A stretch of DNA of 64,000 nt from Bacteroidia bacterium (GCA_020049855.1 JAGVLJ010000027.1:7884-71883); one strand, 5' to 3'. Positions 1 through 64,000 are shown, numbered from the stretch's first letter. The notes: a model not told the origin generated them from the sequence alone. Program-made: numbers and translations.

Positions 1-2465
<2,465 letters not shown>

Positions 2466-2467
2466 AC

Positions 2468-3346
2468 ATGGCAGCATTATTTACAGGAACCGGTGTAGCT
2501 GTGGTAACACCATTTACACCTGCAGGCGAAATTGATTTTTTTGCGTTGGAGAAAATAATTAACCACCTGGTTATTGGTAATGTGGAGTATCTGGTTGTAT
2601 TGGGCACTACCGGAGAAAGTGTAACACTTACCAAAGAGGAGAAGGAGAAAATTTATTCCTTCTTTGCTGAGAAAGCGGCAGGGCGTATACCGTTGGTGGC
2701 AGGTATTGGGGGAAATAATACAAGGGAGGTGACTGATAGTATTGCCCATTTTGATTTCACCGGGTATGCGGGTATTTTATCAGTAAGTCCATACTACAAT
2801 AAGCCAAATCAGCAAGGCATTTATTTACATTATAAAGCTGTTGCAGAAAGTACGGATAAACCCATTATTTTATACAATGTTCCGGGTCGTACCGGAGCAA
2901 ATATAATGTCCGAAACCACTCTGAGACTGGCGCATGATTTCAAAAATTTTGTAGCGATAAAAGAGGCTTCGGGCAATTTTGACCAGTGCATGGACATCAT
3001 CAAAAACAAGCCAAATGATTTTCTGGTTATTTCGGGCGATGATGCTTATACTTTACCTTTCATCAGCATTGGTATGCAGGGGGTAATTTCAGTTATTGCC
3101 AATGCATATCCCTTAAAGTTCTCAACTATGGTACGTATGGCATTGGGGGGCGATTTTAGCAATGCACTTTTCCACCACTACGAGCTGCTTGATGCAATGA
3201 AGCAAATTTTTGCCGATGGTTCACCAGGAGGGATAAAAGTTATTTTAGAAGTTTTGGGTCTTTGCTCTGGAGGAGTTCGCCTGCCTCTGGCTCCGGCAAG
3301 TGATGCGGTGAAAGCAAAATTACTTGCTTATACGAAAGGAATTTAA
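2468..3346 (+). CDS. dapA: 4-hydroxy-tetrahydrodipicolinate synthase
   Basis: 292 aa with DapA-like N-terminus (TGTGVAVVTPF, LGTTGES), IILYNVPGRTG and a Schiff-base lysine context (AIKEASG). Confidence 0.93.
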   Translation: MAALFTGTGVAVVTPFTPAGEIDFFALEKIINHLVIGNVEYLVVLGTTGESVTLTKEEKEKIYSFFAEKAAGRIPLVAGIGGNNTREVTDSIAHFDFTGYAGILSVSPYYNKPNQQGIYLHYKAVAESTDKPIILYNVPGRTGANIMSETTLRLAHDFKNFVAIKEASGNFDQCMDIIKNKPNDFLVISGDDAYTLPFISIGMQGVISVIANAYPLKFSTMVRMALGGDFSNALFHHYELLDAMKQIFADGSPGGIKVILEVLGLCSGGVRLPLAPASDAVKAKLLAYTKGI

Positions 3347-5560
3347 TCAATACAGTTTGTAGATTTTTTCAAATTCCTTAAATTCACTTTCTTCATTTAC
3401 TTTTAAGTCTATTACTTTTCCATTGCTTATATCGTAGGCCCAGCCATGTAAATCTGGAAATCCGTATTGCTTGCGGTTACGTTGAATAAAAGACGTTTTC
3501 ATAAGGTTATAAATTTGCTCCCTTACCGATAGCTCAACCATTCTTCTCAGCTTTTGTTCAGGGTCAAGAATCCCATCAACCTCGTGCTGATGTAAGCGGT
3601 GCACGTCTTTAATATTTCTAAGCCATTTATCAATTAATCCGTGAGGCTCGGTTTCCATGGCTGCCTTAATACCGCCACAGCCGTAATGACCGCAAACAAT
3701 AATATGTTTTACATTAAGCACTTCAACTGAATATTGAACAACTGACATGAGGTTGATATCTGTGTTCACCACAAGGTTAGCAATATTGCGATGTACAAAC
3801 ATTTCTCCGGGCTCGGTTCCGGTAATTTCATTGGCAGGAACCCTACTATCGGAACATCCGATAAATAAATATTCGGGAGCCTGTCCTTCTACCTGTCGGG
3901 CAAAGTAATCGGGGTCTTCTTTTGTTTTTTTCTCTACCCAATTGTTATTTCCTTTCAAAAGTCTTTCATACGACTTTTGCATATGTTCTTTTACTTCGAG
4001 TTTATTTTTCTCCATACTTATTCCTCCCAAAAAAACATTAATATTCCGTTCCTTACATTCCTCTTTAAATTCGTTGATGCAGTCCAGCACGTCTTTATCT
4101 ATAAATAATGTGCGTGATGCGTCAACCTCTACAATAGAGCCGTCTTTTATTTTAGCAAACTCTTTTAGCAATCGGTTCTTGTGCAAAAAAGTAACATTTT
4201 CTCCAAGTGCAATTCTTGTTCTTATACCCATGTTGGTTACTTTAAAAACAGGAGATAGGTAATTATTTCTTACAATGAAAATAAAGCCTATTCCAATACC
4301 AATTAATACTCCAATAAGCAGATCGCTGAGGATAATAGCAAGGATAGTTACTGCAAATGGTATAAGCTGATCAAATCCTTTTTTAAAATAGATTTTGAAG
4401 GCAGAAGGGTCAACCAGCTTGTAGCCGGTATAGACTAAAATGGATGCAAGGCTAGCCAACGGAATCTTATTAATGAATCCGGCAAAAAACACTGCAGCAA
4501 ATACTATCCATATTCCATGCAAAATAGTTGATGATTTGGATTGCGCTCCAGCTGTAATATTTACCGAACCTCTTACTATTACAGCTGTCAAGGGCAAGCC
4601 GCCAAATAATGCGCTTCCTGCATTACCAATTCCCTGTGCAATAAGTTCTCGGTTAGGTGGAGTATGCCTGCTGTGCGGGTCCAGTTTATCAATCGCCTCT
4701 ATTGATAATAAGGTTTCAATTGAGGCAACCAGTGCAATGGTAACAGCAATTTTAAAAACGAGTGGGTTGGTTAGGGCATTCCAATCAGGGTAAAAAGTAT
4801 TTCCATGAAAATCGGCCAATGATTGGATGGCAGGAATATTCACCAAATGGTCAGTGTTTAGATTAAAGTGAGCAATGGCAGTGAGAAGTATATTTAGAAA
4901 AATACCGATAATCACAACTACTAATGAGCCAGGAATAGCTTTTACTTTTTTGCCAATAAATTTATCCCATAAAATCAAGAAAGTTAAGGAAACCAATCCT
5001 ATGATGAATACACCTATATTGATGTGTTGGATGGTATGCAATAGAATGGTAAAGGAATTGGATTCGTGGCTGTGTGCCTCCTGATAGGTCTTATTCAGGT
5101 CTTCCTGTGTTGTGATAAATTCCTCAACCCCCATCTCTTCAATATCGTATCCTACCATATGTGGAAATTGCTTTAGGATTAACAATACTCCTATGGCTGA
5201 AAGCATTCCTTTAATTACACTATTGGGAATATAATTAGCAACAATACCCAGTTTAAGTATTCCAAAAAGAACCTGAAGTATTCCGGCTATAAAAACAGCT
5301 ACCAGAAACAATTCAAATGTTTGTAACTGTGCAATTGACGACAACACGATAGCTGTTAAGCCCGCAGCCGGCCCGCTTACGCTTAATTGCGATTTACTCA
5401 GGAGGCCAACTACAATTCCTCCGATGGCTCCCGAGACTAATCCCGACATTAACGGGGCTCCCGAGGCATGGGCGATACCCAGGCACAGTGGAATAGCTAC
5501 AAAGAATACTGCAATACTGGCAGGTATATCCTGCTTTAGATTTGAAATGGAAACTTTCAA
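3347..5560 (-). CDS. SulP-family anion transporter with STAS domain fused to a C-terminal beta-class carbonic anhydrase
   Basis: 737 aa. Polytopic SulP-like N-terminal region, then a STAS-like segment (NVTFLHKNRLLKEF...VEVDASRTLFIDKDVLD). C-terminal beta-CA zinc and active-site motifs are CSDSRVP and VCGHYGCGG. Confidence 0.9.
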   Translation of the reverse strand: MKVSISNLKQDIPASIAVFFVAIPLCLGIAHASGAPLMSGLVSGAIGGIVVGLLSKSQLSVSGPAAGLTAIVLSSIAQLQTFELFLVAVFIAGILQVLFGILKLGIVANYIPNSVIKGMLSAIGVLLILKQFPHMVGYDIEEMGVEEFITTQEDLNKTYQEAHSHESNSFTILLHTIQHINIGVFIIGLVSLTFLILWDKFIGKKVKAIPGSLVVVIIGIFLNILLTAIAHFNLNTDHLVNIPAIQSLADFHGNTFYPDWNALTNPLVFKIAVTIALVASIETLLSIEAIDKLDPHSRHTPPNRELIAQGIGNAGSALFGGLPLTAVIVRGSVNITAGAQSKSSTILHGIWIVFAAVFFAGFINKIPLASLASILVYTGYKLVDPSAFKIYFKKGFDQLIPFAVTILAIILSDLLIGVLIGIGIGFIFIVRNNYLSPVFKVTNMGIRTRIALGENVTFLHKNRLLKEFAKIKDGSIVEVDASRTLFIDKDVLDCINEFKEECKERNINVFLGGISMEKNKLEVKEHMQKSYERLLKGNNNWVEKKTKEDPDYFARQVEGQAPEYLFIGCSDSRVPANEITGTEPGEMFVHRNIANLVVNTDINLMSVVQYSVEVLNVKHIIVCGHYGCGGIKAAMETEPHGLIDKWLRNIKDVHRLHQHEVDGILDPEQKLRRMVELSVREQIYNLMKTSFIQRNRKQYGFPDLHGWAYDISNGKVIDLKVNEESEFKEFEKIYKLY

Positions 5561-5627
5561 TATTTTTAAATTAACTTAAATTAAATTACGCGTAAAACAG
5601 AGAAAGTCAGCGTTAATTTGAGTAGCT

Positions 5628-6107
5628 TTATTTTTTCTTGGCTGCTGCCGAGGCTTTGTATTTTACCATATCATTTAAAATCTCGGTAAAGGCCTGCGGA
5701 TTTTTGAATCCTACTTCCATTTTAAATTCATTTGTTTTAGGAAAATAAAATACAGTGGAAGGATAGCCGGATAATTGATTATTTGAAATCAAAGCAGCCA
5801 ATTCAGATCCGGTGTATTGTTTTCCATTAAAGGTATATGAGCCTTGAGCTTCGGGGTTAAATTTAACTGGAACAAATTCTTTATTTATTAAATCAATAAC
5901 TTCCGGCTTCGCAAATGTTTCGCGATCCATCACTTTACACCACCCGCACCAATCGGTGTACACATCTACCACCGCGATCTTATTTTTCTTTTTGGCTAAG
6001 TCATATCCTTCATTCCAGCCCAGCCATTTCAATTCATTTGTATTGGCAGTGAACGATGAGGCAATAATTAATACGGATAAAAGGGTTGTAACTTTAAATG
6101 TATTCAT
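5628..6107 (-). CDS. secreted thioredoxin-fold protein (DUF255/thioredoxin-like)
   Basis: 159 aa with an N-terminal signal peptide and a WCGWCK redox motif. Confidence 0.75.
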   Translation of the reverse strand: MNTFKVTTLLSVLIIASSFTANTNELKWLGWNEGYDLAKKKNKIAVVDVYTDWCGWCKVMDRETFAKPEVIDLINKEFVPVKFNPEAQGSYTFNGKQYTGSELAALISNNQLSGYPSTVFYFPKTNEFKMEVGFKNPQAFTEILNDMVKYKASAAAKKK

Positions 6108-6171
6108 ATATGTGATTATTTATTCAAATATAACCGTTGAAATGGAAACTCCTACTGGCAATTTACGTGCC

Positions 6172-7344
6172 TTAATTTGAAAAAGATTCAATTAACCGGA
6201 AGGTATCTTCAAAGTGGTTTCCCATTTTGGCTCCCCTGTCGGTGCCTAATCTCACAATAACCAATTGTTCATCAGGAACAACAATTATGTATTGTCCTAA
6301 AATTCCACGGGCGTAATAAACCTGATGATTTTTATGTTTGGTAATCCACCAGTGGAGGCCATAATAGCTGCACGCCTCTCCATTTATATCGGTAATCATG
6401 TTTGGGGTAACCATTTGTTCAATAAAGTTACTATCTAAAAGTTGATGTGTTTTCCACGTTCCTTTATGCAAAACAAGATTACCCAACCGGGCAAAGTCGC
6501 GAGCATTTGAATTAATACAGCAATACGCTTTTTCTACTCCACCGGTATGATCTAAACTCCACAACGCATCCTGTTCAGCCCCCAAAGGAATCCATAATTT
6601 TTGGGAGAAATATTCACTCAGTCGCATACCAGTAGCTTTCTCAAGAATCATTTGCAAAATTTGTGTATCTCCACTTTTATACCTGAATTGCGTACCCGGA
6701 GGTTTAGTTACTTTCAGTCCTTTGATTAATGCTTTGAGATTTGTTCCATAATAAGCTTCGGTACTATTGGCAAACGGAGTAATGTATGATTCGGTAAAAT
6801 TGAGTCCTGAACTCATGGTTAATAAATGACGAATAGTGATTTTGCTTTTTTCTCCCTTTGAAAACATGGGCAAATAATGACTTACCGGCTCATCAATATT
6901 TTTTATTTTCCCCTCTTGAAGAGCAATTCCGGTTAACATTCCAACTACGCTTTTGGCTACCGAAAATGAACCCGAATACGAATTGGTATCGTATCCGTCA
7001 TAGTACGATTCAAATAGCAAAGAATCGTTTTTTATGACCACTATGGCAATGGTACCTAACTCTTTGAAATAGTTGTATTGGCTTTGTGAAAGTTGAAGCT
7101 GATTATATGAATAACTGATTGGCCAAGGTTGCGGGAAGCCTGCTTTTATTTTTCGGTTATCAAAAATGTGGTAATCGTCAATATCGGCAGTTGCATATAC
7201 GAGCGCTTTGGCTATATAGCTGTTTCCGCTAAACCATAAACACACGTATACCAGCAACAATAAGCTGATTATCCACCTTATCTTTTTCAATAAAATAATC
7301 TTTTCAAATATCCTGTGAAAATAAGAAAATTTTGAGAAAATCAC
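6172..7344 (-). CDS. serine hydrolase, beta-lactamase/transpeptidase-like family
   Basis: 390 aa with an N-terminal TM anchor and an SxxK motif (SVAKS) in a class-C beta-lactamase/esterase-like context. Its start abuts the stop of the upstream gene. Confidence 0.8.
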   Translation of the reverse strand: MIFSKFSYFHRIFEKIILLKKIRWIISLLLLVYVCLWFSGNSYIAKALVYATADIDDYHIFDNRKIKAGFPQPWPISYSYNQLQLSQSQYNYFKELGTIAIVVIKNDSLLFESYYDGYDTNSYSGSFSVAKSVVGMLTGIALQEGKIKNIDEPVSHYLPMFSKGEKSKITIRHLLTMSSGLNFTESYITPFANSTEAYYGTNLKALIKGLKVTKPPGTQFRYKSGDTQILQMILEKATGMRLSEYFSQKLWIPLGAEQDALWSLDHTGGVEKAYCCINSNARDFARLGNLVLHKGTWKTHQLLDSNFIEQMVTPNMITDINGEACSYYGLHWWITKHKNHQVYYARGILGQYIIVVPDEQLVIVRLGTDRGAKMGNHFEDTFRLIESFSN

Positions 7345-9234
7345 TTACTGCTTTTTTGTGTAATCTTGATAAAAATATTGAAGATAGGCCTGACCTATTT
7401 TCATTTTTGCCCTAGTGCTATCGGCTTTAGTTTTTGTATAAGGATAGGTAATTTGTTTTGATATATTGTCGAAAACTAATTGCTCTCCCTTGTAAACCCA
7501 TCCTATTCCATCATTAAAAGAGTAAAAAGCAAAGTCCTTACTGCTACTGTCGAGCAGGTTTTTACTCCACGCAAACGATGGAGTAGTAACAGGTATTTTT
7601 ACCTGATCAAGTATGGTTTTTGCTAGGTCGGTTTGATTCCCTGTTTTAGTACATACTTTTCCCCGGTAGTCGCTATCAAGTGCACCTCCGGTAAACAAAA
7701 CCGGAATTCTGAATTTACCCGGTACACTCAGGTCAGCGTAATTTTTGGGCAAGCGATGTCCGTGGTCGGCTACCATAACAATAAGGGTATTTTTATACCA
7801 TGCTTGCTGTTTTGCTTCAATTAAGAAATGATGAAGGCACTGGTCGCTGTACCAAATTGCATTTCGGAATAAATCGGTTTCTTTATCAGATTTAATTTTT
7901 GATGGAAACGGAATTTCAAACGGCTCATGGCTGCTAAGTGAAAGAATGGCATACACAAAAGGTCTTTTTTCGCTGTTTAAATCAGTTAATAAACGAGAAA
8001 AAACCACTCCGTCATGAGCGCCCCATTTCGAATTCATATCTTTATCTTCAAAGGCCTTTTTGTCAATTATTTTAGTAAATCCGCAATGGAAAAGATACGC
8101 TTTCATATTTGCAAAATTTGATTCACCTCCATAATAAAAGGATGTTTGGTATCCTGTATTAAGGAATGGAACGATTACGGATGGAAGTTTTTCCATTTTT
8201 TCGGCTTGGGTGATAATGGAGGTTTGTGTTTGTGCGGGGTAGGCACTTAAAATGGCTACTAATCCTTTGTCGGTTCTGTCGCCATTGGCATAAATATTTG
8301 AAAATAACAACCCCTCTTCAGATGCTTTTTTAAAACCGTCAGTTAGCCCCGCTTCTCCTCCCAAATATTCAATCACATCTGCTGTCCAGCTTTCTAATAT
8401 AATAAAAAGAATATTCGGGGTACTTGTTCCAAGAATGGAAGGGAAGGTATTGGTGCTTTTATATAATTCTTCAACAATATACTTTGCTTCTTCAGGTTTA
8501 AGATATTGATACGGATTACGTGTGCTGGTTTTTCCTGCATTCACATAGCTGTTCATCAGGTTCCAGCCAGTGTTTAGTGCGGTATGATTTAGAATGGGCT
8601 TACCGGAAAAAAAAACAGCACTTTGATTGATGGGCACTACTCCTAAGCCACCCCTTATTCCGGTAAAAATAAGAAAAAGGGTAGTCAAAAAAACGGCTGC
8701 GGCTTTTAAATGACTTTTTACTCCGGTAATTACATTATTCTTTAGCGGATAATCGTGCAAATGAACTGTTTTGCGCAACAAGATTCCAAACACAGTAATC
8801 ATAGTGATTATAATTGACAGAATCAGAAGGTAAGAAATACTATTCATTGAGGCTATTACTTCCTTTGGATATCGGGTAAATGAAACCGCGTAGGCGTTTA
8901 GCTTATATCCCCATTCATGATACAAGGCGGTATCGGTTAGATTTATGACAGACAACAGCGCAAGCATAACATAGTTATATGCCGAAAGGGCTTTAGTTAT
9001 ATGTAATAAATGAATATAGTTACTGGCTAAGGTAATTAAAAACGGAACAGCGAGCAGGTAGCAAGCTGCAGAAAAATCAAGCGGCCATGCGTGAAAAAAT
9101 GCGTAAAAAATTTCACTTTTGCTGCATGATGTAAATTTATCGTGGTTATATAAAACAAAAATTACTCTGTTTACCTGAAAAAAAAACTGCCAGAAAACAA
9201 ACAGACGGAGGAGGTACAACAATTTCCGTTTCAT
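7345..9234 (-). CDS. LTA synthase (LtaS)/phosphoglycerol-transferase family sulfatase-domain membrane protein
   Basis: 629 aa. Multi-TM N-terminal region followed by an alkaline-phosphatase-superfamily domain (ILFIILESWTAD, MVADHGHRLP). Confidence 0.8.
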   Translation of the reverse strand: MKRKLLYLLRLFVFWQFFFQVNRVIFVLYNHDKFTSCSKSEIFYAFFHAWPLDFSAACYLLAVPFLITLASNYIHLLHITKALSAYNYVMLALLSVINLTDTALYHEWGYKLNAYAVSFTRYPKEVIASMNSISYLLILSIIITMITVFGILLRKTVHLHDYPLKNNVITGVKSHLKAAAVFLTTLFLIFTGIRGGLGVVPINQSAVFFSGKPILNHTALNTGWNLMNSYVNAGKTSTRNPYQYLKPEEAKYIVEELYKSTNTFPSILGTSTPNILFIILESWTADVIEYLGGEAGLTDGFKKASEEGLLFSNIYANGDRTDKGLVAILSAYPAQTQTSIITQAEKMEKLPSVIVPFLNTGYQTSFYYGGESNFANMKAYLFHCGFTKIIDKKAFEDKDMNSKWGAHDGVVFSRLLTDLNSEKRPFVYAILSLSSHEPFEIPFPSKIKSDKETDLFRNAIWYSDQCLHHFLIEAKQQAWYKNTLIVMVADHGHRLPKNYADLSVPGKFRIPVLFTGGALDSDYRGKVCTKTGNQTDLAKTILDQVKIPVTTPSFAWSKNLLDSSSKDFAFYSFNDGIGWVYKGEQLVFDNISKQITYPYTKTKADSTRAKMKIGQAYLQYFYQDYTKKQ

Positions 9235-9238
9235 TTAA

Positions 9239-10480
9239 TTATTGCTCGGTGTAAATAATGAGTCCTGTACGCATTTTTGGTTCTACCCATGTTGATTTTG
9301 GCGGCATGATCATATTTTTTTCTGCCACTTCAATTACTTCATTTACAGAAGTAGGGAATAGGGTTATTGCAATATCAACATCGTGTTTGCTTACTATGTC
9401 CTGCACATTTTTTATTCCTTTGCTTCCATCAATAAATGAGAGCCTTGGGTCGGTTTTGCTATCTTCAATCTCAAAAACTCGTTTAAGCAAAAATTCTTCG
9501 GTAATGCTCACATCCAAATTCTCCAGAACCCCACTGAGGCCTGATTTAAACTCAGGTTTAAGTTTTAACTGAAATGCATGATTATTGAAGTACAGTCCGA
9601 ATTCTGTTTTTTTTAATGGTTGAAAAGGTAAGTTTCCGCATGGGGTTGTATAAAAATATTGCTCTACTTTAGGAAGAAAATCAGGTTCATATACTCTTGA
9701 ATCCTTAATGAGGCGATGGTATTCGTAGATATGCAGTTTTGAAAAAGGAACCAAACAAACCGGAAAAAAATTATAGTATTCATTACCGGTAAATTGGGGG
9801 TTTGCCTTACGGTGCTGCTCGGCATAAGCTGCCGCTCCGGCAGTTCGATGATGCCCGTCAGCAATATATAATTTGTTAAACCGAGCAAAATCTTCAGTAA
9901 TAAGTTTCAGCGTTTCTTCATCATTAATTACCCACAGGTTATGTTTAAGCGAATCGTCACTTATAAAACTATATTCGGGTTTTAAAGCGATTACCTGTTC
10001 TATCAATTCATCAATAAGGTCACTATCCGGGAAAGTAAGCAAAACCGGACTTCCGATATTTTTAAAAAAACTGATGTGTTCTAGTATTTCCTGCTGTTTT
10101 TCGGTGAGCGTGTTCTCATGCTTCATTATTCTGTTGTTGTTGTATTCATCAACAGATGCTGCCGCAATGATGCCGGTGTAAGAACGACTTCCTTTGATGC
10201 ACTGATAAATGTAATACGATGGTTTTGTGTCCTGCACTAAAATTTTTTCATTCATAAACCGTTGCAGGTACTCCATCCCTAAAGGAAAATGTTTTGCAGG
10301 ATTTTTCTTTTCCCCGTTAAAATGAAGGTGTGGTTTTACCACGTGCAGGTACGAGAGTGGATTTTTTTCCATCAAAGCCCATGAGGTAACTTTGCTGGTA
10401 GCATCTAGCAATGGTGCTGAAACTTGATCAACGAACTCTTTGTTAGGACGAAGTGCCCGGAAAGGTCTTATATCGGCCAA
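9239..10480 (-). CDS. DUF1015 family protein
   Basis: 413 aa. N-terminus MADIRPFRALRP and an internal YIADGHHR motif are typical of DUF1015 as I recall it. 4-nt gaps to both neighbouring genes. Confidence 0.75.
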   Translation of the reverse strand: MADIRPFRALRPNKEFVDQVSAPLLDATSKVTSWALMEKNPLSYLHVVKPHLHFNGEKKNPAKHFPLGMEYLQRFMNEKILVQDTKPSYYIYQCIKGSRSYTGIIAAASVDEYNNNRIMKHENTLTEKQQEILEHISFFKNIGSPVLLTFPDSDLIDELIEQVIALKPEYSFISDDSLKHNLWVINDEETLKLITEDFARFNKLYIADGHHRTAGAAAYAEQHRKANPQFTGNEYYNFFPVCLVPFSKLHIYEYHRLIKDSRVYEPDFLPKVEQYFYTTPCGNLPFQPLKKTEFGLYFNNHAFQLKLKPEFKSGLSGVLENLDVSITEEFLLKRVFEIEDSKTDPRLSFIDGSKGIKNVQDIVSKHDVDIAITLFPTSVNEVIEVAEKNMIMPPKSTWVEPKMRTGLIIYTEQ

Positions 10481-10484
10481 AGTA

Positions 10485-11450
10485 CTATTTCTTAAATTCC
10501 AGAATTAGTTTCTCGGCCAGTTCAATTCCGATACGATTTTGTGCCTCTTTGGTTGATCCCCCCACATGCGGACTTAATGATACATGCGGATGTTTTAAAA
10601 TATCCTGAAATACGGGCGGCTCTTTTTCAAATACATCAAGACCTGCAAAAGCTACCTGCCCGCTATCAAGTGCGTTCAGCAATTCCTTTTCATCAATCAC
10701 TCCGCCACGTGCACAGTTTACAAGACCTACACCTTTTTTCATAGTGGCAAGTTCTGCTGCTCCTATAACGGGTTTATCTCCTTCATTAAAGGGAACATGA
10801 AAAGTAATGAAATCACTGTTTTTCAGAATTTCTTCTTTCGAAACAGGTCTTATGGTATGTTTTATCCGGTAATCATCTCCAAGTGCTGGTAGGTAAATGG
10901 CTATATCTGCTTTGTCAATATAAGGGTCAAAGGCAAGTACCTTCATTCCTAATCCAATGGCAATTTTGGCCACTTCCTGTCCTATGCGACCAAATCCCAT
11001 AACGCCCATAGTCTTGCCCTTTAGTTCAATACCATTTGAGGCTGCCTTTTTTAGGTTATTAAATTCTTCACGGGCGTGTTCCGGCATCACCCTGTTGGTA
11101 ATTTGTAAAAAGCGGGCTCCAGAATACAAATGTGCAAAAACCAGTTCAGCAACCGAAACAGACGAGGAGGCCGGAGTATTAATAACTTTAATTCCCTTTT
11201 GTTTGGCGTATTCTACATCAATATTATCAAGACCCACACCGCCTCTGCCAATTACTTTTAGATTCGGACAAGCATCCATAATATCTTTTCTGATTTTGGT
11301 AGCGCTGCGCACCAAAACGGCATCGTAATTTTTTAGTACTACGGCCAGTTTGTCCTGTGCTACTTTTTCAGAATCTACCGTAAATCCTGCTTCTTCCAGT
11401 AGTCTTTTTCCGTTTGTGTCAATGCCATCATTGGCTAATATCTTAATCAT
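10485..11450 (-). CDS. serA: D-3-phosphoglycerate dehydrogenase (short form)
   Basis: 321 aa 2-hydroxyacid dehydrogenase with an NAD fold (GVMGFGRIGQEVA). Lies immediately downstream of serC. Confidence 0.88.
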   Translation of the reverse strand: MIKILANDGIDTNGKRLLEEAGFTVDSEKVAQDKLAVVLKNYDAVLVRSATKIRKDIMDACPNLKVIGRGGVGLDNIDVEYAKQKGIKVINTPASSSVSVAELVFAHLYSGARFLQITNRVMPEHAREEFNNLKKAASNGIELKGKTMGVMGFGRIGQEVAKIAIGLGMKVLAFDPYIDKADIAIYLPALGDDYRIKHTIRPVSKEEILKNSDFITFHVPFNEGDKPVIGAAELATMKKGVGLVNCARGGVIDEKELLNALDSGQVAFAGLDVFEKEPPVFQDILKHPHVSLSPHVGGSTKEAQNRIGIELAEKLILEFKK

Positions 11451-11459
11451 AAAGTTCGT

Positions 11460-12551
11460 TTAGCTGTTTGCTGCTCCTTGTTTAATTTTTAATTGTTCAA
11501 ATTCTTTCATGGTATCTACCAGTACCTGTACGCTATCTATTGGTAATGCGTTGTATAACGATGCTCTTAGTCCTCCAACAGAGCGATGCCCTTTAAGGCC
11601 GCTTAAATTATGGTCTTTGCATAATTTTAAGAATTCTTCTTCCATTGATTTGTCGGTAAGTACAAAGTTTACATTCATCCGGGAACGATCTTCATGCACC
11701 ACAGTTCCTTTGAACAAGGTGTTACGATCAATTTCAGCATATAGCAAGTCGGCTTTGGCTTTGTTACGTTTTGCCATTTCAGTTAAACCGATAGACTTTA
11801 CCCATCTCAACGTGTGCATGCATACAAAAATGGCAAATACCGATGGGGTATTGTACATTGATCCGTTATCAATATGAAGTTTATAATCTAGCATGGCCGG
11901 TAACTTGCGTTTGCCTTTACCCAACATATCTTTTTTTACAATTACCAGTGTAGTTCCTGCGGGGCCCATATTTTTTTGAGCACCGGCATAAATCATATCA
12001 AACTTTGATGCATCAAATGGCCTGCTGAAAATATCGGAACTCATATCGCAGATAACAGGAACATTTGTTTCAGGGAAACTAAATAATTCGGTTCCGTAAA
12101 TGGTATTGTTTGACGTGCAATGAAAATATTTTGAATCGGAAGGAATGTTGAAGCCTTTTGGGATATACGAGAAATTTTTGTCCTCGCTGCTCGCTACTAC
12201 GTTTACATTCCCAAAAATTCTGGCCTCTTTAATGGCTCTTCCAGCCCATACTCCGGTATTTAAATAGGCTGCAGTTTCTCCTTCATCTAAAAAATTGTAG
12301 GGAATCATATCAAACTGAAGGCTGGCTCCACCTTGCATAAAAACAATCCCGTACTCGTCCGAGAGGTTTAATATTTCTTTTACTAATTGCGTTGCTTCAT
12401 TTACTACCGCTTCGTATTCTTTGCTTCGGTGTGAAACTTCTATCAGGGATAAACCTGTACCCGAAAAATCTTGAAGTGCTTCAATAGAGGCATCAATGGC
12501 AGATTGGGGTAAAATGGCCGGACCGGCACTGAAATTATGAACTTTTTTCAT
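11460..12551 (-). CDS. serC: 3-phosphoserine aminotransferase
   Basis: 363 aa. N-terminus MKKVHNFSAGPAILP and AGAQKNMGPAG (PLP lysine context) are classic SerC. Confidence 0.93.
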   Translation of the reverse strand: MKKVHNFSAGPAILPQSAIDASIEALQDFSGTGLSLIEVSHRSKEYEAVVNEATQLVKEILNLSDEYGIVFMQGGASLQFDMIPYNFLDEGETAAYLNTGVWAGRAIKEARIFGNVNVVASSEDKNFSYIPKGFNIPSDSKYFHCTSNNTIYGTELFSFPETNVPVICDMSSDIFSRPFDASKFDMIYAGAQKNMGPAGTTLVIVKKDMLGKGKRKLPAMLDYKLHIDNGSMYNTPSVFAIFVCMHTLRWVKSIGLTEMAKRNKAKADLLYAEIDRNTLFKGTVVHEDRSRMNVNFVLTDKSMEEEFLKLCKDHNLSGLKGHRSVGGLRASLYNALPIDSVQVLVDTMKEFEQLKIKQGAANS

Positions 12552-12575
12552 TAGTGAAATGATTTAAAAATTTTG

Positions 12576-12583
12576 CAAAATTA
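12576..12583 (-). promoter_or_regulatory. Bacteroidota-type -7 box (TAATTTTG) upstream of serC
   Basis: The reverse complement of caaaatta matches TAnnTTTG and sits 25 nt upstream of the serC ATG. Confidence 0.4.
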
Positions 12584-12665
12584 AACCTTATTGTGCGTTT
12601 TTATGCTTTCTTTCGTTATTTTAATGTAGGAATGTAGATATTTGCAATAAGTTTTTAAGTCAATC

Positions 12666-13259
12666 ATGAGAAAGTACATCGCAGTTTTTTTTATGCTTGC
12701 CGCCTACATAGGGGCATCGGCACAAGAAAAAATGAAGAATAAAGGAACACCTCCACCTTCTAATAAAACGGGTTCCACCACTCCCGCAAAAAGTTCGGAT
12801 GAATTGTCTTTTTGGAAAAACATTCGGATGGGAGGTAATTTCAGTGCCGCATTTGGAACATACACTTATATTCAGTTAACTCCTATTGTGGGATATGTAT
12901 TTAATGGGAAGCTTTTTACCGGGGTGAGTGGGACCTATATTTATCAAAGTGAAAAACAAAGCAACGGTGCAAAAATTTCATATAATATTTATGGAATGAG
13001 TGCGATAGGAAGGTATTCTGTATACGAAGGACTATTTTTAAATGCTGAGTACGAGACCTTAAACTATTCTCTTTATGATGTTAAATCAAATACCGAACGT
13101 AGGGTGTGGGTGAATAGCCCGTTAATCGGTGCCGGATATATTTCCTCTTTCGACAATTTCAGAGGGCCATACATTATGGTACTTTATAACCTTAATTATG
13201 ATCCTAATACTACACCTTACCCAAGCAGTTGGGTTATTCGAATCGGAATGTTGTTTTAA
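12666..13259 (+). CDS. small outer-membrane beta-barrel-like protein, hypothetical
   Basis: 197 aa with a signal peptide (AYIGASAQ), alternating aromatic/Gly-rich strands and a C-terminal Phe. Confidence 0.55.
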   Translation: MRKYIAVFFMLAAYIGASAQEKMKNKGTPPPSNKTGSTTPAKSSDELSFWKNIRMGGNFSAAFGTYTYIQLTPIVGYVFNGKLFTGVSGTYIYQSEKQSNGAKISYNIYGMSAIGRYSVYEGLFLNAEYETLNYSLYDVKSNTERRVWVNSPLIGAGYISSFDNFRGPYIMVLYNLNYDPNTTPYPSSWVIRIGMLF

Positions 13260-13261
13260 AC

Positions 13262-13915
13262 TTATTGAATTATTCCAAGGTGAATTAAAAAATCGCGTCC
13301 TATTTCCGGCTTAAAAACAATGGTAAATAAGATACCCTGTACCGAGCCGTAAAAGTGCGCTTCATGATTAATATTATCTCCTGTGCTGCGTTTTCCCATC
13401 CACCATGAGTAAATCAGGTAACCTATTCCGAATACAATAAGCGGAATAGGAAATGGAATGGGGAAAATAATTATCTTATTCAGCGGGTCGAATAAAATAG
13501 AGGCAAATACTATGGCCGAAACTCCACCTGATGCTCCAAGCGAATTATACGAAGGATTATGATGATACTTAATATATGTAGAAATGTTGGCTGCAACCAC
13601 ACTACTTATGTAAAGTAAAATAAACATAAAGCCTGATTTGCTGCCAAAATAGGCTTCGTAATAATATTCCAAACTTCTTCCGAAAGAGAAAAGCACCCAC
13701 ATATTTACTGCCAGATGTAAAAAATCGGCATGTAACAGGGAACAAGAGAAAAACCTATACCACTCTTTTCTAACTCTTGTTACGTAGGGGTTAAAGATAA
13801 GTTCACTGTTAATCCTGTAATTGGAAAAACCAATCAGACTCACAATCACGGTTAAGGCAACAATTACTTCAGTCATACTATTTAATGTTTTCAAAACTAT
13901 GAAAGAAAGCTGCAT
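13262..13915 (-). CDS. rhomboid family intramembrane serine protease
   Basis: HxxxN-like LLHADFLHLAVNMW, catalytic GASGGVSA and a downstream His (HFYGS). I chose the internal Met at 13915 (13876 is also possible) because the longest ORF overlaps the divergent gene start. Confidence 0.8.
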   Translation of the reverse strand: MQLSFIVLKTLNSMTEVIVALTVIVSLIGFSNYRINSELIFNPYVTRVRKEWYRFFSCSLLHADFLHLAVNMWVLFSFGRSLEYYYEAYFGSKSGFMFILLYISSVVAANISTYIKYHHNPSYNSLGASGGVSAIVFASILFDPLNKIIIFPIPFPIPLIVFGIGYLIYSWWMGKRSTGDNINHEAHFYGSVQGILFTIVFKPEIGRDFLIHLGIIQ

Positions 13916-13941
13916 TTTTGAAATGAAATTATGCGATACAC

Positions 13942-14439
13942 GTGAAAAGAATAGGAGTTGTTTCAGATACACATGGATATTTAGACCAGAACATCTTAAA
14001 TTATTTGAGCGAATGTGATGAGGTATGGCACGCTGGCGATTGGGGTACTATTGATATTTCGGATAAGTTAAAGGCATTAAAAAAAGTGCGTGGTGTATGG
14101 GGAAATATTGATGGGAGGGAGTTACGAATCAGCTACCCCGAGAATAATTTGTTTGAATGTGAGGGTATAAAAGTATTGATTACCCATATTGCAGGATATC
14201 CTGGGAAATATACTACAAGGGTTAAAAAATTAATTCAGGTTCATAAACCGGGAATTGTGGTTTGTGGCCATTCTCATATTTTAAAAGTGATCTTTGATAT
14301 AGGATTTAATCATTTGCATCTGAATCCGGGGGCTTCAGGTATAATAGGATTTCATCAGGTACGCACCCTTTTGCGCTTCACTATTGATAAATCGCGTCCT
14401 AAAGAGCTTGAAATAGTTGAATTGGGTAAAAGATTTTAA
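13942..14439 (+). CDS. YfcE/MJ0936-type metallophosphoesterase
   Basis: 165 aa with a GTG start. Motifs VVSDTHG, AGDWG, GNIDG and CGHSH. Confidence 0.85.
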   Translation: MKRIGVVSDTHGYLDQNILNYLSECDEVWHAGDWGTIDISDKLKALKKVRGVWGNIDGRELRISYPENNLFECEGIKVLITHIAGYPGKYTTRVKKLIQVHKPGIVVCGHSHILKVIFDIGFNHLHLNPGASGIIGFHQVRTLLRFTIDKSRPKELEIVELGKRF

Positions 14440-14462
14440 ACTTTCTATTATATTTGTCATTG

Positions 14463-14993
14463 ATGAAGCGTTTTTCAGCTTTTTTATTGTTGTTGGTTAT
14501 GATTTATAACATTGCCGGATACTACATGATAGTGAAGGTAATGCGGAGTCAATTAAAAAAGCAAGTAACAATGATTAGGCTAAACATGCAGGCATTTCCG
14601 GAATTAAAGATAGTGAAGGAGTCAAAAAAATCTTTGTCCTCCGGAAAAAGTAATCTGGTGTTTGTTCAGACGAATGAGTTTAAGTTACATGGAGAAATGT
14701 ACGATATTATTTCAATGGTTGAACAGGAGGATGGTATCTGGTTCTATTGTGTAAAAGATAAACAAGAGGACAAGTTACTGGCTTGTTTGCAGCAATTGAT
14801 AGATGAAACTGCAACTTCAAAAAATGGTAAACAGATACTTAAATCCTTACTTAAGGATTATATTCCATTGGACATTCAGGAATTGAATTTTATTGAGACA
14901 TTGATTCAGCAAGATTATTTTGTCAGCACTTTTGCTGATTTCTTACCCGGCTATATTCAGCTCCCAGCCAACCCTCCCGAAGTTATTAGTTAA
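14463..14993 (+). CDS. hypothetical membrane-anchored protein
   Basis: First ATG of the ORF. One N-terminal TM helix and no recognisable domain. Sits directly upstream of two TonB-dependent receptor genes. Confidence 0.5.
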   Translation: MKRFSAFLLLLVMIYNIAGYYMIVKVMRSQLKKQVTMIRLNMQAFPELKIVKESKKSLSSGKSNLVFVQTNEFKLHGEMYDIISMVEQEDGIWFYCVKDKQEDKLLACLQQLIDETATSKNGKQILKSLLKDYIPLDIQELNFIETLIQQDYFVSTFADFLPGYIQLPANPPEVIS

Positions 14994-15076
14994 ATTTTAG
15001 CAGCATCCTTTTTTTATTTTACAAATCGGTGGATTATTCTGCCGTGCTTTTTTTTGTTACATTAATTTTAAAACTA

Positions 15077-17521
15077 ATGCATAAATTATATATACATATA
15101 TTGTTTTTTATGGTGACAGTAGGTGTTTCCTACGCCCAGCAAACCATCAAAGTGAGAGATAAAGTTACTCAAACCCCATTAGAGGGAGTGGTAGTGAGTT
15201 ACTCAAATGCTGATAACTCAGGTAATATTATCGGTACTACTGATGCGAGAGGGATTGTTACTTTTCTCACTATTGATACTTCTGCTCATCTTTCGTTTTT
15301 CTTATTTGGGTATAAAACAGCATTTATGAAGTATGCTGTTATTTTAAAAAATGCGGGAGTAGTGAATTTGGATGAAAGTGCCTATCATTTAAATGAGCTG
15401 GTTTTTTCAGCCAATAAAACGGCAGAGAAAAAATCGGATATTCCGCAACAAATTCAAATCATCGGTTCTGGTAATATTCAGCAGGGTAATCCGCAAACAT
15501 CGGCTGACATGCTGGTGCAAACCGGAAAGGTATTTATGCAAATGAGTCAGCAGGGTGGGGGAAGTCCCGTTTTACGCGGATTTGAGTCGAATCGAGTATT
15601 GATGGTGGTTGACGGAGTGCGTATGAACAATGCCATTTATAGGGGCGGTCATTTGCAAAATGTAATTACAATAGACCCCAATGTACTTGACAGGGTTGAG
15701 GTGATGTTTGGTCCTGGTTCAGTAATGTATGGAAGCGATGCGTTGGGAGGCGTGATGCATTTTTACACTAAAAAACCACAACTTTCAACAGGAGATAAAA
15801 TGCTTGTAACTGGTTCGGCTTTTACCCGGTATTCAAGCGCAAATCAGGAAAAAACAGGCAATGTTTCATTGAATATTGGCTGGAAAAAAATCGCCTCGTT
15901 CACAACTTTTACCATAAAAGATTTTGGTGACTTGCGCTCCGGGATGAATAAAAATCCGGCTTACCTTACCTTCGGGTCTCGGAAGTATTATGCCGTTCGT
16001 ATCAATGGCAAGGATAGCATGATGGTTAATTCCGATTCAAGTGTACAAAAAGGCTCTGGTTATTCGCAATATGATATCATGCAAAAGTTTTTGTACAAGG
16101 TAAACAATGACCTTGATTTTATAGTGAATATTCAATACTCCAATTCATCTGATGTACCCAGATACGATAGGTTGACTGAGATGAGTGGAGGAAAGTTGAA
16201 GTATGCCGAGTGGTACTATGGCCCGCAAACCCGATTTTTTGCATCAGTATCGGCTGAATATAAAAAAGAAAATATGTTTTTTAAATCGGCTCGTATCACC
16301 CTGGCAACTCAAAACATAAAGGAGTCTCGTATTGACCGTAGTTTTAACAAAACCAATAAACGTTATCTTGACGAGGAGGTAAAAGTAACTACCATTAATG
16401 CTGATTTCAATAAAGAACTTCGAGAAAAGCATGAATTGCGTTACGGTGTTGAGGTAATGACAAACGATGTAAATTCCAACGGATATTACAAAGATATAGT
16501 TACTGATTCAATGTGGAATACCAAAAGCCGTTATCCTGATGGTGGGAATAAACAAAATTCTTTTGCAGCATACTTTACTCACCGGTGGGAAATAAACAAG
16601 AAATTCATTCTTTCTGACGGTGTTCGTTTAAGCAGTATCAGCCTTAAGTCAACATTTAAGGATACTACCGTATTTCCATATCCTTTTTCTAATGTAAATA
16701 ATAATTTTTCGGCACTTAACGGTAATATAGGATTGGTGTATTTGCCAGGGCACGATTGGAGATTGGTTGTGTTGGCAGCTACAGGTTTCAGGGCGGGTAA
16801 TTTAGACGATGTAACCAAGTTTTTTGATTCAAAACCGGGTTCGGTACTGGTGGTTCCAAACGGACGATTGAAGCCTGAATATGTGACTAGCGGTGAAATT
16901 ACTATTGCCAAAGAATTCAATCACGCTACCTTAGTTGAATTAAACACATATTTTTCATCATTTAGTAATATTATCATTACAGCACCTTATCAACTCAACG
17001 GGCAGGATTCTATTATGTACAATGGAAAATTAACAGCGGTGCAGGCCAACCAAAACAAACGCAATGCTTATATAACCGGATTTACTTTGAATGTAGAATC
17101 GGAACTCACTCCTTCGTTTTCCATGTCACATTCACTTACTTATACCTATGGCAGGTTGAACGATAAAACATCCAACGGAAAAGACACACTTACTCCGCTT
17201 GATCATATACCCCCTGTTTATGGGCAAAGTTCATTTGTGCTGAAAAAGAAAAAATTCAGAGGAGAATTTTTTGTGCGCTATTCAGGATGGAAGTTTATTA
17301 AAGATTATCGACTAGGAGCTGAGGATAATGAAAGTTATGCTACACCTCAGGGAATGCCGGGTTGGGTTACATTTAATTTGCGTACTGAATACAGCATTAA
17401 TAAATTCATTCGTGCACAGGTTGCCTTAGAAAATATGCTCGATACCCACTACCGTTATTTCGCTTCAGGATTTAGTGCTTCAGGACGCAATGTAGTAGTT
17501 GCTTTACGAGCCAATTTTTAG
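15077..17521 (+). CDS. TonB-dependent receptor with N-terminal carboxypeptidase-regulatory-like domain
   Basis: Signal peptide ending SYAQQ, CarbopepD_reg-like segment, plug motifs (GGGSPVLRGFESNRVLMVVDGVRMNN, MYGSDALGGVMHF), long barrel and terminal Phe. Confidence 0.85.
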   Translation: MHKLYIHILFFMVTVGVSYAQQTIKVRDKVTQTPLEGVVVSYSNADNSGNIIGTTDARGIVTFLTIDTSAHLSFFLFGYKTAFMKYAVILKNAGVVNLDESAYHLNELVFSANKTAEKKSDIPQQIQIIGSGNIQQGNPQTSADMLVQTGKVFMQMSQQGGGSPVLRGFESNRVLMVVDGVRMNNAIYRGGHLQNVITIDPNVLDRVEVMFGPGSVMYGSDALGGVMHFYTKKPQLSTGDKMLVTGSAFTRYSSANQEKTGNVSLNIGWKKIASFTTFTIKDFGDLRSGMNKNPAYLTFGSRKYYAVRINGKDSMMVNSDSSVQKGSGYSQYDIMQKFLYKVNNDLDFIVNIQYSNSSDVPRYDRLTEMSGGKLKYAEWYYGPQTRFFASVSAEYKKENMFFKSARITLATQNIKESRIDRSFNKTNKRYLDEEVKVTTINADFNKELREKHELRYGVEVMTNDVNSNGYYKDIVTDSMWNTKSRYPDGGNKQNSFAAYFTHRWEINKKFILSDGVRLSSISLKSTFKDTTVFPYPFSNVNNNFSALNGNIGLVYLPGHDWRLVVLAATGFRAGNLDDVTKFFDSKPGSVLVVPNGRLKPEYVTSGEITIAKEFNHATLVELNTYFSSFSNIIITAPYQLNGQDSIMYNGKLTAVQANQNKRNAYITGFTLNVESELTPSFSMSHSLTYTYGRLNDKTSNGKDTLTPLDHIPPVYGQSSFVLKKKKFRGEFFVRYSGWKFIKDYRLGAEDNESYATPQGMPGWVTFNLRTEYSINKFIRAQVALENMLDTHYRYFASGFSASGRNVVVALRANF

Positions 17522-19770
17522 TGAAGTTTAAATTGCTTTTTTTATTAATCGTTTGCCTGATTGGCTTTAGCGTGGAAGCTCAGCATAAACTTTCGGGAAG
17601 GGTGGAGTGTGCTGGTAGTAAGAATGTGCAGGTATATGTGTTTATTTATGAATTAAACCGGATTACGGCCTGCGACTCTCTGGGCGAATATGAGTTTACC
17701 AATATTCCATCTGGCATGTTCACAATTCAGTTTAGCGCTATCGGGTTTGAAACAAAAGTAAAAAGGATAAGTTTGGATAAGAACCTGCAATTGCATGTAA
17801 GCTTAGAAGTTACCGGATTTGAAATGGAAGAGGTGGTGGTGTATGGCAATTACAGTTCATTGAATAAACAAACTCCATACGCTATTGAACAACTTTCACT
17901 TGCTGAAATAAGGAAACAAGGAAGTTTTAACCTGAGTGATGCCATTGGAAAACTGCCGGGAGTTAGTCAGCTGGGAACAGGCCCAGGTATTAGCAAACCC
18001 ATTATCAGAGGCCTTTCAGGAAACAGGATTCAAACGGTGATGATGGGGTTGCGTTTTGATAACCAGCAATGGCAAGACGAACACGGATTGGGTCTTGGAG
18101 ATATTGGCATTGACAGGGTAGAAGTGATTAAAGGTCCGGCTTCATTAATCTACGGTTCTCAGGCAATGGGGGGTGTGTTGAATATTATAGAAGAAAAGCC
18201 TGCCCCTTTTGGCAAAACGGTTACTGATTTTTCAACCCGAATTTTCTCAAACACACTTGGTGGTGCTTACGATTTCGGAGTCAAAAAAAGTAACTAAAAA
18301 TCATATTGGCGGTTGAGGGGAGGAGTAGAGTCGCATGCAGATTATACTGATGGAAACGGCAAACGTGTACTTAATTCGCGCTTCACTAATTTTGTGTATA
18401 AAAGTACCTGGGGATTCACTGGTAAAAAATGGGTTTCGGTAAATAATCTGATGGCTGCCAACAGTAATTTTGGTTTTATTATGGAAGCTGCCCAACTGAA
18501 CGAAAAACCTGATGCCCGACTTAGCCGCAGTTTTGATATGCCCCACCACACGGTGTATTTTCAGGTGTTAAGTTCGCAAAATACTCTGTTGCTAAACGGG
18601 CATTCAACTATTAAACTAAATGCAGGTATACATTTAAACAACCGTCAGGAGCAGGAAGGCGGTAAACGCGTTGCCATCAATATGCAATTAAACAGTTTTG
18701 CCCTTAATGCTATGTGGGTAGAAAAAATGGGAAACAACTGGGAGCTTTCAGCCGGGGTGCATAGTAATACACAAACCAACCGCAATGCTGGAGCCAGAGT
18801 GATAATACCTGATGCCAATCTTACGGAACTTGCCGGAGTGGTGTATGCCAAACGTGCTGGCGAAATGCTCAATGTAGAAACCGGCCTGCGCTATGACCTT
18901 TCCACCATCCAAAGTTTTGCTACTAAAAATTTCACTTTTGGCGGAATCAATAATATTCAGCCATTGAACAATGCGTATGCAGCATGGAATGCCTCTTTTG
19001 GAAGCAGTTTGGTTATGCACAACAACTGGAATATTAAACTAAATACTTCTACCGGATACAGAACACCAAATCTTGCCGAACTTTCGTCAAACGGATTGCG
19101 TGAAGGAACAATTCGCTGGGAACTTGGACGCATGGATTTAGCCTATGAGCAAAATCTAAGCTTTGATTTTTCGTTAAACTACGAGCACGGGCAATTGGCT
19201 TTTGAGGCAAGTATTTTCAGCAATCGGTTCCTTAATTATATTTATTTAGCTCCTACAGGTAATCAATACATAGGATTTGATATTTATGAATACAGGCAGG
19301 ATAATGCCCTGTTGCAGGGTGGAGAATTTTCTGCCGATTATAATCCATATCGTATTTCCTGGTTGGGATTTCATGGCTCGTTCAGTACTGTGGTTGGGAA
19401 ATCCGACAATGGAAACTACCTGCCTTATATACCGGCTAACCGATTTACTGGTGAAGTAAAAGTGCAGCTGAAGAAAACAAAAAAGGCTTCACTTCAGTTT
19501 AAAATTTCCTGCGTAAATGTGGAGGCGCAAAACAAACCATCGGCTTTTGAAACCCGTACCAAAGGGTATTATCTTGTTAATTCGGTTATTGCGTACACCC
19601 TGCATTCGGGAGTCCGCAACATTAGTTGCTCACTCACCGGCAATAATTTGTTTAATCAGGTTTATTACGATCATCTGTCCCGGTTTAAGTATTTTGGTAT
19701 TTACAATGTGGGGCGCAACATCTCCTTCAATTTATATTATCCATTAACAATAAGAAAAAATAAACATTAA
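17521..19770 (+). pseudogene. TonB-dependent receptor interrupted by a single in-frame TAA (18295-18297)
   Basis: ORFs 17521-18297 (signal, CarbopepD_reg-like domain, plug: IIRGLSGNRIQTVMMG, IYGSQAMGGVLNI) and 18313-19770 (barrel) are in the same frame. Only one TAA separates them, and the sequence reads through as GVKKSN*KSYWRLRGGVESHADY. Confidence 0.65.
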
Positions 19771-19772
19771 AG

Positions 19773-20189
19773 ATGAAAATAAAATCAATTGATCAATTTA
19801 TGGCTGTATTTGTTGCAGCATCTGTAATTCTGTTGTCTTCCTGCAAAAAAGAAGAGGACGAACGCGTGCCGCCCGATTTGTCATTTAATATGGGAGTAGG
19901 ATACACTTTTGCTGAGAAAACCGTATTGGTTGACGACAGTGTGATTATCGGAGCCATTGCTACCCGTAAAGAAGATGATTTAAAAAGCTTTAATATCTCG
20001 GTATTGTATGACGGGGCTCTTGCTGCCAATTATTTCACTTATTTTATGACCGCAGCCGAAACTGGATACTACGCAAAAGAACTTCGAATAAAAACCCGCA
20101 GCCAGACAGGCACCGAGAAATGGATTTTTTCTGTAACCGATAAGGATGGGAATATTACCCAGAAAACCATCACGCTTACGGTTCAATAA
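19773..20189 (+). CDS. hypothetical lipoprotein
   Basis: 138 aa with lipobox LLSSC. Starts 2 nt after the receptor gene stop. Confidence 0.55.
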   Translation: MKIKSIDQFMAVFVAASVILLSSCKKEEDERVPPDLSFNMGVGYTFAEKTVLVDDSVIIGAIATRKEDDLKSFNISVLYDGALAANYFTYFMTAAETGYYAKELRIKTRSQTGTEKWIFSVTDKDGNITQKTITLTVQ

Positions 20190-20228
20190 GAAAGTTTTTA
20201 GAGGGGTTGATATTAAAAATAAGATGCT

Positions 20229-20236
20229 TATATTTG
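20229..20236 (+). promoter_or_regulatory. Bacteroidota -7 box TATATTTG
   Basis: Perfect TAnnTTTG, 23 nt upstream of the ATG at 20259. Confidence 0.45.
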
Positions 20237-20258
20237 CAGCCTTAATTTTTTGATTACC

Positions 20259-20399
20259 ATGGCAACCACCAGATTAAAAAGAAAAAACAGGTTGAACAAA
20301 ACCGTTTCAAGGCAAAAAAAAACCTTGTTAAAGAAGAACAGCATTATTGTTAGCGTGAAATCTCCCTATAAAGACAAAACCGGAATTATAGAAGAATAA
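20259..20399 (+). CDS. small, highly basic 46-aa protein (absent from the ORF track because it is under 60 aa)
   Basis: ATG...TAA encodes MATTRLKRKNRLNKTVSRQKKTLLKKNSIIVSVKSPYKDKTGIIEE. It is bracketed by a consensus -7 box and a strong intrinsic terminator. Confidence 0.45.
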   Translation: MATTRLKRKNRLNKTVSRQKKTLLKKNSIIVSVKSPYKDKTGIIEE

Positions 20400-20420
20400 G
20401 GTTTTAACCTTTTGATAGAG

Positions 20421-20454
20421 AGGACTGCGACCAAAAAAGGTGCAGTCCTTTTTT
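20421..20454 (+). terminator. intrinsic terminator
   Basis: Stem aggactgc(g)acc / ggtgcagtcct followed by a T6 run. Confidence 0.7.
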
Positions 20455-20500
20455 AGTTATTGTTAAGCTGGTTGTTCGTTAGAATAGAATAGCGGAAAAT

Positions 20501-20534
20501 AAAAAAGGCTTCTGATTACCAGAAGCCTTTTTTG
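20501..20534. terminator. bidirectional intrinsic terminator
   Basis: A6, then a 10-bp perfect stem (aaggcttctg / cagaagcctt) with a 5-nt loop, then T6. Directly abuts the 3' end of tRNA-Leu on the minus strand. Confidence 0.7.
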
Positions 20535-20618
20535 TGCCCAGGAGGAGACTCGAACTCCTACACCAGTAAAGGCACCACCCCCTCAAGATGGCGTGTCTAC
20601 CAATTTCACCACCTGGGC
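20535..20618 (-). tRNA. tRNA-Leu (anticodon GAG)
   Basis: The reverse complement folds as a cloverleaf. Acceptor GCCCAGG/CCTGGGC, anticodon stem CCATC/GGTGG with loop TTGAGGG, long variable arm and T-loop GGAGTTCGAGTCTCC. Confidence 0.9.
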
Positions 20619-20621
20619 TAG

Positions 20622-20692
20622 AGGTATCGAGCAGATTCGAACTGCTGTAGGAGCTTTTGCAGAGCTCTGCCTAGCCACTCGGCCACGATACC
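20622..20692 (-). tRNA. tRNA-Cys (anticodon GCA)
   Basis: Reverse complement has acceptor GGTATCG/CGATACC, anticodon stem GAGCT/AGCTC with loop CTGCAAA, and T-arm GCAGTTCGAATCTGC. Confidence 0.9.
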
Positions 20693-20704
20693 TTTACAGT
20701 GCGG

Positions 20705-20712
20705 CAAAGATA
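20705..20712 (-). promoter_or_regulatory. -7 box TATCTTTG for the tRNA-Cys/tRNA-Leu transcript
   Basis: The reverse complement of caaagata matches TAnnTTTG, 13 nt upstream of the tRNA-Cys 5' end. Confidence 0.4.
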
Positions 20713-20828
20713 AAAGTTTTATCCCGATTAACAACTCCCCTGATTAAAACCAAACTGTGATATTCACTATTGACTAATTCCAGAGTTTGGGCGAATTTGC
20801 CCTGATAGAATTTTTTGCGTAATTTATT

Positions 20829-22469
20829 TCACTGTATGAGTAGTTTAAGTTGATACAGTTGAATATCATTGGCAGTTGTGAGCGAAATGTAATAAACACC
20901 TGTGTTCATTCCGTTTACCGAAAAAAGGAGGAAATATTCATTGTAATCGGTAGCTAATTCAACCATGCCTGCTTTAATCTTTCTTCCGTATAAATCGTAA
21001 ATAGTTACATTTACTTCTTTCAGCAGGTAGCGATTCTCAAATACAATACGAATTGTATTGTGAGCAGGATTTGGATATATCCCGACTCCATTATGATTTA
21101 ATTCTGATGAATCAACCGGCTCAGGTAAATAATATCCATGCAGTAGAAAAAAGGCTGTTCGTGCGTCAGGAATACCATATCCTAATAAGGTGTCGGGGCT
21201 ATTGTATTGATGTGCCGACTGAATTAATGCTTCACGAATTTGCCATGCAGTGGCTTCGGGCTTGCTGCTCCATAAAGATGTAGCCAAAGCACTTATTAAC
21301 GGGCATGCAAATGAAGTTCCACTCCCCTGATATATGTTTCCATCAGTTCCTACAATATAATTTCTGCCCCCTCTGGTTACCAATTCAGGTTTTAACCTTC
21401 CGTCAGAACTGGGGCCTACACTACTGAAGTTTGTTTTTATACCAATACTGTCTACTGCACCTACTGCCAATACACTATCTCCATCGCTTGGGGCTGTAAT
21501 ATATTTCCAATTGCCCGAACCCTCATTTCCTGCCGCATTTATTACTAAAATTCCCTTCGAGGCAGCCATGTCAGCCGCACGGGTTATAATCGTGGTATTA
21601 CCATCCATATCTGCATAGCTGTAATCTTCTAACGAATCTGTCATGCCTTTTGAATATCCTAAGGAAGTACTGAACACATCGGCTCCGATACTATCTGCAT
21701 ATTCAGCCGCCATTAGCCAGTTTTCTTCTTCCTGCCTCGATTCAATAGCATTATTTTCCGTTCGGCACAAAATAAATGAGGCATTATACGCTCCTCCATA
21801 TAAGGCGTTATCAGCAATTGCAGCTATATTTGATAATACCAAAGTACCATGGGAGCCATCGGAATAAACATCAGAATCATTGTTTACAAAATCATAAACG
21901 GCCAAGATTTTATTTTCAGTAAACAGGTGTTTGAATGCCTTAATCTTATCAATATTCATAAACCCGTCATCCATTACGGCAATTATTTTTCCCTCACCTC
22001 TATACCTGTTTGCATTTAATACATCGGTATGAGTAATGCGCAACTGATGTCTGTACCAAGGTACCCCATAATAATCTGGAATGAAAGGGTCTGTTTGTTT
22101 CTCCAGCGTAATGCAGGTTCCTCCACCAGCTTTTACTGGCTCTACCTTTTCAACAAAAGGCAAGCAAATAGTTGCTGCGTATTGCTCGGTAGTTAAAACT
22201 GCTGTTATCATGTTAAACCATTTGGAGACGATAATTGGTTTTATACCCAAAGCGCCCAGTTTTGTCAGGTAATTCCGGCAAACTGGATAATCAGAGTAAG
22301 TAACCTGAATATGCTGCCATTGCCTGCGTAGTATGGAACGAGCCGATAAAAAATCTGATGGCTTACTTATACTGGTGTCTCCTTTATCTTTAAAAATAAT
22401 ATGGTAATTTGTTTGGGCAAAGGCACTCAATCCCATGCAGAAAAAATATACAACTATAATTCTTTTCAC
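20829..22469 (-). CDS. S8 (subtilisin) family peptidase with T9SS C-terminal sorting domain
   Basis: Signal peptide. Catalytic triad contexts AVMDDGF, GSHGTLV and GTSFACP. C-terminal YPNPAHNTIRI...GVYYISL is typical of a Por/T9SS CTD. Confidence 0.85.
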   Translation of the reverse strand: MKRIIVVYFFCMGLSAFAQTNYHIIFKDKGDTSISKPSDFLSARSILRRQWQHIQVTYSDYPVCRNYLTKLGALGIKPIIVSKWFNMITAVLTTEQYAATICLPFVEKVEPVKAGGGTCITLEKQTDPFIPDYYGVPWYRHQLRITHTDVLNANRYRGEGKIIAVMDDGFMNIDKIKAFKHLFTENKILAVYDFVNNDSDVYSDGSHGTLVLSNIAAIADNALYGGAYNASFILCRTENNAIESRQEEENWLMAAEYADSIGADVFSTSLGYSKGMTDSLEDYSYADMDGNTTIITRAADMAASKGILVINAAGNEGSGNWKYITAPSDGDSVLAVGAVDSIGIKTNFSSVGPSSDGRLKPELVTRGGRNYIVGTDGNIYQGSGTSFACPLISALATSLWSSKPEATAWQIREALIQSAHQYNSPDTLLGYGIPDARTAFFLLHGYYLPEPVDSSELNHNGVGIYPNPAHNTIRIVFENRYLLKEVNVTIYDLYGRKIKAGMVELATDYNEYFLLFSVNGMNTGVYYISLTTANDIQLYQLKLLIQ

Positions 22470-22572
22470 TATTGTGCAAGTTAATTCTAATCCTATTAAG
22501 GTTGATTAAAAGGCTCAAAAAAGTTTTTTCAGATTTTTATCATTAACTTTAATTCCAAAATAACCTCACTTT

Positions 22573-23514
22573 ATGAAGCTGACTTTAAAATGGATAAGTA
22601 TCCTACTTGGAATTGTACTTACCTTAATGGCAGGTGGTGCTGCATTTATTTTCGTTAGAGGTATTCCCAACTATGAAGTCAATAACATTGAAATGAAAGT
22701 AGATGTAACACCGGAGCGGGTAACCAACGGACAACGCATTGCTTCAATGTTATGTATTCAGTGTCACGCGGCCGATGACGGGGTGCTTACAGGAAAACTG
22801 TTAAAAGATGTACCTAAAGAATTCGGAGCTATCTATTCAAAAAACATCACTTCGCACAGGGATAAAGGAATTGGGAACTGGACTGACGGGCAAATTTATT
22901 ATTTACTGCGCACCGGTTTAAGACCCAACGGGCAGTATCTGCCACCTTATATGCCAAAATTTCCATTGGTGGCCGATGAAGATTTAAAAGATATCATTGC
23001 GTGGCTTCGGTCGGATTCTCCTGCTTTAGCGGCCTCTGAACAGGAAGCACCGGAAAGTGAACCTTCTTTTTTAACTAAGTTTTTATGCACTGTTGCATTT
23101 AAACCTTTGCCTTTTCCTGAAAAACCTATTTTGCGACCCGATACAAATGATGCTGTGGTTTTAGGGAAGTACATTGTTGACGGACAAATTGCTTGCTTTG
23201 CCTGCCACTCTAAAGATTTTAAAACCATGAATGTTCTGGAGCCAACCAAATCTGAAGGCTATTGCGGTGGGGGGAATCCATTATTGAATATGGCAGGTGC
23301 TGTGGTGCCATCGGCCAATATCACTTTTGACGAAACAGGGATTGGCGGATATACCGAACAGCAATTTATTGATGCAGTTAAACATGGTAAAAAACGTGAC
23401 GGAACAATGCTGCGTTATCCTATGATCCCACACAGCGGATTAAGCGATACTGAGGTAAAAGGTATTTATGCCTACCTTCAAACCATTCCTAAAATTAAAA
23501 ATAAAGTTCAGTAA
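22573..23514 (+). CDS. membrane-anchored dihaem c-type cytochrome
   Basis: 313 aa with an N-terminal TM helix and two CxxCH motifs (CIQCH, CFACH). Confidence 0.8.
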   Translation: MKLTLKWISILLGIVLTLMAGGAAFIFVRGIPNYEVNNIEMKVDVTPERVTNGQRIASMLCIQCHAADDGVLTGKLLKDVPKEFGAIYSKNITSHRDKGIGNWTDGQIYYLLRTGLRPNGQYLPPYMPKFPLVADEDLKDIIAWLRSDSPALAASEQEAPESEPSFLTKFLCTVAFKPLPFPEKPILRPDTNDAVVLGKYIVDGQIACFACHSKDFKTMNVLEPTKSEGYCGGGNPLLNMAGAVVPSANITFDETGIGGYTEQQFIDAVKHGKKRDGTMLRYPMIPHSGLSDTEVKGIYAYLQTIPKIKNKVQ

Positions 23515-23528
23515 AAATATTTTTTTGT

Positions 23529-25067
23529 TCATTTGTCTCCGATACATATAATCGTGTTGGTGCGGCAGGTGTAAAATGATAAACCGTCAGTTAAATCATA
23601 TTCGGCATATTGATTTTTTAGATTTGCATTCAGGTTGGTTAAAGGCTTGGCTGAAATAAAAAACACATTTCCCACGCTTGCATACGTGCATGGGGTTGCC
23701 AACTCATCAAACAGCACTTTTTGCGATGGCGGCAGGTAGGGAAGAAACCGTAAAAAGCCTCTTCGGTCTTTAGAGGTTAACACAATCAAATTGGCTTTTT
23801 GTGCATCTTGAACCAATGGGATGAGTTTTTGTTGCCTTGCGTTAAATAAGTACAATTGCAGTGCCCAGCCAAAAATCACCATTCCGGTAAGCAGGTACAT
23901 AAGTTGCTTTGATTTCTCTATCACGGGAATAAGCACCAGCAGAAAAAACGGATATACCAGCATGAGGTACTGCGATGCCATGGAGTGGAACGTAGTTTTA
24001 AACAACAGGTAAGGGCCACATATAATTCCCAAACTGAAGATAAACATCCAGTGCTCAAAGGCCATTTGCTTCCTTAGTAATTGAATCCTTTGGATTAATA
24101 GTTCCCATTTTACTTTTTTCAGAAACCAAGCCCCCGCAATGCCACCGCCTACCAGCAAAAGCGCAGGCATCCATCGCGGCAGTTGCAGCAGCCACATTTT
24201 AAAGCTGAATACCGGAAACCATACTTGTACAAAACACACCACAATTTTACCAATTCGTGCCGGTAACTCGGTTATATGAAATCCGTTTACCCGCGTGCTT
24301 TGTTCATTAAACTGATCCCAAATGCCCGGCTGAATGCGGGTGACACAAAAAAAGGCAACTGCACATACTGCCGTAATCACTAAGGATTGTTTGGCGTTTT
24401 TATGAATAAGTGCCGTATACACCACATAGATGAGGGAGTGAAAAATGAAAAGGTATTGGGTAAGCATACCGGCCAACACAGTGGCAAAAAATAAAATAAG
24501 GTAACCTGTTTTTTGTTCCCTTAGGTAATATAAAAAAAACAGACTCGAATAAATACCTGTGCAGCTAAGCAATTCATACTGGCGGGTGTAAAATCCCACG
24601 CCTATAATAGCCGGACTAAATACCCAATAGATAAGGATACCTGCAAAAGTGCCTTTGCTCAGGTTTAACGCTTTTGTAAGATGATATAACCCCAAAGCGG
24701 CCAGCAGGTGTAAACAGGCATTTAGCAATAAACCTGCGGCAAGCGGGGAGGAGAAAAAAAGCAAACAAAAATGTAACAGCCAAAAATACAAAGGGGGGTG
24801 AATATCCAGATTCCCTAAATCGGGGGAGATGTGTTTTAATGCATACTCCTGTGGCTGAAGCAACTTTTGCCAATCAGAAACCAGCACCACCCGTCTGTGT
24901 TGTTGCCAGTCGGTAATCACCTCTTCATACGTTTGTTGGTTACCGACCGCACTCAGCACACTCACTATCTCATCGCCAGAGGGTAACTGGCGCGTGTAGT
25001 CTACCCAACAGTAGCTTAGCACCACACCGATAAGGCAACACATAAGCAAAGAGAGCGAAAGTTTCAT
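23529..25067 (-). CDS. polytopic membrane protein, GT-C (family 39/83-like) glycosyltransferase candidate
   Basis: 512 aa with more than 10 predicted TM helices. An early periplasmic-loop motif DIHPPLYFWLL resembles ArnT/PMT-type GT-C enzymes. Confidence 0.5.
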   Translation of the reverse strand: MKLSLSLLMCCLIGVVLSYCWVDYTRQLPSGDEIVSVLSAVGNQQTYEEVITDWQQHRRVVLVSDWQKLLQPQEYALKHISPDLGNLDIHPPLYFWLLHFCLLFFSSPLAAGLLLNACLHLLAALGLYHLTKALNLSKGTFAGILIYWVFSPAIIGVGFYTRQYELLSCTGIYSSLFFLYYLREQKTGYLILFFATVLAGMLTQYLFIFHSLIYVVYTALIHKNAKQSLVITAVCAVAFFCVTRIQPGIWDQFNEQSTRVNGFHITELPARIGKIVVCFVQVWFPVFSFKMWLLQLPRWMPALLLVGGGIAGAWFLKKVKWELLIQRIQLLRKQMAFEHWMFIFSLGIICGPYLLFKTTFHSMASQYLMLVYPFFLLVLIPVIEKSKQLMYLLTGMVIFGWALQLYLFNARQQKLIPLVQDAQKANLIVLTSKDRRGFLRFLPYLPPSQKVLFDELATPCTYASVGNVFFISAKPLTNLNANLKNQYAEYDLTDGLSFYTCRTNTIICIGDK

Positions 25068-25508
25068 TTAGCAAACATTGAAGCGGGGAAGCAAGATAAC
25101 GGAATAAAACCGACAAAGTAAAAGGGCAAAAAGAGTAAAAATTCATATCCCTCGCTCTCGCAGGATTGTAGCCTGTGCGATCAAATAAATCAAGATTGCA
25201 TCTGCCTATTCCATCTTAGTAGTAAAATTACTGCCTTCGCTCGCGTGCTGCGAGTGCAAGCCAACCACACGGACATGTTGCCAGTTCCAAAATTAGAGCT
25301 TATTGTTTGAATACAGAAAAACCATGTTGTAGCAAGTTCTTCCGACCCCGACCCATTCGGGATAAACTAATGCCAAGAAATAGAGATAACCCGGTACACC
25401 CAATACGAATCCCAAACTTTTCTGTCCTGACTTAAAACTATTTTACCGGAAGATTGTACTTATTTAGATTAATTCAAAATAAGTCTTTTCAATTCCGTTT
25501 GATTGACT

Positions 25509-25516
25509 TATTTTTG
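25509..25516 (+). promoter_or_regulatory. -7 box TATTTTTG upstream of sufB
   Basis: Matches TAnnTTTG, 42 nt upstream of the sufB ATG. A 7-bp inverted repeat GATTAAT-N8-ATTAATC (25520-25541) lies between the box and the start codon. Confidence 0.35.
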
Positions 25517-25557
25517 CCTGATTAATGGTGTTTAATTAATCCAAATATAGCAAACAA

Positions 25558-27003
25558 ATGGCTGATAATCTGGGAATATTAGATGAGGTAACCAACAGCG
25601 AGTACAAGTACGGCTTTGTTACTAATATTGAAATGGATACGGCTCCCAAAGGCCTAAATGAAGACATAGTACGCTTTATTTCGGCCAAAAAGAAAGAGCC
25701 GGAGTTTATGCTCGAATGGCGTCTGAAAGCTTTTCGCTATTGGTTAAAAATGGAGGAGCCCAACTGGCAAAACGTTTCTTATCCTAAAATCAATTATCAG
25801 GACATCATTTTTTATGCGGCTCCTAAAGAAAGGAAGAAGTACAATAGTCTGGATGAAATTGACCCTGAACTGCGCAAAACATTTGAAAAATTAGGCATCT
25901 CGCTCGATGAGCAAAAACGTTTGTCGGGAGTAGCCGTAGATGCCGTGTTTGATTCGGTTTCCATTGCCACCACTTTTAAGGAAAAGTTGCACGAAGCAGG
26001 AGTGATTTTTTGCTCAATGAGCGAGGCTATTGAAACTCATCCGGAGTTGGTAAAAAAATACCTTGGTTCGGTAGTACCTTATACCGATAATTATTTTGCC
26101 GCTTTAAATGCAGCAGTATTTAGTGATGGCTCGTTTGTGTATATCCCTAAAGGGGTACGTTGTCCAATGGAATTGAGTACATATTTCCGTATCAATGCCG
26201 AGAACACGGGGCAGTTTGAGCGCACCTTAATTGTGGCCGATGACAGCAGCTACGTAAGTTACCTGGAGGGCTGCACCGCCCCCATGCGCGATGAAAACCA
26301 ATTGCACGCGGCCGTGGTAGAGTTAATTACTATGGATCATGCCGAGATTAAGTACTCAACGGTGCAAAACTGGTATCCGGGAGATAAAAACGGCAAAGGG
26401 GGAATTTATAATTTCGTTACCAAACGCGGAGCCTGTTTGGGCAATCATTCCAAAATAAGCTGGACACAGGTAGAAACCGGCTCGGCTGTTACCTGGAAAT
26501 ATCCGAGTTGTATTTTAAAAGGTGACTATTCTATTGGAGAGTTTTATTCGGTGGCGGTTACCAATAATTATCAACAAGCCGATACCGGAAGTAAAATGAT
26601 TCATTTAGGCAAAAATACCCGAAGTAAAATTGTTTCCAAGGGCGTTTCGGCAGGGTTTAGTCACAACTCTTACCGGGGATTAGTGAAAGTGAATAAGAAG
26701 GCCGTCAATGCACGTAACTTTACCCAATGCGATTCGTTGTTGCTGGGCGATAAATGCGGGGCACATACTTTCCCTTATATTGAAGTGGCCAATCAGTCGG
26801 CACAGGTAGAGCACGAAGCCACAACCTCCAAAATTGGTGAAGACCAAATTTTTTATTGCAATCAGCGGGGTATTGCAACCGAGGATGCAGTAGGGCTTAT
26901 TGTAAATGGATATTGCCGTGAGGTGTTAAACCAATTACCAATGGAATTTGCTGTGGAAGCACAAAAACTTTTGGCGGTAAGTTTAGAGGGATCGGTTGGG
27001 TAA
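25558..27003 (+). CDS. sufB: Fe-S cluster assembly scaffold SufB
   Basis: 481 aa with strong SufB-like sequence throughout ([41 protein letters not shown]). Confidence 0.95.
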
Positions 27004-27032
27004 AAAATTAGTTAAACGGAATTATACGTGAT

Positions 27033-27797
27033 ATGTTATCAATAAAAAATTTAAAGGCCGGAATTGAAGAAAAGGAGATTCTGAAAGGAATTAACTTAGA
27101 GATAAAAGCAGGAGAGGTGCATGCTATTATGGGGCCGAACGGTTCGGGTAAAAGCACCCTTTCATCCGTATTGGCCGGACGAGCTGAGTATGAAGTATCC
27201 GGTGGCGAGGTAATATTAAACGGGAAAAACCTGTTGGAGATGGCTCCTGAAGAGCGGGCTCGCGAGGGTGTTTTTATGGCATTTCAATATCCGGTTGAGA
27301 TTCCGGGAGTGAGTACTACCAATTTTATTAAAACGGCCGTAAATGAAGTACGTAAATATCGCGGGCAGGAAGCACTGGGAGCAGTTGAATTTTTAAACCT
27401 GATGAAGGCAAAAATGAAACAGGTAGAAATTGACCAAACCTTATTGAGCCGTTCCTTAAACGAAGGTTTTTCAGGAGGAGAAAAAAAGCGCAATGAGATT
27501 TTTCAGATGGCCATGCTTGAACCCAAGCTGGCAATCTTAGACGAAACGGATTCAGGTTTGGATATCGATGCATTGCGTTTGGTTGCAAATGGGGTAAATG
27601 CTTTGCGCAATAAGGATAATGCTACTATTGTGATTACCCATTACCAGCGTTTGCTTGATTATATAGTTCCCGATTTTGTGCACGTGCTCTATCAGGGGCG
27701 TATTGTAAAATCGGGCGGTAAAGAACTGGCTATGGAACTTGAAGCCAAAGGATACGACTGGATTAAAGAAGAAGTGAAGGAGGCTGAAACAGCATAA
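27033..27797 (+). CDS. sufC: Fe-S cluster assembly ATPase SufC
   Basis: Walker A GPNGSGKST, ABC signature FSGGEKKR and Walker B LAILDETDSGLD. Confidence 0.95.
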   Translation: MLSIKNLKAGIEEKEILKGINLEIKAGEVHAIMGPNGSGKSTLSSVLAGRAEYEVSGGEVILNGKNLLEMAPEERAREGVFMAFQYPVEIPGVSTTNFIKTAVNEVRKYRGQEALGAVEFLNLMKAKMKQVEIDQTLLSRSLNEGFSGGEKKRNEIFQMAMLEPKLAILDETDSGLDIDALRLVANGVNALRNKDNATIVITHYQRLLDYIVPDFVHVLYQGRIVKSGGKELAMELEAKGYDWIKEEVKEAETA

Positions 27798-27799
27798 CC

Positions 27800-29122
27800 A
27801 TGAGTACTGTTGCTGCCAATGATATGAACGATTTTTTAGCTGCTGAGATGAAACATTTTCAATCGCAGTTAAATGGGGAGGTAAGTGCTCCGATAAATTG
27901 TATTCGTAAGGAGGCGTTCGACCGTTTCAACGAGTTGGGGTTTCCTACTATGCGCCATGAAGAGTGGAAATATACCAACCTTGGACAGATTTTAAATCAA
28001 CAATATGAATTGGCCAGGGCTTCGTTTCTTCCAGAAGATTTTTTTAATCAACGTCCGTTTGCCGATATACCCGCCAATATTGTGGTGTTTGTAAATGGAT
28101 TTTACAGCACCGAATATTCAACAATTATTGATGATGTTTCATCGATAGGAATTCACTCCATTGCTAAGTTGCGAATGGAAAAAAGCGAACTGCTCACTGC
28201 CCATTTTTCACAATACGCTCCTTATACCAACGATGCCTTAACCGCATTAAATACTGCCTTTTTGCTGGATGGGTTACTGATTCATGTTCCCAAAAACGCG
28301 CAGGTAAAACATCCGGTAATTGTATACCATATTACCGAAGCCGAAACAGCTGCGCCATTTATTCAACCCCGCACCATTTTACTGCTCGAAGAGCATGCAT
28401 CGGTGCAGGTGCTGGAAGTAGCTTTAAGTTTTGGACAGTATCAAAGTTTTACCAATTGCGTTACCGAAGTGCATGTGGGGGCAAATGCAAAATTAAATTA
28501 CTACAAATTGCAACACGAAGCAGCACATGCCTCGCGCGTTGATTTTACACGTATAGTACAGGAACGCGACTCAACGGTTAATACCCTTACCGTAACTACG
28601 CAAGGGGCATTAGTCAGAAATACGTTGCAATTTTACCTTAACGATCAAAATACCACCACGTATTTAAACGGCCTTTACCTTACCGGAAAAGATAGTTTGA
28701 TTGATAACCATACGCTGGTTGATCATGCCATGCCTCATTGTTACAGCAACGAGTTATACAAAGGAGTGGTGGGAAGCAACGGACAGGCTGTGTTTAACGG
28801 AAAAGTGATGGTGCGTAAAGACGCACAAAAAACCAATGCTTACCAGCGAAACGGCAACGTGCTTCTTTCTGACGAAGCCATAGTAAATACAAAACCACAA
28901 CTAGAAATTTTTGCGGATGATGTAAAATGTTCGCATGGGGCTACCACCGGGCAAATTGATGAAGAGGCGCTGTTTTACCTTCGCTCAAGAGGAATAGGCG
29001 TAGACGTTGCCAAAACATTATTGATGCAGGCCTTTGCAGCCGAAGTACTGGAAATGATTGATGACGAAGCCGTGAAAGCGGGGCTTATTCACCTTATTGA
29101 AAACAGAATCGCCACTTTGTAA
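27800..29122 (+). CDS. sufD: Fe-S cluster assembly protein SufD
   Basis: 440 aa with the SufB/D-family C-terminal region (LEIFADDVKCSHGATTGQIDEEALFYLRSRGI). Position in the operon fits. Confidence 0.9.
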   Translation: MSTVAANDMNDFLAAEMKHFQSQLNGEVSAPINCIRKEAFDRFNELGFPTMRHEEWKYTNLGQILNQQYELARASFLPEDFFNQRPFADIPANIVVFVNGFYSTEYSTIIDDVSSIGIHSIAKLRMEKSELLTAHFSQYAPYTNDALTALNTAFLLDGLLIHVPKNAQVKHPVIVYHITEAETAAPFIQPRTILLLEEHASVQVLEVALSFGQYQSFTNCVTEVHVGANAKLNYYKLQHEAAHASRVDFTRIVQERDSTVNTLTVTTQGALVRNTLQFYLNDQNTTTYLNGLYLTGKDSLIDNHTLVDHAMPHCYSNELYKGVVGSNGQAVFNGKVMVRKDAQKTNAYQRNGNVLLSDEAIVNTKPQLEIFADDVKCSHGATTGQIDEEALFYLRSRGIGVDVAKTLLMQAFAAEVLEMIDDEAVKAGLIHLIENRIATL

Positions 29123-29125
29123 ATC

Positions 29126-30373
29126 ATGACCAATCCTTCAGTCATAGGCCGGTTAGATATAGAAAAGATAAGAACTTTATTTCCGGTATTGCATCAGCAG
29201 GTAAATGGCAAACCGCTTATTTATTTAGATAATGCGGCCACCACCCAAAAACCAATATCCGTACTTAAAGCCCTAGGCCACTATTACCAATCCGATAATG
29301 CCAATATTCACAGGGCGGCACACACCCTTGCGGCACGGGCTACCGAATATTATGAAGCCTCCAGGCACACGGTAAAAGAATTCATCCATGCCAGTGAAGT
29401 GGAGGAATGTATTTTTACCAAAGGCACTACGGAAGGAATTAATCTGGTGGCTCAATCGTGGGGACGAAGCAAACTGAAAGTAGGGGACGAGGTACTCATT
29501 AGCGGCATGGAACACCACAGCAATATTGTGCCGTGGCAATTAATCAGTGAAGAAAAAGGAGCCACGCTCAGGGTAATTCCGATGAACGAAGCAGGGGAGT
29601 TGGTGATGGACGAATTTGAAAAATTGCTTTCACCTAAAACAAAAATGGTAGCGGTGGTGTATGCTTCTAATGCTTTGGGCACCATCAATCCCGTAAAAGA
29701 AATCATCGCAAAATCACATGCAGCAGGAGCAAAGGTATTGATAGATGGGGCACAGGCTACCTCTCATATTCCTATTGATGTGCAGGATTTGGGTTGCGAT
29801 TTTTTTGTATTCAGCGCGCATAAAGTATATGGTCCCACCGGAGTGGGTGTGTTGTACGGAAAGCGTGAGCTATTGCAGCAGATGCCACCTTACCAGGGCG
29901 GGGGAGAGATGATTAAAGAGGTAACCTTTGAGCAATCTACCTGGAATGAACTTCCCTATAAATTTGAAGCCGGCACACCCAATATTGCCGATGTGATTGC
30001 TTTTAAATATGCCCTGGAATTTGTGAACGAAACAGGTAAAGAAAAGATAGCCGCGCACGAAAAGGAGTTACTCCTAGCGTTTACCGATGGGTTAACGAAA
30101 TTCGGCCATACCATTCAGCTCATCGGGACGGCTGCCAATAAAGTTTCGGTACAATCATTTTTAATTAAAGGCCAGCATCCGTTTGATACGGGCATGTTGA
30201 TGGATGCAAAAGGGATTGCCGTGCGCACCGGGCATCATTGTACGCAACCCCTGATGAAACGTTTTGGGGTGGAAGGAACCGTTCGTGCTTCGTTTGCCGT
30301 GTACAATACCCTGGATGAAGTAAAAGTATTACTGGAAGCGGTGCATGGATTAACAAAGCAGGTAAATAAGTGA
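29126..30373 (+). CDS. sufS: cysteine desulfurase, SufS subfamily
   Basis: HHSNIVPWQ, PLP-lysine context SAHKVYGPTGVG and active-site RTGHHCTQP. Confidence 0.93.
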   Translation: MTNPSVIGRLDIEKIRTLFPVLHQQVNGKPLIYLDNAATTQKPISVLKALGHYYQSDNANIHRAAHTLAARATEYYEASRHTVKEFIHASEVEECIFTKGTTEGINLVAQSWGRSKLKVGDEVLISGMEHHSNIVPWQLISEEKGATLRVIPMNEAGELVMDEFEKLLSPKTKMVAVVYASNALGTINPVKEIIAKSHAAGAKVLIDGAQATSHIPIDVQDLGCDFFVFSAHKVYGPTGVGVLYGKRELLQQMPPYQGGGEMIKEVTFEQSTWNELPYKFEAGTPNIADVIAFKYALEFVNETGKEKIAAHEKELLLAFTDGLTKFGHTIQLIGTAANKVSVQSFLIKGQHPFDTGMLMDAKGIAVRTGHHCTQPLMKRFGVEGTVRASFAVYNTLDEVKVLLEAVHGLTKQVNK

Positions 30374-30798
30374 AATCAATAATCGAAGCACAAGACGAGA
30401 TCATAGCTGATTTTTCCCTTTTTGAGGGAGACATGGAAAGTACACTGTTTTACCTGATGGAACTGGGCCATAAACTACCGGCAATGGATGAATCGCACAA
30501 AACCGAAGAGTATCTGGTAAAAGGATGTCAGAGCAAGGTGTGGCTATATCCTCAGGTACAAAATGGGAAAGTGCATTTTGAAGCCGATAGCAATACGGAA
30601 ATTACCAAGGGACTCATCAGTTTATTAATTACTGTTTGGAACCAACGCACCCCCGATGATATATTGAATTCGGATTTATATTTTATTGAGAAAATAGGTA
30701 TGAGCCGTATGATAGGATCGCAACGAAGCAATGGTTTTGCGAGCATGATTAAACAAATGAAATATTACGCACTGGCATTTAAAGCTAAACAACTTTGA
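30370..30798 (+). CDS. sufE: SufE-like sulfur acceptor
   Basis: 142 aa with a GTG start overlapping the sufS stop. Conserved Cys context VKGCQSKVW. Confidence 0.85.
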   Translation: MKSIIEAQDEIIADFSLFEGDMESTLFYLMELGHKLPAMDESHKTEEYLVKGCQSKVWLYPQVQNGKVHFEADSNTEITKGLISLLITVWNQRTPDDILNSDLYFIEKIGMSRMIGSQRSNGFASMIKQMKYYALAFKAKQL

Positions 30799-30800
30799 GT

Positions 30801-31154
30801 ATGAGTGAAGAGTTAAAACAGCAACATCCGGATAAACTGGCTAAAACATGGATTCAGGTGCAGGAAGAGGCAATACAGGTAATTCAAACGGTTTATGATC
30901 CTGAAATTCCTGTAAATATTTATGAACTAGGGCTTATCTACGAGGTAAAAGTATCTAACGATCTACGAATAGAAGTTATCATGTCATTGACCTCTCCATT
31001 TTGCCCGGCCGCCCAAAGTATGCCTACCGAAATAAAAGAGAAACTGTCTGCCATTGAAGGGGTTCAGGAGGTGGAGGTGAATGTGGTATTTGACCCGCCC
31101 TGGACACAGGATATGATGAGTGAAGCTGCCAAACTTCAGCTCGGATTTATGTAA
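30801..31154 (+). CDS. DUF59/SufT-like Fe-S assembly protein
   Basis: About 117 aa from the first ATG. Motif DPEIPVNIYELGLIY...LTSPFCPA is typical of DUF59 (MIP18) proteins at the end of suf operons. Confidence 0.8.
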   Translation: MSEELKQQHPDKLAKTWIQVQEEAIQVIQTVYDPEIPVNIYELGLIYEVKVSNDLRIEVIMSLTSPFCPAAQSMPTEIKEKLSAIEGVQEVEVNVVFDPPWTQDMMSEAAKLQLGFM

Positions 31155-31257
31155 AAAACTCACAGGTAGTGTTTTGTAACCTATTTGCAGTATATTGCGA
31201 GTATAATGCAACGTTTGCATTGGTGAAACGGTCATAGATTTTGTAATAGTCAACTAC

Positions 31258-34200
31258 ATGCGCCTGCTTAAAATAGCTTCCTTACTCACAGTCTTTTTCT
31301 GCTCACCACTTGTATATGCTTCCCATATTTTGGGCGGAAGTATGAGTTATACCTACGTATCGGAAAATGCCTCAACCCAAACTTATAAAGTACGTTTGGT
31401 GCTGTACAGAGATAAATCATCAGCTACGCAATTTGATAATCCGATCACCATTGGCGTTCATAAAAATGATGCATCAAAGGCTTACGTATCCGATTATCAG
31501 GTAAACTGGATTTCTAAAAAGGATGTTACTCCTCCATCGGGCGGAAGTGGTTGTTCATTCACACCCAATATTGGAATTGAGCAGGCTATATATGAAGTAA
31601 ACATTACTGTTCCTAAACCATCGACAACCGGTTATATCGTAACCTGGGTAAGATGTTGCCGTACCAGCGGTCAGGTAAATATTGCCGATTTAATGGGGGC
31701 TACCTACTCCACCTTTATTCCAAATAGCACATATAGGAATAATTCTCCATCGTTCGTGGGAATTCCTGCACCTTATATTTGTGCAAATGATTTGGCTCAG
31801 GTAGCCAATGCGGCAACTGATACTGACGGAGATAGTTTGGTGTACTCCATAGTGCGTCCTTACACCGGTGCTAGTTCAGGAAGCCCTGATCCATACAACA
31901 GCATTGGAGTACCTCCCACTTTAAGTTATCCTTTTAATGGAGTCACTTATAATACGGGTTTTAATGCAGCACAACCTTTTGGTGTTACAGGCGTAGCAAA
32001 TATTAATGCAGCAACTGGCCTTTGTGATTTTAAAGCACCATCGGCAGGAAATTATTCGGTAGCCATTGAAGTGAAAGAGTATAGAAACGGAGTTTATTTG
32101 GGAGCTGTAAGACGAGATGTGATTTTACTTGTTCTTAATTGCCCGCCAAATCCACCGGCTAATCTTTCAGGAGCCAACGGAAGCGGTAATACTAACCCAA
32201 CCGTAATTGCTGGAGAAACTACCTGCTTTCCCATTACATTTACCGATAATCAGGATAGTGTTTATATTACCAGTTTCGGGGATATACTTGACGGAACAGG
32301 AGGTTATACCGGACCGAAAGCAATTTTACGGGATACAGCAGGATTTTTAACAGCAACTTCTCAGTTTTGCTGGACACCTGCCTGTAGTTCCGTACGTGCA
32401 GCTCCATATATTATCACCGTTCAGGCACGGGATAATGGCTGTCCGCCAAAAGTTTCAACCATCAATTATAGTGTTAAGGTGGATCCCTTTGTAGGTGCTA
32501 ATTCTATAACGGGAAATAAATTTATTTGTGCCCCCATTAACAATGAACCTTATGCCATTACCCCAAGAGTAGGCTCAACTTATTTTTGGATCGTTACCGG
32601 AGGAACTATTGCATCGGGGCAAAATACCTCTGCCATACGAGTCAACTGGCCTTCCACATCAACTATCGGCACTGTAACAGTTGTAGAAACAAATGCAAAA
32701 GGTTGTGTTGGAATTAATAATACCATCACCGTTACCGTAGAGGCAAAACCACTTGCCAAAACCATGAGTGGCGATATTATTCCCTGCACCGGTGATGTGG
32801 GAAGCACTTATTCCATTCCTTCTGGCCCCAACGGAACTATTTATTTTTGGGGTATTACCGGAGGGGTCATTACAGCCGGTAATAATACGGCACAAGTGAA
32901 TGTAAATTGGGGCAGTTCGGGAACAGGTCAACTTTATGTGGTAGAAAAAAGTGCTGCAGGATGTATTGGCGATACCACCTATTTAAGCATTACCATACGA
33001 CCAAAGCCGATTACCAATGCAGGCTTAGATTTAAAATCATGCGATCCAGGTGCTCCGGTACAGTTGAATGCTTCGGGTGCTGTTATTTATACATGGAATG
33101 CCGACCCTACCTTATCGTCTGCTACCCTGCCAAATCCTTTTGCAAGTCCTGTTGTTACTACCAAGTATATTGTAGCAGGCTCTTTGGTAATCGGAGGATG
33201 TATTACCTACGATACAGTGGTAGTAAATGTGTATTCAAGGCCTTTGCCCGTGAGCATAACAGGCGATCAGCAGCCATGCGAAAAAACAAATGGAGTAAAT
33301 TATAAAGTTACTCCTGTTGTGGGCTCTACTTATAAATGGTTTGTTGAAGGCGGAGTTATTTCCGGAACTACTATCGGCTCCACCGTAATTGTGAATTGGG
33401 GAGGCAAGGGTAACGGGCGGGTGATGTTGATTGAAACAAACTCGGCAGGTTGTGCAGGGGATACTGTTTTTTATCCGATAACTATCCGCGAGGTACCAGT
33501 GGTGGATGCCGGTATTGATACCGTAATTTGCGAGGGGCAATCGGTGCAAATGGAAGCCTCAGGCGCGGTTATTTTCAGGTGGAACACCTCATTGGCATTA
33601 AGTGACTCAAATATTGCAAATCCTATAAGCAGTCCGTTAAAAAGTATTCGGTATTATGTAACCGGACTACTTGTATCGGGAGGATGTCCGGCTTCTGATT
33701 CAGTTGACATAACAGTGTTGAACAGACCCTTGCTGAATATAGGCGAAGGAGACACGATTTGCGAAGGAACAACGGTTGAATTAAAGGTATTGGTAGGAAC
33801 CAACTTTAGATGGAATACCGGAGATACTGCCAAAAGTATTTTTGTTACTCCGGCCATCACGTCCAATTATTGGGTACTGGTACAAAATCAAAAATGTATT
33901 TTCGATACGTTGAAGGCTTTCGTGGTGGTTTATCCAAAACCTCGCGCACTTTTTACCCCATCTGATACAAGCAAAATTGAACCGCTCACCGTTATTTTTA
34001 CAAACATGTCAACGGGAGCGACAAAATACAATTGGACATTTGGAGATGGGATAGGTAAGTCAACGGATTTTAGCCCTACTTACACCTACGAGTTTCCCGG
34101 TAAGTATATTGTGAAGCTTATCGTTGAGAATACACTGGGATGTAAAGATTCGCTTATTTTCGATAATATTCACGTAATTGAGCAATTATACTACATCCGT

Positions 34201-34458
34201 ATTCCTAACGTGTTTACTCCTGATGGCGATGGAATCAATGATTTCTTTCAACCTGATTATTGGGGGTACATATCAATAAAGGGAGAGATATACAACCGCT
34301 GGGGGCAAAGGGTATATGATTGGAAAGGTGATGATTGGTGGGATGGAAATTCAAAATTGAACGAAGCTGCATCTGGTGAATACTATTATTTTATTTATTG
34401 CGAAGGGCGAAGGGGAAGAAAAGATATGTTTAAAGGAAGTGTTACACTTATCAGGTAA
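31258..34458 (+). CDS. large secreted adhesin-like protein with repeated Ig/PKD-like modules and a gliding-motility-associated (T9SS type B) C-terminal domain
   Basis: 1066 aa. Signal peptide, internal repeats, a PKD domain (NWTFGDGIGKS...GKYIVKLIVEN) and C-terminal IPNVFTPDGDGINDFF...GEYYYFIY, the type-B sorting-domain signature. Confidence 0.85.
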   Translation: MRLLKIASLLTVFFCSPLVYASHILGGSMSYTYVSENASTQTYKVRLVLYRDKSSATQFDNPITIGVHKNDASKAYVSDYQVNWISKKDVTPPSGGSGCSFTPNIGIEQAIYEVNITVPKPSTTGYIVTWVRCCRTSGQVNIADLMGATYSTFIPNSTYRNNSPSFVGIPAPYICANDLAQVANAATDTDGDSLVYSIVRPYTGASSGSPDPYNSIGVPPTLSYPFNGVTYNTGFNAAQPFGVTGVANINAATGLCDFKAPSAGNYSVAIEVKEYRNGVYLGAVRRDVILLVLNCPPNPPANLSGANGSGNTNPTVIAGETTCFPITFTDNQDSVYITSFGDILDGTGGYTGPKAILRDTAGFLTATSQFCWTPACSSVRAAPYIITVQARDNGCPPKVSTINYSVKVDPFVGANSITGNKFICAPINNEPYAITPRVGSTYFWIVTGGTIASGQNTSAIRVNWPSTSTIGTVTVVETNAKGCVGINNTITVTVEAKPLAKTMSGDIIPCTGDVGSTYSIPSGPNGTIYFWGITGGVITAGNNTAQVNVNWGSSGTGQLYVVEKSAAGCIGDTTYLSITIRPKPITNAGLDLKSCDPGAPVQLNASGAVIYTWNADPTLSSATLPNPFASPVVTTKYIVAGSLVIGGCITYDTVVVNVYSRPLPVSITGDQQPCEKTNGVNYKVTPVVGSTYKWFVEGGVISGTTIGSTVIVNWGGKGNGRVMLIETNSAGCAGDTVFYPITIREVPVVDAGIDTVICEGQSVQMEASGAVIFRWNTSLALSDSNIANPISSPLKSIRYYVTGLLVSGGCPASDSVDITVLNRPLLNIGEGDTICEGTTVELKVLVGTNFRWNTGDTAKSIFVTPAITSNYWVLVQNQKCIFDTLKAFVVVYPKPRALFTPSDTSKIEPLTVIFTNMSTGATKYNWTFGDGIGKSTDFSPTYTYEFPGKYIVKLIVENTLGCKDSLIFDNIHVIEQLYYIRIPNVFTPDGDGINDFFQPDYWGYISIKGEIYNRWGQRVYDWKGDDWWDGNSKLNEAASGEYYYFIYCEGRRGRKDMFKGSVTLIR
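32506..33942 (+). repeat. intragenic protein-level tandem modules (two alternating repeat types, three copies each)
   Basis: Type 1 (about 80 aa) at 32506-32751, 32764-33009 and 33256-33498 shares ITG..PC....Y...P..GSTY.W.v.GG.I......v.VNW.....G.v.v.E.n..GC.G. Type 2 (about 70 aa) copies each begin AG.D..iCeG and end v.v...P. Confidence 0.6.
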
Positions 34459-34515
34459 TATTTTCTTTTATCTCTGATTTAGCTATTTTCGCCCACTAAT
34501 TGCATTTTAAAATTT

Positions 34516-35076
34516 ATGGCAACTACTGCTGATCTTTCAAACGGAGCGTTTATACGCCACAATGGTGAATTATGTCAGGTATTAGAATACATTCATCGTA
34601 CTCCAGGAAACTTAAGAGCATTCTATCAGGTAAAACTTAGAAATGTTAAATCGGGTAAACAAATGGAACACCGTTATCGTGCAGGTGAGGATATAGAGTT
34701 TGTTCGGGTTGAGTTTAAAGAAATGCAATATTTGTATAAGGATGGTACAAGTTTGGTGATGATGGATTTGGAAACTTTTGACCAGGTTTACATTGACGAA
34801 ACACTACTTGGTGATGCGGCCAAACTGATGAAAGAGGAGATGATTGTAAAAGTGGCTTTTGAAGGAGATACAGCCATTACTGCTGAGCCTCCCACTTTTG
34901 TGATTATGGAAATTACATATACCGAGCCTGGGGTAAGAGGAGATACAGCTACTAACACGTTGAAACCTGCCACTACCGAAACTGGTGCCGAAATTATGGT
35001 ACCTCTTTTTTGTAATGCAGGAGAAAAAGTTAAAATTGACACCCGAACTGGTCAGTATGTTGAACGGGTTAAATAA
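34516..35076 (+). CDS. efp: translation elongation factor P
   Basis: 186 aa with a typical EF-P N-terminus (TADLSNGAFIRHNGELCQVLEYIHRTPGN) and C-terminal OB domains. Confidence 0.95.
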   Translation: MATTADLSNGAFIRHNGELCQVLEYIHRTPGNLRAFYQVKLRNVKSGKQMEHRYRAGEDIEFVRVEFKEMQYLYKDGTSLVMMDLETFDQVYIDETLLGDAAKLMKEEMIVKVAFEGDTAITAEPPTFVIMEITYTEPGVRGDTATNTLKPATTETGAEIMVPLFCNAGEKVKIDTRTGQYVERVK

Positions 35077-35096
35077 ACCATCGAATTTTATGCTTA

Positions 35097-35124
35097 AAAG
35101 CCCAGCATTTGGCCGGGCTTTTTC
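35097..35124. terminator. intrinsic terminator between convergent efp and the OsmC gene
   Basis: aaagccc...gggcttttt hairpin with a T-run on the plus strand and an A-run on the other side. Confidence 0.55.
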
Positions 35125-35151
35125 CCTTACAAATGGAAATTGACTAGTTGT

Positions 35152-35571
35152 TCATCGGTAAATAATTTCAGAAGTAACCGGGCACACTTTTTTTAGCATT
35201 GCGCTTACTCCACAGTATTTATCAAGCGATAGATTCACTGCTTTCATCATTTTTTCCTGATCTGCCGAGTTCAGGCTAATCACGTACTTGATGTGAATAT
35301 GCGTGTACACTTTCGGATGTTCGTCACTTAAAGTCCCGTTTACTATAATAGTAAAATTACTATAAGGTACATGCATTTTATTCAATATGGAGACTACATC
35401 AATTCCTGTGCACCCTCCAAGTGCCGATAAAATGAGTGGCTTGGGAGTGGGGCCTTTATCGCTTCCCCCTCCGGCTTCATCTATATCAAGAATAATGGAA
35501 TGATTGTTTATTACTGATTCGAACGACATTCCATCGGTATAATGTGTTTGTACTACATGTGAAGTTTGCAT
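35152..35571 (-). CDS. OsmC family peroxiredoxin-like protein
   Basis: 139 aa. Two conserved Cys contexts (LGGCTGID and KYCGVSAML) typical of OsmC/Ohr-fold proteins. Confidence 0.85.
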   Translation of the reverse strand: MQTSHVVQTHYTDGMSFESVINNHSIILDIDEAGGGSDKGPTPKPLILSALGGCTGIDVVSILNKMHVPYSNFTIIVNGTLSDEHPKVYTHIHIKYVISLNSADQEKMMKAVNLSLDKYCGVSAMLKKVCPVTSEIIYR

Positions 35572-35577
35572 AGTGGG

Positions 35578-35883
35578 TTAATTACTGCTTATTTTACTCT
35601 GAATGGTTTTAATAAGCTGGTTTGTTGGAATTACACCGGATTGACGCCAAAGTATTCGACCCGCTTTGAACAAAATAAGCGTAGGGACTCCCTGAATTTG
35701 ATAGGCAGCTGCTGCCTTCGGATTTTTGTCCACATCTACTTTGATGATTCGAACTGTATCGCCCATGCTTTTGGCCGTATCTTCCAGAATAGGAGCCATC
35801 GTTTTGCAAGGGCCGCACCACTCGGCAGAGAAATCAACCAGTACGGGTATTTTATCATTAACCAATTCGTTAAATGAAGCCAT
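35578..35883 (-). CDS. trxA: thioredoxin
   Basis: 101 aa with the canonical WCGPCK active site. Confidence 0.9.
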   Translation of the reverse strand: MASFNELVNDKIPVLVDFSAEWCGPCKTMAPILEDTAKSMGDTVRIIKVDVDKNPKAAAAYQIQGVPTLILFKAGRILWRQSGVIPTNQLIKTIQSKISSN

Positions 35884-35885
35884 GA

Positions 35886-36092
35886 TTAGTTATCTTTTGT
35901 TTTTTCCTTTTTCACTAAACTAAATGCCATTCCACCCATAATAGCTCCGTAAGCCGTGCTAATATATGGGTTAGAAATTATCATACAAGAGCCATCAGAA
36001 CAACCAACAAATTTCCAATAAAAGAAACCTGCTGCTGCACCGGTAATTAACCCGATATAAACCCAAATGTTTCTATCTGTAATTTTTTTCAT
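35886..36092 (-). CDS. small two-TM membrane protein with a GCxxGxC motif
   Basis: 68 aa. Start is adjacent to the stop of the upstream gene and its stop is 2 nt from the trxA start. Motif is VGCSDGSC. Confidence 0.6.
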   Translation of the reverse strand: MKKITDRNIWVYIGLITGAAAGFFYWKFVGCSDGSCMIISNPYISTAYGAIMGGMAFSLVKKEKTKDN

Positions 36093-37481
36093 CTATACCT
36101 CCTCGGGAATTACCAGCATAAACCCGTGCTCTTTAATTTTGGTTATCCCGCCCTGTACATTAATGATATGCTTAAATCCATGTTTTTTTAAAATCGAAGC
36201 TGCCATCATAGAGCGGTATCCTCCGGCACAATGAATTAGGTAAGTTACCTCTTTATCTAGTAAACTAATATGACGTTCTAGCTTGGCTAGTGGTATTAAT
36301 TCAGCACCTGCAAGCACCCCGCTAGCCCATTCTGTTTTGTTGCGCACATCAATAATTTTATGGGTTCTTGTATTTAGTGAATGCTCCAGCATAGAAGCTT
36401 CGATACTGTTTATGGTATCAACTGTTTTTCCTGCGTTAGCCCAGGCCTCAAATCCACCTTCAAGGTATCCGTAAACATGCTCATAACCCACTCTGGCTAA
36501 CCGCAGAATAGCTTCTTTTTCTTTGCCGTTGTCGGATACAATAAGAATGGGAACCCCGTGATCAAGCAAAGAGCCTACCCACACTGCATATTGGCCGTCT
36601 AATCCGATATTGATAGAACCGGGAATAAATCCTTTTTCAAAAGTATTAGTATTTCGGGTATCCAGCACTATTGTTTCTTTGAGCATTTCGCTCTCAAACT
36701 GGGCAATGGAAAGGGCAACTGCATTACGCGACATCACCTCGTCAATATTGTCATATCCCTTTTTGTTGATTGCCGCATCAATGAAAAAATAGGTAGGAGG
36801 TTCTTCCAGTCCTGAGGTGACAGCGGCAACAAATTCATCTTTTGTCTGGCAGCATAATGCATAGTTTTGTTTACGTTGATGGCCAATGGTGCTGGTAGTT
36901 TCTTTTCCAATATTTTTTCCGCATGCCGACCCGGCTCCATGCCCAGGGTAAACAATAACATCATCGGGTAGCGGCATTAATTTCGCATGAATCGAATCAT
37001 ACAGCATGGCGGCTAAATCTTCTTTTGTCAGGTTTGATTTAACAGCTAAATCCGGACGGCCCACATCTCCAACAAAAAGCGTATCTCCGGTAAACACGGC
37101 ATAAGCTTTAGTGTTTTCATCTTGTAATAAAATACAGCTCGACTCAGTTGTATGTCCTGGCGTATGTAATAATTTAAGGGTAATATTTCCTAACGGGAAA
37201 TTCTCTTCATCTTTGGCAACGTATATGTTGTATGCGGCTATGGCTGTAGGGCCATAGATTATTTGAGCTCCAGTTTTTTTTGCCAGATCAATATGGCCTG
37301 ATACAAAGTCGGCATGAAAATGTGTCTCAAAAATGTATTTTATTCTCGTACCTCTTTGTTTGGCTAATTCTATATATGGGGTAGTTTCTCTTAGCGGATC
37401 TATGATGGCAGCTTCGCCATTTGATTCAATATAGTAGGCGGCTTCCGCAAGACAATTGGTGTAAAGTTGTTGAATATACAT
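36093..37481 (-). CDS. CstB-like persulfide dioxygenase (MBL fold) fused to two rhodanese domains
   Basis: 462 aa. ETHFHADFVSG, LHTPGHTTES and FTGDTLFVGDVGRPDL match the CstB/type-II PDO pattern as I recall it. The C-terminal rhodanese has the active-site loop HCAGGYRS. Confidence 0.88.
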   Translation of the reverse strand: MYIQQLYTNCLAEAAYYIESNGEAAIIDPLRETTPYIELAKQRGTRIKYIFETHFHADFVSGHIDLAKKTGAQIIYGPTAIAAYNIYVAKDEENFPLGNITLKLLHTPGHTTESSCILLQDENTKAYAVFTGDTLFVGDVGRPDLAVKSNLTKEDLAAMLYDSIHAKLMPLPDDVIVYPGHGAGSACGKNIGKETTSTIGHQRKQNYALCCQTKDEFVAAVTSGLEEPPTYFFIDAAINKKGYDNIDEVMSRNAVALSIAQFESEMLKETIVLDTRNTNTFEKGFIPGSINIGLDGQYAVWVGSLLDHGVPILIVSDNGKEKEAILRLARVGYEHVYGYLEGGFEAWANAGKTVDTINSIEASMLEHSLNTRTHKIIDVRNKTEWASGVLAGAELIPLAKLERHISLLDKEVTYLIHCAGGYRSMMAASILKKHGFKHIINVQGGITKIKEHGFMLVIPEEV

Positions 37482-37580
37482 AGGTTACCTAAATTAATTT
37501 ATTGTTCAAATTTTCTTATATTATTTAGTATCTTAAATATGATATATATCAATTAATTTTTTTGATTGTTATTAATATTT

Positions 37581-37604
37581 ATATATGAACATGTGTTCAT
37601 ATAT
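37581..37604. promoter_or_regulatory. ArsR/SmtB-type operator: perfect 11-2-11 inverted repeat ATATATGAACA-TG-TGTTCATATAT
   Basis: Seen directly in the sequence. Lies between the ArsR gene stop and the PDO-rhodanese start. The TGAACA/TGTTCA core matches the classic 12-2-12 SmtB/CzrA-type operators. Confidence 0.7.
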
Positions 37605-37617
37605 TGTGCCAAAAAAA

Positions 37618-37914
37618 TCAACTCATAAGGCAATCACATTTGTCAATACACTTGAGTACCTGTAACAGATTTTTTTCCTTCAGGCTATAAAGCATATTAT
37701 TCCCTGATTTAACCGAGGTTAAAAGTCCCTTTAGCTTCATATTAGATAGGTGGTGGGAAAGCAATGATTGCTCGCATCCGGTTAATTCTACCAATCCGCT
37801 TACTGACAATTGGTCGGTTTTCTGCAAACATTTAATAATTGCCAATCTTGTAGGGTGAGCAATGGTTTTAAGGATGAATGCCGCTTTCTCGAGCTTTTGT
37901 TGATTGAATACCAT
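37618..37914 (-). CDS. ArsR/SmtB family transcriptional repressor, Cys-rich (98 aa)
   Basis: wHTH signature HPTRLAIIKCL...LSVSGLVELTGCEQSLLSHHLSNMKLKGLL. C-terminal CIDKCDC cluster. Start chosen at Met MVFNQQ because an operator-like repeat lies immediately upstream and ArsR proteins are about 100 aa. Confidence 0.85.
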   Translation of the reverse strand: MVFNQQKLEKAAFILKTIAHPTRLAIIKCLQKTDQLSVSGLVELTGCEQSLLSHHLSNMKLKGLLTSVKSGNNMLYSLKEKNLLQVLKCIDKCDCLMS

Positions 37915-37928
37915 AAACCTTAATGCAA

Positions 37929-37952
37929 ATATATGAACATATTTGCATATAA
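37929..37952. promoter_or_regulatory. second, imperfect ArsR-type operator upstream of the ArsR gene (autoregulation candidate)
   Basis: ATATATGAACA-TA-TTTGCATATAA. The left half is identical to the 37581 site and the right half matches 8 of 11. It is embedded in the palindrome TGCAAATAT-N6-ATATTTGCA (37924-37947). Confidence 0.5.
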
Positions 37953-39150
37953 TTATATCTACGTGATTATGACCATTGCTAAGAGTAAACATTACTTTAT
38001 TGCCGTCATTTCGCCCAATCCTAATCTGACCTAGATTAACGAAATAAAAGAGGGTATGGTATTTAGATTTGCCAGCAGAAGCGTTCTTCAATTTCCGGAA
38101 TCCGTAACTTAAATTGTTTCGGTTGTGACGAAAATAACTTAGCGGATAAATTGCGATTATTTGCGTTGTAGTGATACCATTCTGGCTTAGGCTAAACGGA
38201 TTTTCAAGTTTTCCTACTCGCATATTTCCCATATTGTTATGTGGAAACTGAAGTAAGTGAATCACGTTGGCAAATGCACAGAGCTATAAGTGAGCCTTTA
38301 TTTAACGATCGCATTATTTTGTCAAAATGCTTTTTGCATTTGCCACCATATTGCCGTTGGATACATTGCATTTCCCCTTCCAATTTCAAAACGACCCGGA
38401 CTGATTTTGAAGCAGGAATATTGGCATGAAGCAACTATTTAAAGTTTGTTTTTATTTAAAATTTGATTTCTATTTTTGCCATTTGGATATAGTACAGGAG
38501 CATAAATTGAGAAAGAACAATTGACTTTGGAAGATAGCGATAATTGATATATTTTTTTAGATCAATGATACAAACTATTTCAAAAGATAGCTTTTTTTGC
38601 ATCAAAAATGGGAAAAGTCAGTTTAATGATTGAAAAATTGATATGGTTAATAATTGCGTGCAAATGTGCATGTGAGATGATAAAGATTCTTTCTGTTTCA
38701 GGTATGTTTCGACCCAAATATTCTACATATTTCTCAACCTAATTGCGTTATGGTAAATTGTTATTGTCCGATTAAGGGAGAAGATGGGTATTGTTTAAAT
38801 TCAAATAACAATTTTACGAAGGAGTGGATTGTTAAATTAGTTTATGAGAATACCCAGATTTATCGCCCACCTGTTACTTCAGCTACAAGCGATTAAATGA
38901 GACTTACTACTCAATTACTCCACTACATAGAAAAGATTTCAAAAATTTACTTACGGATTTTTTGCCGGGAAATAAAAAGCAAATACATACATGATTCTTT
39001 CGCGCACCACATATCATTACGCCTTCTGTTTCGCATCTTTAACTATTGCAGTTATGTATTCAAACGTCCGAGAAGAGCAAATTCTCTGGACTGTGTTTTT
39101 ATGATGAAGTTTGCAAATTATAAATATAAGCAACATTAATTTGTACATAA

Positions 39151-39654
39151 ATGAAATATAAAATAACTTATAAAAAAGGGGCTTCTATAATTGCGTTGTT
39201 AGTTTTTATAGTTTCAGGAATTTCTTCCTGTTCGCATTACGATGAAATTATTAAAAACCCTGTATTCAGCAGGCATGGAGATAGTGAAAGCCATTATCTT
39301 GGTAGAAATTGCATGGAGTGTCATAAATCGGGTGGACAAGCAGTAACTTTTTTTGACACACAGCAAATATGGAATATTGGGGGGAGCATCTTTAATTCTG
39401 ATGGAATTACTCCTAATTCAAATGGAACACTTTATTTGTATACCAAAGCAAATGGACAGGGAGTGTTGAAGTACGTTATTGAGGTCGATGCTAATGGGAA
39501 TTTTTATACAAATCAAATTATTGATTTTAGAGAGGCATTATTCCCCTATATACGAAGTGCACTTGGTACTTCGGCATATATGAGCACCTCCCTTACCACC
39601 GGAGCTTGCAACAGTTGCCATGGAGTAACCACAGCGCGTATCACTATTAACTAG
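39151..39654 (+). CDS. lipoprotein with two CxxCH haem-binding motifs flanking a beta-sandwich-like core
   Basis: 167 aa with lipobox GISSC. CMECH at 39310-39324 and CNSCH at 39607-39621. Confidence 0.65.
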   Translation: MKYKITYKKGASIIALLVFIVSGISSCSHYDEIIKNPVFSRHGDSESHYLGRNCMECHKSGGQAVTFFDTQQIWNIGGSIFNSDGITPNSNGTLYLYTKANGQGVLKYVIEVDANGNFYTNQIIDFREALFPYIRSALGTSAYMSTSLTTGACNSCHGVTTARITIN

Positions 39655-39667
39655 AAAATATTTTTGA

Positions 39668-40042
39668 ATGAAAATACTTAAAATACTATTGATTGCAGCT
39701 TGCTTTTCAGCGTTCAGTTCCTGTTATTACGATAAAGAAGAAGAATTGTATCCTAATTCTTTTGGGCGATGCGATACCACTAATTCAACTTATTCGGTAC
39801 GTGTCAGGAAAATACTTGATGCCAACTGTATGGGAAGTGCATGCCATGATGGAGCAACACCTTCGGGGTGGGATCTATCTACCTATGCCGGAGTATCGGC
39901 AGCAACTGTACGAGGTAATCTTACCGGTGCAATTAATCAGGTATCTGGCTTTTCAGCTATGCCTAAAAACAGACCAAAACTATCTGATTGTGACATCGCA
40001 ATTATTCAAAATTGGGTGAGCAACGGAGCCAAAAACAATTAA
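39668..40042 (+). CDS. lipoprotein with a Cx4CH motif (cytochrome-c-like domain candidate)
   Basis: 124 aa with lipobox AFSSC. Motif CMGSACH at 39827-39847 is followed by WDLSTYAGV. Confidence 0.6.
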   Translation: MKILKILLIAACFSAFSSCYYDKEEELYPNSFGRCDTTNSTYSVRVRKILDANCMGSACHDGATPSGWDLSTYAGVSAATVRGNLTGAINQVSGFSAMPKNRPKLSDCDIAIIQNWVSNGAKNN

Positions 40043-40050
40043 ACTTTGCA

Positions 40051-40938
40051 ATGAACATGCAGAAAATTATAACCATCCTTACTCTCGCTTTTTCCTTGCC
40101 TGTAATGGCGCAGGAAGATATGTTGGCCGAATTAGAGCAAAATAAAGCGAAGGAAGAACCCAAACTTGTGTATGCTACTTTCAAGTCTACCAGATTGGTT
40201 AGTGGCCATACTACTGAGCTTATTGCTAAAAAGCATCTTGACTTTCGAATTGCTCATCGTTTTGGCAATTTAAATTCTGGAGTTGAGGAGTTTTTTGGAT
40301 TAGATAGAGCTACCTTACGTCTTGGATTTGAATATGGGATCAACAATCATCTGATGGTGGCAGTTGGTCGTTCTACCGTAAATAAGACAATTGACAGCTA
40401 TATAAAATATAAAATACTTTCTCAGAAAGAAGGAGGGATGCCCATAACGCTTACTTATTTTGGTAGTGTAGCTGCCAAAACTGCAAAATGGACGGATCCT
40501 ACCCGAAACAATTACCTTACTTCACAGTTAAGTTATATCAATCAGTTACTTTTTGCCCGTAAAATAAACGACTTATTGTCGGTTCAACTAATGCCTACTC
40601 ATATTCATAAAAATTTGGTTACTTATACGAAAGATCCAAATGATATTTTTGCCCTCGGAGTTGGCGGAAGTATTAAAATTACTCGAAGTACACGCTTTAA
40701 TGTTGAGTACTACCCCTTGCTTAATGGAAATAGCGAAAATGTGTATGGTAATGTTTTTGCGTTCGGATTTGATATTGAAACCGGAGGACACGTTTTTCAG
40801 GTACATTTTACCAACAGCATTGGGCTGATAGAACAACAGTTTATTGCCGAAACTACCGGAAAGTGGAGCAAGGGAGATATCAGGTACGGGTTTAATATTT
40901 CGCGTACCTTTTCGTTTGATAAACGGGGAAAGAAATAA
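40051..40938 (+). CDS. secreted beta-barrel-like protein, hypothetical
   Basis: First ATG lies after the upstream stop. Signal peptide ends VMAQ, and the rest is strand-rich with alternating hydrophobic residues. Third gene of a compact cluster. Confidence 0.6.
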   Translation: MNMQKIITILTLAFSLPVMAQEDMLAELEQNKAKEEPKLVYATFKSTRLVSGHTTELIAKKHLDFRIAHRFGNLNSGVEEFFGLDRATLRLGFEYGINNHLMVAVGRSTVNKTIDSYIKYKILSQKEGGMPITLTYFGSVAAKTAKWTDPTRNNYLTSQLSYINQLLFARKINDLLSVQLMPTHIHKNLVTYTKDPNDIFALGVGGSIKITRSTRFNVEYYPLLNGNSENVYGNVFAFGFDIETGGHVFQVHFTNSIGLIEQQFIAETTGKWSKGDIRYGFNISRTFSFDKRGKK

Positions 40939-41064
40939 GTTTTCTTACATAACAGAAAAGTTGCAGGGATAATTATCAGGTAATAACAGTGCTTATGCCC
41001 TGCTATGTATTGGCCAATGCATATGTTTTGCTGCATTGCCCTTACTAATGGATATACCGGTTAA

Positions 41065-41370
41065 ACTGACCATCATTTTTACAGTGAAACAATCGGGGCG
41101 TTTTGGGACGAGGAGCGAAAACTGGTAGAGCAGGGATACTGCACAATAAATTTTCCTTTTACCGGGGTATCTGTGCCATCCTTAAGTATGGACGTGCATT
41201 GGGATATTGAACACGTGCATGGATACCTAACTTCATGGTCGGCAGTGCAACATTTCATAAAGGCCAATGGGTTTAATCCGGTTGATAAATTACTACCCAC
41301 ACTAAGGCCTTTATGGAAGGGAGTAATGCCGGTGCGTTTTCCATTGCATATCCGGGCCGGAAGGGTATAA
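41065..41370 (+). pseudogene. 3' remnant of a class I SAM-dependent methyltransferase gene
   Basis: The frame is open only from 41065 and reads ...FYSETIGAFWDEERKLVEQGYCTINFPF...HGYLTSWSAVQHF...VRFPLHIRAGRV. This resembles the C-terminal third of type-11 methyltransferases. No SAM-binding N-terminal part is present upstream. Confidence 0.5.
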
Positions 41371-41374
41371 TTTT

Positions 41375-42391
41375 TTACGTACGGTGAAGTAAAAACAGGG
41401 TGCAGGAGAACAAAAAGAAAGCCCCCGTTTGATGTAAACTGGCAAGGCTTACCGGAACACCCATTAATAAAGTAAACATACCTAACATGAATTGCATTAA
41501 AACAATAAACAGTAAAGCGTTTACCAGTTTTTTTTGGAGCAAATTCACCGGTGAATTTTTTGCTCTAAGGTAAATGACAACTACGCAAAGGGTAACCACG
41601 TAAGCTAAGCAACGGTGTATAAACTGTACACCAATGGCGCCTTCTACAAAATTTTTCCAAACAGGCTGAAGCAACCAGACATCATCAGGTAACCAATCAT
41701 TCCCCATCATAGGGAAGGTAGGATAAATGTATCCGGCTTTTAATCCGGCCACAAACGCACCATACGTAATTTGTATCACAACAAGGGTAAGCAGTAATCT
41801 GATTAAATTTTTAAATCCTGTTGATTCAGTTCGTTTTTCGGGGTATACTAAATCTAATGCATACCAAAAAGTGAAACCAAATGTGGTAAAGGCTGTTATT
41901 AAATGAGCCGCCAACCGATAGTGACTTACATGCGGATTTTTTACCAGTCCGCTTTTTACCATATACCACCCAAGTAAACCTTGCAATGCCCCCAAAGCAA
42001 GCAATACCAACGATTTTTTCAGAAATCCTTCCGGAAATTTCTTACGAACGATGAACCAAATGAATGGAATAATAAAAACAATTCCGATAAGCCTGCCGGT
42101 GAACCGGTGATAAAACTCCCAAAGGTAAATGTTTTTAAAATCAGCCAGTGAAAAGTGGTGATTGATGAGCAGGTACTCCGGAGATTGTTTGTACTTTGTA
42201 AATTCGGTATTCCAGTCGGCCTCATTCATGGGAGGGAGCGAACCTGTGGGGCTCCATTCAACCATAGAGAGTCCGGAATGGGTTAAGCGGGTGATGCCTC
42301 CTATAATTACCATGAGGTAAATAAGCAGGCAACCTGTAAGCAGCCAAATGATAAGATGTTTATGCGGATTATCCGAAACGTTTAGTTGCAT
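41375..42391 (-). CDS. ctaA: haem A synthase (COX15/CtaA family)
   Basis: 338 aa with 8 TM helices. GGITRLTHSGLSMVEW and conserved His pairs (HR...H) are typical of COX15/CtaA. Confidence 0.88.
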   Translation of the reverse strand: MQLNVSDNPHKHLIIWLLTGCLLIYLMVIIGGITRLTHSGLSMVEWSPTGSLPPMNEADWNTEFTKYKQSPEYLLINHHFSLADFKNIYLWEFYHRFTGRLIGIVFIIPFIWFIVRKKFPEGFLKKSLVLLALGALQGLLGWYMVKSGLVKNPHVSHYRLAAHLITAFTTFGFTFWYALDLVYPEKRTESTGFKNLIRLLLTLVVIQITYGAFVAGLKAGYIYPTFPMMGNDWLPDDVWLLQPVWKNFVEGAIGVQFIHRCLAYVVTLCVVVIYLRAKNSPVNLLQKKLVNALLFIVLMQFMLGMFTLLMGVPVSLASLHQTGAFFLFSCTLFLLHRT

Positions 42392-42678
42392 ATATTGATG
42401 TGAGAAATACTTGCTTTACGAAAAACTTAAGCCCTCTAAAAGGACACACAAAACTACGTGCTTTTTGTGGAGATAACACCATTTTTTCAGTACGATTTCT
42501 ACCGTTTAATTTAGAGCAAAACTGAATCTATTGCTACAGCATTAACATCTGATTTTTTTATGATAGAAGAGCAGTAAATTTGATGCTAATTTATCTTGGA
42601 TGAAAATTTTGAGGAAGGAAATTGGCGTAACGAAATTTTTGCCCTTTTGTTTGAAAATAAATACGTAATATAGAAATC

Positions 42679-43116
42679 ATGTTACAAGCAGAAATGACCG
42701 AATTGTACGTTCGAGAAATAAATAAACTTATTAAGGAAATCGGGCAGTATGAAACCGATGCCGAATTATGGAAAACAAAAGAGGGTATCAATAATTCAGG
42801 AGGTTGTTTATGCCAGCATTTAACCGGTAGTTTGTTGCATTTTATTGGGGCTACGTTGGGCAATATAGGATACATACGAAACAGGGACAATGAATTTATT
42901 AATTCAGATAAGAGCAGGGCAGAGTTGATTTCAGGATTGGAAAATGCCCGCGAAGTAATAACACATACTTTTGCCACCCTGTCTGCTGAAACACTGGATA
43001 AAGAATTTGCATTTGACTTTGCCGGGAAACAAAGCACCCGATTTTATCTATTGATGTTTTTAGGGCATCTTGCTTATCATTTAGGACAAATTAATTACCA
43101 CCGCAGGTTAATCTAA
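42679..43116 (+). CDS. DinB-family (DUF1572-like) four-helix-bundle protein
   Basis: 145 aa with a His triad pattern (CQHLTGSLLHF ... LGHLAYHLGQINY). Confidence 0.7.
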   Translation: MLQAEMTELYVREINKLIKEIGQYETDAELWKTKEGINNSGGCLCQHLTGSLLHFIGATLGNIGYIRNRDNEFINSDKSRAELISGLENAREVITHTFATLSAETLDKEFAFDFAGKQSTRFYLLMFLGHLAYHLGQINYHRRLI

Positions 43117-43196
43117 AATTACCGATTGCCATTTTAGTTTTCTGCTGCCGGTTAAACCACCAACAAGATCCAATTGAAACCTGACGAATACTTACC

Positions 43197-43517
43197 ATGA
43201 CATTAGCAACAACACCACAACCACCCTATTTCGCTGTCATTTTCACGTCACTCAGAACCAATATACAAGATGGGTATGATGACATGTCAATACAATTGGT
43301 AGAGTTGGCTAAAACTCAGCCCGGATATATAAGCATTGAAAGTGCCCGCGATGCCTCAGGTATGGGTATTACTGTTTCTTATTGGGAAAGTGAAGAAGCA
43401 ATACTTAATTGGAAACAGCAGGCCACGCATGTTTTTGCACAACAAAAAGGCAAAGAAGAATGGTACAAACAGTACCATGTACGGGTATGCAAGGTAGAAC
43501 GGGCCTATAGTTTTTAG
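43197..43517 (+). CDS. antibiotic-biosynthesis-monooxygenase (ABM) fold protein
   Basis: 106 aa. ...GYISIESARD...ITVSYWESEEAILNWKQQATH... is typical of the ABM/Dabb fold. Confidence 0.7.
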   Translation: MTLATTPQPPYFAVIFTSLRTNIQDGYDDMSIQLVELAKTQPGYISIESARDASGMGITVSYWESEEAILNWKQQATHVFAQQKGKEEWYKQYHVRVCKVERAYSF

Positions 43518-43535
43518 CCTTAAGGGCATAAAAAA

Positions 43536-43562
43536 ACTCCCGACTACAAATCGGGAGTTTTT
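43536..43562. terminator. bidirectional intrinsic terminator
   Basis: A-run, then an 8-bp stem actcccga/tcgggagt, then a T-run. Lies between convergent genes. Confidence 0.7.
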
Positions 43563-43576
43563 GGGTGAGGTAAGAT

Positions 43577-44623
43577 TTATTTACCCATTTGCATATCTGA
43601 GTAGTGTTTATAGTATGCTTTTTCGATATCAGTTGGTTTGATGTTTTCTTTATTGCGGCTGTATTTTAAGCGGTGAGAGAAGAACTGATCGGCAATATCA
43701 TCACCGGTTGATTGAAGCAATACGATATCGGGTTCAATGTACTTAGCGCGTTCGTCCCATAACGTTACATAATCGTCAATTGAGTAGCCCCAGTTGGCGG
43801 CATTCACAATTTCTTTATCAGGGAAAATGGCCTGAATTTTAGCAGTACCGGTTTTATCATTATCCAGAAAAGGGAAAAAGAATCCTGAGTCGCCAATTAG
43901 CAATACGCGTTGTTTTTTCTTTGGAAATGTTAAGTCGTAATCCATGCGTAATCCCTGACTGTTTGTTTTAATTCGATAAGGAAGATTTTTTCCTCCATCA
44001 CGTATTTCGTCAAGGTTTGGTTCAAAATCACCGAATAGGGTCGGACGACCTTGGTCAGGAAAAGTTTGGGTGCTTTTGCTGGTGGTATATTGTTTAATCA
44101 CCTTAGCCATAGCATTAGCAACTAACTCGGCTCCTTTTTCACGCAGGTGTCCGTCAATCGGCATGTAGGTGATGTCCTGTGGCTTGTATGGCATAAAAAT
44201 TTCGGAGAAATCAAGGAAAATTACGTTGTTGGCTGCACACAATTCTTTGATATATTTTTTACCCACCTTCTGAACTTTGGTTTCCGAATCCCCAATTTCG
44301 GTGGTGAGCCAACAAAATACTACCTGAATATTGGACGATCGCAAGTTTTTTACAAAATTTTCAAAATACATTTTGTACCGCTCTTTAATTACCTGAAGGG
44401 TGGCGCGTGCAAGTGAGTCGTTGTCATCATAAATTTCATCTCGTGGAATTAACTCATAATTCATAGTTGATTCTTCGGTAGCATTGCTTGCCGACATATC
44501 AACCTTTTCACTGCTTACGGTTTCACTGATAACACTGTTTGAATCTTTGCTTTTGTACCAGAAAAAGTAAAGAAGCCCCCCGACTATTGCCAGAGCAAAT
44601 ACAATACGTAGTAATAGTTTCAT
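43577..44623 (-). CDS. membrane-anchored SGNH-like acyltransferase/esterase with permuted motif order (AlgX/AlgJ-like rather than DltD-like)
   Basis: 348 aa with one N-terminal TM helix. A block-V-like PIDGHLREKGAELVA (D157/H159) precedes a block-I-like RVLLIGDSGFF (S246). Last gene of the operon, 12 nt after the MBOAT gene. Confidence 0.65.
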   Translation of the reverse strand: MKLLLRIVFALAIVGGLLYFFWYKSKDSNSVISETVSSEKVDMSASNATEESTMNYELIPRDEIYDDNDSLARATLQVIKERYKMYFENFVKNLRSSNIQVVFCWLTTEIGDSETKVQKVGKKYIKELCAANNVIFLDFSEIFMPYKPQDITYMPIDGHLREKGAELVANAMAKVIKQYTTSKSTQTFPDQGRPTLFGDFEPNLDEIRDGGKNLPYRIKTNSQGLRMDYDLTFPKKKQRVLLIGDSGFFFPFLDNDKTGTAKIQAIFPDKEIVNAANWGYSIDDYVTLWDERAKYIEPDIVLLQSTGDDIADQFFSHRLKYSRNKENIKPTDIEKAYYKHYSDMQMGK

Positions 44624-44635
44624 TTGATATAAATT

Positions 44636-46162
44636 TTAGAATTGAAAGTAAAGGAATTCATTTTGATTGTTCAAATTATCTGACGAAAAAATAACCACTA
44701 TGATAGTGGCATAGGCTGTCCAACGAATCATGTAGTTAGTATTTTGCAAATCAAGCCCATAGTCTTTTTTACGCTGTATCCATTCTATAAGAAAAAGTAC
44801 TCCTCCCCACATCAATCCATCTTTCACTGCAGAGAAATACGGCATAGTGAACAAAGATTCGCTGCATATACGCGACCAAAGGGCTTGAAATTTGGTAATG
44901 CTACCCGAACGAAATACCAATTGTGATGCCGCCCAAAATAGCCAAACTAAAATAGCACTAACTACCGAATAAACTACATGAGGAATTATCTGAGACCATT
45001 TTTTTCTTACTTCTTTCGTAAGCACTTCATAGCCTAAAACAATTCCATGCATCAATCCCCAAATAACTGCGGTCCATTGGGCACCATGCCACAAGCCGCT
45101 TAATGTAAAACTGATAATGGCAGCATAAACAATTCCCCATTTTCCCCAGCTTCGTTTACCGAATGAAATGGGCATATATAAATAATCTGTAATCCAGGAA
45201 CTGAGTGAAATGTGCCACCTTCGCCAAAACTCGGTTAAAGAAGTAGCAAAATAGGGGAAGTTAAAATTTTTCAGAAGGTCGAAGCCTAATAGTCGGGCGC
45301 AGCCAAGCGCAATATCCGAGTACCCCGAAAAGTCGCAATAAATCTGAATCGTAAATGCAAGTGTGGCTAAAATAATATTGCTACCGCTGGAAGCATCGCT
45401 AGCATATACGTAGGTTACAAATTTTCCGATAGAATCGGCTACAACGGTTTTTTTGAAAAATCCCCAAAGCATTTGGCTTAGTCCGCTTTCCATTTTATTC
45501 CAACTAAAGCTACGTGGGTTGGTAAATTGGGGAAGCAGGTGGCCGGCCCGTTCAATGGGTCCTGCCACCAACTGTGGGAAAAAAGCTACATGTGTAATAA
45601 AATCCACGTAATCATCTGCCGGTTCATAGGTTTCCTGATATACATCAAAGGTGTACCCAAGCACATGGAAAGTGAAAAAACTTATTGCAAGCGGAAGTAA
45701 AATATGTTCGGGCGAAAAGAGGATTTGCCAGCCCAAAGTATTGGCTGCATCTACAAATGACTGAACAAAAAAGTTGAAATATTTAAAATAACACAGCACG
45801 CCCAAATGCACTACTGCACTTAAAACCATGAGCCATTTGCGTGTGATTTCTTTTTTTTGTTTTCCAAGCGCTATGCCCATAAGGTAGGCAAAAGATGAAC
45901 TGAGCCAAAGCAAAAGGAATAATTGCAGAATATGGTAATGCCGCTCGTTGAAACCTTTTGCCACATTTAACCATGCTTCTTCAAACCTGAAGTTAAAAAG
46001 TAGTTTGGCAATTTTGTTTTGGGGCATCGCAGCAGCACAATAAAAAAAGTAGCTGCCGAAAAGCAACACTATATTTTGTGCTTTTCTGGATTTTAGAAGC
46101 GACCAATATAGCAGGTAAATTACTGTAAGGAAAAGAAAAAAGGAGAACGAGGTAAAAAGCAT
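44636..46162 (-). CDS. MBOAT family O-acyltransferase (DltB/AlgI-like)
   Basis: 508 aa, polytopic. FWRRWHISLSSWITDYLY and the invariant-His context LSGLWHGAQW. Confidence 0.9.
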   Translation of the reverse strand: MLFTSFSFFLFLTVIYLLYWSLLKSRKAQNIVLLFGSYFFYCAAAMPQNKIAKLLFNFRFEEAWLNVAKGFNERHYHILQLFLLLWLSSSFAYLMGIALGKQKKEITRKWLMVLSAVVHLGVLCYFKYFNFFVQSFVDAANTLGWQILFSPEHILLPLAISFFTFHVLGYTFDVYQETYEPADDYVDFITHVAFFPQLVAGPIERAGHLLPQFTNPRSFSWNKMESGLSQMLWGFFKKTVVADSIGKFVTYVYASDASSGSNIILATLAFTIQIYCDFSGYSDIALGCARLLGFDLLKNFNFPYFATSLTEFWRRWHISLSSWITDYLYMPISFGKRSWGKWGIVYAAIISFTLSGLWHGAQWTAVIWGLMHGIVLGYEVLTKEVRKKWSQIIPHVVYSVVSAILVWLFWAASQLVFRSGSITKFQALWSRICSESLFTMPYFSAVKDGLMWGGVLFLIEWIQRKKDYGLDLQNTNYMIRWTAYATIIVVIFSSDNLNNQNEFLYFQF

Positions 46163-46178
46163 GGTTTAACAAAAAAGT

Positions 46179-46424
46179 TCAGGCCGGAAGTTTTTTTAGT
46201 ATGCAGGCACACAAGTCGCCTATGTTGTTGAATTTAATTACTTCGTTAAGTTTAAATTTTATTTTATAGTGATTTTCAACCGCATCAATCAGCATTACAT
46301 GGGTGAGCGAATCCCAACCATCTACATCAGCCGCGGTGGTTGCAGGGGTTAAATGGAGCTGCTCTTTTTTCAAAACGGTTTTGAAAATTTCGGTTACATG
46401 GGTTAAAACTTCTTCTGGTGTCAT
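46179..46424 (-). CDS. acyl/aminoacyl carrier protein (DltC-like)
   Basis: 81 aa with the phosphopantetheine attachment motif DVDGWDSLTHV. Confidence 0.85.
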   Translation of the reverse strand: MTPEEVLTHVTEIFKTVLKKEQLHLTPATTAADVDGWDSLTHVMLIDAVENHYKIKFKLNEVIKFNNIGDLCACILKKLPA

Positions 46425-46428
46425 TTGG

Positions 46429-47085
46429 TTAGATTATTTTTTCCATGAGCAATTTACTGTTTCCGGGCAATAAATTGCTCACGTTTGGGTTATTTGCTTT
46501 TTTTTTAATTGCAATATGAAAGCCTGCTTTTTCGTAGGCACTCACTGCCGAATCATTATTGGCCATTAAAATAATCTGAGCCTTATTAATATCCGGCCTA
46601 CGTTTTTTGTGTACCGCAATATGCTCTGCAATCAGCTTTTTGCTCAGCCCCAACCCTCTGAATTCTTTTTTGGTGTAAATACATTCTAACTGAATCGCGC
46701 CTTCTTCTCTTGGTATAGATACTTCATCCAGTAACATAATGGATTCAGATGCCGCAATAAATTTTTCTTTTCCTATAAAATACATGAGGGTATTCGCCTT
46801 AAGCATATTACTTTGACCTACCTCGCCCTCTACCCAAGAGCATATTGCTGAGGCATTTTTCCCCTCAACTTTGGCAATCAAAAATCCGGATAGGCATAAT
46901 TCCTGCCCGGTAATGTCTTCATCTAATATATTATTAAGGGTGCCGATAAATTCTTTTTCCGAAAGGTTAAATATGGCACTATAACTCAGTAAAGAGGTTC
47001 CGCTTTTTTCGGCCTCAAGAATACTCTCAATAATAAACTCTTTATCAGTTGCGGTGGCTTGTTGAATTGTAATTTGAGGGTTCAT
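46429..47085 (-). CDS. GNAT family N-acetyltransferase
   Basis: 218 aa with acetyl-CoA-binding motif A (RGLGLSKKLI) and AYEKAGF near the C-terminus. Confidence 0.8.
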   Translation of the reverse strand: MNPQITIQQATATDKEFIIESILEAEKSGTSLLSYSAIFNLSEKEFIGTLNNILDEDITGQELCLSGFLIAKVEGKNASAICSWVEGEVGQSNMLKANTLMYFIGKEKFIAASESIMLLDEVSIPREEGAIQLECIYTKKEFRGLGLSKKLIAEHIAVHKKRRPDINKAQIILMANNDSAVSAYEKAGFHIAIKKKANNPNVSNLLPGNSKLLMEKII

Positions 47086-47087
47086 TT

Positions 47088-48560
47088 TTATAATTGTGCA
47101 CTCAGTGCTTTGCGGTCGGTTTTTCCATTGGCATTTAACGGAAAACTATTAACCCGATGAATAAATTGCGGAATCATGTATGCGGGTAAACTGGTTTTTA
47201 ATAAATCCAGAAGTTGCTCATCGGTTGTTCCGGTGGGTTCAGTGAAAAGGTGCAATTCATCAATCTTTTTATCATTTGTTTTAACAATTGCTACTGTATT
47301 TACACCTTGCAAACATTTTTTTGCATAAAATTCAATTTCGCTCAGTTCAACCCTAAAGCCTTGTAGTTTTACCTGATGATCCGATCTGCCGCAATACGAA
47401 AAATCGCCATCGAGATCTCTGAAACAGATATCACCTGTTTTGTAAAAACGTATCCCGTCTTTTTCAAAAAAGGCTTCTTTATTCTTTTCAGAATTGTTTA
47501 AGTACCCCTTGGTAAGTTGTGAGCCAGAGATACAAAGTTCTCCTTTTTCTCCATCTGCCATTTCATTTTGATTTTCATCAATGATTATGCATTGGGTTGA
47601 TATCATTTCATGACCTATACACACCATGTCGTTGTAAGCCTTTACTTTGTTGTTAGCAATATGATAGGCGGTGCAAAAAATGGTTGCTTCAGTTGGCCCA
47701 TATACATTCCATATTTGTGCATTTGGAATGCACTTTTGCCATTGTGTTACGGTAGATTGAAGAAGTGCTTCTCCACAAAAAAGAGAATATCGCATGGCGG
47801 GGAGGTTAATTTCTTCAAAATATGGTTGTAGCAATTGAATCATGGATGGTACCATGAGCGCAAAAGTGATATTTTGATCTTCGAGTGTGGTGTAGATGTT
47901 AAGGTATTTTACTCCGGTATTAGGTAACGTATAAACCGAAGCCCCAACGCATAATGGAGCAAGGTATGACATCACGGATAAGTCGAAAGTGAGATCGAAC
48001 ATTTGCAAAAATTTATCGCTTGGCTTTAAATCATTGAAAATTTCAAAAAATGCGTATAAAAAGGCATCTATATTTTCGTAGGTAATTGGAACACCTTTGG
48101 GAACTCCTGTGGTTCCTGAGGTGAATAGTATGTAGGCTTCTGTTTGATCATTGGTGTCCGTTTTAAATTCATAGTCGGCATCGGCTTTAAATTCAGGCTG
48201 TACTATGGTAACTAAATTGAAAGCACCTTCTTCGGCCTGGTTTTTATTTCCCAGCACTGTTTTTAATCCGGCCTGGATGATAATTTGTATATTTTTATTT
48301 TCTGGGTGACCCGGATGTATGGGTACGTACGTTTTGCCACTAAGCAATATAGCTAAAACAGATGCATACGTTTCAATGGAGTTATCCAGTAAAACTCCGA
48401 TGCGTTGCTCATTAGAGGTTTGTTCAGCTAAGTAAATTCCTGTCGATCGAACCGCTTGTTGAAGCGTGGCATAAGAATAACTTTTGTCATTAATTACAAA
48501 AGCAGTTTCTCCTTTTTGGTTATTTAACGAATGGATAAGACGGTGAAGGAACGGAACCAT
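47088..48560 (-). CDS. DltA-like amino-acid adenylating enzyme (carrier-protein ligase)
   Basis: 490 aa. Motifs: A3 LFTSGTTGVPKGV, A4 FDLSV (DltA-like, with the Asp typical of amino-acid-activating A domains), A5 NVYGPTEAT, A7 YKTGD, A8 GRSDHQVKLQGFRVEL and A10 NGKTDRKAL. Confidence 0.9.
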   Translation of the reverse strand: MVPFLHRLIHSLNNQKGETAFVINDKSYSYATLQQAVRSTGIYLAEQTSNEQRIGVLLDNSIETYASVLAILLSGKTYVPIHPGHPENKNIQIIIQAGLKTVLGNKNQAEEGAFNLVTIVQPEFKADADYEFKTDTNDQTEAYILFTSGTTGVPKGVPITYENIDAFLYAFFEIFNDLKPSDKFLQMFDLTFDLSVMSYLAPLCVGASVYTLPNTGVKYLNIYTTLEDQNITFALMVPSMIQLLQPYFEEINLPAMRYSLFCGEALLQSTVTQWQKCIPNAQIWNVYGPTEATIFCTAYHIANNKVKAYNDMVCIGHEMISTQCIIIDENQNEMADGEKGELCISGSQLTKGYLNNSEKNKEAFFEKDGIRFYKTGDICFRDLDGDFSYCGRSDHQVKLQGFRVELSEIEFYAKKCLQGVNTVAIVKTNDKKIDELHLFTEPTGTTDEQLLDLLKTSLPAYMIPQFIHRVNSFPLNANGKTDRKALSAQL

Positions 48561-48691
48561 GTTGTATTAGGTATGTTTGGGTGCAATATACTTTACCAAA
48601 ACACTCCTGCAAAAAAAAATAACGAAAATTCCGGCTAAAGCAATAAACTTAATAAAGTAATCAGTTTGGAAGTGACTATTTTGCAGCCTGA

Positions 48692-49918
48692 ATGTTGTGC
48701 ACTGTTTTTCAAAACAAAGAATATCGTTTTTTCTTAAGCGCCCGAGTGCTGCTTACGTTCGCCTTACAAATACAAAATGTTGTGGTAAGCTGGCAGATAT
48801 TTAAACTTACCAATGACCCCTTGTCATTAGGATTAATTGGGTTGGCCGAGGCCATTCCTGCCTTATCTATTGCTTTATATGCAGGTCATTTGGCCGATAA
48901 ACATAATAAACGGACTATTCTTATCGTGGCACTTGGAGTATTATTGAGTAGTTCCGTTGGCATATTATGGGTGACACTTCCTCGCGGGCAGGAAAGTTTT
49001 AGTGTATTAACGCAGGTCAGGTATTTGTATTTGTTTATTTTGGTAAGCGGATTTGCACGCGGGTTTTACGCGCCCACGGCTTTTTCTTTTTTGCATAATC
49101 TGGTAAAGCGCGAACACCTTACTGTTGCCTCTACCATCAACAGTTCCTCTTGGCAAATGGCTTCTATCATTGGGCCGGCAATAGGCGGTTATTTATATTT
49201 GGAGGCAGGTATTACCATTGTTATCACAAGTGTAGTTATTTTTTCTTTGGCAGCATTGGGTTGTTTGTTTTCAATACGATCGAAACCAGTTAAATATATG
49301 GAAACAGGCGAGAGCATTAGCTTCAGGCTTTCCGAGGGTATCCGTTTTGTGTTTCGAAATAAAGTAATATTAAGCGCTTTGTCGCTTGATTTATTTGCGG
49401 TGTTGTTTGGAGGTGCTGTGGCATTGCTGCCTGTTTTTGCGGATACCATTTTGCACGTGGGACCTGATGGATTAGGTTTGCTGCGCGCAGCCCCTTCACT
49501 CGGTGCAAGTATGCTTATGCTATGGCTCTCGTTGCGCAAACCACAGGGAAAACCGGGTGCTCTATTGCTTTGGTGTGTAGCAGGATTTGGGTTGTGCATG
49601 ATTGCTTTTGCTGTGTCAACCAATTTTTATCTTTCCCTGTTTTTTCTCTTTTTGAGCGGAGCTTTTGACAGTGTAAGTGTTGTGGTACGAGGCAATATTT
49701 TGCAGTTACAAACACCCGACCATATGCGCGGGCGGGTGTCGGCAGTAAATACCATGTTTATTGGTTCAAGTAATGAAATAGGTGCCTTTGAGAGTGGCGT
49801 TGCCGCACGGTTAATGGGAATCGTGCCCTCGGTCATCTTTGGTGGATGTATAACCTTGTTGGTTGTGGGATTTACTGCTGTAAAATCAAAAGCACTAAAA
49901 AAGTTCAAGTATGAGTAA
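48692..49918 (+). CDS. MFS transporter (EntS/enterobactin-exporter-like subfamily)
   Basis: 408 aa with 12 TM helices. Transcribed divergently from the adenylase operon. Confidence 0.85.
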   Translation: MLCTVFQNKEYRFFLSARVLLTFALQIQNVVVSWQIFKLTNDPLSLGLIGLAEAIPALSIALYAGHLADKHNKRTILIVALGVLLSSSVGILWVTLPRGQESFSVLTQVRYLYLFILVSGFARGFYAPTAFSFLHNLVKREHLTVASTINSSSWQMASIIGPAIGGYLYLEAGITIVITSVVIFSLAALGCLFSIRSKPVKYMETGESISFRLSEGIRFVFRNKVILSALSLDLFAVLFGGAVALLPVFADTILHVGPDGLGLLRAAPSLGASMLMLWLSLRKPQGKPGALLLWCVAGFGLCMIAFAVSTNFYLSLFFLFLSGAFDSVSVVVRGNILQLQTPDHMRGRVSAVNTMFIGSSNEIGAFESGVAARLMGIVPSVIFGGCITLLVVGFTAVKSKALKKFKYE

Positions 49919-51116
49919 GAATAAATTCAAAAGAAATTACTTAACCATCATGGTATTAATTGGAACAATATGTTCCTCTTATCGGGCTAATGAAGCAACC
50001 ATAAAATTAATCAAAGTTTGCGAAGGTTTAACCTCTCCTGTTGCCATGACTACAGCTAATGATGGCAGTGGGAGGTTGTTTATATGCGAACAAAACGGAT
50101 GTATTCGTATAGTTAAAAACGGAGTGTTGCAGGCTGAACCTTTTTTATCTGTTCAGGACAAACTTATTCCGCAAACAAACGATTACAGTGAGCGTGGATT
50201 ATTGGGGCTGGCTTTTCACCCGCAGTATAAAACCAACCGTAAGTTTTATGTGTACTACAGTGCCAGCAGCCCCATTCCCGGAAGTAATCACAAAAGTGTA
50301 ATAGCAGAATATAAAACACTAAGCACTGATGCAAACAAGGCCGATAAAAACAGCGAACGTATCATATTGGAAATAACCCAACCCGAATCGAACCACAATG
50401 GCGGAGAACTTGTTTTTGGGTTGGATGGATTTTTATACATTGGGTCAGGTGATGGAGGAGGTGCCGGAGATAAGCATGGCAATTCAGGCAATGGTCAAAA
50501 TACCGAAAACTTATTGGGTAAAATATTGCGCATTGATGTGAATACAGATAAAGGCTATCTTATTCCTGGCGACAACCCTTTTGTGAATAAACCGGGCCGT
50601 GACGAAATATGGGCCTTTGGTTTGCGAAATCCGTGGAAGTTTTCATTTGATGATAATACGGGGCGATTATTTTGTGCCGATGTAGGACAGGATGCTTACG
50701 AGGAAATAGATATAGTTACAAAAGGCGGAAACTATGGATGGCGGGTGATGGAAGGAAAACACTGTTATAATCCCGAAGTCAACTGCAGGCAAGCCGGTTT
50801 AATTTTACCCATTGCCGAATATCCGCATAGTGAGGGTATTTGCATCATTGGAGGCTATGTTTACAGAGGAGTGAATAAATTGCATCAGGGGCAATACTTT
50901 TTTGCCGATTGGACCGGAAAATTGTTTGTGCTGAAACCATCCAAATCAGGCAGCCAAACAATGTGGTCACGGGAATCCGTTTCCCTTCCCGTTTTACCCA
51001 ATCAAACCTATTTCAATTCGATGGGACGAGACGAAAACGGCAACTTGTATCTATTGGCTATGCAGGGAATGGGGCCCAACAAAAGCACAGGTATATTGTA
51101 CAGAATTGACTGGTAA
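49911..51116 (+). CDS. PQQ-dependent soluble sugar dehydrogenase (YliI/sorbosone dehydrogenase family)
   Basis: 401 aa. ERGLLGLAFHP, HNGG.LVFG.DG.LYIG.GDGG and FGLRNPWKF are signature beta-propeller motifs. Confidence 0.85.
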   Translation: MSKNKFKRNYLTIMVLIGTICSSYRANEATIKLIKVCEGLTSPVAMTTANDGSGRLFICEQNGCIRIVKNGVLQAEPFLSVQDKLIPQTNDYSERGLLGLAFHPQYKTNRKFYVYYSASSPIPGSNHKSVIAEYKTLSTDANKADKNSERIILEITQPESNHNGGELVFGLDGFLYIGSGDGGGAGDKHGNSGNGQNTENLLGKILRIDVNTDKGYLIPGDNPFVNKPGRDEIWAFGLRNPWKFSFDDNTGRLFCADVGQDAYEEIDIVTKGGNYGWRVMEGKHCYNPEVNCRQAGLILPIAEYPHSEGICIIGGYVYRGVNKLHQGQYFFADWTGKLFVLKPSKSGSQTMWSRESVSLPVLPNQTYFNSMGRDENGNLYLLAMQGMGPNKSTGILYRIDW

Positions 51117-51147
51117 AAAGATACAGCATGTGATGATTTTGCAAATT

Positions 51148-51174
51148 AAAAACCCCGCCTTTTAAGGGGCGGGG
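51148..51174 (-). terminator. intrinsic terminator for the peroxiredoxin transcript
   Basis: GC-rich hairpin ccccgcc/ggcgggg followed, on the minus strand, by a T5 run. Confidence 0.6.
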
Positions 51175-51213
51175 TGGATTCATCAAACCCAAACACAAAA
51201 GCATGTATATAAA

Positions 51214-51861
51214 CTATTGATGCTTGGCAAGGTAACTGGCTACTCCCTCGTGTGTGTCCTTTAAGCCTTCCTGACCTTTATTCCAGTCGGCAGGGCACAC
51301 TTCTCCATTTTCTTCATTAAACATGAGCGCGTCAACAATGCGTAGGGCTTCGTCAACGCTGCGGCCAAGGGGTAGGTCGTTCACCACCTGGTGGCGAACT
51401 ATTCCGTTTTTATCAATCAAAAACAATCCGCGGTAAGCAACAGCATCGTCTCCTTTGTCGCTGTTAAATACCAACTGCCCGTTTTCATCGTAATCGTAAT
51501 ATCCGGCAAGCACACCAAAATTAGCAGCAATGGTTTTGTTCACATCAGCTACCAACGGGTATTTTACGCCTTTAATTCCGCCATCTTTTTGTTCGGTTTG
51601 CAGCCAAGCCCAATGAGTGTGTTTGCTGTCGATAGAGCAACCAACCACTGCCACATTGCGGGCTTCAAAATCGGCAAGTCTTTTTTGAAAGGCAATAATT
51701 TCGGTAGGGCACACAAACGTAAAATCAAGCGGATAGAAATAGAATACTACATTCTTTTTCCCAATGTACTGTTCTAATGAAAAATTCTCTACAAAATCAC
51801 CTCCATTCACTACTGCCGAAGCGTTGAACGTGGGGGCTTTTTTTCCTACTAACATGGTCAT
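51214..51861 (-). CDS. ahpC: typical 2-Cys peroxiredoxin
   Basis: 215 aa with the peroxidatic Cys in FTFVCPTE and the resolving Cys in GEVCPADW. Confidence 0.92.
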   Translation of the reverse strand: MTMLVGKKAPTFNASAVVNGGDFVENFSLEQYIGKKNVVFYFYPLDFTFVCPTEIIAFQKRLADFEARNVAVVGCSIDSKHTHWAWLQTEQKDGGIKGVKYPLVADVNKTIAANFGVLAGYYDYDENGQLVFNSDKGDDAVAYRGLFLIDKNGIVRHQVVNDLPLGRSVDEALRIVDALMFNEENGEVCPADWNKGQEGLKDTHEGVASYLAKHQ

Positions 51862-51888
51862 ATATTTAATTCCTTATGGTTAAAAGTT

Positions 51889-52488
51889 TTATAAAATACT
51901 TAATTGATTTGGAGGAACAGGTGACTCCTGCACCTGTTTTTTGTATTTAGCTTTTTCGTCAGGGTTTTTTTGTTCTTTTTCTTTTTGTGGTTTTGATTGC
52001 ATTACATCCTCTATTTCTACAGGCTCACTTCCATCTATCACAAATTCCTCCAAATCATGGTTTAATACTTCACCGGTAATTTGCAGGGCTACTTCCTCAA
52101 TTTTAAAACCGATAATTGATCTTTTTGCAAAGAAACGATTAATTAATTGTTTCAACTCTTCATCATAGAAATCTATAACACGGTCGCTTTTGGTACAATA
52201 CAAATGGTGATGAGTATCGGTGCGAATATCGTAGCGCACTTTATCCTCGGCCGATTTTACTTTGTGAATAAGCCCGATGTTCACAAACGTTTCAAGTGTT
52301 TTATAAACTGTTCCGAGCGAAATACTGGGATTTTGTTTATGAATACTCTTATAAATAATTTCGGCAGTGGGATGGTCTTCTAAACTAAGCAGCACATTGT
52401 AAATAACAATGCGCGGGTGAGTAATCTTCAACCCGAGCTCGTTGAGCTTTTCCTGTGCCTGAGCAGGTGTAGGCCTTTTACTTGCCAT
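51889..52488 (-). CDS. Fur-family transcriptional regulator with a C-terminal charged extension (PerR-like by context)
   Basis: 199 aa with a Fur wHTH (ITHPRIVIYNVL...SLGTVYKTLETFVNIGLI) and an HHH metal-site motif. No CxxC pairs. An extra tail of about 50 aa is Lys/Glu/Gln-rich. 27 nt upstream of ahpC. Confidence 0.8.
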   Translation of the reverse strand: MASKRPTPAQAQEKLNELGLKITHPRIVIYNVLLSLEDHPTAEIIYKSIHKQNPSISLGTVYKTLETFVNIGLIHKVKSAEDKVRYDIRTDTHHHLYCTKSDRVIDFYDEELKQLINRFFAKRSIIGFKIEEVALQITGEVLNHDLEEFVIDGSEPVEIEDVMQSKPQKEKEQKNPDEKAKYKKQVQESPVPPNQLSIL

Positions 52489-52497
52489 ATTATTTTA

Positions 52498-52510
52498 AAG
52501 AATAATTCTT
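52498..52510. promoter_or_regulatory. Fur/PerR-box-like palindrome AAGAAT-A-ATTCTT
   Basis: Perfect 6-1-6 palindrome (6 of 7 if extended to 7-1-7), 10 nt upstream of the Fur-family gene ATG. Confidence 0.35.
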
Positions 52511-52617
52511 ACTTGCGAATTCCTATGCCACGAAAGTACCCACAATAAAAATTAATAGCAAAACTATTTGCGAAAATATTTTTTGCCACGTCAAATCAGT
52601 TAATTTTGAGGCGTTGT

Positions 52618-53613
52618 ATGTTTAAGCAACTAAAAGCCCGGATCGTTTATGCAAGCCTGCTTGTTTTTGGTGTAATTTTTACAGGAACAGTCGGTTATAT
52701 GTTTATTGAGGGGTATACCTTCTTAGAGGCTCTTTTCATGACGGTGACCACCATAGCCACCGTTGGTTATGGAGAGGTGAAGCCTTTGAGTGACGCGGGG
52801 AGAGTTTTTACAATTTTACTTATCATTGTTAATTTGGGAGTTTTTGCCTATGCAATCAGTTCTATTAGCAGTTTTTTTTTCGATGGGCATTTTGCCGAAT
52901 TTTATCGTTTAAATAAAATGAAACAACGTATTGCACGCCTAAATAACCACGTAGTGGTTTGTGGTTTTGGTCGCAATGGAAAAGAAGCGTGTGCTACTCT
53001 TAAAAGGCACGGAATTCCATTTGTAGTGATTGAAAAAGAAGAATCATCGTTTGATGATCACGGTTTTGGGGACAACCTTCATTATATAATTGATGATGCA
53101 ACCAATGAACATGTGCTTATTGAAGCCGGTGTTGAACGTGGGCGCGCTCTTATTTCAACCTTACCTTCCGATTCTGAAAATGTGTTTGTAGTACTTACTG
53201 CACGAGAGGTTTCAAAATCCATTCTCATTATCAGCCGTGCAAGCTTAGATACTTCTGTTAGCAAATTACGAAGAGCCGGTGCAAACAATATAATAATGCC
53301 CGATAAGATTGGGGGTGCATATATGGGCTCGTTGGTAATAAACCCCGATGTAAATGAATTTATTGGTTTGGTTACCGGGCAATCCGGATCCAGCATTCAT
53401 ATTGAGGAAGTAAGTATGCGCGATTTAAAATCACTGCACGGATCCACCATTAAAGAGTTGAATATACGACATGCCACAGGTGTAAATGTAGTTGGATTAA
53501 AAACGGAAGATGGCAGTTACATCATTAATCCAGAAGTTGATTTACCACTTTCGCAGAATATGAAATTAATTTTATTGGGTACGCGGGAGCAAATGAACCG
53601 CCTCAAAAAATGA
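52618..53613 (+). CDS. potassium channel with RCK/TrkA-N domain
   Basis: Selectivity filter TVGYGE, two TM helices, a Rossmann GFGRNGKE and a C-terminal TrkA-C-like domain. First ATG chosen as the start. Confidence 0.85.
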   Translation: MFKQLKARIVYASLLVFGVIFTGTVGYMFIEGYTFLEALFMTVTTIATVGYGEVKPLSDAGRVFTILLIIVNLGVFAYAISSISSFFFDGHFAEFYRLNKMKQRIARLNNHVVVCGFGRNGKEACATLKRHGIPFVVIEKEESSFDDHGFGDNLHYIIDDATNEHVLIEAGVERGRALISTLPSDSENVFVVLTAREVSKSILIISRASLDTSVSKLRRAGANNIIMPDKIGGAYMGSLVINPDVNEFIGLVTGQSGSSIHIEEVSMRDLKSLHGSTIKELNIRHATGVNVVGLKTEDGSYIINPEVDLPLSQNMKLILLGTREQMNRLKK

Positions 53614-53772
53614 ATTGTGCAAACGTAATATCATGTTTTATTTATGAAAATAGCCTTACCATATGCAGTTCGCTTTTGCAAAGTAGGAGTTGACTTCAAT
53701 CGGTGTCTTTTCTTTTGATTATTTGCCCAAATAAAAAAGGAGTTAAACTTTTACGTTCAACTCCTTTTTTTG

Positions 53773-53845
53773 TGATCCCGCTGGGACTCGAACCCAGGAC
53801 CCCTACATTAAAAGTGTAATGCTCTACCAGCTGAGCTACGGAATC
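53773..53845 (-). tRNA. tRNA-Lys (anticodon UUU)
   Basis: Reverse complement GATTCCGTAGCTCAGCTGGTAGAGCATTACACTTTTAATGTAGGGGTCCTGGGTTCGAGTCCCAGCGGGATCA. Anticodon loop is CTTTTAA. A -7-like box TACCTTTG lies at 53879-53886. Confidence 0.9.
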
Positions 53846-53931
53846 ATTATCTACACTAGTTATTTGTGAGAGCGGGTGCAAAGGTAACTATTCAAACCTC
53901 ATATGCAAAAGTGAGCTAAAAAAAATATAAA

Positions 53932-55092
53932 CTATTTTTTTAGCTGATATCTTTTAAACTCAATATCACTGCGTAATAACTTTCTAAAGGTAGCATGAAC
54001 CTTAATAGTACGGCAACCAAGGGCTTGCAATAGCGATTGCATTTTAGGATTAAAATCGCCCACCCACGCCAGCTCAAAGTTTTCCACACCCGGTTTCTTA
54101 CATATTTCTTCATAAATATGCATGATCATGCCCGTTTCAATTCCATGATGTTGGAAATTTGGTTTAATGCCGAAAACAATTCCCTTAAGCCGTGTTGGTT
54201 TTTGAAAGTATCTGTAAAACAGAAAGCGAAGTTTATTTAACCAATGTAATTTTCCGTTCAAGTGTCTAAATATTTCATTCGCCTCCAAAATATTTATAAA
54301 AAAACCTACAGGTTCATTTTTTACGTATGCAAAGCAAACAAATTCGGGAATAACTATGTGGCGCATTTGGGTCATAATCGATTTTACCGAGGCGCTACTG
54401 AGTGGGTTGAAATTTTCATGTTGCCCCCAAGCAGCATTATAAATAGCACAAAAATCTTCGGCAAAAATATCGGCTTGATCCGGATTCAGGGACTTAAACC
54501 GAATATCGGGATTTGCATTTACCCTATCGGCAATTTTTTTAAAACGTTCGTATCTAAATCCTGATTTTGATACTTCGCTCGTAGTTTGCTCAAAAAATTT
54601 CTGAAAACCATAAGAGTTGAAAAAATTAAGGTAATACGGAGGATTGTAATTTTCAAGGTAAGAAGGATTTTTAAATCCTTCAATCATTAGCCCCCAAAAG
54701 CGGTCACGTTCTCCAAAATTAATCGGCCCGTCCATTACCTGCATATTCTTTTGTTTTAGCCATTCACTACATGCATCAAATAATCTGAAAGCTGCATCTA
54801 TATCATTGATACATTCAAAAAATCCCATACCACCAACTTTAGTTTCGGATCGTATATTGGCTTCATGATCAATAAAAGCAGCTACCCGGCCTATCGGTCT
54901 TTTCTGTTCATCATAAAGTATCCAGCGAATAGCTTCTCCGTGTTTAAAGTAACCGTTGCGCTCACGGTTAAAAACCATTTTTATATCCCGGTCTAAATGA
55001 CTTACCCATTGCTTATCATTTTGGTAAATGATTCTTGGTAAATAAAGAAAATCACGTTCCGTTACTCTATTCCTAACCTGAATTAATTTCAT
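53932..55092 (-). CDS. conserved hypothetical protein, possibly a GNAT-fold acyltransferase-like protein
   Basis: About 386 aa from the first ATG. No unambiguous catalytic motif. The assignment rests on overall resemblance to Bacteroidota proteins usually annotated as N-acetyltransferases. Confidence 0.45.
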   Translation of the reverse strand: MKLIQVRNRVTERDFLYLPRIIYQNDKQWVSHLDRDIKMVFNRERNGYFKHGEAIRWILYDEQKRPIGRVAAFIDHEANIRSETKVGGMGFFECINDIDAAFRLFDACSEWLKQKNMQVMDGPINFGERDRFWGLMIEGFKNPSYLENYNPPYYLNFFNSYGFQKFFEQTTSEVSKSGFRYERFKKIADRVNANPDIRFKSLNPDQADIFAEDFCAIYNAAWGQHENFNPLSSASVKSIMTQMRHIVIPEFVCFAYVKNEPVGFFINILEANEIFRHLNGKLHWLNKLRFLFYRYFQKPTRLKGIVFGIKPNFQHHGIETGMIMHIYEEICKKPGVENFELAWVGDFNPKMQSLLQALGCRTIKVHATFRKLLRSDIEFKRYQLKK

Positions 55093-55155
55093 TTGCAAAA
55101 AGCAATGTTGTAATTTGCGCCTTCAAATTACAACATTACCGTTAAATACGCATTT

Positions 55156-55692
55156 ATGCAATTAGGAGATAAATTACCAGCATTTGACCTATTGGGGGTA
55201 GACGGAAAACGTCATAATCAGTTTGAATATGCTGACCGCTATGCACTTGTAGTGGTTTTTACGTGCAATCACTGCAAATATTCGCAGGCTTACTGGCCGC
55301 GTCTGGTGAAATTACTTGAAAAATTTGAGGCCGATAATCTGGGAATTATTGCCGTGAATCCAAATGATGCCGCCCAGTTTCCGGAAGATTCTTATGAGAA
55401 TATGCTTAAACTGGCCAAACAATTCGATTTAGTGAAGCGTAATTTCCGTTACCTGCATGATGAAAGCCAGCAATTGGCAAAAACATTTGGTGCCCAGCGA
55501 ACCCCCGAAGCTTTTTTGTTTAATTCAAAAAGGGAGTTGGTGTATAAAGGAGCTATTGATGATTCATGGGAAAATGCTAACATGGTTACCCGCATTTGGC
55601 TGGAGGATGCCATTGAAAGTGCCCTTGATGGAATTGAAGTAGATTATCCTGAAATTCCGGCAGTAGGTTGTTCTATTAAGTGGAAGAAATAA
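55156..55692 (+). CDS. thioredoxin-fold (TlpA/redoxin-like) protein
   Basis: 178 aa with a CxxC motif (CNHC) in a VVVFTCNHCKYS context. Confidence 0.75.
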   Translation: MQLGDKLPAFDLLGVDGKRHNQFEYADRYALVVVFTCNHCKYSQAYWPRLVKLLEKFEADNLGIIAVNPNDAAQFPEDSYENMLKLAKQFDLVKRNFRYLHDESQQLAKTFGAQRTPEAFLFNSKRELVYKGAIDDSWENANMVTRIWLEDAIESALDGIEVDYPEIPAVGCSIKWKK

Positions 55693-55753
55693 GCCGTTAC
55701 TGGTCCCCGGCAACCGTCCATTGTCTGTTGCCTTTAATTAATATAGAGTTCAA

Positions 55754-56569
55754 TTGAGTAGCTTAAGCAATAAAGTTATCATCATTACCGGAGCCTCATC
55801 AGGCATAGGGAAGGCTTGTGCGTTAGACTTTGCCTCATATCAATGCAAACTGGTGTTGGCTGCACGAAGCATGGATAAACTGAAAACTGTGGCCGAAGCA
55901 TGCAAAGCCATGGGAGCCGAGGTTATTCCTGTAAGTTGTGATGTAGCCAAAGAAGATGATTGTAAAACACTTATTGACGAAACGATAAATACGTTTGGAA
56001 CTATTGATGTATTGGTAAACAATGCAGGCATATCCATGCGGGCCATATTCGAACAAACCGAACTCAATGTGATTCGCAGGGTAATGGATATCAATTTTTG
56101 GGGAACGGTGTATTGCACTAAATATGCTCTACCTTATATACTCAGGCAAAAAGGTTCAGTAGTTGGGGTTTCATCTATTGCCGGATATAAAGGGCTGCCG
56201 GGCAGAACCGGTTATTCCGCTTCCAAATTTGCAATACAGGGATTTTTGGAGGCATTGCGCTGTGAGAATATGAAAAAAGGGTTGCATGTGTTAATTGCCT
56301 GTCCGGGATACACGGCTTCCAATATTCGTAATACAGCTTTGAATAACAAAGGTAAATCGCAAAGCGAAACGCCACTGGACGAAAGCAAACTGATGCAACC
56401 GGAGGAGGTAGCCGCCAACATTACAAATGCCATTATAAAGCGCAGGAGAACGATTATATTAACTGCTCAGGGAAAATTAGCTGTTTGGCTCAATAAATTT
56501 TTTCCTGCTTTTATTGATAAGATGGTATACAAAACTATATCAAAAGAACCTGATTCACCTTTTAAATAG
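55754..56569 (+). CDS. short-chain dehydrogenase/reductase (SDR)
   Basis: TGASSGIGKA cofactor motif, NNAG, and the S...YxxxK catalytic context (YSASKFA). TTG start inferred. Confidence 0.88.
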   Translation: MSSLSNKVIIITGASSGIGKACALDFASYQCKLVLAARSMDKLKTVAEACKAMGAEVIPVSCDVAKEDDCKTLIDETINTFGTIDVLVNNAGISMRAIFEQTELNVIRRVMDINFWGTVYCTKYALPYILRQKGSVVGVSSIAGYKGLPGRTGYSASKFAIQGFLEALRCENMKKGLHVLIACPGYTASNIRNTALNNKGKSQSETPLDESKLMQPEEVAANITNAIIKRRRTIILTAQGKLAVWLNKFFPAFIDKMVYKTISKEPDSPFK

Positions 56570-56579
56570 ACTACTTTTA

Positions 56580-58349
56580 ATGAGTATTGAGCAAGAACTG
56601 ATACAAGGAATACAAAAGGCTTTTAAAGAAGTTTATAACACTGATACACCCGCTGCACCCGTTATTGAGCAAACCAAAAGAGAGTTTGTGGGTGATTACA
56701 CTTTTGTTGTGTTTCCTTATTTAAAGCTGAGTAAAAAAAAACCGGAGCAAACAGGCAATGATATCGGAGAGTTTTTAAAAAAAGAACTCGCTTTTGTGTC
56801 AGGATTCAATGTCATTAAAGGATTTTTGAACATTGAAATAGGTGATTCGTTTTGGGTTAAATTCCTGAATGATAATTATGCCTTGAGTGATTTTGGGAAA
56901 TCGTCAGCCAAAAATAAAAAAATAATGGTGGAGTATTCTTCACCTAATACCAATAAACCTTTACACCTCGGTCATATCCGAAACAATTTGCTTGGCTATG
57001 CTGTGGCAGAAATCTTAGCTTACAACGGTTATGAGGTTATTAAAGCCAATCTCATTAACGACCGGGGCATTCACATCTGTAAAAGTATGCTGGCCTGGAT
57101 GAAATTCGGAAACGGAGAAACGCCTCAGTCGTCAGGGATGAAAGGCGATCATTTAGTAGGGAAATATTACGTGGAGTTTGATAAAGCGTATAAAGCAGAA
57201 ATTGATCAATTAGTGAGTGGTGGAATGGAAAAAGAGCATGCAGAGCAGGAAGCCCCGCTAATTAAAGGAGCCAAGGAGCTTTTGCTCAAATGGGAGCAGG
57301 GAGATGCAGAAACCCTGCGCATCTGGAAAATGATGAATGGCTGGGTGTACGAGGGATTTGAATTGACCTACAAAAGGCTTGGAGTAAACTTTGATAAATT
57401 TTATTACGAGTCGAATACGTATTTGCTCGGGAAAAAAGCCGTGCAGGAAGGGTTGCAGCAGGGAGCGTTTTATCAGAAGGAAGATGGCTCCATCTGGATT
57501 GACCTTACGGCAGACGGACTTGATCATAAATTGTTGCAACGTTCAGACGGAACTTCGGTGTACATCACGCAGGATATAGGAACAGCCCAGATGAAGTATG
57601 ATGAATACAAAATGGATCGTTCGGTGTACGTAGTAGGAAACGAACAGGATTATCATTTTAAGGTGTTGCAGTTAATTCTGAAACATCTGGGTAAGGTGTA
57701 TGCTTATGGAGTATATCACCTTAGTTATGGAATGGTAGATTTACCGAGCGGTAAAATGAAATCAAGAGAGGGAACCGTGGTTGATGCGGATGATTTATTG
57801 GATGAATTACACCACACATCTGAAAAAATTACGAAGGAGTTAGGCAAAACAGAAGGATTTACTCAGGAGCAACTAAGTGAATTATATGAGCAAATAGGGC
57901 AGGGGGCACTTAAGTATTTTCTCTTAAAAGTGGATCCCAAAAAACGTTTACTGTTCGACCCGAAAGAAAGCATCGACTTTCAGGGAAATACCGGTCCGTT
58001 TATTCAATACACCTATGCACGCATTTCATCAGTGATGCGAAGTGCTCCGGCTTATACTGTTGTACCCGAATCACATTCGCTTTTATCGGAAGAAAAGGAG
58101 CTCATTTACACACTTTATCGTTTTAATGAAGCCGTTGAACTGGCAGGTAAAGAAATGAGCCCGGCTGTGATGGCTAATTATGCGTATGAATTGGTAAAGG
58201 CATACAATAAGCTTTATCACGAGTTAACCATTCTGAAAGAAACGGATGAGCAAAAACGTAACCTGCGTTTGATGCTTTCAGCTATGACCAGGAATGTGGT
58301 GAAAACCTCCCTTCGTTTGTTGGGTATTGCAGCTCCGGAAAAGATGTAA
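56580..58349 (+). CDS. argS: arginine--tRNA ligase
   Basis: Class I HIGH motif (PLHLGHIRN) and KMSK-like motif (GKMKSREG). Start taken at the first ATG after the SDR stop. Confidence 0.93.
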   Translation: MSIEQELIQGIQKAFKEVYNTDTPAAPVIEQTKREFVGDYTFVVFPYLKLSKKKPEQTGNDIGEFLKKELAFVSGFNVIKGFLNIEIGDSFWVKFLNDNYALSDFGKSSAKNKKIMVEYSSPNTNKPLHLGHIRNNLLGYAVAEILAYNGYEVIKANLINDRGIHICKSMLAWMKFGNGETPQSSGMKGDHLVGKYYVEFDKAYKAEIDQLVSGGMEKEHAEQEAPLIKGAKELLLKWEQGDAETLRIWKMMNGWVYEGFELTYKRLGVNFDKFYYESNTYLLGKKAVQEGLQQGAFYQKEDGSIWIDLTADGLDHKLLQRSDGTSVYITQDIGTAQMKYDEYKMDRSVYVVGNEQDYHFKVLQLILKHLGKVYAYGVYHLSYGMVDLPSGKMKSREGTVVDADDLLDELHHTSEKITKELGKTEGFTQEQLSELYEQIGQGALKYFLLKVDPKKRLLFDPKESIDFQGNTGPFIQYTYARISSVMRSAPAYTVVPESHSLLSEEKELIYTLYRFNEAVELAGKEMSPAVMANYAYELVKAYNKLYHELTILKETDEQKRNLRLMLSAMTRNVVKTSLRLLGIAAPEKM

Positions 58350-58355
58350 TTTAAT

Positions 58356-59235
58356 TTACTGCAATACTAATTTTCCCTGTTCAATCACCGTTGCATTTGA
58401 CATAATCCTGTAAAAGCAGATGGTATTTGGGAGATGTGCAGGTAATAGAATATCATTCGCCTGGTTAGCCACTATGTTCTGCACTAGTACCTTTTCCCAA
58501 ACAGATTCACCAGTTCAAGTTGGCAAGAATCCCGTACTGAGCCGGACAATTTTATAGTTAAGTAATTGTTAGCCGGGTTGGGATAAATAAGTAAATGATT
58601 GTTTGTAACGCTTGCCTTCGTAATTGAAGTAAAAATGCAAGACTGATACTGACTCAGGAGTGTCCATGCCGTACAATCATTAATAAAGTACGTTCCTCCA
58701 TTGACTCTTTGAAATGGCTCAGGATCCGTATTTAAATCAAAAAATAAACTGGTGTTTGCTCCTATTCCTTCAATTATTTTATAGGCCGCAACACCAAACG
58801 AGAGATCCATCACCGAAGGAATCTCAATCACTTTTCTCTGTTTGCCGGCAATAGTTTATGTACTTACCTTAGTTATCGGGTATTTTTTGCCATTATAAAA
58901 CTTTAGGCTGTCTCTTGAGGTCAAACGGAAATCGTAAAGCAGGAGTTTACTGGCAGAGTTAACAGGAACATAATATACTGTGTGTTCATTCGTATCATTA
59001 CGAATGGCTCCCAGATAAGATGCTGTCGTTGAGATATGGTTTAGCGTATCAGCTTAGTGTATTTTATACCATTCAACAAGATGTCACCTGCTGTATGAGT
59101 GCAATAGAAGCAAGAGCTTCCGGTATTTGTACCAGAGTCCACATTGTTCATATGTATCTGCCATTCGGTATTGTTTTCAGGTAAAGGAATGTAGGTTTGT
59201 GCTTTTATTGACAGAGACAGAAGTACAAAAAACAA
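58356..59235 (-). pseudogene. decayed gene for a T9SS-secreted protein (two frameshifts plus one in-frame stop)
   Basis: Signal peptide fragment (59041-59235). The middle part is readable only in another frame (NHISTTASYLGAIRNDTNEHTVYYVPVNSASKLLLYDF...) and ends at an in-frame TAA. The CTD (LIYPNPANNYLTIKL...LVNLFG) continues after a frameshift near 58490 as EKVLVQNIVANQANDILLPAHLPNTICFYRIMSNATVIEQGKLVLQ*. Confidence 0.6.
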
Positions 59236-59434
59236 CGCGGGAGCTACTTTATGTAAAACTTCAGAATTAGGGTGTTTTAATCAAAGATATCATTCTTATT
59301 AAAAAGGTTGCTTCAACATTTACTTAGTCCGGACGGTAATTCCGGGTTAATTTTATTTCTGATACTCAATACTATTTTTTGTACAACACGCTTTTTATAC
59401 CTTTACTATCCATTATTTTTTGTTTATTCGTGGT

Positions 59435-60592
59435 ATGCCCAAATTTCAAAGTTCTGTCAGCAGCAAATTACCCACAACAGGAACTACCATTTTTACCATT
59501 ATGAGTGCATTGGCTAATGAGCATAACGCAATTAATCTTGCACAGGGGTTTCCTGATTTTCCGGTGTCGCCCAGATTAATTGATTTAATTCATTCGTATA
59601 TGAAAAAAGGGATGAATCAATATGCACCTATGCCCGGCATTATTAGTTTGCGTGAAAAAATTGCTGCTAAGACTGAAGAGTTGTATTCAGCCAAATACGA
59701 TCCCGAAAAAGAAATTACCATTACACCCGGTGGCACCTGTGCCTTGTATGCGGCTATAACAGCCGTAGTACGTGAAGGAGATGAAGTGATTGTGATTGAA
59801 CCGGCTTATGATTCGTATATCCCGGCTATTGAGTTAAGCGGGGGTAAGCCCATTACCTACGAATTACGTGCTCCGGATTATAAGATTGATTGGAACGGCC
59901 TGAAAAAATTAGTGAACTTCCGTACCCGGATGATTATCATCAATACACCTCACAATCCATCAGGTGCCGTATTTACTGCTGCTGATATGCAGAAACTGGA
60001 GAAAATCGTTGATAAAACTGACATCATTGTGTTGAGTGATGAGGTATACGAACATATTATTTTTGACGGGGTTGAACACCAAAGTGTGGCGCGTTATCCC
60101 AAGCTGGCCGAACGTAGCATGATTGTTTCCTCCTTCGGAAAAACCTATCACAGTACCGGTTGGAAAATGGGTTATTGCCTGGCTCCGGAAAAACTCATGT
60201 TGGAGTTCAGAAAGGTATATCAGTTTATGGTATTCAGCGCCAATACACCCATTCAATATGCACTCGCAGATTATATAGAGGATAAAAACGCTTACCTTGA
60301 ACTCTCTCTGTTTTATCAGGAGAAACGCGACTATTTCCGCAAACTGCTGAAGGGTTCCAAACTTAAATTACTTCCCTGTGGCGGTTCGTATTTCCAGTCA
60401 GCCATCTACGATAAAATTACTAAGGAACATGACCGCGATTTTGCTCTACGGCTTACCAAAGAATTTGGTGTAGCTTCAATTCCCGTTTCGGTATTTTATC
60501 GGCAGGGAACAGACGACCATGTATTGCGATTTTGTTTTGCCAAAACGAATGAAACGCTTGAGAAAGCGGCTGAGAGACTATGCAGGATCTAA
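59435..60592 (+). CDS. PLP-dependent aminotransferase, YbdL/methionine (glutamine transaminase K-like) family
   Basis: The N-terminus SKLPTTGTTIFTIMSALANEHNAINLAQGFPDF closely resembles E. coli YbdL. PLP-lysine context SFGKTYHSTGWK. Confidence 0.88.
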   Translation: MPKFQSSVSSKLPTTGTTIFTIMSALANEHNAINLAQGFPDFPVSPRLIDLIHSYMKKGMNQYAPMPGIISLREKIAAKTEELYSAKYDPEKEITITPGGTCALYAAITAVVREGDEVIVIEPAYDSYIPAIELSGGKPITYELRAPDYKIDWNGLKKLVNFRTRMIIINTPHNPSGAVFTAADMQKLEKIVDKTDIIVLSDEVYEHIIFDGVEHQSVARYPKLAERSMIVSSFGKTYHSTGWKMGYCLAPEKLMLEFRKVYQFMVFSANTPIQYALADYIEDKNAYLELSLFYQEKRDYFRKLLKGSKLKLLPCGGSYFQSAIYDKITKEHDRDFALRLTKEFGVASIPVSVFYRQGTDDHVLRFCFAKTNETLEKAAERLCRI

Positions 60593-61356
60593 CAATTTGC
60601 TGTATACAAACCTCCCTGCACTAGGAAAACCGCGAAGCTAATCTGGCTATGCTGGCTACAAAAATTAAGTATATTACTTCTTCGCCCGATATCATTATTC
60701 TGCCTGAAATGTTTACGACCGGTTTCAGTATGCGTCCAGAATTATTTGCCGAAGCACCTAATGCGGAAACCACTTATTGGATGCAGATGCAAGCAAAAGT
60801 TACAGGCTCGGTAATTTGTGGAAGTGTAATGATGAAGGACGGAGGAAAATACTATAACCGTTTTATTTGGATGCAACCCGATGGTATTTGTTTTACCTAT
60901 GATAAAAAACATCTATTTCGAATGGGTGAAGAAAATAACCATTACTCATTTGGAACTACACAACTGAAGCTAAGCTATAAAGGGTGGAATATTGTTCCAA
61001 TGATTTGTTATGATTTACGTTTTCCGGTTTGGTGTTGCCACCCCGAAGCCAACCTTATCCTGTTTGTAGCTAACTGGCCAGAGCGGAGGAAAGAACATTG
61101 GATTAAATTGATTGAGGCAAGGGCTATCGAAAATCAATGTTATGTGGCGGGTGTAAACAGGGTAGGCCAAGATGGAAATGGGATTTACTACTCGGGCAAC
61201 AGTTTGGTAGTTGATCCAAAAGGTGCGCGTGTGGCTTATTCAGCGCATGATGAATGCTTGATAGAAGCCAAGCTAAGTTTTGAGGAAATGTCCATTTACC
61301 GTTCGCAATTTCCGGCATGGAAAGATGCCGATAGTTTTGGATTGAAAGGAGGCTAA
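60580..61356 (+). pseudogene. omega-amidase/YafV-like carbon-nitrogen hydrolase with an in-frame TAG (60622-60624) at a probable Trp codon
   Basis: An ATG overlapping the aminotransferase stop opens MQDLTICCIQTSLH*ENREANLAMLATK..., in frame with ORF 60649-61356. Nitrilase-superfamily motifs follow: LPEMF (Glu), a Lys-containing block YDKKHLF, and MICYDLRFP (Cys). Confidence 0.7.
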
Positions 61357-62618
61357 TAGCCGTATTTATCTTTCCAAAGTTTTTTAAGGAGTTGCCTCAA
61401 CTCATTTTCTCTCACATTATTCCCCGGCTCGTAAAATTTGGTTCCACTAAGTTTTTCCGGTAAAAATTCGAGGTCAGTAAAATTACCTGCATACGAGTGG
61501 GCGTATTTATAATTTTTCCCGTAATCAAGTTCATTCATTAGTTTGGTTGGGGCATTTCGCAAGTGTAATGGAACCGGAAGTTCTCCATTTTTATGCAATG
61601 CAGCATAGGCTTCTTCAATGGCCAAATAAGACGCATTGCTTTTATTGCTGCACGCCAGGTAAACTGCAGTCTGTGAAAGAATAATTCTTCCCTCAGGAAG
61701 GCCAATCATGGCGATGGCCTGAAAACAGTTTGTTGCGAGTAACAAGGCATTCGGGTTGGCATTTCCAATGTCTTCCGAGGCAAGAATTACCATTCTACGG
61801 GCTATAAACTTAATATCTTCTCCACCATCAAGCATGCGAGCCAGCCAATACACTGCCGCATTTGGATCGCTACCTCTTATTGATTTTATAAATGCCGAAA
61901 TAATATCATAATGCTGCTCCCCTTTCTTATCGTAAACAGCTATCCGCTTTTGAAGGTAATTTTCTACGTATTTATTATTTATGGTTACAGTTCCATTGCT
62001 TTGTGCATTCACTAATAATTCGAGCAGATTGAGCAATTTGCGTGCATCTCCACCTGAGAATAGAAGTAAAGCTTCGGTTTCCTCCACTTGTATTTTTCGT
62101 TTACAAAGTTCTTCATCTCTGCTAATGGCCGCGTGAAGAATTTCTTCCAAATCAGCGCGCTCAAGCTCTTTCAAAATGTACACATGGCAACGAGATAATA
62201 GGGCAGAGTTTACTTCGAAAGACGGATTTTCGGTAGTGGCTCCAATGAGTAATACAATTCCTTTCTCTACAGCACCAAGTAATGCGTCCTGCTGACTTTT
62301 GTTAAACCGATGAATTTCGTCAATGAATAAAACAGATTTGCCTTCTTGTTTGGATTTTTCAATTACCTGACGTAGATCCTGAACCCCCGAACTAATAGCA
62401 CTCAACATATGAATGGGCAGCCCTAATTGTTGAGCAATTAAGTAAGAGAGGGTGGTTTTTCCTACTCCTGGCGGGCCCCAAAAAATCATTGAAACTACCG
62501 CCTTATTATCAATAGACTTTCGCAGTAAGGATTCCTTCCCGAGCAAATGTTTTTGTCCAACACAGGCATCCAGTGTTTGCGGGCGCATGCGTTCGGCCAA
62601 TGGAATTGCACTGCTCAT
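61353..62618 (-). CDS. rarA: replication-associated recombination protein A (AAA+ ATPase)
   Basis: Walker A GPPGVGKTT, Walker B LFIDEIHRFNK and the MgsA C-terminal region (YDIISAFIKSIRGSDPNAAVYWLARML). Confidence 0.93.
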   Translation of the reverse strand: MSSAIPLAERMRPQTLDACVGQKHLLGKESLLRKSIDNKAVVSMIFWGPPGVGKTTLSYLIAQQLGLPIHMLSAISSGVQDLRQVIEKSKQEGKSVLFIDEIHRFNKSQQDALLGAVEKGIVLLIGATTENPSFEVNSALLSRCHVYILKELERADLEEILHAAISRDEELCKRKIQVEETEALLLFSGGDARKLLNLLELLVNAQSNGTVTINNKYVENYLQKRIAVYDKKGEQHYDIISAFIKSIRGSDPNAAVYWLARMLDGGEDIKFIARRMVILASEDIGNANPNALLLATNCFQAIAMIGLPEGRIILSQTAVYLACSNKSNASYLAIEEAYAALHKNGELPVPLHLRNAPTKLMNELDYGKNYKYAHSYAGNFTDLEFLPEKLSGTKFYEPGNNVRENELRQLLKKLWKDKYGY

Positions 62619-63058
62619 AGTTGTGTGGCTTTTAATTTTTCGCAGGCAAGCCTGAATTTTTCTGGAACTGATTTTACTTTTCTTTCTCTGTAATCAAAAC
62701 AAACCATTCCGGTTTTGGCAAGCGAAGTTTTCTTTTGCTGAGTAAGGTTGTAAAGTTGGTAATACAATTCAAAACCAGCTCGGCTAAAATCACCAAGCCC
62801 TATATTGATTTGGATATGGTCTTTATAAAATGCCTCAGATTGATATACCACTGCGGTATCAGCCTGAATAAGGCTTACTCCTTCAATATCGGATTCTAGG
62901 TAGCCCAACGATTCAAAAAATCGAATTCTTGCTTCGTGCAGGTAGCCAAGTACCCGGTCGTTACCAAGATGATTTCCGTAGTTAATATCCATAACGGAAA
63001 CCATTATATTTGTTGTAAATATAACTGGTTCAGGAAAATGTAATTCTATTCTTGCCAT
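62615..63058 (-). CDS. hotdog-fold acyl-CoA thioesterase (YbgC/4HBT-like)
   Basis: 147 aa. The early motif MDINYGNHLGND resembles the 4HBT catalytic region. Overlaps the rarA start by 4 nt. Confidence 0.75.
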   Translation of the reverse strand: MARIELHFPEPVIFTTNIMVSVMDINYGNHLGNDRVLGYLHEARIRFFESLGYLESDIEGVSLIQADTAVVYQSEAFYKDHIQINIGLGDFSRAGFELYYQLYNLTQQKKTSLAKTGMVCFDYRERKVKSVPEKFRLACEKLKATQL

Positions 63059-63186
63059 ATTGTCTAATTAGCAAGTTACACTTTCATACTTACTTGTAGG
63101 CTAATAAAAAAATATTTCAAAAAAAACATCTGGAATTTATTAGGTTGTTATAGTCTATTATCCTAATTTAGAGGCATATTTAAGGA

Positions 63187-64000
63187 ATGGCCGTGCCGTT
63201 CAACTGTAAATTGAAACTGCTAAAAGAAAGGGTTTACTTCTTCGTGGTATTTGGTATGCTTATACCGGGTCGTGTTTTATCGCAATGCATCGGAGTTGAT
63301 TTTACTGCACCTACCACAATGGCCTGTGCTCCTGCAATGTTAAATTTTAATGCCGTAGGCGTGCCTGTAGGTACAACTTTCATTTGGAAGTTTGGTGCTT
63401 CAACCATTAGTGGTAGCGATACCATCTCGTATATATTCACAAAAAAGGGGCTTTACACTGTTGAAATGGAAGCTACCATACCAAGTATGGGAACTTGTGT
63501 CGTTACTAAAAGTGCTTATGTAAATATTCATTTGCCCGATACACCTAATTTGGTGGTTGATAAACCGAAATTATGTAATGGCAGTGATTCGGTATTGTTG
63601 CGAAATACAAAACAGGGCTTTAACAGAATAGACTGGATTGTAGAGGCACAGAATCTTCAAAACAAAGGAGACTCCCTCCGGTATTTATTTTTTATTCCCG
63701 GAGTAAAACATATTGGTGTTAAAGTTTACGATGCGTTTGGGTGTCCATTTCTAAAAATGTTTGATTCAGCAGTAGTAGTAAATTATGTACCCAGCATCAC
63801 TATTAATTCTTCCAAAACACAGGGATGCAAACCAATTATCTCCAACTTTTCATTGAGTACCAATCAGCCTTCGCGACAGATTGTGAGTTATAGTTGGCAA
63901 TTTCCGGGGGCTACTCCATCTACCGCCACAGGAGCTAACCCGCAAAATATTACGTTTATGACTTCTGGAAGTTATAATGTCACTGTCACTATTAAAATGT
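63187..64000 (+). CDS. PKD-repeat secreted protein (3' partial, runs off the window; not in the ORF track)
   Basis: I translated frame 1 by hand from the ATG at 63187 to nt 64000 and found no stop. It has a signal-like N-terminus (VYFFVVFGMLIPGRVLSQC) and repeated PKD-like segments (FIWKFGAS...GLYTVEMEA; YSWQFPGATP...GSYNVTVTI). Confidence 0.7.
   Translation, partial: MAVPFNCKLKLLKERVYFFVVFGMLIPGRVLSQCIGVDFTAPTTMACAPAMLNFNAVGVPVGTTFIWKFGASTISGSDTISYIFTKKGLYTVEMEATIPSMGTCVVTKSAYVNIHLPDTPNLVVDKPKLCNGSDSVLLRNTKQGFNRIDWIVEAQNLQNKGDSLRYLFFIPGVKHIGVKVYDAFGCPFLKMFDSAVVVNYVPSITINSSKTQGCKPIISNFSLSTNQPSRQIVSYSWQFPGATPSTATGANPQNITFMTSGSYNVTVTIKM

Follow-up and report, generated by a model that had tools for sequence, protein, structure and literature searches.

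The Dlt system of Firmicutes (DltX-DltA-DltB-DltC-DltD) is a self-contained operon in which a stand-alone amino-acid adenylase loads a small carrier protein, an MBOAT draws the acyl group from that carrier by way of an FxYxxF tyrosine shuttle located on the DltX microprotein, and a TM-anchored SGNH-type protein acts as the terminal transferase. In AlgI-AlgJ-AlgF-AlgX, PatA/PatB and WssH/WssI, the MBOAT has extra C-terminal helices that end in FxYxxF, its partner is a type-II-anchored, permuted SGNH-like protein with a DxH...S triad (AlgJ, 4o8v), and the genes sit in a polysaccharide locus (alg8/44/K/E/G/X/L/F, wss or bcs). The acyl-shuttle role of FxYxxF has been shown experimentally for PatA Tyr445 and DltX; the motif is fused to the acetyl-CoA-type MBOATs (PatA/AlgI) but lies on a separate DltX peptide in Dlt, and the non-Dlt MBOAT/SGNH pathways take acetyl-CoA as donor and have no carrier protein (PMC12148441). 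A third, Gram-negative route to envelope aminoacylation is AlmE-AlmF-AlmG of Vibrio cholerae, which places glycine on lipid A using a DltA-like adenylase (AlmE, 4oxi) and a carrier protein, but ends in AlmG, a cytoplasmic-face LpxL-type acyltransferase, and has no MBOAT, SGNH protein or GNAT.

Here we describe an operon that mixes parts of two known systems in an uncharacterised design; as the first-pass annotation of this DNA had supposed, a literature search found no paper describing the design and no identical architecture that has been characterised. It lies in a 64-kb window, the whole stretch of DNA analysed, and comprises the following features.

48560..47088, minus strand: adenylase gene, 490 aa
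47085..46429, minus strand: GNAT gene, 218 aa
46424..46179, minus strand: carrier protein (CP) gene, 81 aa
46162..44636, minus strand: MBOAT gene, 508 aa
44623..43577, minus strand: SGNH-like gene, 348 aa
about 43530..43562, no strand assigned: bidirectional intrinsic-terminator-like hairpin, read directly from the sequence, between the convergent SGNH-like and ABM genes
48561..48691, no strand assigned: divergent intergenic region of 131 nt, common to the EntS-like MFS gene and presumed to hold promoters

We lean towards reading these five genes as a self-contained, carrier-protein-dependent envelope acylation system. Its gene content, motifs, folds, co-conservation and chimeric ancestry are shown directly by the data below, and its chemical steps, amino acid, N-acetylation and acceptor are inferred from its parts. 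The five ORFs, in the order adenylase, GNAT, CP, MBOAT and SGNH-like, were reproduced exactly as first annotated, as were the gaps between them (2, 4, 16 and 12 nt, in order). The proposed bidirectional terminator can be read as an A-run, AACTCCCGA, a 7-nt loop, TCGGGAGTT and a T-run, with a 9-bp stem, and is absent from the list returned by a simple terminator scan. As to the divergent promoter region that had been proposed, the 131-nt intergenic region stands, but a sigma-70 scan gave fewer sites than in shuffled sequence; Bacteroidota use other promoter motifs. The closest relatives, Bacteroidia MAGs whose SGNH-like protein is 95% identical, support a Bacteroidota origin of the window, as does the presence in it of a gene for a CHU_C type IX secretion protein.

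The flanking genes encode CtaA, DinB, ABM, MFS, GSDH, a putative peroxiredoxin-like protein and Fur; genes for LPS, capsule or a glycan synthase do not occur in the flanks of the operon. No GT2 synthase homologue was found in the window, and the EPS synthase genes that occur beside FkbH-type relatives (see below) are absent from it. Neither the five operon products nor the eight neighbours scanned (about 36.1-55.1 kb) matched a lipid A acyltransferase family. Unlike the AlgI/AlgJ systems, the operon thus does not sit in a polysaccharide locus, and it lacks AlgX, AlgF and alginate genes. An LtaS/MdoB-like membrane transferase is encoded at 7345-9234, 35 kb from the operon; the match is weak.

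The MBOAT carries the motifs first noted in it, WRRWH317 and WH359G, and exceeds the Pfam MBOAT cutoff (67 bits versus 27). Both histidine motifs (His317, His359) align with the DltB structures 8jem and 6bug (8e-24). A further 149 residues follow His359 and end in FLYFQF (residues 503-508, with Tyr505; codons 44639-44656), an ending that nearly all relatives checked share, as F[IL]YFQF or in a slightly altered form (FIYFKF, for example). This is the FxYxxF acyl-shuttle motif of PatA and DltX, here fused to the MBOAT, whose architecture is of the AlgI/PatA rather than the DltB type. A DltB-type assignment was considered and rejected: the DltB equivalog model TIGR04091 scored below its cutoff (147.8 versus 375 bits), the shuttle tail is fused, and a six-frame scan of the operon for small ORFs ending in FxYxxF revealed no DltX micro-ORF: the one credible match was the MBOAT's own C-terminus, and the other was 35 codons long and lay out of frame within the MBOAT gene. 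The operon has both a fused FxYxxF MBOAT and a carrier protein, unlike the non-Dlt pathways as described.

The fifth protein had been proposed to be TM-anchored, presumably periplasmic and SGNH-like in permuted form, and it has a single N-terminal TM segment. The C-terminal half of Lipase_GDSL_2 aligns with its residues 68-166, ahead of the GDS246 motif, from which we deduce that the domain is circularly permuted. D157 and H159 (in D-G-H) and S246 (in G-D-S) are invariant or nearly so in 48 homologues and probably form the catalytic triad. AlgJ has this same permuted arrangement, with DxH before the catalytic Ser (PMC4148444). Chains A and B of AlgJ (4o8v) were the only Foldseek matches to the AF2 model of the protein (pLDDT 91.4) at E <= 0.001 (E 1e-6, probability 1.0). 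Pfam gave a weak ALGX match, and DltD was matched in neither Pfam nor NCBIfam. We regard the protein as a putative periplasmic, AlgJ-like acyltransferase.

The adenylase has the full set of adenylation core motifs, as first reported (TSGTTG, FDLS, YGPTE, GELCI, YKTGD, GRSDHQVK, LPAYMIP, NGKTDR), and matches AMP-binding (7e-63). It passes the amino-acid adenylation domain model TIGR01733 (327.7 bits, cutoff 317.4), the only one of the DltA and adenylation models that it does pass: the DltA equivalog TIGR01734 (301.2 bits, cutoff 559.85) and the DltA model NF003417 (314.2 bits, cutoff 476) were both missed. In the PDB it is matched best by the LgrA module-2 A domain, by DltA and, strongly, by AlmE (4oxi). 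The alpha-amino-binding Asp193 and the A10 Lys480, equivalent to PheA D235 and to K517, are invariant in 33/33 family members examined, so that the enzyme reads as an amino-acid adenylase and not as a fatty-acyl or aryl-acid ligase. Alignment with PDB-verified DltA sequences gave the specificity code DLMLLCVIFK, which has a DltA-like core (DLM..LC) and is identical to that of Bacillus cereus DltA (DLMTLCTVAK) at 6/10 positions, including L236, M239, L299 and C301 (B. cereus Cys269). The remaining positions hold bulkier hydrophobics than in DltA, in a profile resembling the Gly-activating LgrA module 2. The predicted substrate is thus a small amino acid, either D-Ala or Gly; D-Ala cannot be assumed, since the DltA, DltB and DltC equivalog models were all missed, and the code agrees with that of DltA at only 6/10 positions. 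The 81-aa carrier protein, which carries its attachment Ser in GWDSL as originally noted, exceeds the PP-binding cutoff (29.7 versus 20.8 bits); its NCBIfam matches are sub-threshold ACP models only, with the DltC model not among them.

These features bear on whether the operon might be a plain Dlt orthologue that attaches free-amine D-alanine to an anionic polymer, of glycerol-phosphate type or other, and so makes the surface less negative, like the Firmicutes system or the dra locus of Bordetella, with the GNAT accessory or regulatory. The adenylase has DltA among its best structural-sequence matches and shares the DLM..LC core with it, both DltB His motifs are kept in the MBOAT, and the LtaS/MdoB-like transferase lies elsewhere in the window. 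We nonetheless find this unlikely: every Dlt equivalog model scored below its cutoff, neither DltD nor DltX was found, the fifth protein resembles AlgJ, and the LtaS-like gene is distant and its match weak. In addition, the GNAT is conserved as tightly as the other parts, which speaks for a role in modifying the cargo. The operon also differs from the Dlt system in its fused shuttle and in its host, a diderm in which teichoic acid is not known.

The GNAT is a single-domain protein (Pfam Acetyltransf_1/7/10, above cutoffs) with an acetyl-CoA loop at R143-G-x-G146, and, lacking a TM segment or signal, is cytoplasmic. Foldseek matched its AF2 model (pLDDT 94.6) to RimI, PaiA, phosphinothricin acetyltransferase and dopamine N-acetyltransferase; the top 50 held generic small-amine and N-alpha GNATs and no protein-lysine acetyltransferase, and the fold is accordingly of the N-alpha and small-amine type. 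In 49/56 evaluable loci the adenylase gene is directly upstream of the GNAT gene; the CP gene comes next after the GNAT gene in 34/51, and 25/39 have an MBOAT no more than 4.5 kb away. Adenylase and GNAT are thus a conserved unit, found in >478 GNAT clusters that are nearly all from uncultured Bacteroidota, and it usually continues with CP, MBOAT and a canonical-order SGNH-like protein. Pairs without CP or MBOAT also occur (loci L056 and L070), so that the pair is not exclusive to envelope acylation; GH3 and LysE-type exporter genes are neighbours of pairs that lack an MBOAT.

The GNAT likely N-acetylates the aminoacyl group on the CP; this is only one of the roles that it could have. GNATs of the AcuA-AcsA and Pat-Acs systems acetylate the catalytic Lys of AMP-forming enzymes, and by that precedent the GNAT could be a regulatory lysine acetyltransferase (AcuA/Pat type) that shuts off the adenylase via Lys480 while the amino acid is transferred unmodified. 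The strict adenylase-GNAT adjacency, including the loci without CP or MBOAT, would fit an enzyme-regulator pair. Against this stand the Foldseek matches and the 2-nt spacing, which probably means translational coupling and roughly 1:1 expression, unusual for a regulator; we consider such a role quite improbable.

The gene order is widespread in Bacteroidota, GNAT included, normally with a canonical-order SGNH-like fifth gene; its AlgJ-like version was found only in the window and three close relatives (4 loci). The MBOAT and the AlgJ-like protein have their closest counterparts (up to 65% and up to 61% identity, respectively) in uncharacterised FkbH-CP-MBOAT-AlgJ-like operons, found here in Pedobacter, Nubsella and other Bacteroidota, which share the CP-MBOAT-SGNH order and the FxYxxF ending. 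Their loader is FkbH_N + HAD-IIIC + FkbH rather than adenylase and GNAT, implying glyceryl-type loading by analogy with FkbH/OzmB, and some lie beside a GT2 synthase, YaiO, HEAT-repeat EPS-like locus. An NJ tree places the window MBOAT inside the FkbH-plus-AlgJ clade, as the sister of those of two FkbH-type loci (L004 and L005). The window adenylase, GNAT and CP are closest to adenylase-GNAT cassettes of the L055 type, the CP being 54% identical to that of L055 versus 39-47% to CPs of FkbH-type loci. Since the MBOAT/AlgJ pair nests in one lineage and the adenylase, GNAT and CP are nearest another, the operon is a rare module-swapped chimera with its junction between CP and MBOAT, in which one widespread Bacteroidota cassette has supplied its adenylase-GNAT-CP loader in place of the FkbH-CP loader of another. 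The first-pass reading is partly supported: a Dlt-like loading module is joined to an MBOAT and an Alg-type periplasmic protein, with a GNAT inserted, whereas its glycan or lipid acceptor and the N-acetylation are predictions. The hybrid also runs deeper than it stated, the MBOAT itself being of AlgI/PatA type. The genes are co-conserved in other loci; the EntS-like MFS gene that it placed next door is indeed the divergent neighbour, but shows synteny in just the two nearest relatives and lies outside the cassette.

It is very doubtful that adenylase, GNAT and CP release a small N-acetyl-aminoacyl compound that diffuses freely, or provide an acetyl starter in the way of polyketide synthase GNAT loading domains, for export through, say, the MFS, with the MBOAT/SGNH pair modifying something else from acetyl-CoA: adenylase-GNAT pairs beside exporter genes and the adjacent MFS would suit this, but CP-MBOAT adjacency is conserved across two loader types, CP-associated MBOATs form distinct clades, the MFS is not a constant companion, and the five genes are tightly packed.

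Among NCBI MAGs, the cassettes stand alone, in line with the self-contained envelope acylation system that we favour, for which the following course is proposed. In the cytoplasm, the adenylase would activate an alpha-amino acid that is small, non-polar and free at its amine, with D-alanine the first candidate and glycine the second, and thioesterify it onto the phosphopantetheine arm of the CP, after which the GNAT, using acetyl-CoA, would N-acetylate the tethered aminoacyl group. The MBOAT would draw the acyl group from the CP at the cytoplasmic face, through a His-lined funnel, and pass it to its own Tyr505 on the periplasmic side. There the AlgJ-like protein would take it on Ser246 and esterify a hydroxyl of a periplasmic acceptor, most likely a glycan.

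The exchange of loaders implies that the acyl group is set by the loader and the target by the MBOAT/SGNH pair. Our broader proposal is more tentative: these operons may represent a previously unrecognised, modular class of MBOAT/SGNH envelope acylation in Bacteroidota, with the cargo chosen by interchangeable CP loaders (adenylase and GNAT for N-acetyl-aminoacyl, FkbH for glyceryl-type groups) and the window operon a natural loader swap that places an N-acetyl-aminoacyl ester on a periplasmic or outer-membrane glycan. If so, that ester could be, for example, N-acetyl-D-alanyl, and both the chemistry and its route would be previously undescribed for any diderm.

The five minus-strand ORFs delineated in the first-pass annotation were reproduced exactly by ORF prediction, with intergenic gaps of 2, 4, 16 and 12 nt, and the observation as a whole proved both real and richer than originally described.

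Predicted genes of the operon and its divergent neighbour
48560..47088, minus strand, adenylase (A)
47085..46429, minus strand, GNAT
46424..46179, minus strand, carrier protein (CP)
46162..44636, minus strand, MBOAT
44623..43577, minus strand, AlgJ-like SGNH protein
48692-49918, plus strand, EntS-like MFS transporter (NF007792, 167 bits, below its cutoff)

Where the SGNH and ABM genes converge, direct inspection of the sequence upheld the bidirectional terminator, a textbook hairpin that was not among the matches of a simple terminator scan. The proposed divergent promoter region amounts to a 131-nt divergent intergenic stretch; a sigma-70 promoter and terminator scan was uninformative, and base composition across the operon region was not unusual. 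The flanking genes encode CtaA, DinB, ABM, MFS, GSDH, Fur, a K+ channel and, by sequence resemblance, a peroxiredoxin-like protein. The EntS-like transporter was rejected as a component: it is a divergent neighbour, syntenic only in the two nearest relatives (L001, L002), and probably stands outside the system. An Rfam scan of the window returned three tRNAs only. Two further products encoded in the window are consistent with a Bacteroidota origin: a PKD-repeat protein of 1066 aa that bears a CHU_C type IX secretion signal (31258-34458, plus strand) and a DUF5777 membrane beta-barrel (40012-40938, plus strand).

In the recently unified mechanism of bacterial MBOAT/SGNH pathways, the acyl group is passed to the Tyr of an FxYxxF peptide, the 'acyl shuttle', and then to the SGNH Ser (PMC12148441). 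The shuttle is carried in Dlt by the microprotein DltX; MBOATs that use acetyl-CoA, PatA and AlgI among them, bear it fused to the C-terminus on two extra helices, Tyr445 being the acetylated residue of PatA. Pathways other than Dlt have no carrier protein, and a carrier-protein donor has been regarded as a peculiarity of Dlt, a fused shuttle as a trait of acetyl-CoA systems (PMC12148441). Here the fourth protein matches the Pfam MBOAT family, scores 147.8 bits against the DltB model (cutoff 375) and, aligned to DltB (8jem and 6bug, 8e-24), keeps the His motifs originally noted (WRRWH317, WH359G). Its C-terminus, 149 residues beyond His359, reads NEFLYFQF. It thus has the AlgI/PatA architecture, yet its gene lies directly 3' of that for the carrier protein, which matches PP-binding, with its Ser within GWDSL. 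Nearly all related MBOATs examined terminate in F[IL]YFQF or a close variant (e.g. FIYFKF), and no DltX-like micro-ORF was found in a scan of the operon. The operon therefore differs from Dlt, whose shuttle resides on DltX, in having the shuttle fused to the MBOAT with the CP gene directly upstream, and from PatA/AlgI, where a fused shuttle is used with acetyl-CoA and without a CP, in having both. By the defining features of those systems it lies outside Dlt, Alg and Alm; its mode of action almost certainly combines theirs, and it belongs among the MBOAT/SGNH envelope acylation systems as a variant whose chemistry is wholly predicted.

What the carrier protein would bear is suggested by the adenylase. 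This protein matches AMP-binding and AMP-binding_C in profile searches, contains every adenylation core motif previously listed, and passes the NCBIfam amino-acid adenylation domain model (327.7 bits versus a cutoff of 317.4); two NCBIfam DltA models score it at 301-314 bits, far below their cutoffs. The second A domain of LgrA, which activates Gly, ranks first among its PDB matches, ahead of DltA and AlmE. The ten Stachelhaus positions were read off an alignment, with DltA sequences checked against 3e7w, 3dhv, 7r27 and 7vhv. The DltA fragment in the alignment was confirmed against 3e7w, and the PheA numbering reference yields the textbook code, supporting the register of extraction.

Specificity codes read from the alignment
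PheA control, DAWTIAAICK
Bacillus cereus DltA, DLMTLCTVAK
Window adenylase, DLMLLCVIFK

The equivalents of Asp235 and Lys517 are invariant in 33 of 33 aligned adenylase relatives, pointing to an alpha-amino acid with a free amine as the predicted substrate. The D-L-M...L-C core of the code is that of DltA, down to the Cys that in DltA helps select D-Ala, and bulkier hydrophobics at the remaining positions predict a very small substrate side chain. We regard D-Ala as the first candidate for the cargo and Gly as the second. Other codes occur in related cassettes (DVQ[VA]ITFIYK; DF[FV][AC]LCAVFK), which suggests that cargo varies by lineage.

The GNAT scores above cutoff in three Pfam GNAT families, and a sequence scan found no TM segment and no signal. 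Its predicted model (pLDDT 94.6) matches RimI, PaiA, phosphinothricin acetyltransferase and dopamine N-acetyltransferase, enzymes that acetylate primary amines, including the alpha-amines of amino acids. The adenylase requires an alpha-amine that is free, and the GNAT requires acetyl-CoA from the cytoplasm, so the most economical role proposed for the GNAT is to N-acetylate aminoacyl-S-CP, much as Val-S-PCP is N-formylated in LgrA. Its gene context assigns it to the loader, the cytoplasmic module that charges the CP. The family, represented by 15 clusters in a first search, comprises at least 478 in a profile search (E <= 1e-10), from Bacteroidales and Bacteroidota MAGs, with 'GNAT family N-acetyltransferase' as their most specific name. 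Across three GNAT look-ups, a 58-locus metagenome scan and two NCBI MAGs, an adenylase gene lies directly upstream at 49 of 56 loci; the CP is the next gene at 34 of 51 and within 2.6 kb at 39 of 51, and an MBOAT is found within 4.5 kb at 25 of 39. Eighteen GNAT loci had an MBOAT and room to show the gene after it, which encodes a TM-anchored protein of ~300-330 aa whose SGNH motifs follow the canonical order (G-x-S...N...D-x-x-H) in nine, an AlgJ-like protein in four (the window, L001, L002 and L060) and something different in five. The canonical-order protein, product of the alternative fifth gene, is unrecognised by Pfam and NCBIfam, with only faint signals to DltD, OatA-C and TesA over block V.

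The fifth protein of the window operon had been called a permuted SGNH protein of Alg type. Its Pfam matches are weak (ALGX, residues 128-246; the C-terminal half of Lipase_GDSL_2, residues 68-166), and by sequence the PDB yields only a chance coiled-coil match; its ~120 homologue clusters are nearly all from Bacteroidota and all 'hypothetical'. Residues P155, D157-G-H159, N221, G224, R226 and G244-D-S246 are conserved in a 48-sequence alignment and all invariant in a 20-sequence subset, so that the DxH lies ahead of the predicted nucleophile Ser. The AlphaFold model (pLDDT 91.4; N-terminal helix at residues 2-25) has as its sole Foldseek matches in the PDB at E <= 0.001 the two chains, A and B, of Pseudomonas putida AlgJ (4o8v; E 1e-6, probability 1.0, TM 0.51), a circularly permuted SGNH-like enzyme with the triad D190-x-H192...S288 (PMC4148444). 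Residue order and fold together bear out the original call.

A search of 185,579 species genomes anchored on the AlgJ-like protein yielded 54 loci, in 45 of which it adjoins an MBOAT. Among these, the window and its two nearest relatives are alone in having a loader of adenylase, GNAT and CP; 13 loci from Pedobacter, Nubsella, Flavobacteriaceae, Schleiferiaceae and Bacteroidia MAGs pair a CP with a ~575-aa FkbH-type protein (FkbH_N, HAD-IIIC and FkbH), and about 28 have no carrier protein and presumably use acetyl-CoA. The FkbH-type operon, a second uncharacterised type (L004-L012, L014, L017, L019, L043; e.g. L007:6587-10996), consists of the FkbH-like loader, CP, an MBOAT with an FxYxxF end and the AlgJ-like SGNH protein, and by analogy with FkbH/OzmB would add a glyceryl-type acyl group to an extracytoplasmic polymer. 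In five loci of distant relatives outside the Bacteroidota (L047, L048, L052-L054; Deltaproteobacteria, Pirellulales and Patescibacteria MAGs), the place of the MBOAT beside the AlgJ-like protein is taken by a carbamoyltransferase of ~620 aa (Carbam_trans_N/C). Four GTDB records with clearly Bacteroidota-type loci (L002, L027, L028, L036) bear the names Bifidobacteriaceae, Bifidobacterium, Caulobacter or Brevundimonas, probably through mis-binning or mislabelling of MAG contigs.

In a neighbour-joining tree of 60 MBOATs, that of the window is sister to those of the FkbH-type loci L004/L005 (64-65% identity), inside the FkbH-plus-AlgJ clade and distant from the MBOATs of other adenylase-GNAT cassettes (33-38% identity among those compared). 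The window's adenylase, GNAT and CP are nearest to L055-type cassettes (49%, 51% and 54% identity, respectively), the CP sharing just 39-47% with FkbH-type CPs. The MBOAT is thus kin to one locus type but the loader genes and CP to another, which points to a recombination junction between CP and MBOAT; judged by these relationships, the operon is a chimera joined there.

Loaders also occur in other arrangements. A few loci (L056, L070) have adenylase-GNAT without CP or MBOAT; in L056/L057:6514-12564 and L070 the pair, which shares the window's code, is followed by a HATPase_c protein, a GH3-family amido-synthetase-like protein and a LysE exporter, suggesting reuse of the loader module in another, possibly small-molecule, context. 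The order adenylase-GNAT-GNAT-FkbH-CP in L076 and L097 joins both loaders (L076:6488-14354; L097 with L104:6457-11000); GNAT paralogues there number as many as four, a second CP-MBOAT lies on the other strand, and the arrangement suggests more complex, possibly two-component, acyl groups.

As to the acceptor, the adenylase-GNAT cassettes of MAGs stand by themselves in the manner of dlt operons, and the remainder of the window holds no glycan-related gene except one for an LtaS/MdoB-like membrane transferase 35 kb off (7345-9234, minus strand). Its 629-aa product, with a sulfatase-family domain, weakly resembles LtaS, phosphoglycerol transferase and MdoB (56 bits versus a cutoff of 970) and might be a diderm glycerophosphotransferase. 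Some FkbH-type relatives adjoin genes for a GT2 processive-synthase-like protein (483 aa, weak chitin-synthase similarity), a HEAT-repeat protein and a YaiO/TPR barrel, which hints that the AlgJ-like family decorates a synthase-dependent exopolysaccharide; no EPS synthase, YaiO or HEAT-repeat gene was found in the window. These genes and two unknown proteins recur beside the MBOAT/AlgJ-like pair in L007 (11772-14368 and 4126-6590), L006, L008, L017, L026 and L027, and look like an undescribed synthase-dependent exopolysaccharide locus of Sphingobacteriia and Flavobacteriia.

A full-text literature search of partial coverage found no description of a CP-dependent MBOAT with a fused shuttle, of an adenylase-GNAT-CP-MBOAT cassette, or of an FkbH-MBOAT link of any sort. 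By uniting a CP donor with a fused shuttle, the operon and its relatives indicate that donor type and shuttle architecture are separable, and that the cytoplasmic loader is exchangeable on an otherwise conserved translocase/transferase pair. The system is compact and directly testable, with five genes and three sites for point mutation (the Ser in GWDSL, Tyr505 and Ser246). If the predicted chemistry is true, novel surface esters (aminoacyl, N-acetyl-aminoacyl or glyceryl) are to be expected in a diderm phylum that is ecologically dominant, and the system would provide a natural template for re-programming the acyl group sent across the inner membrane.
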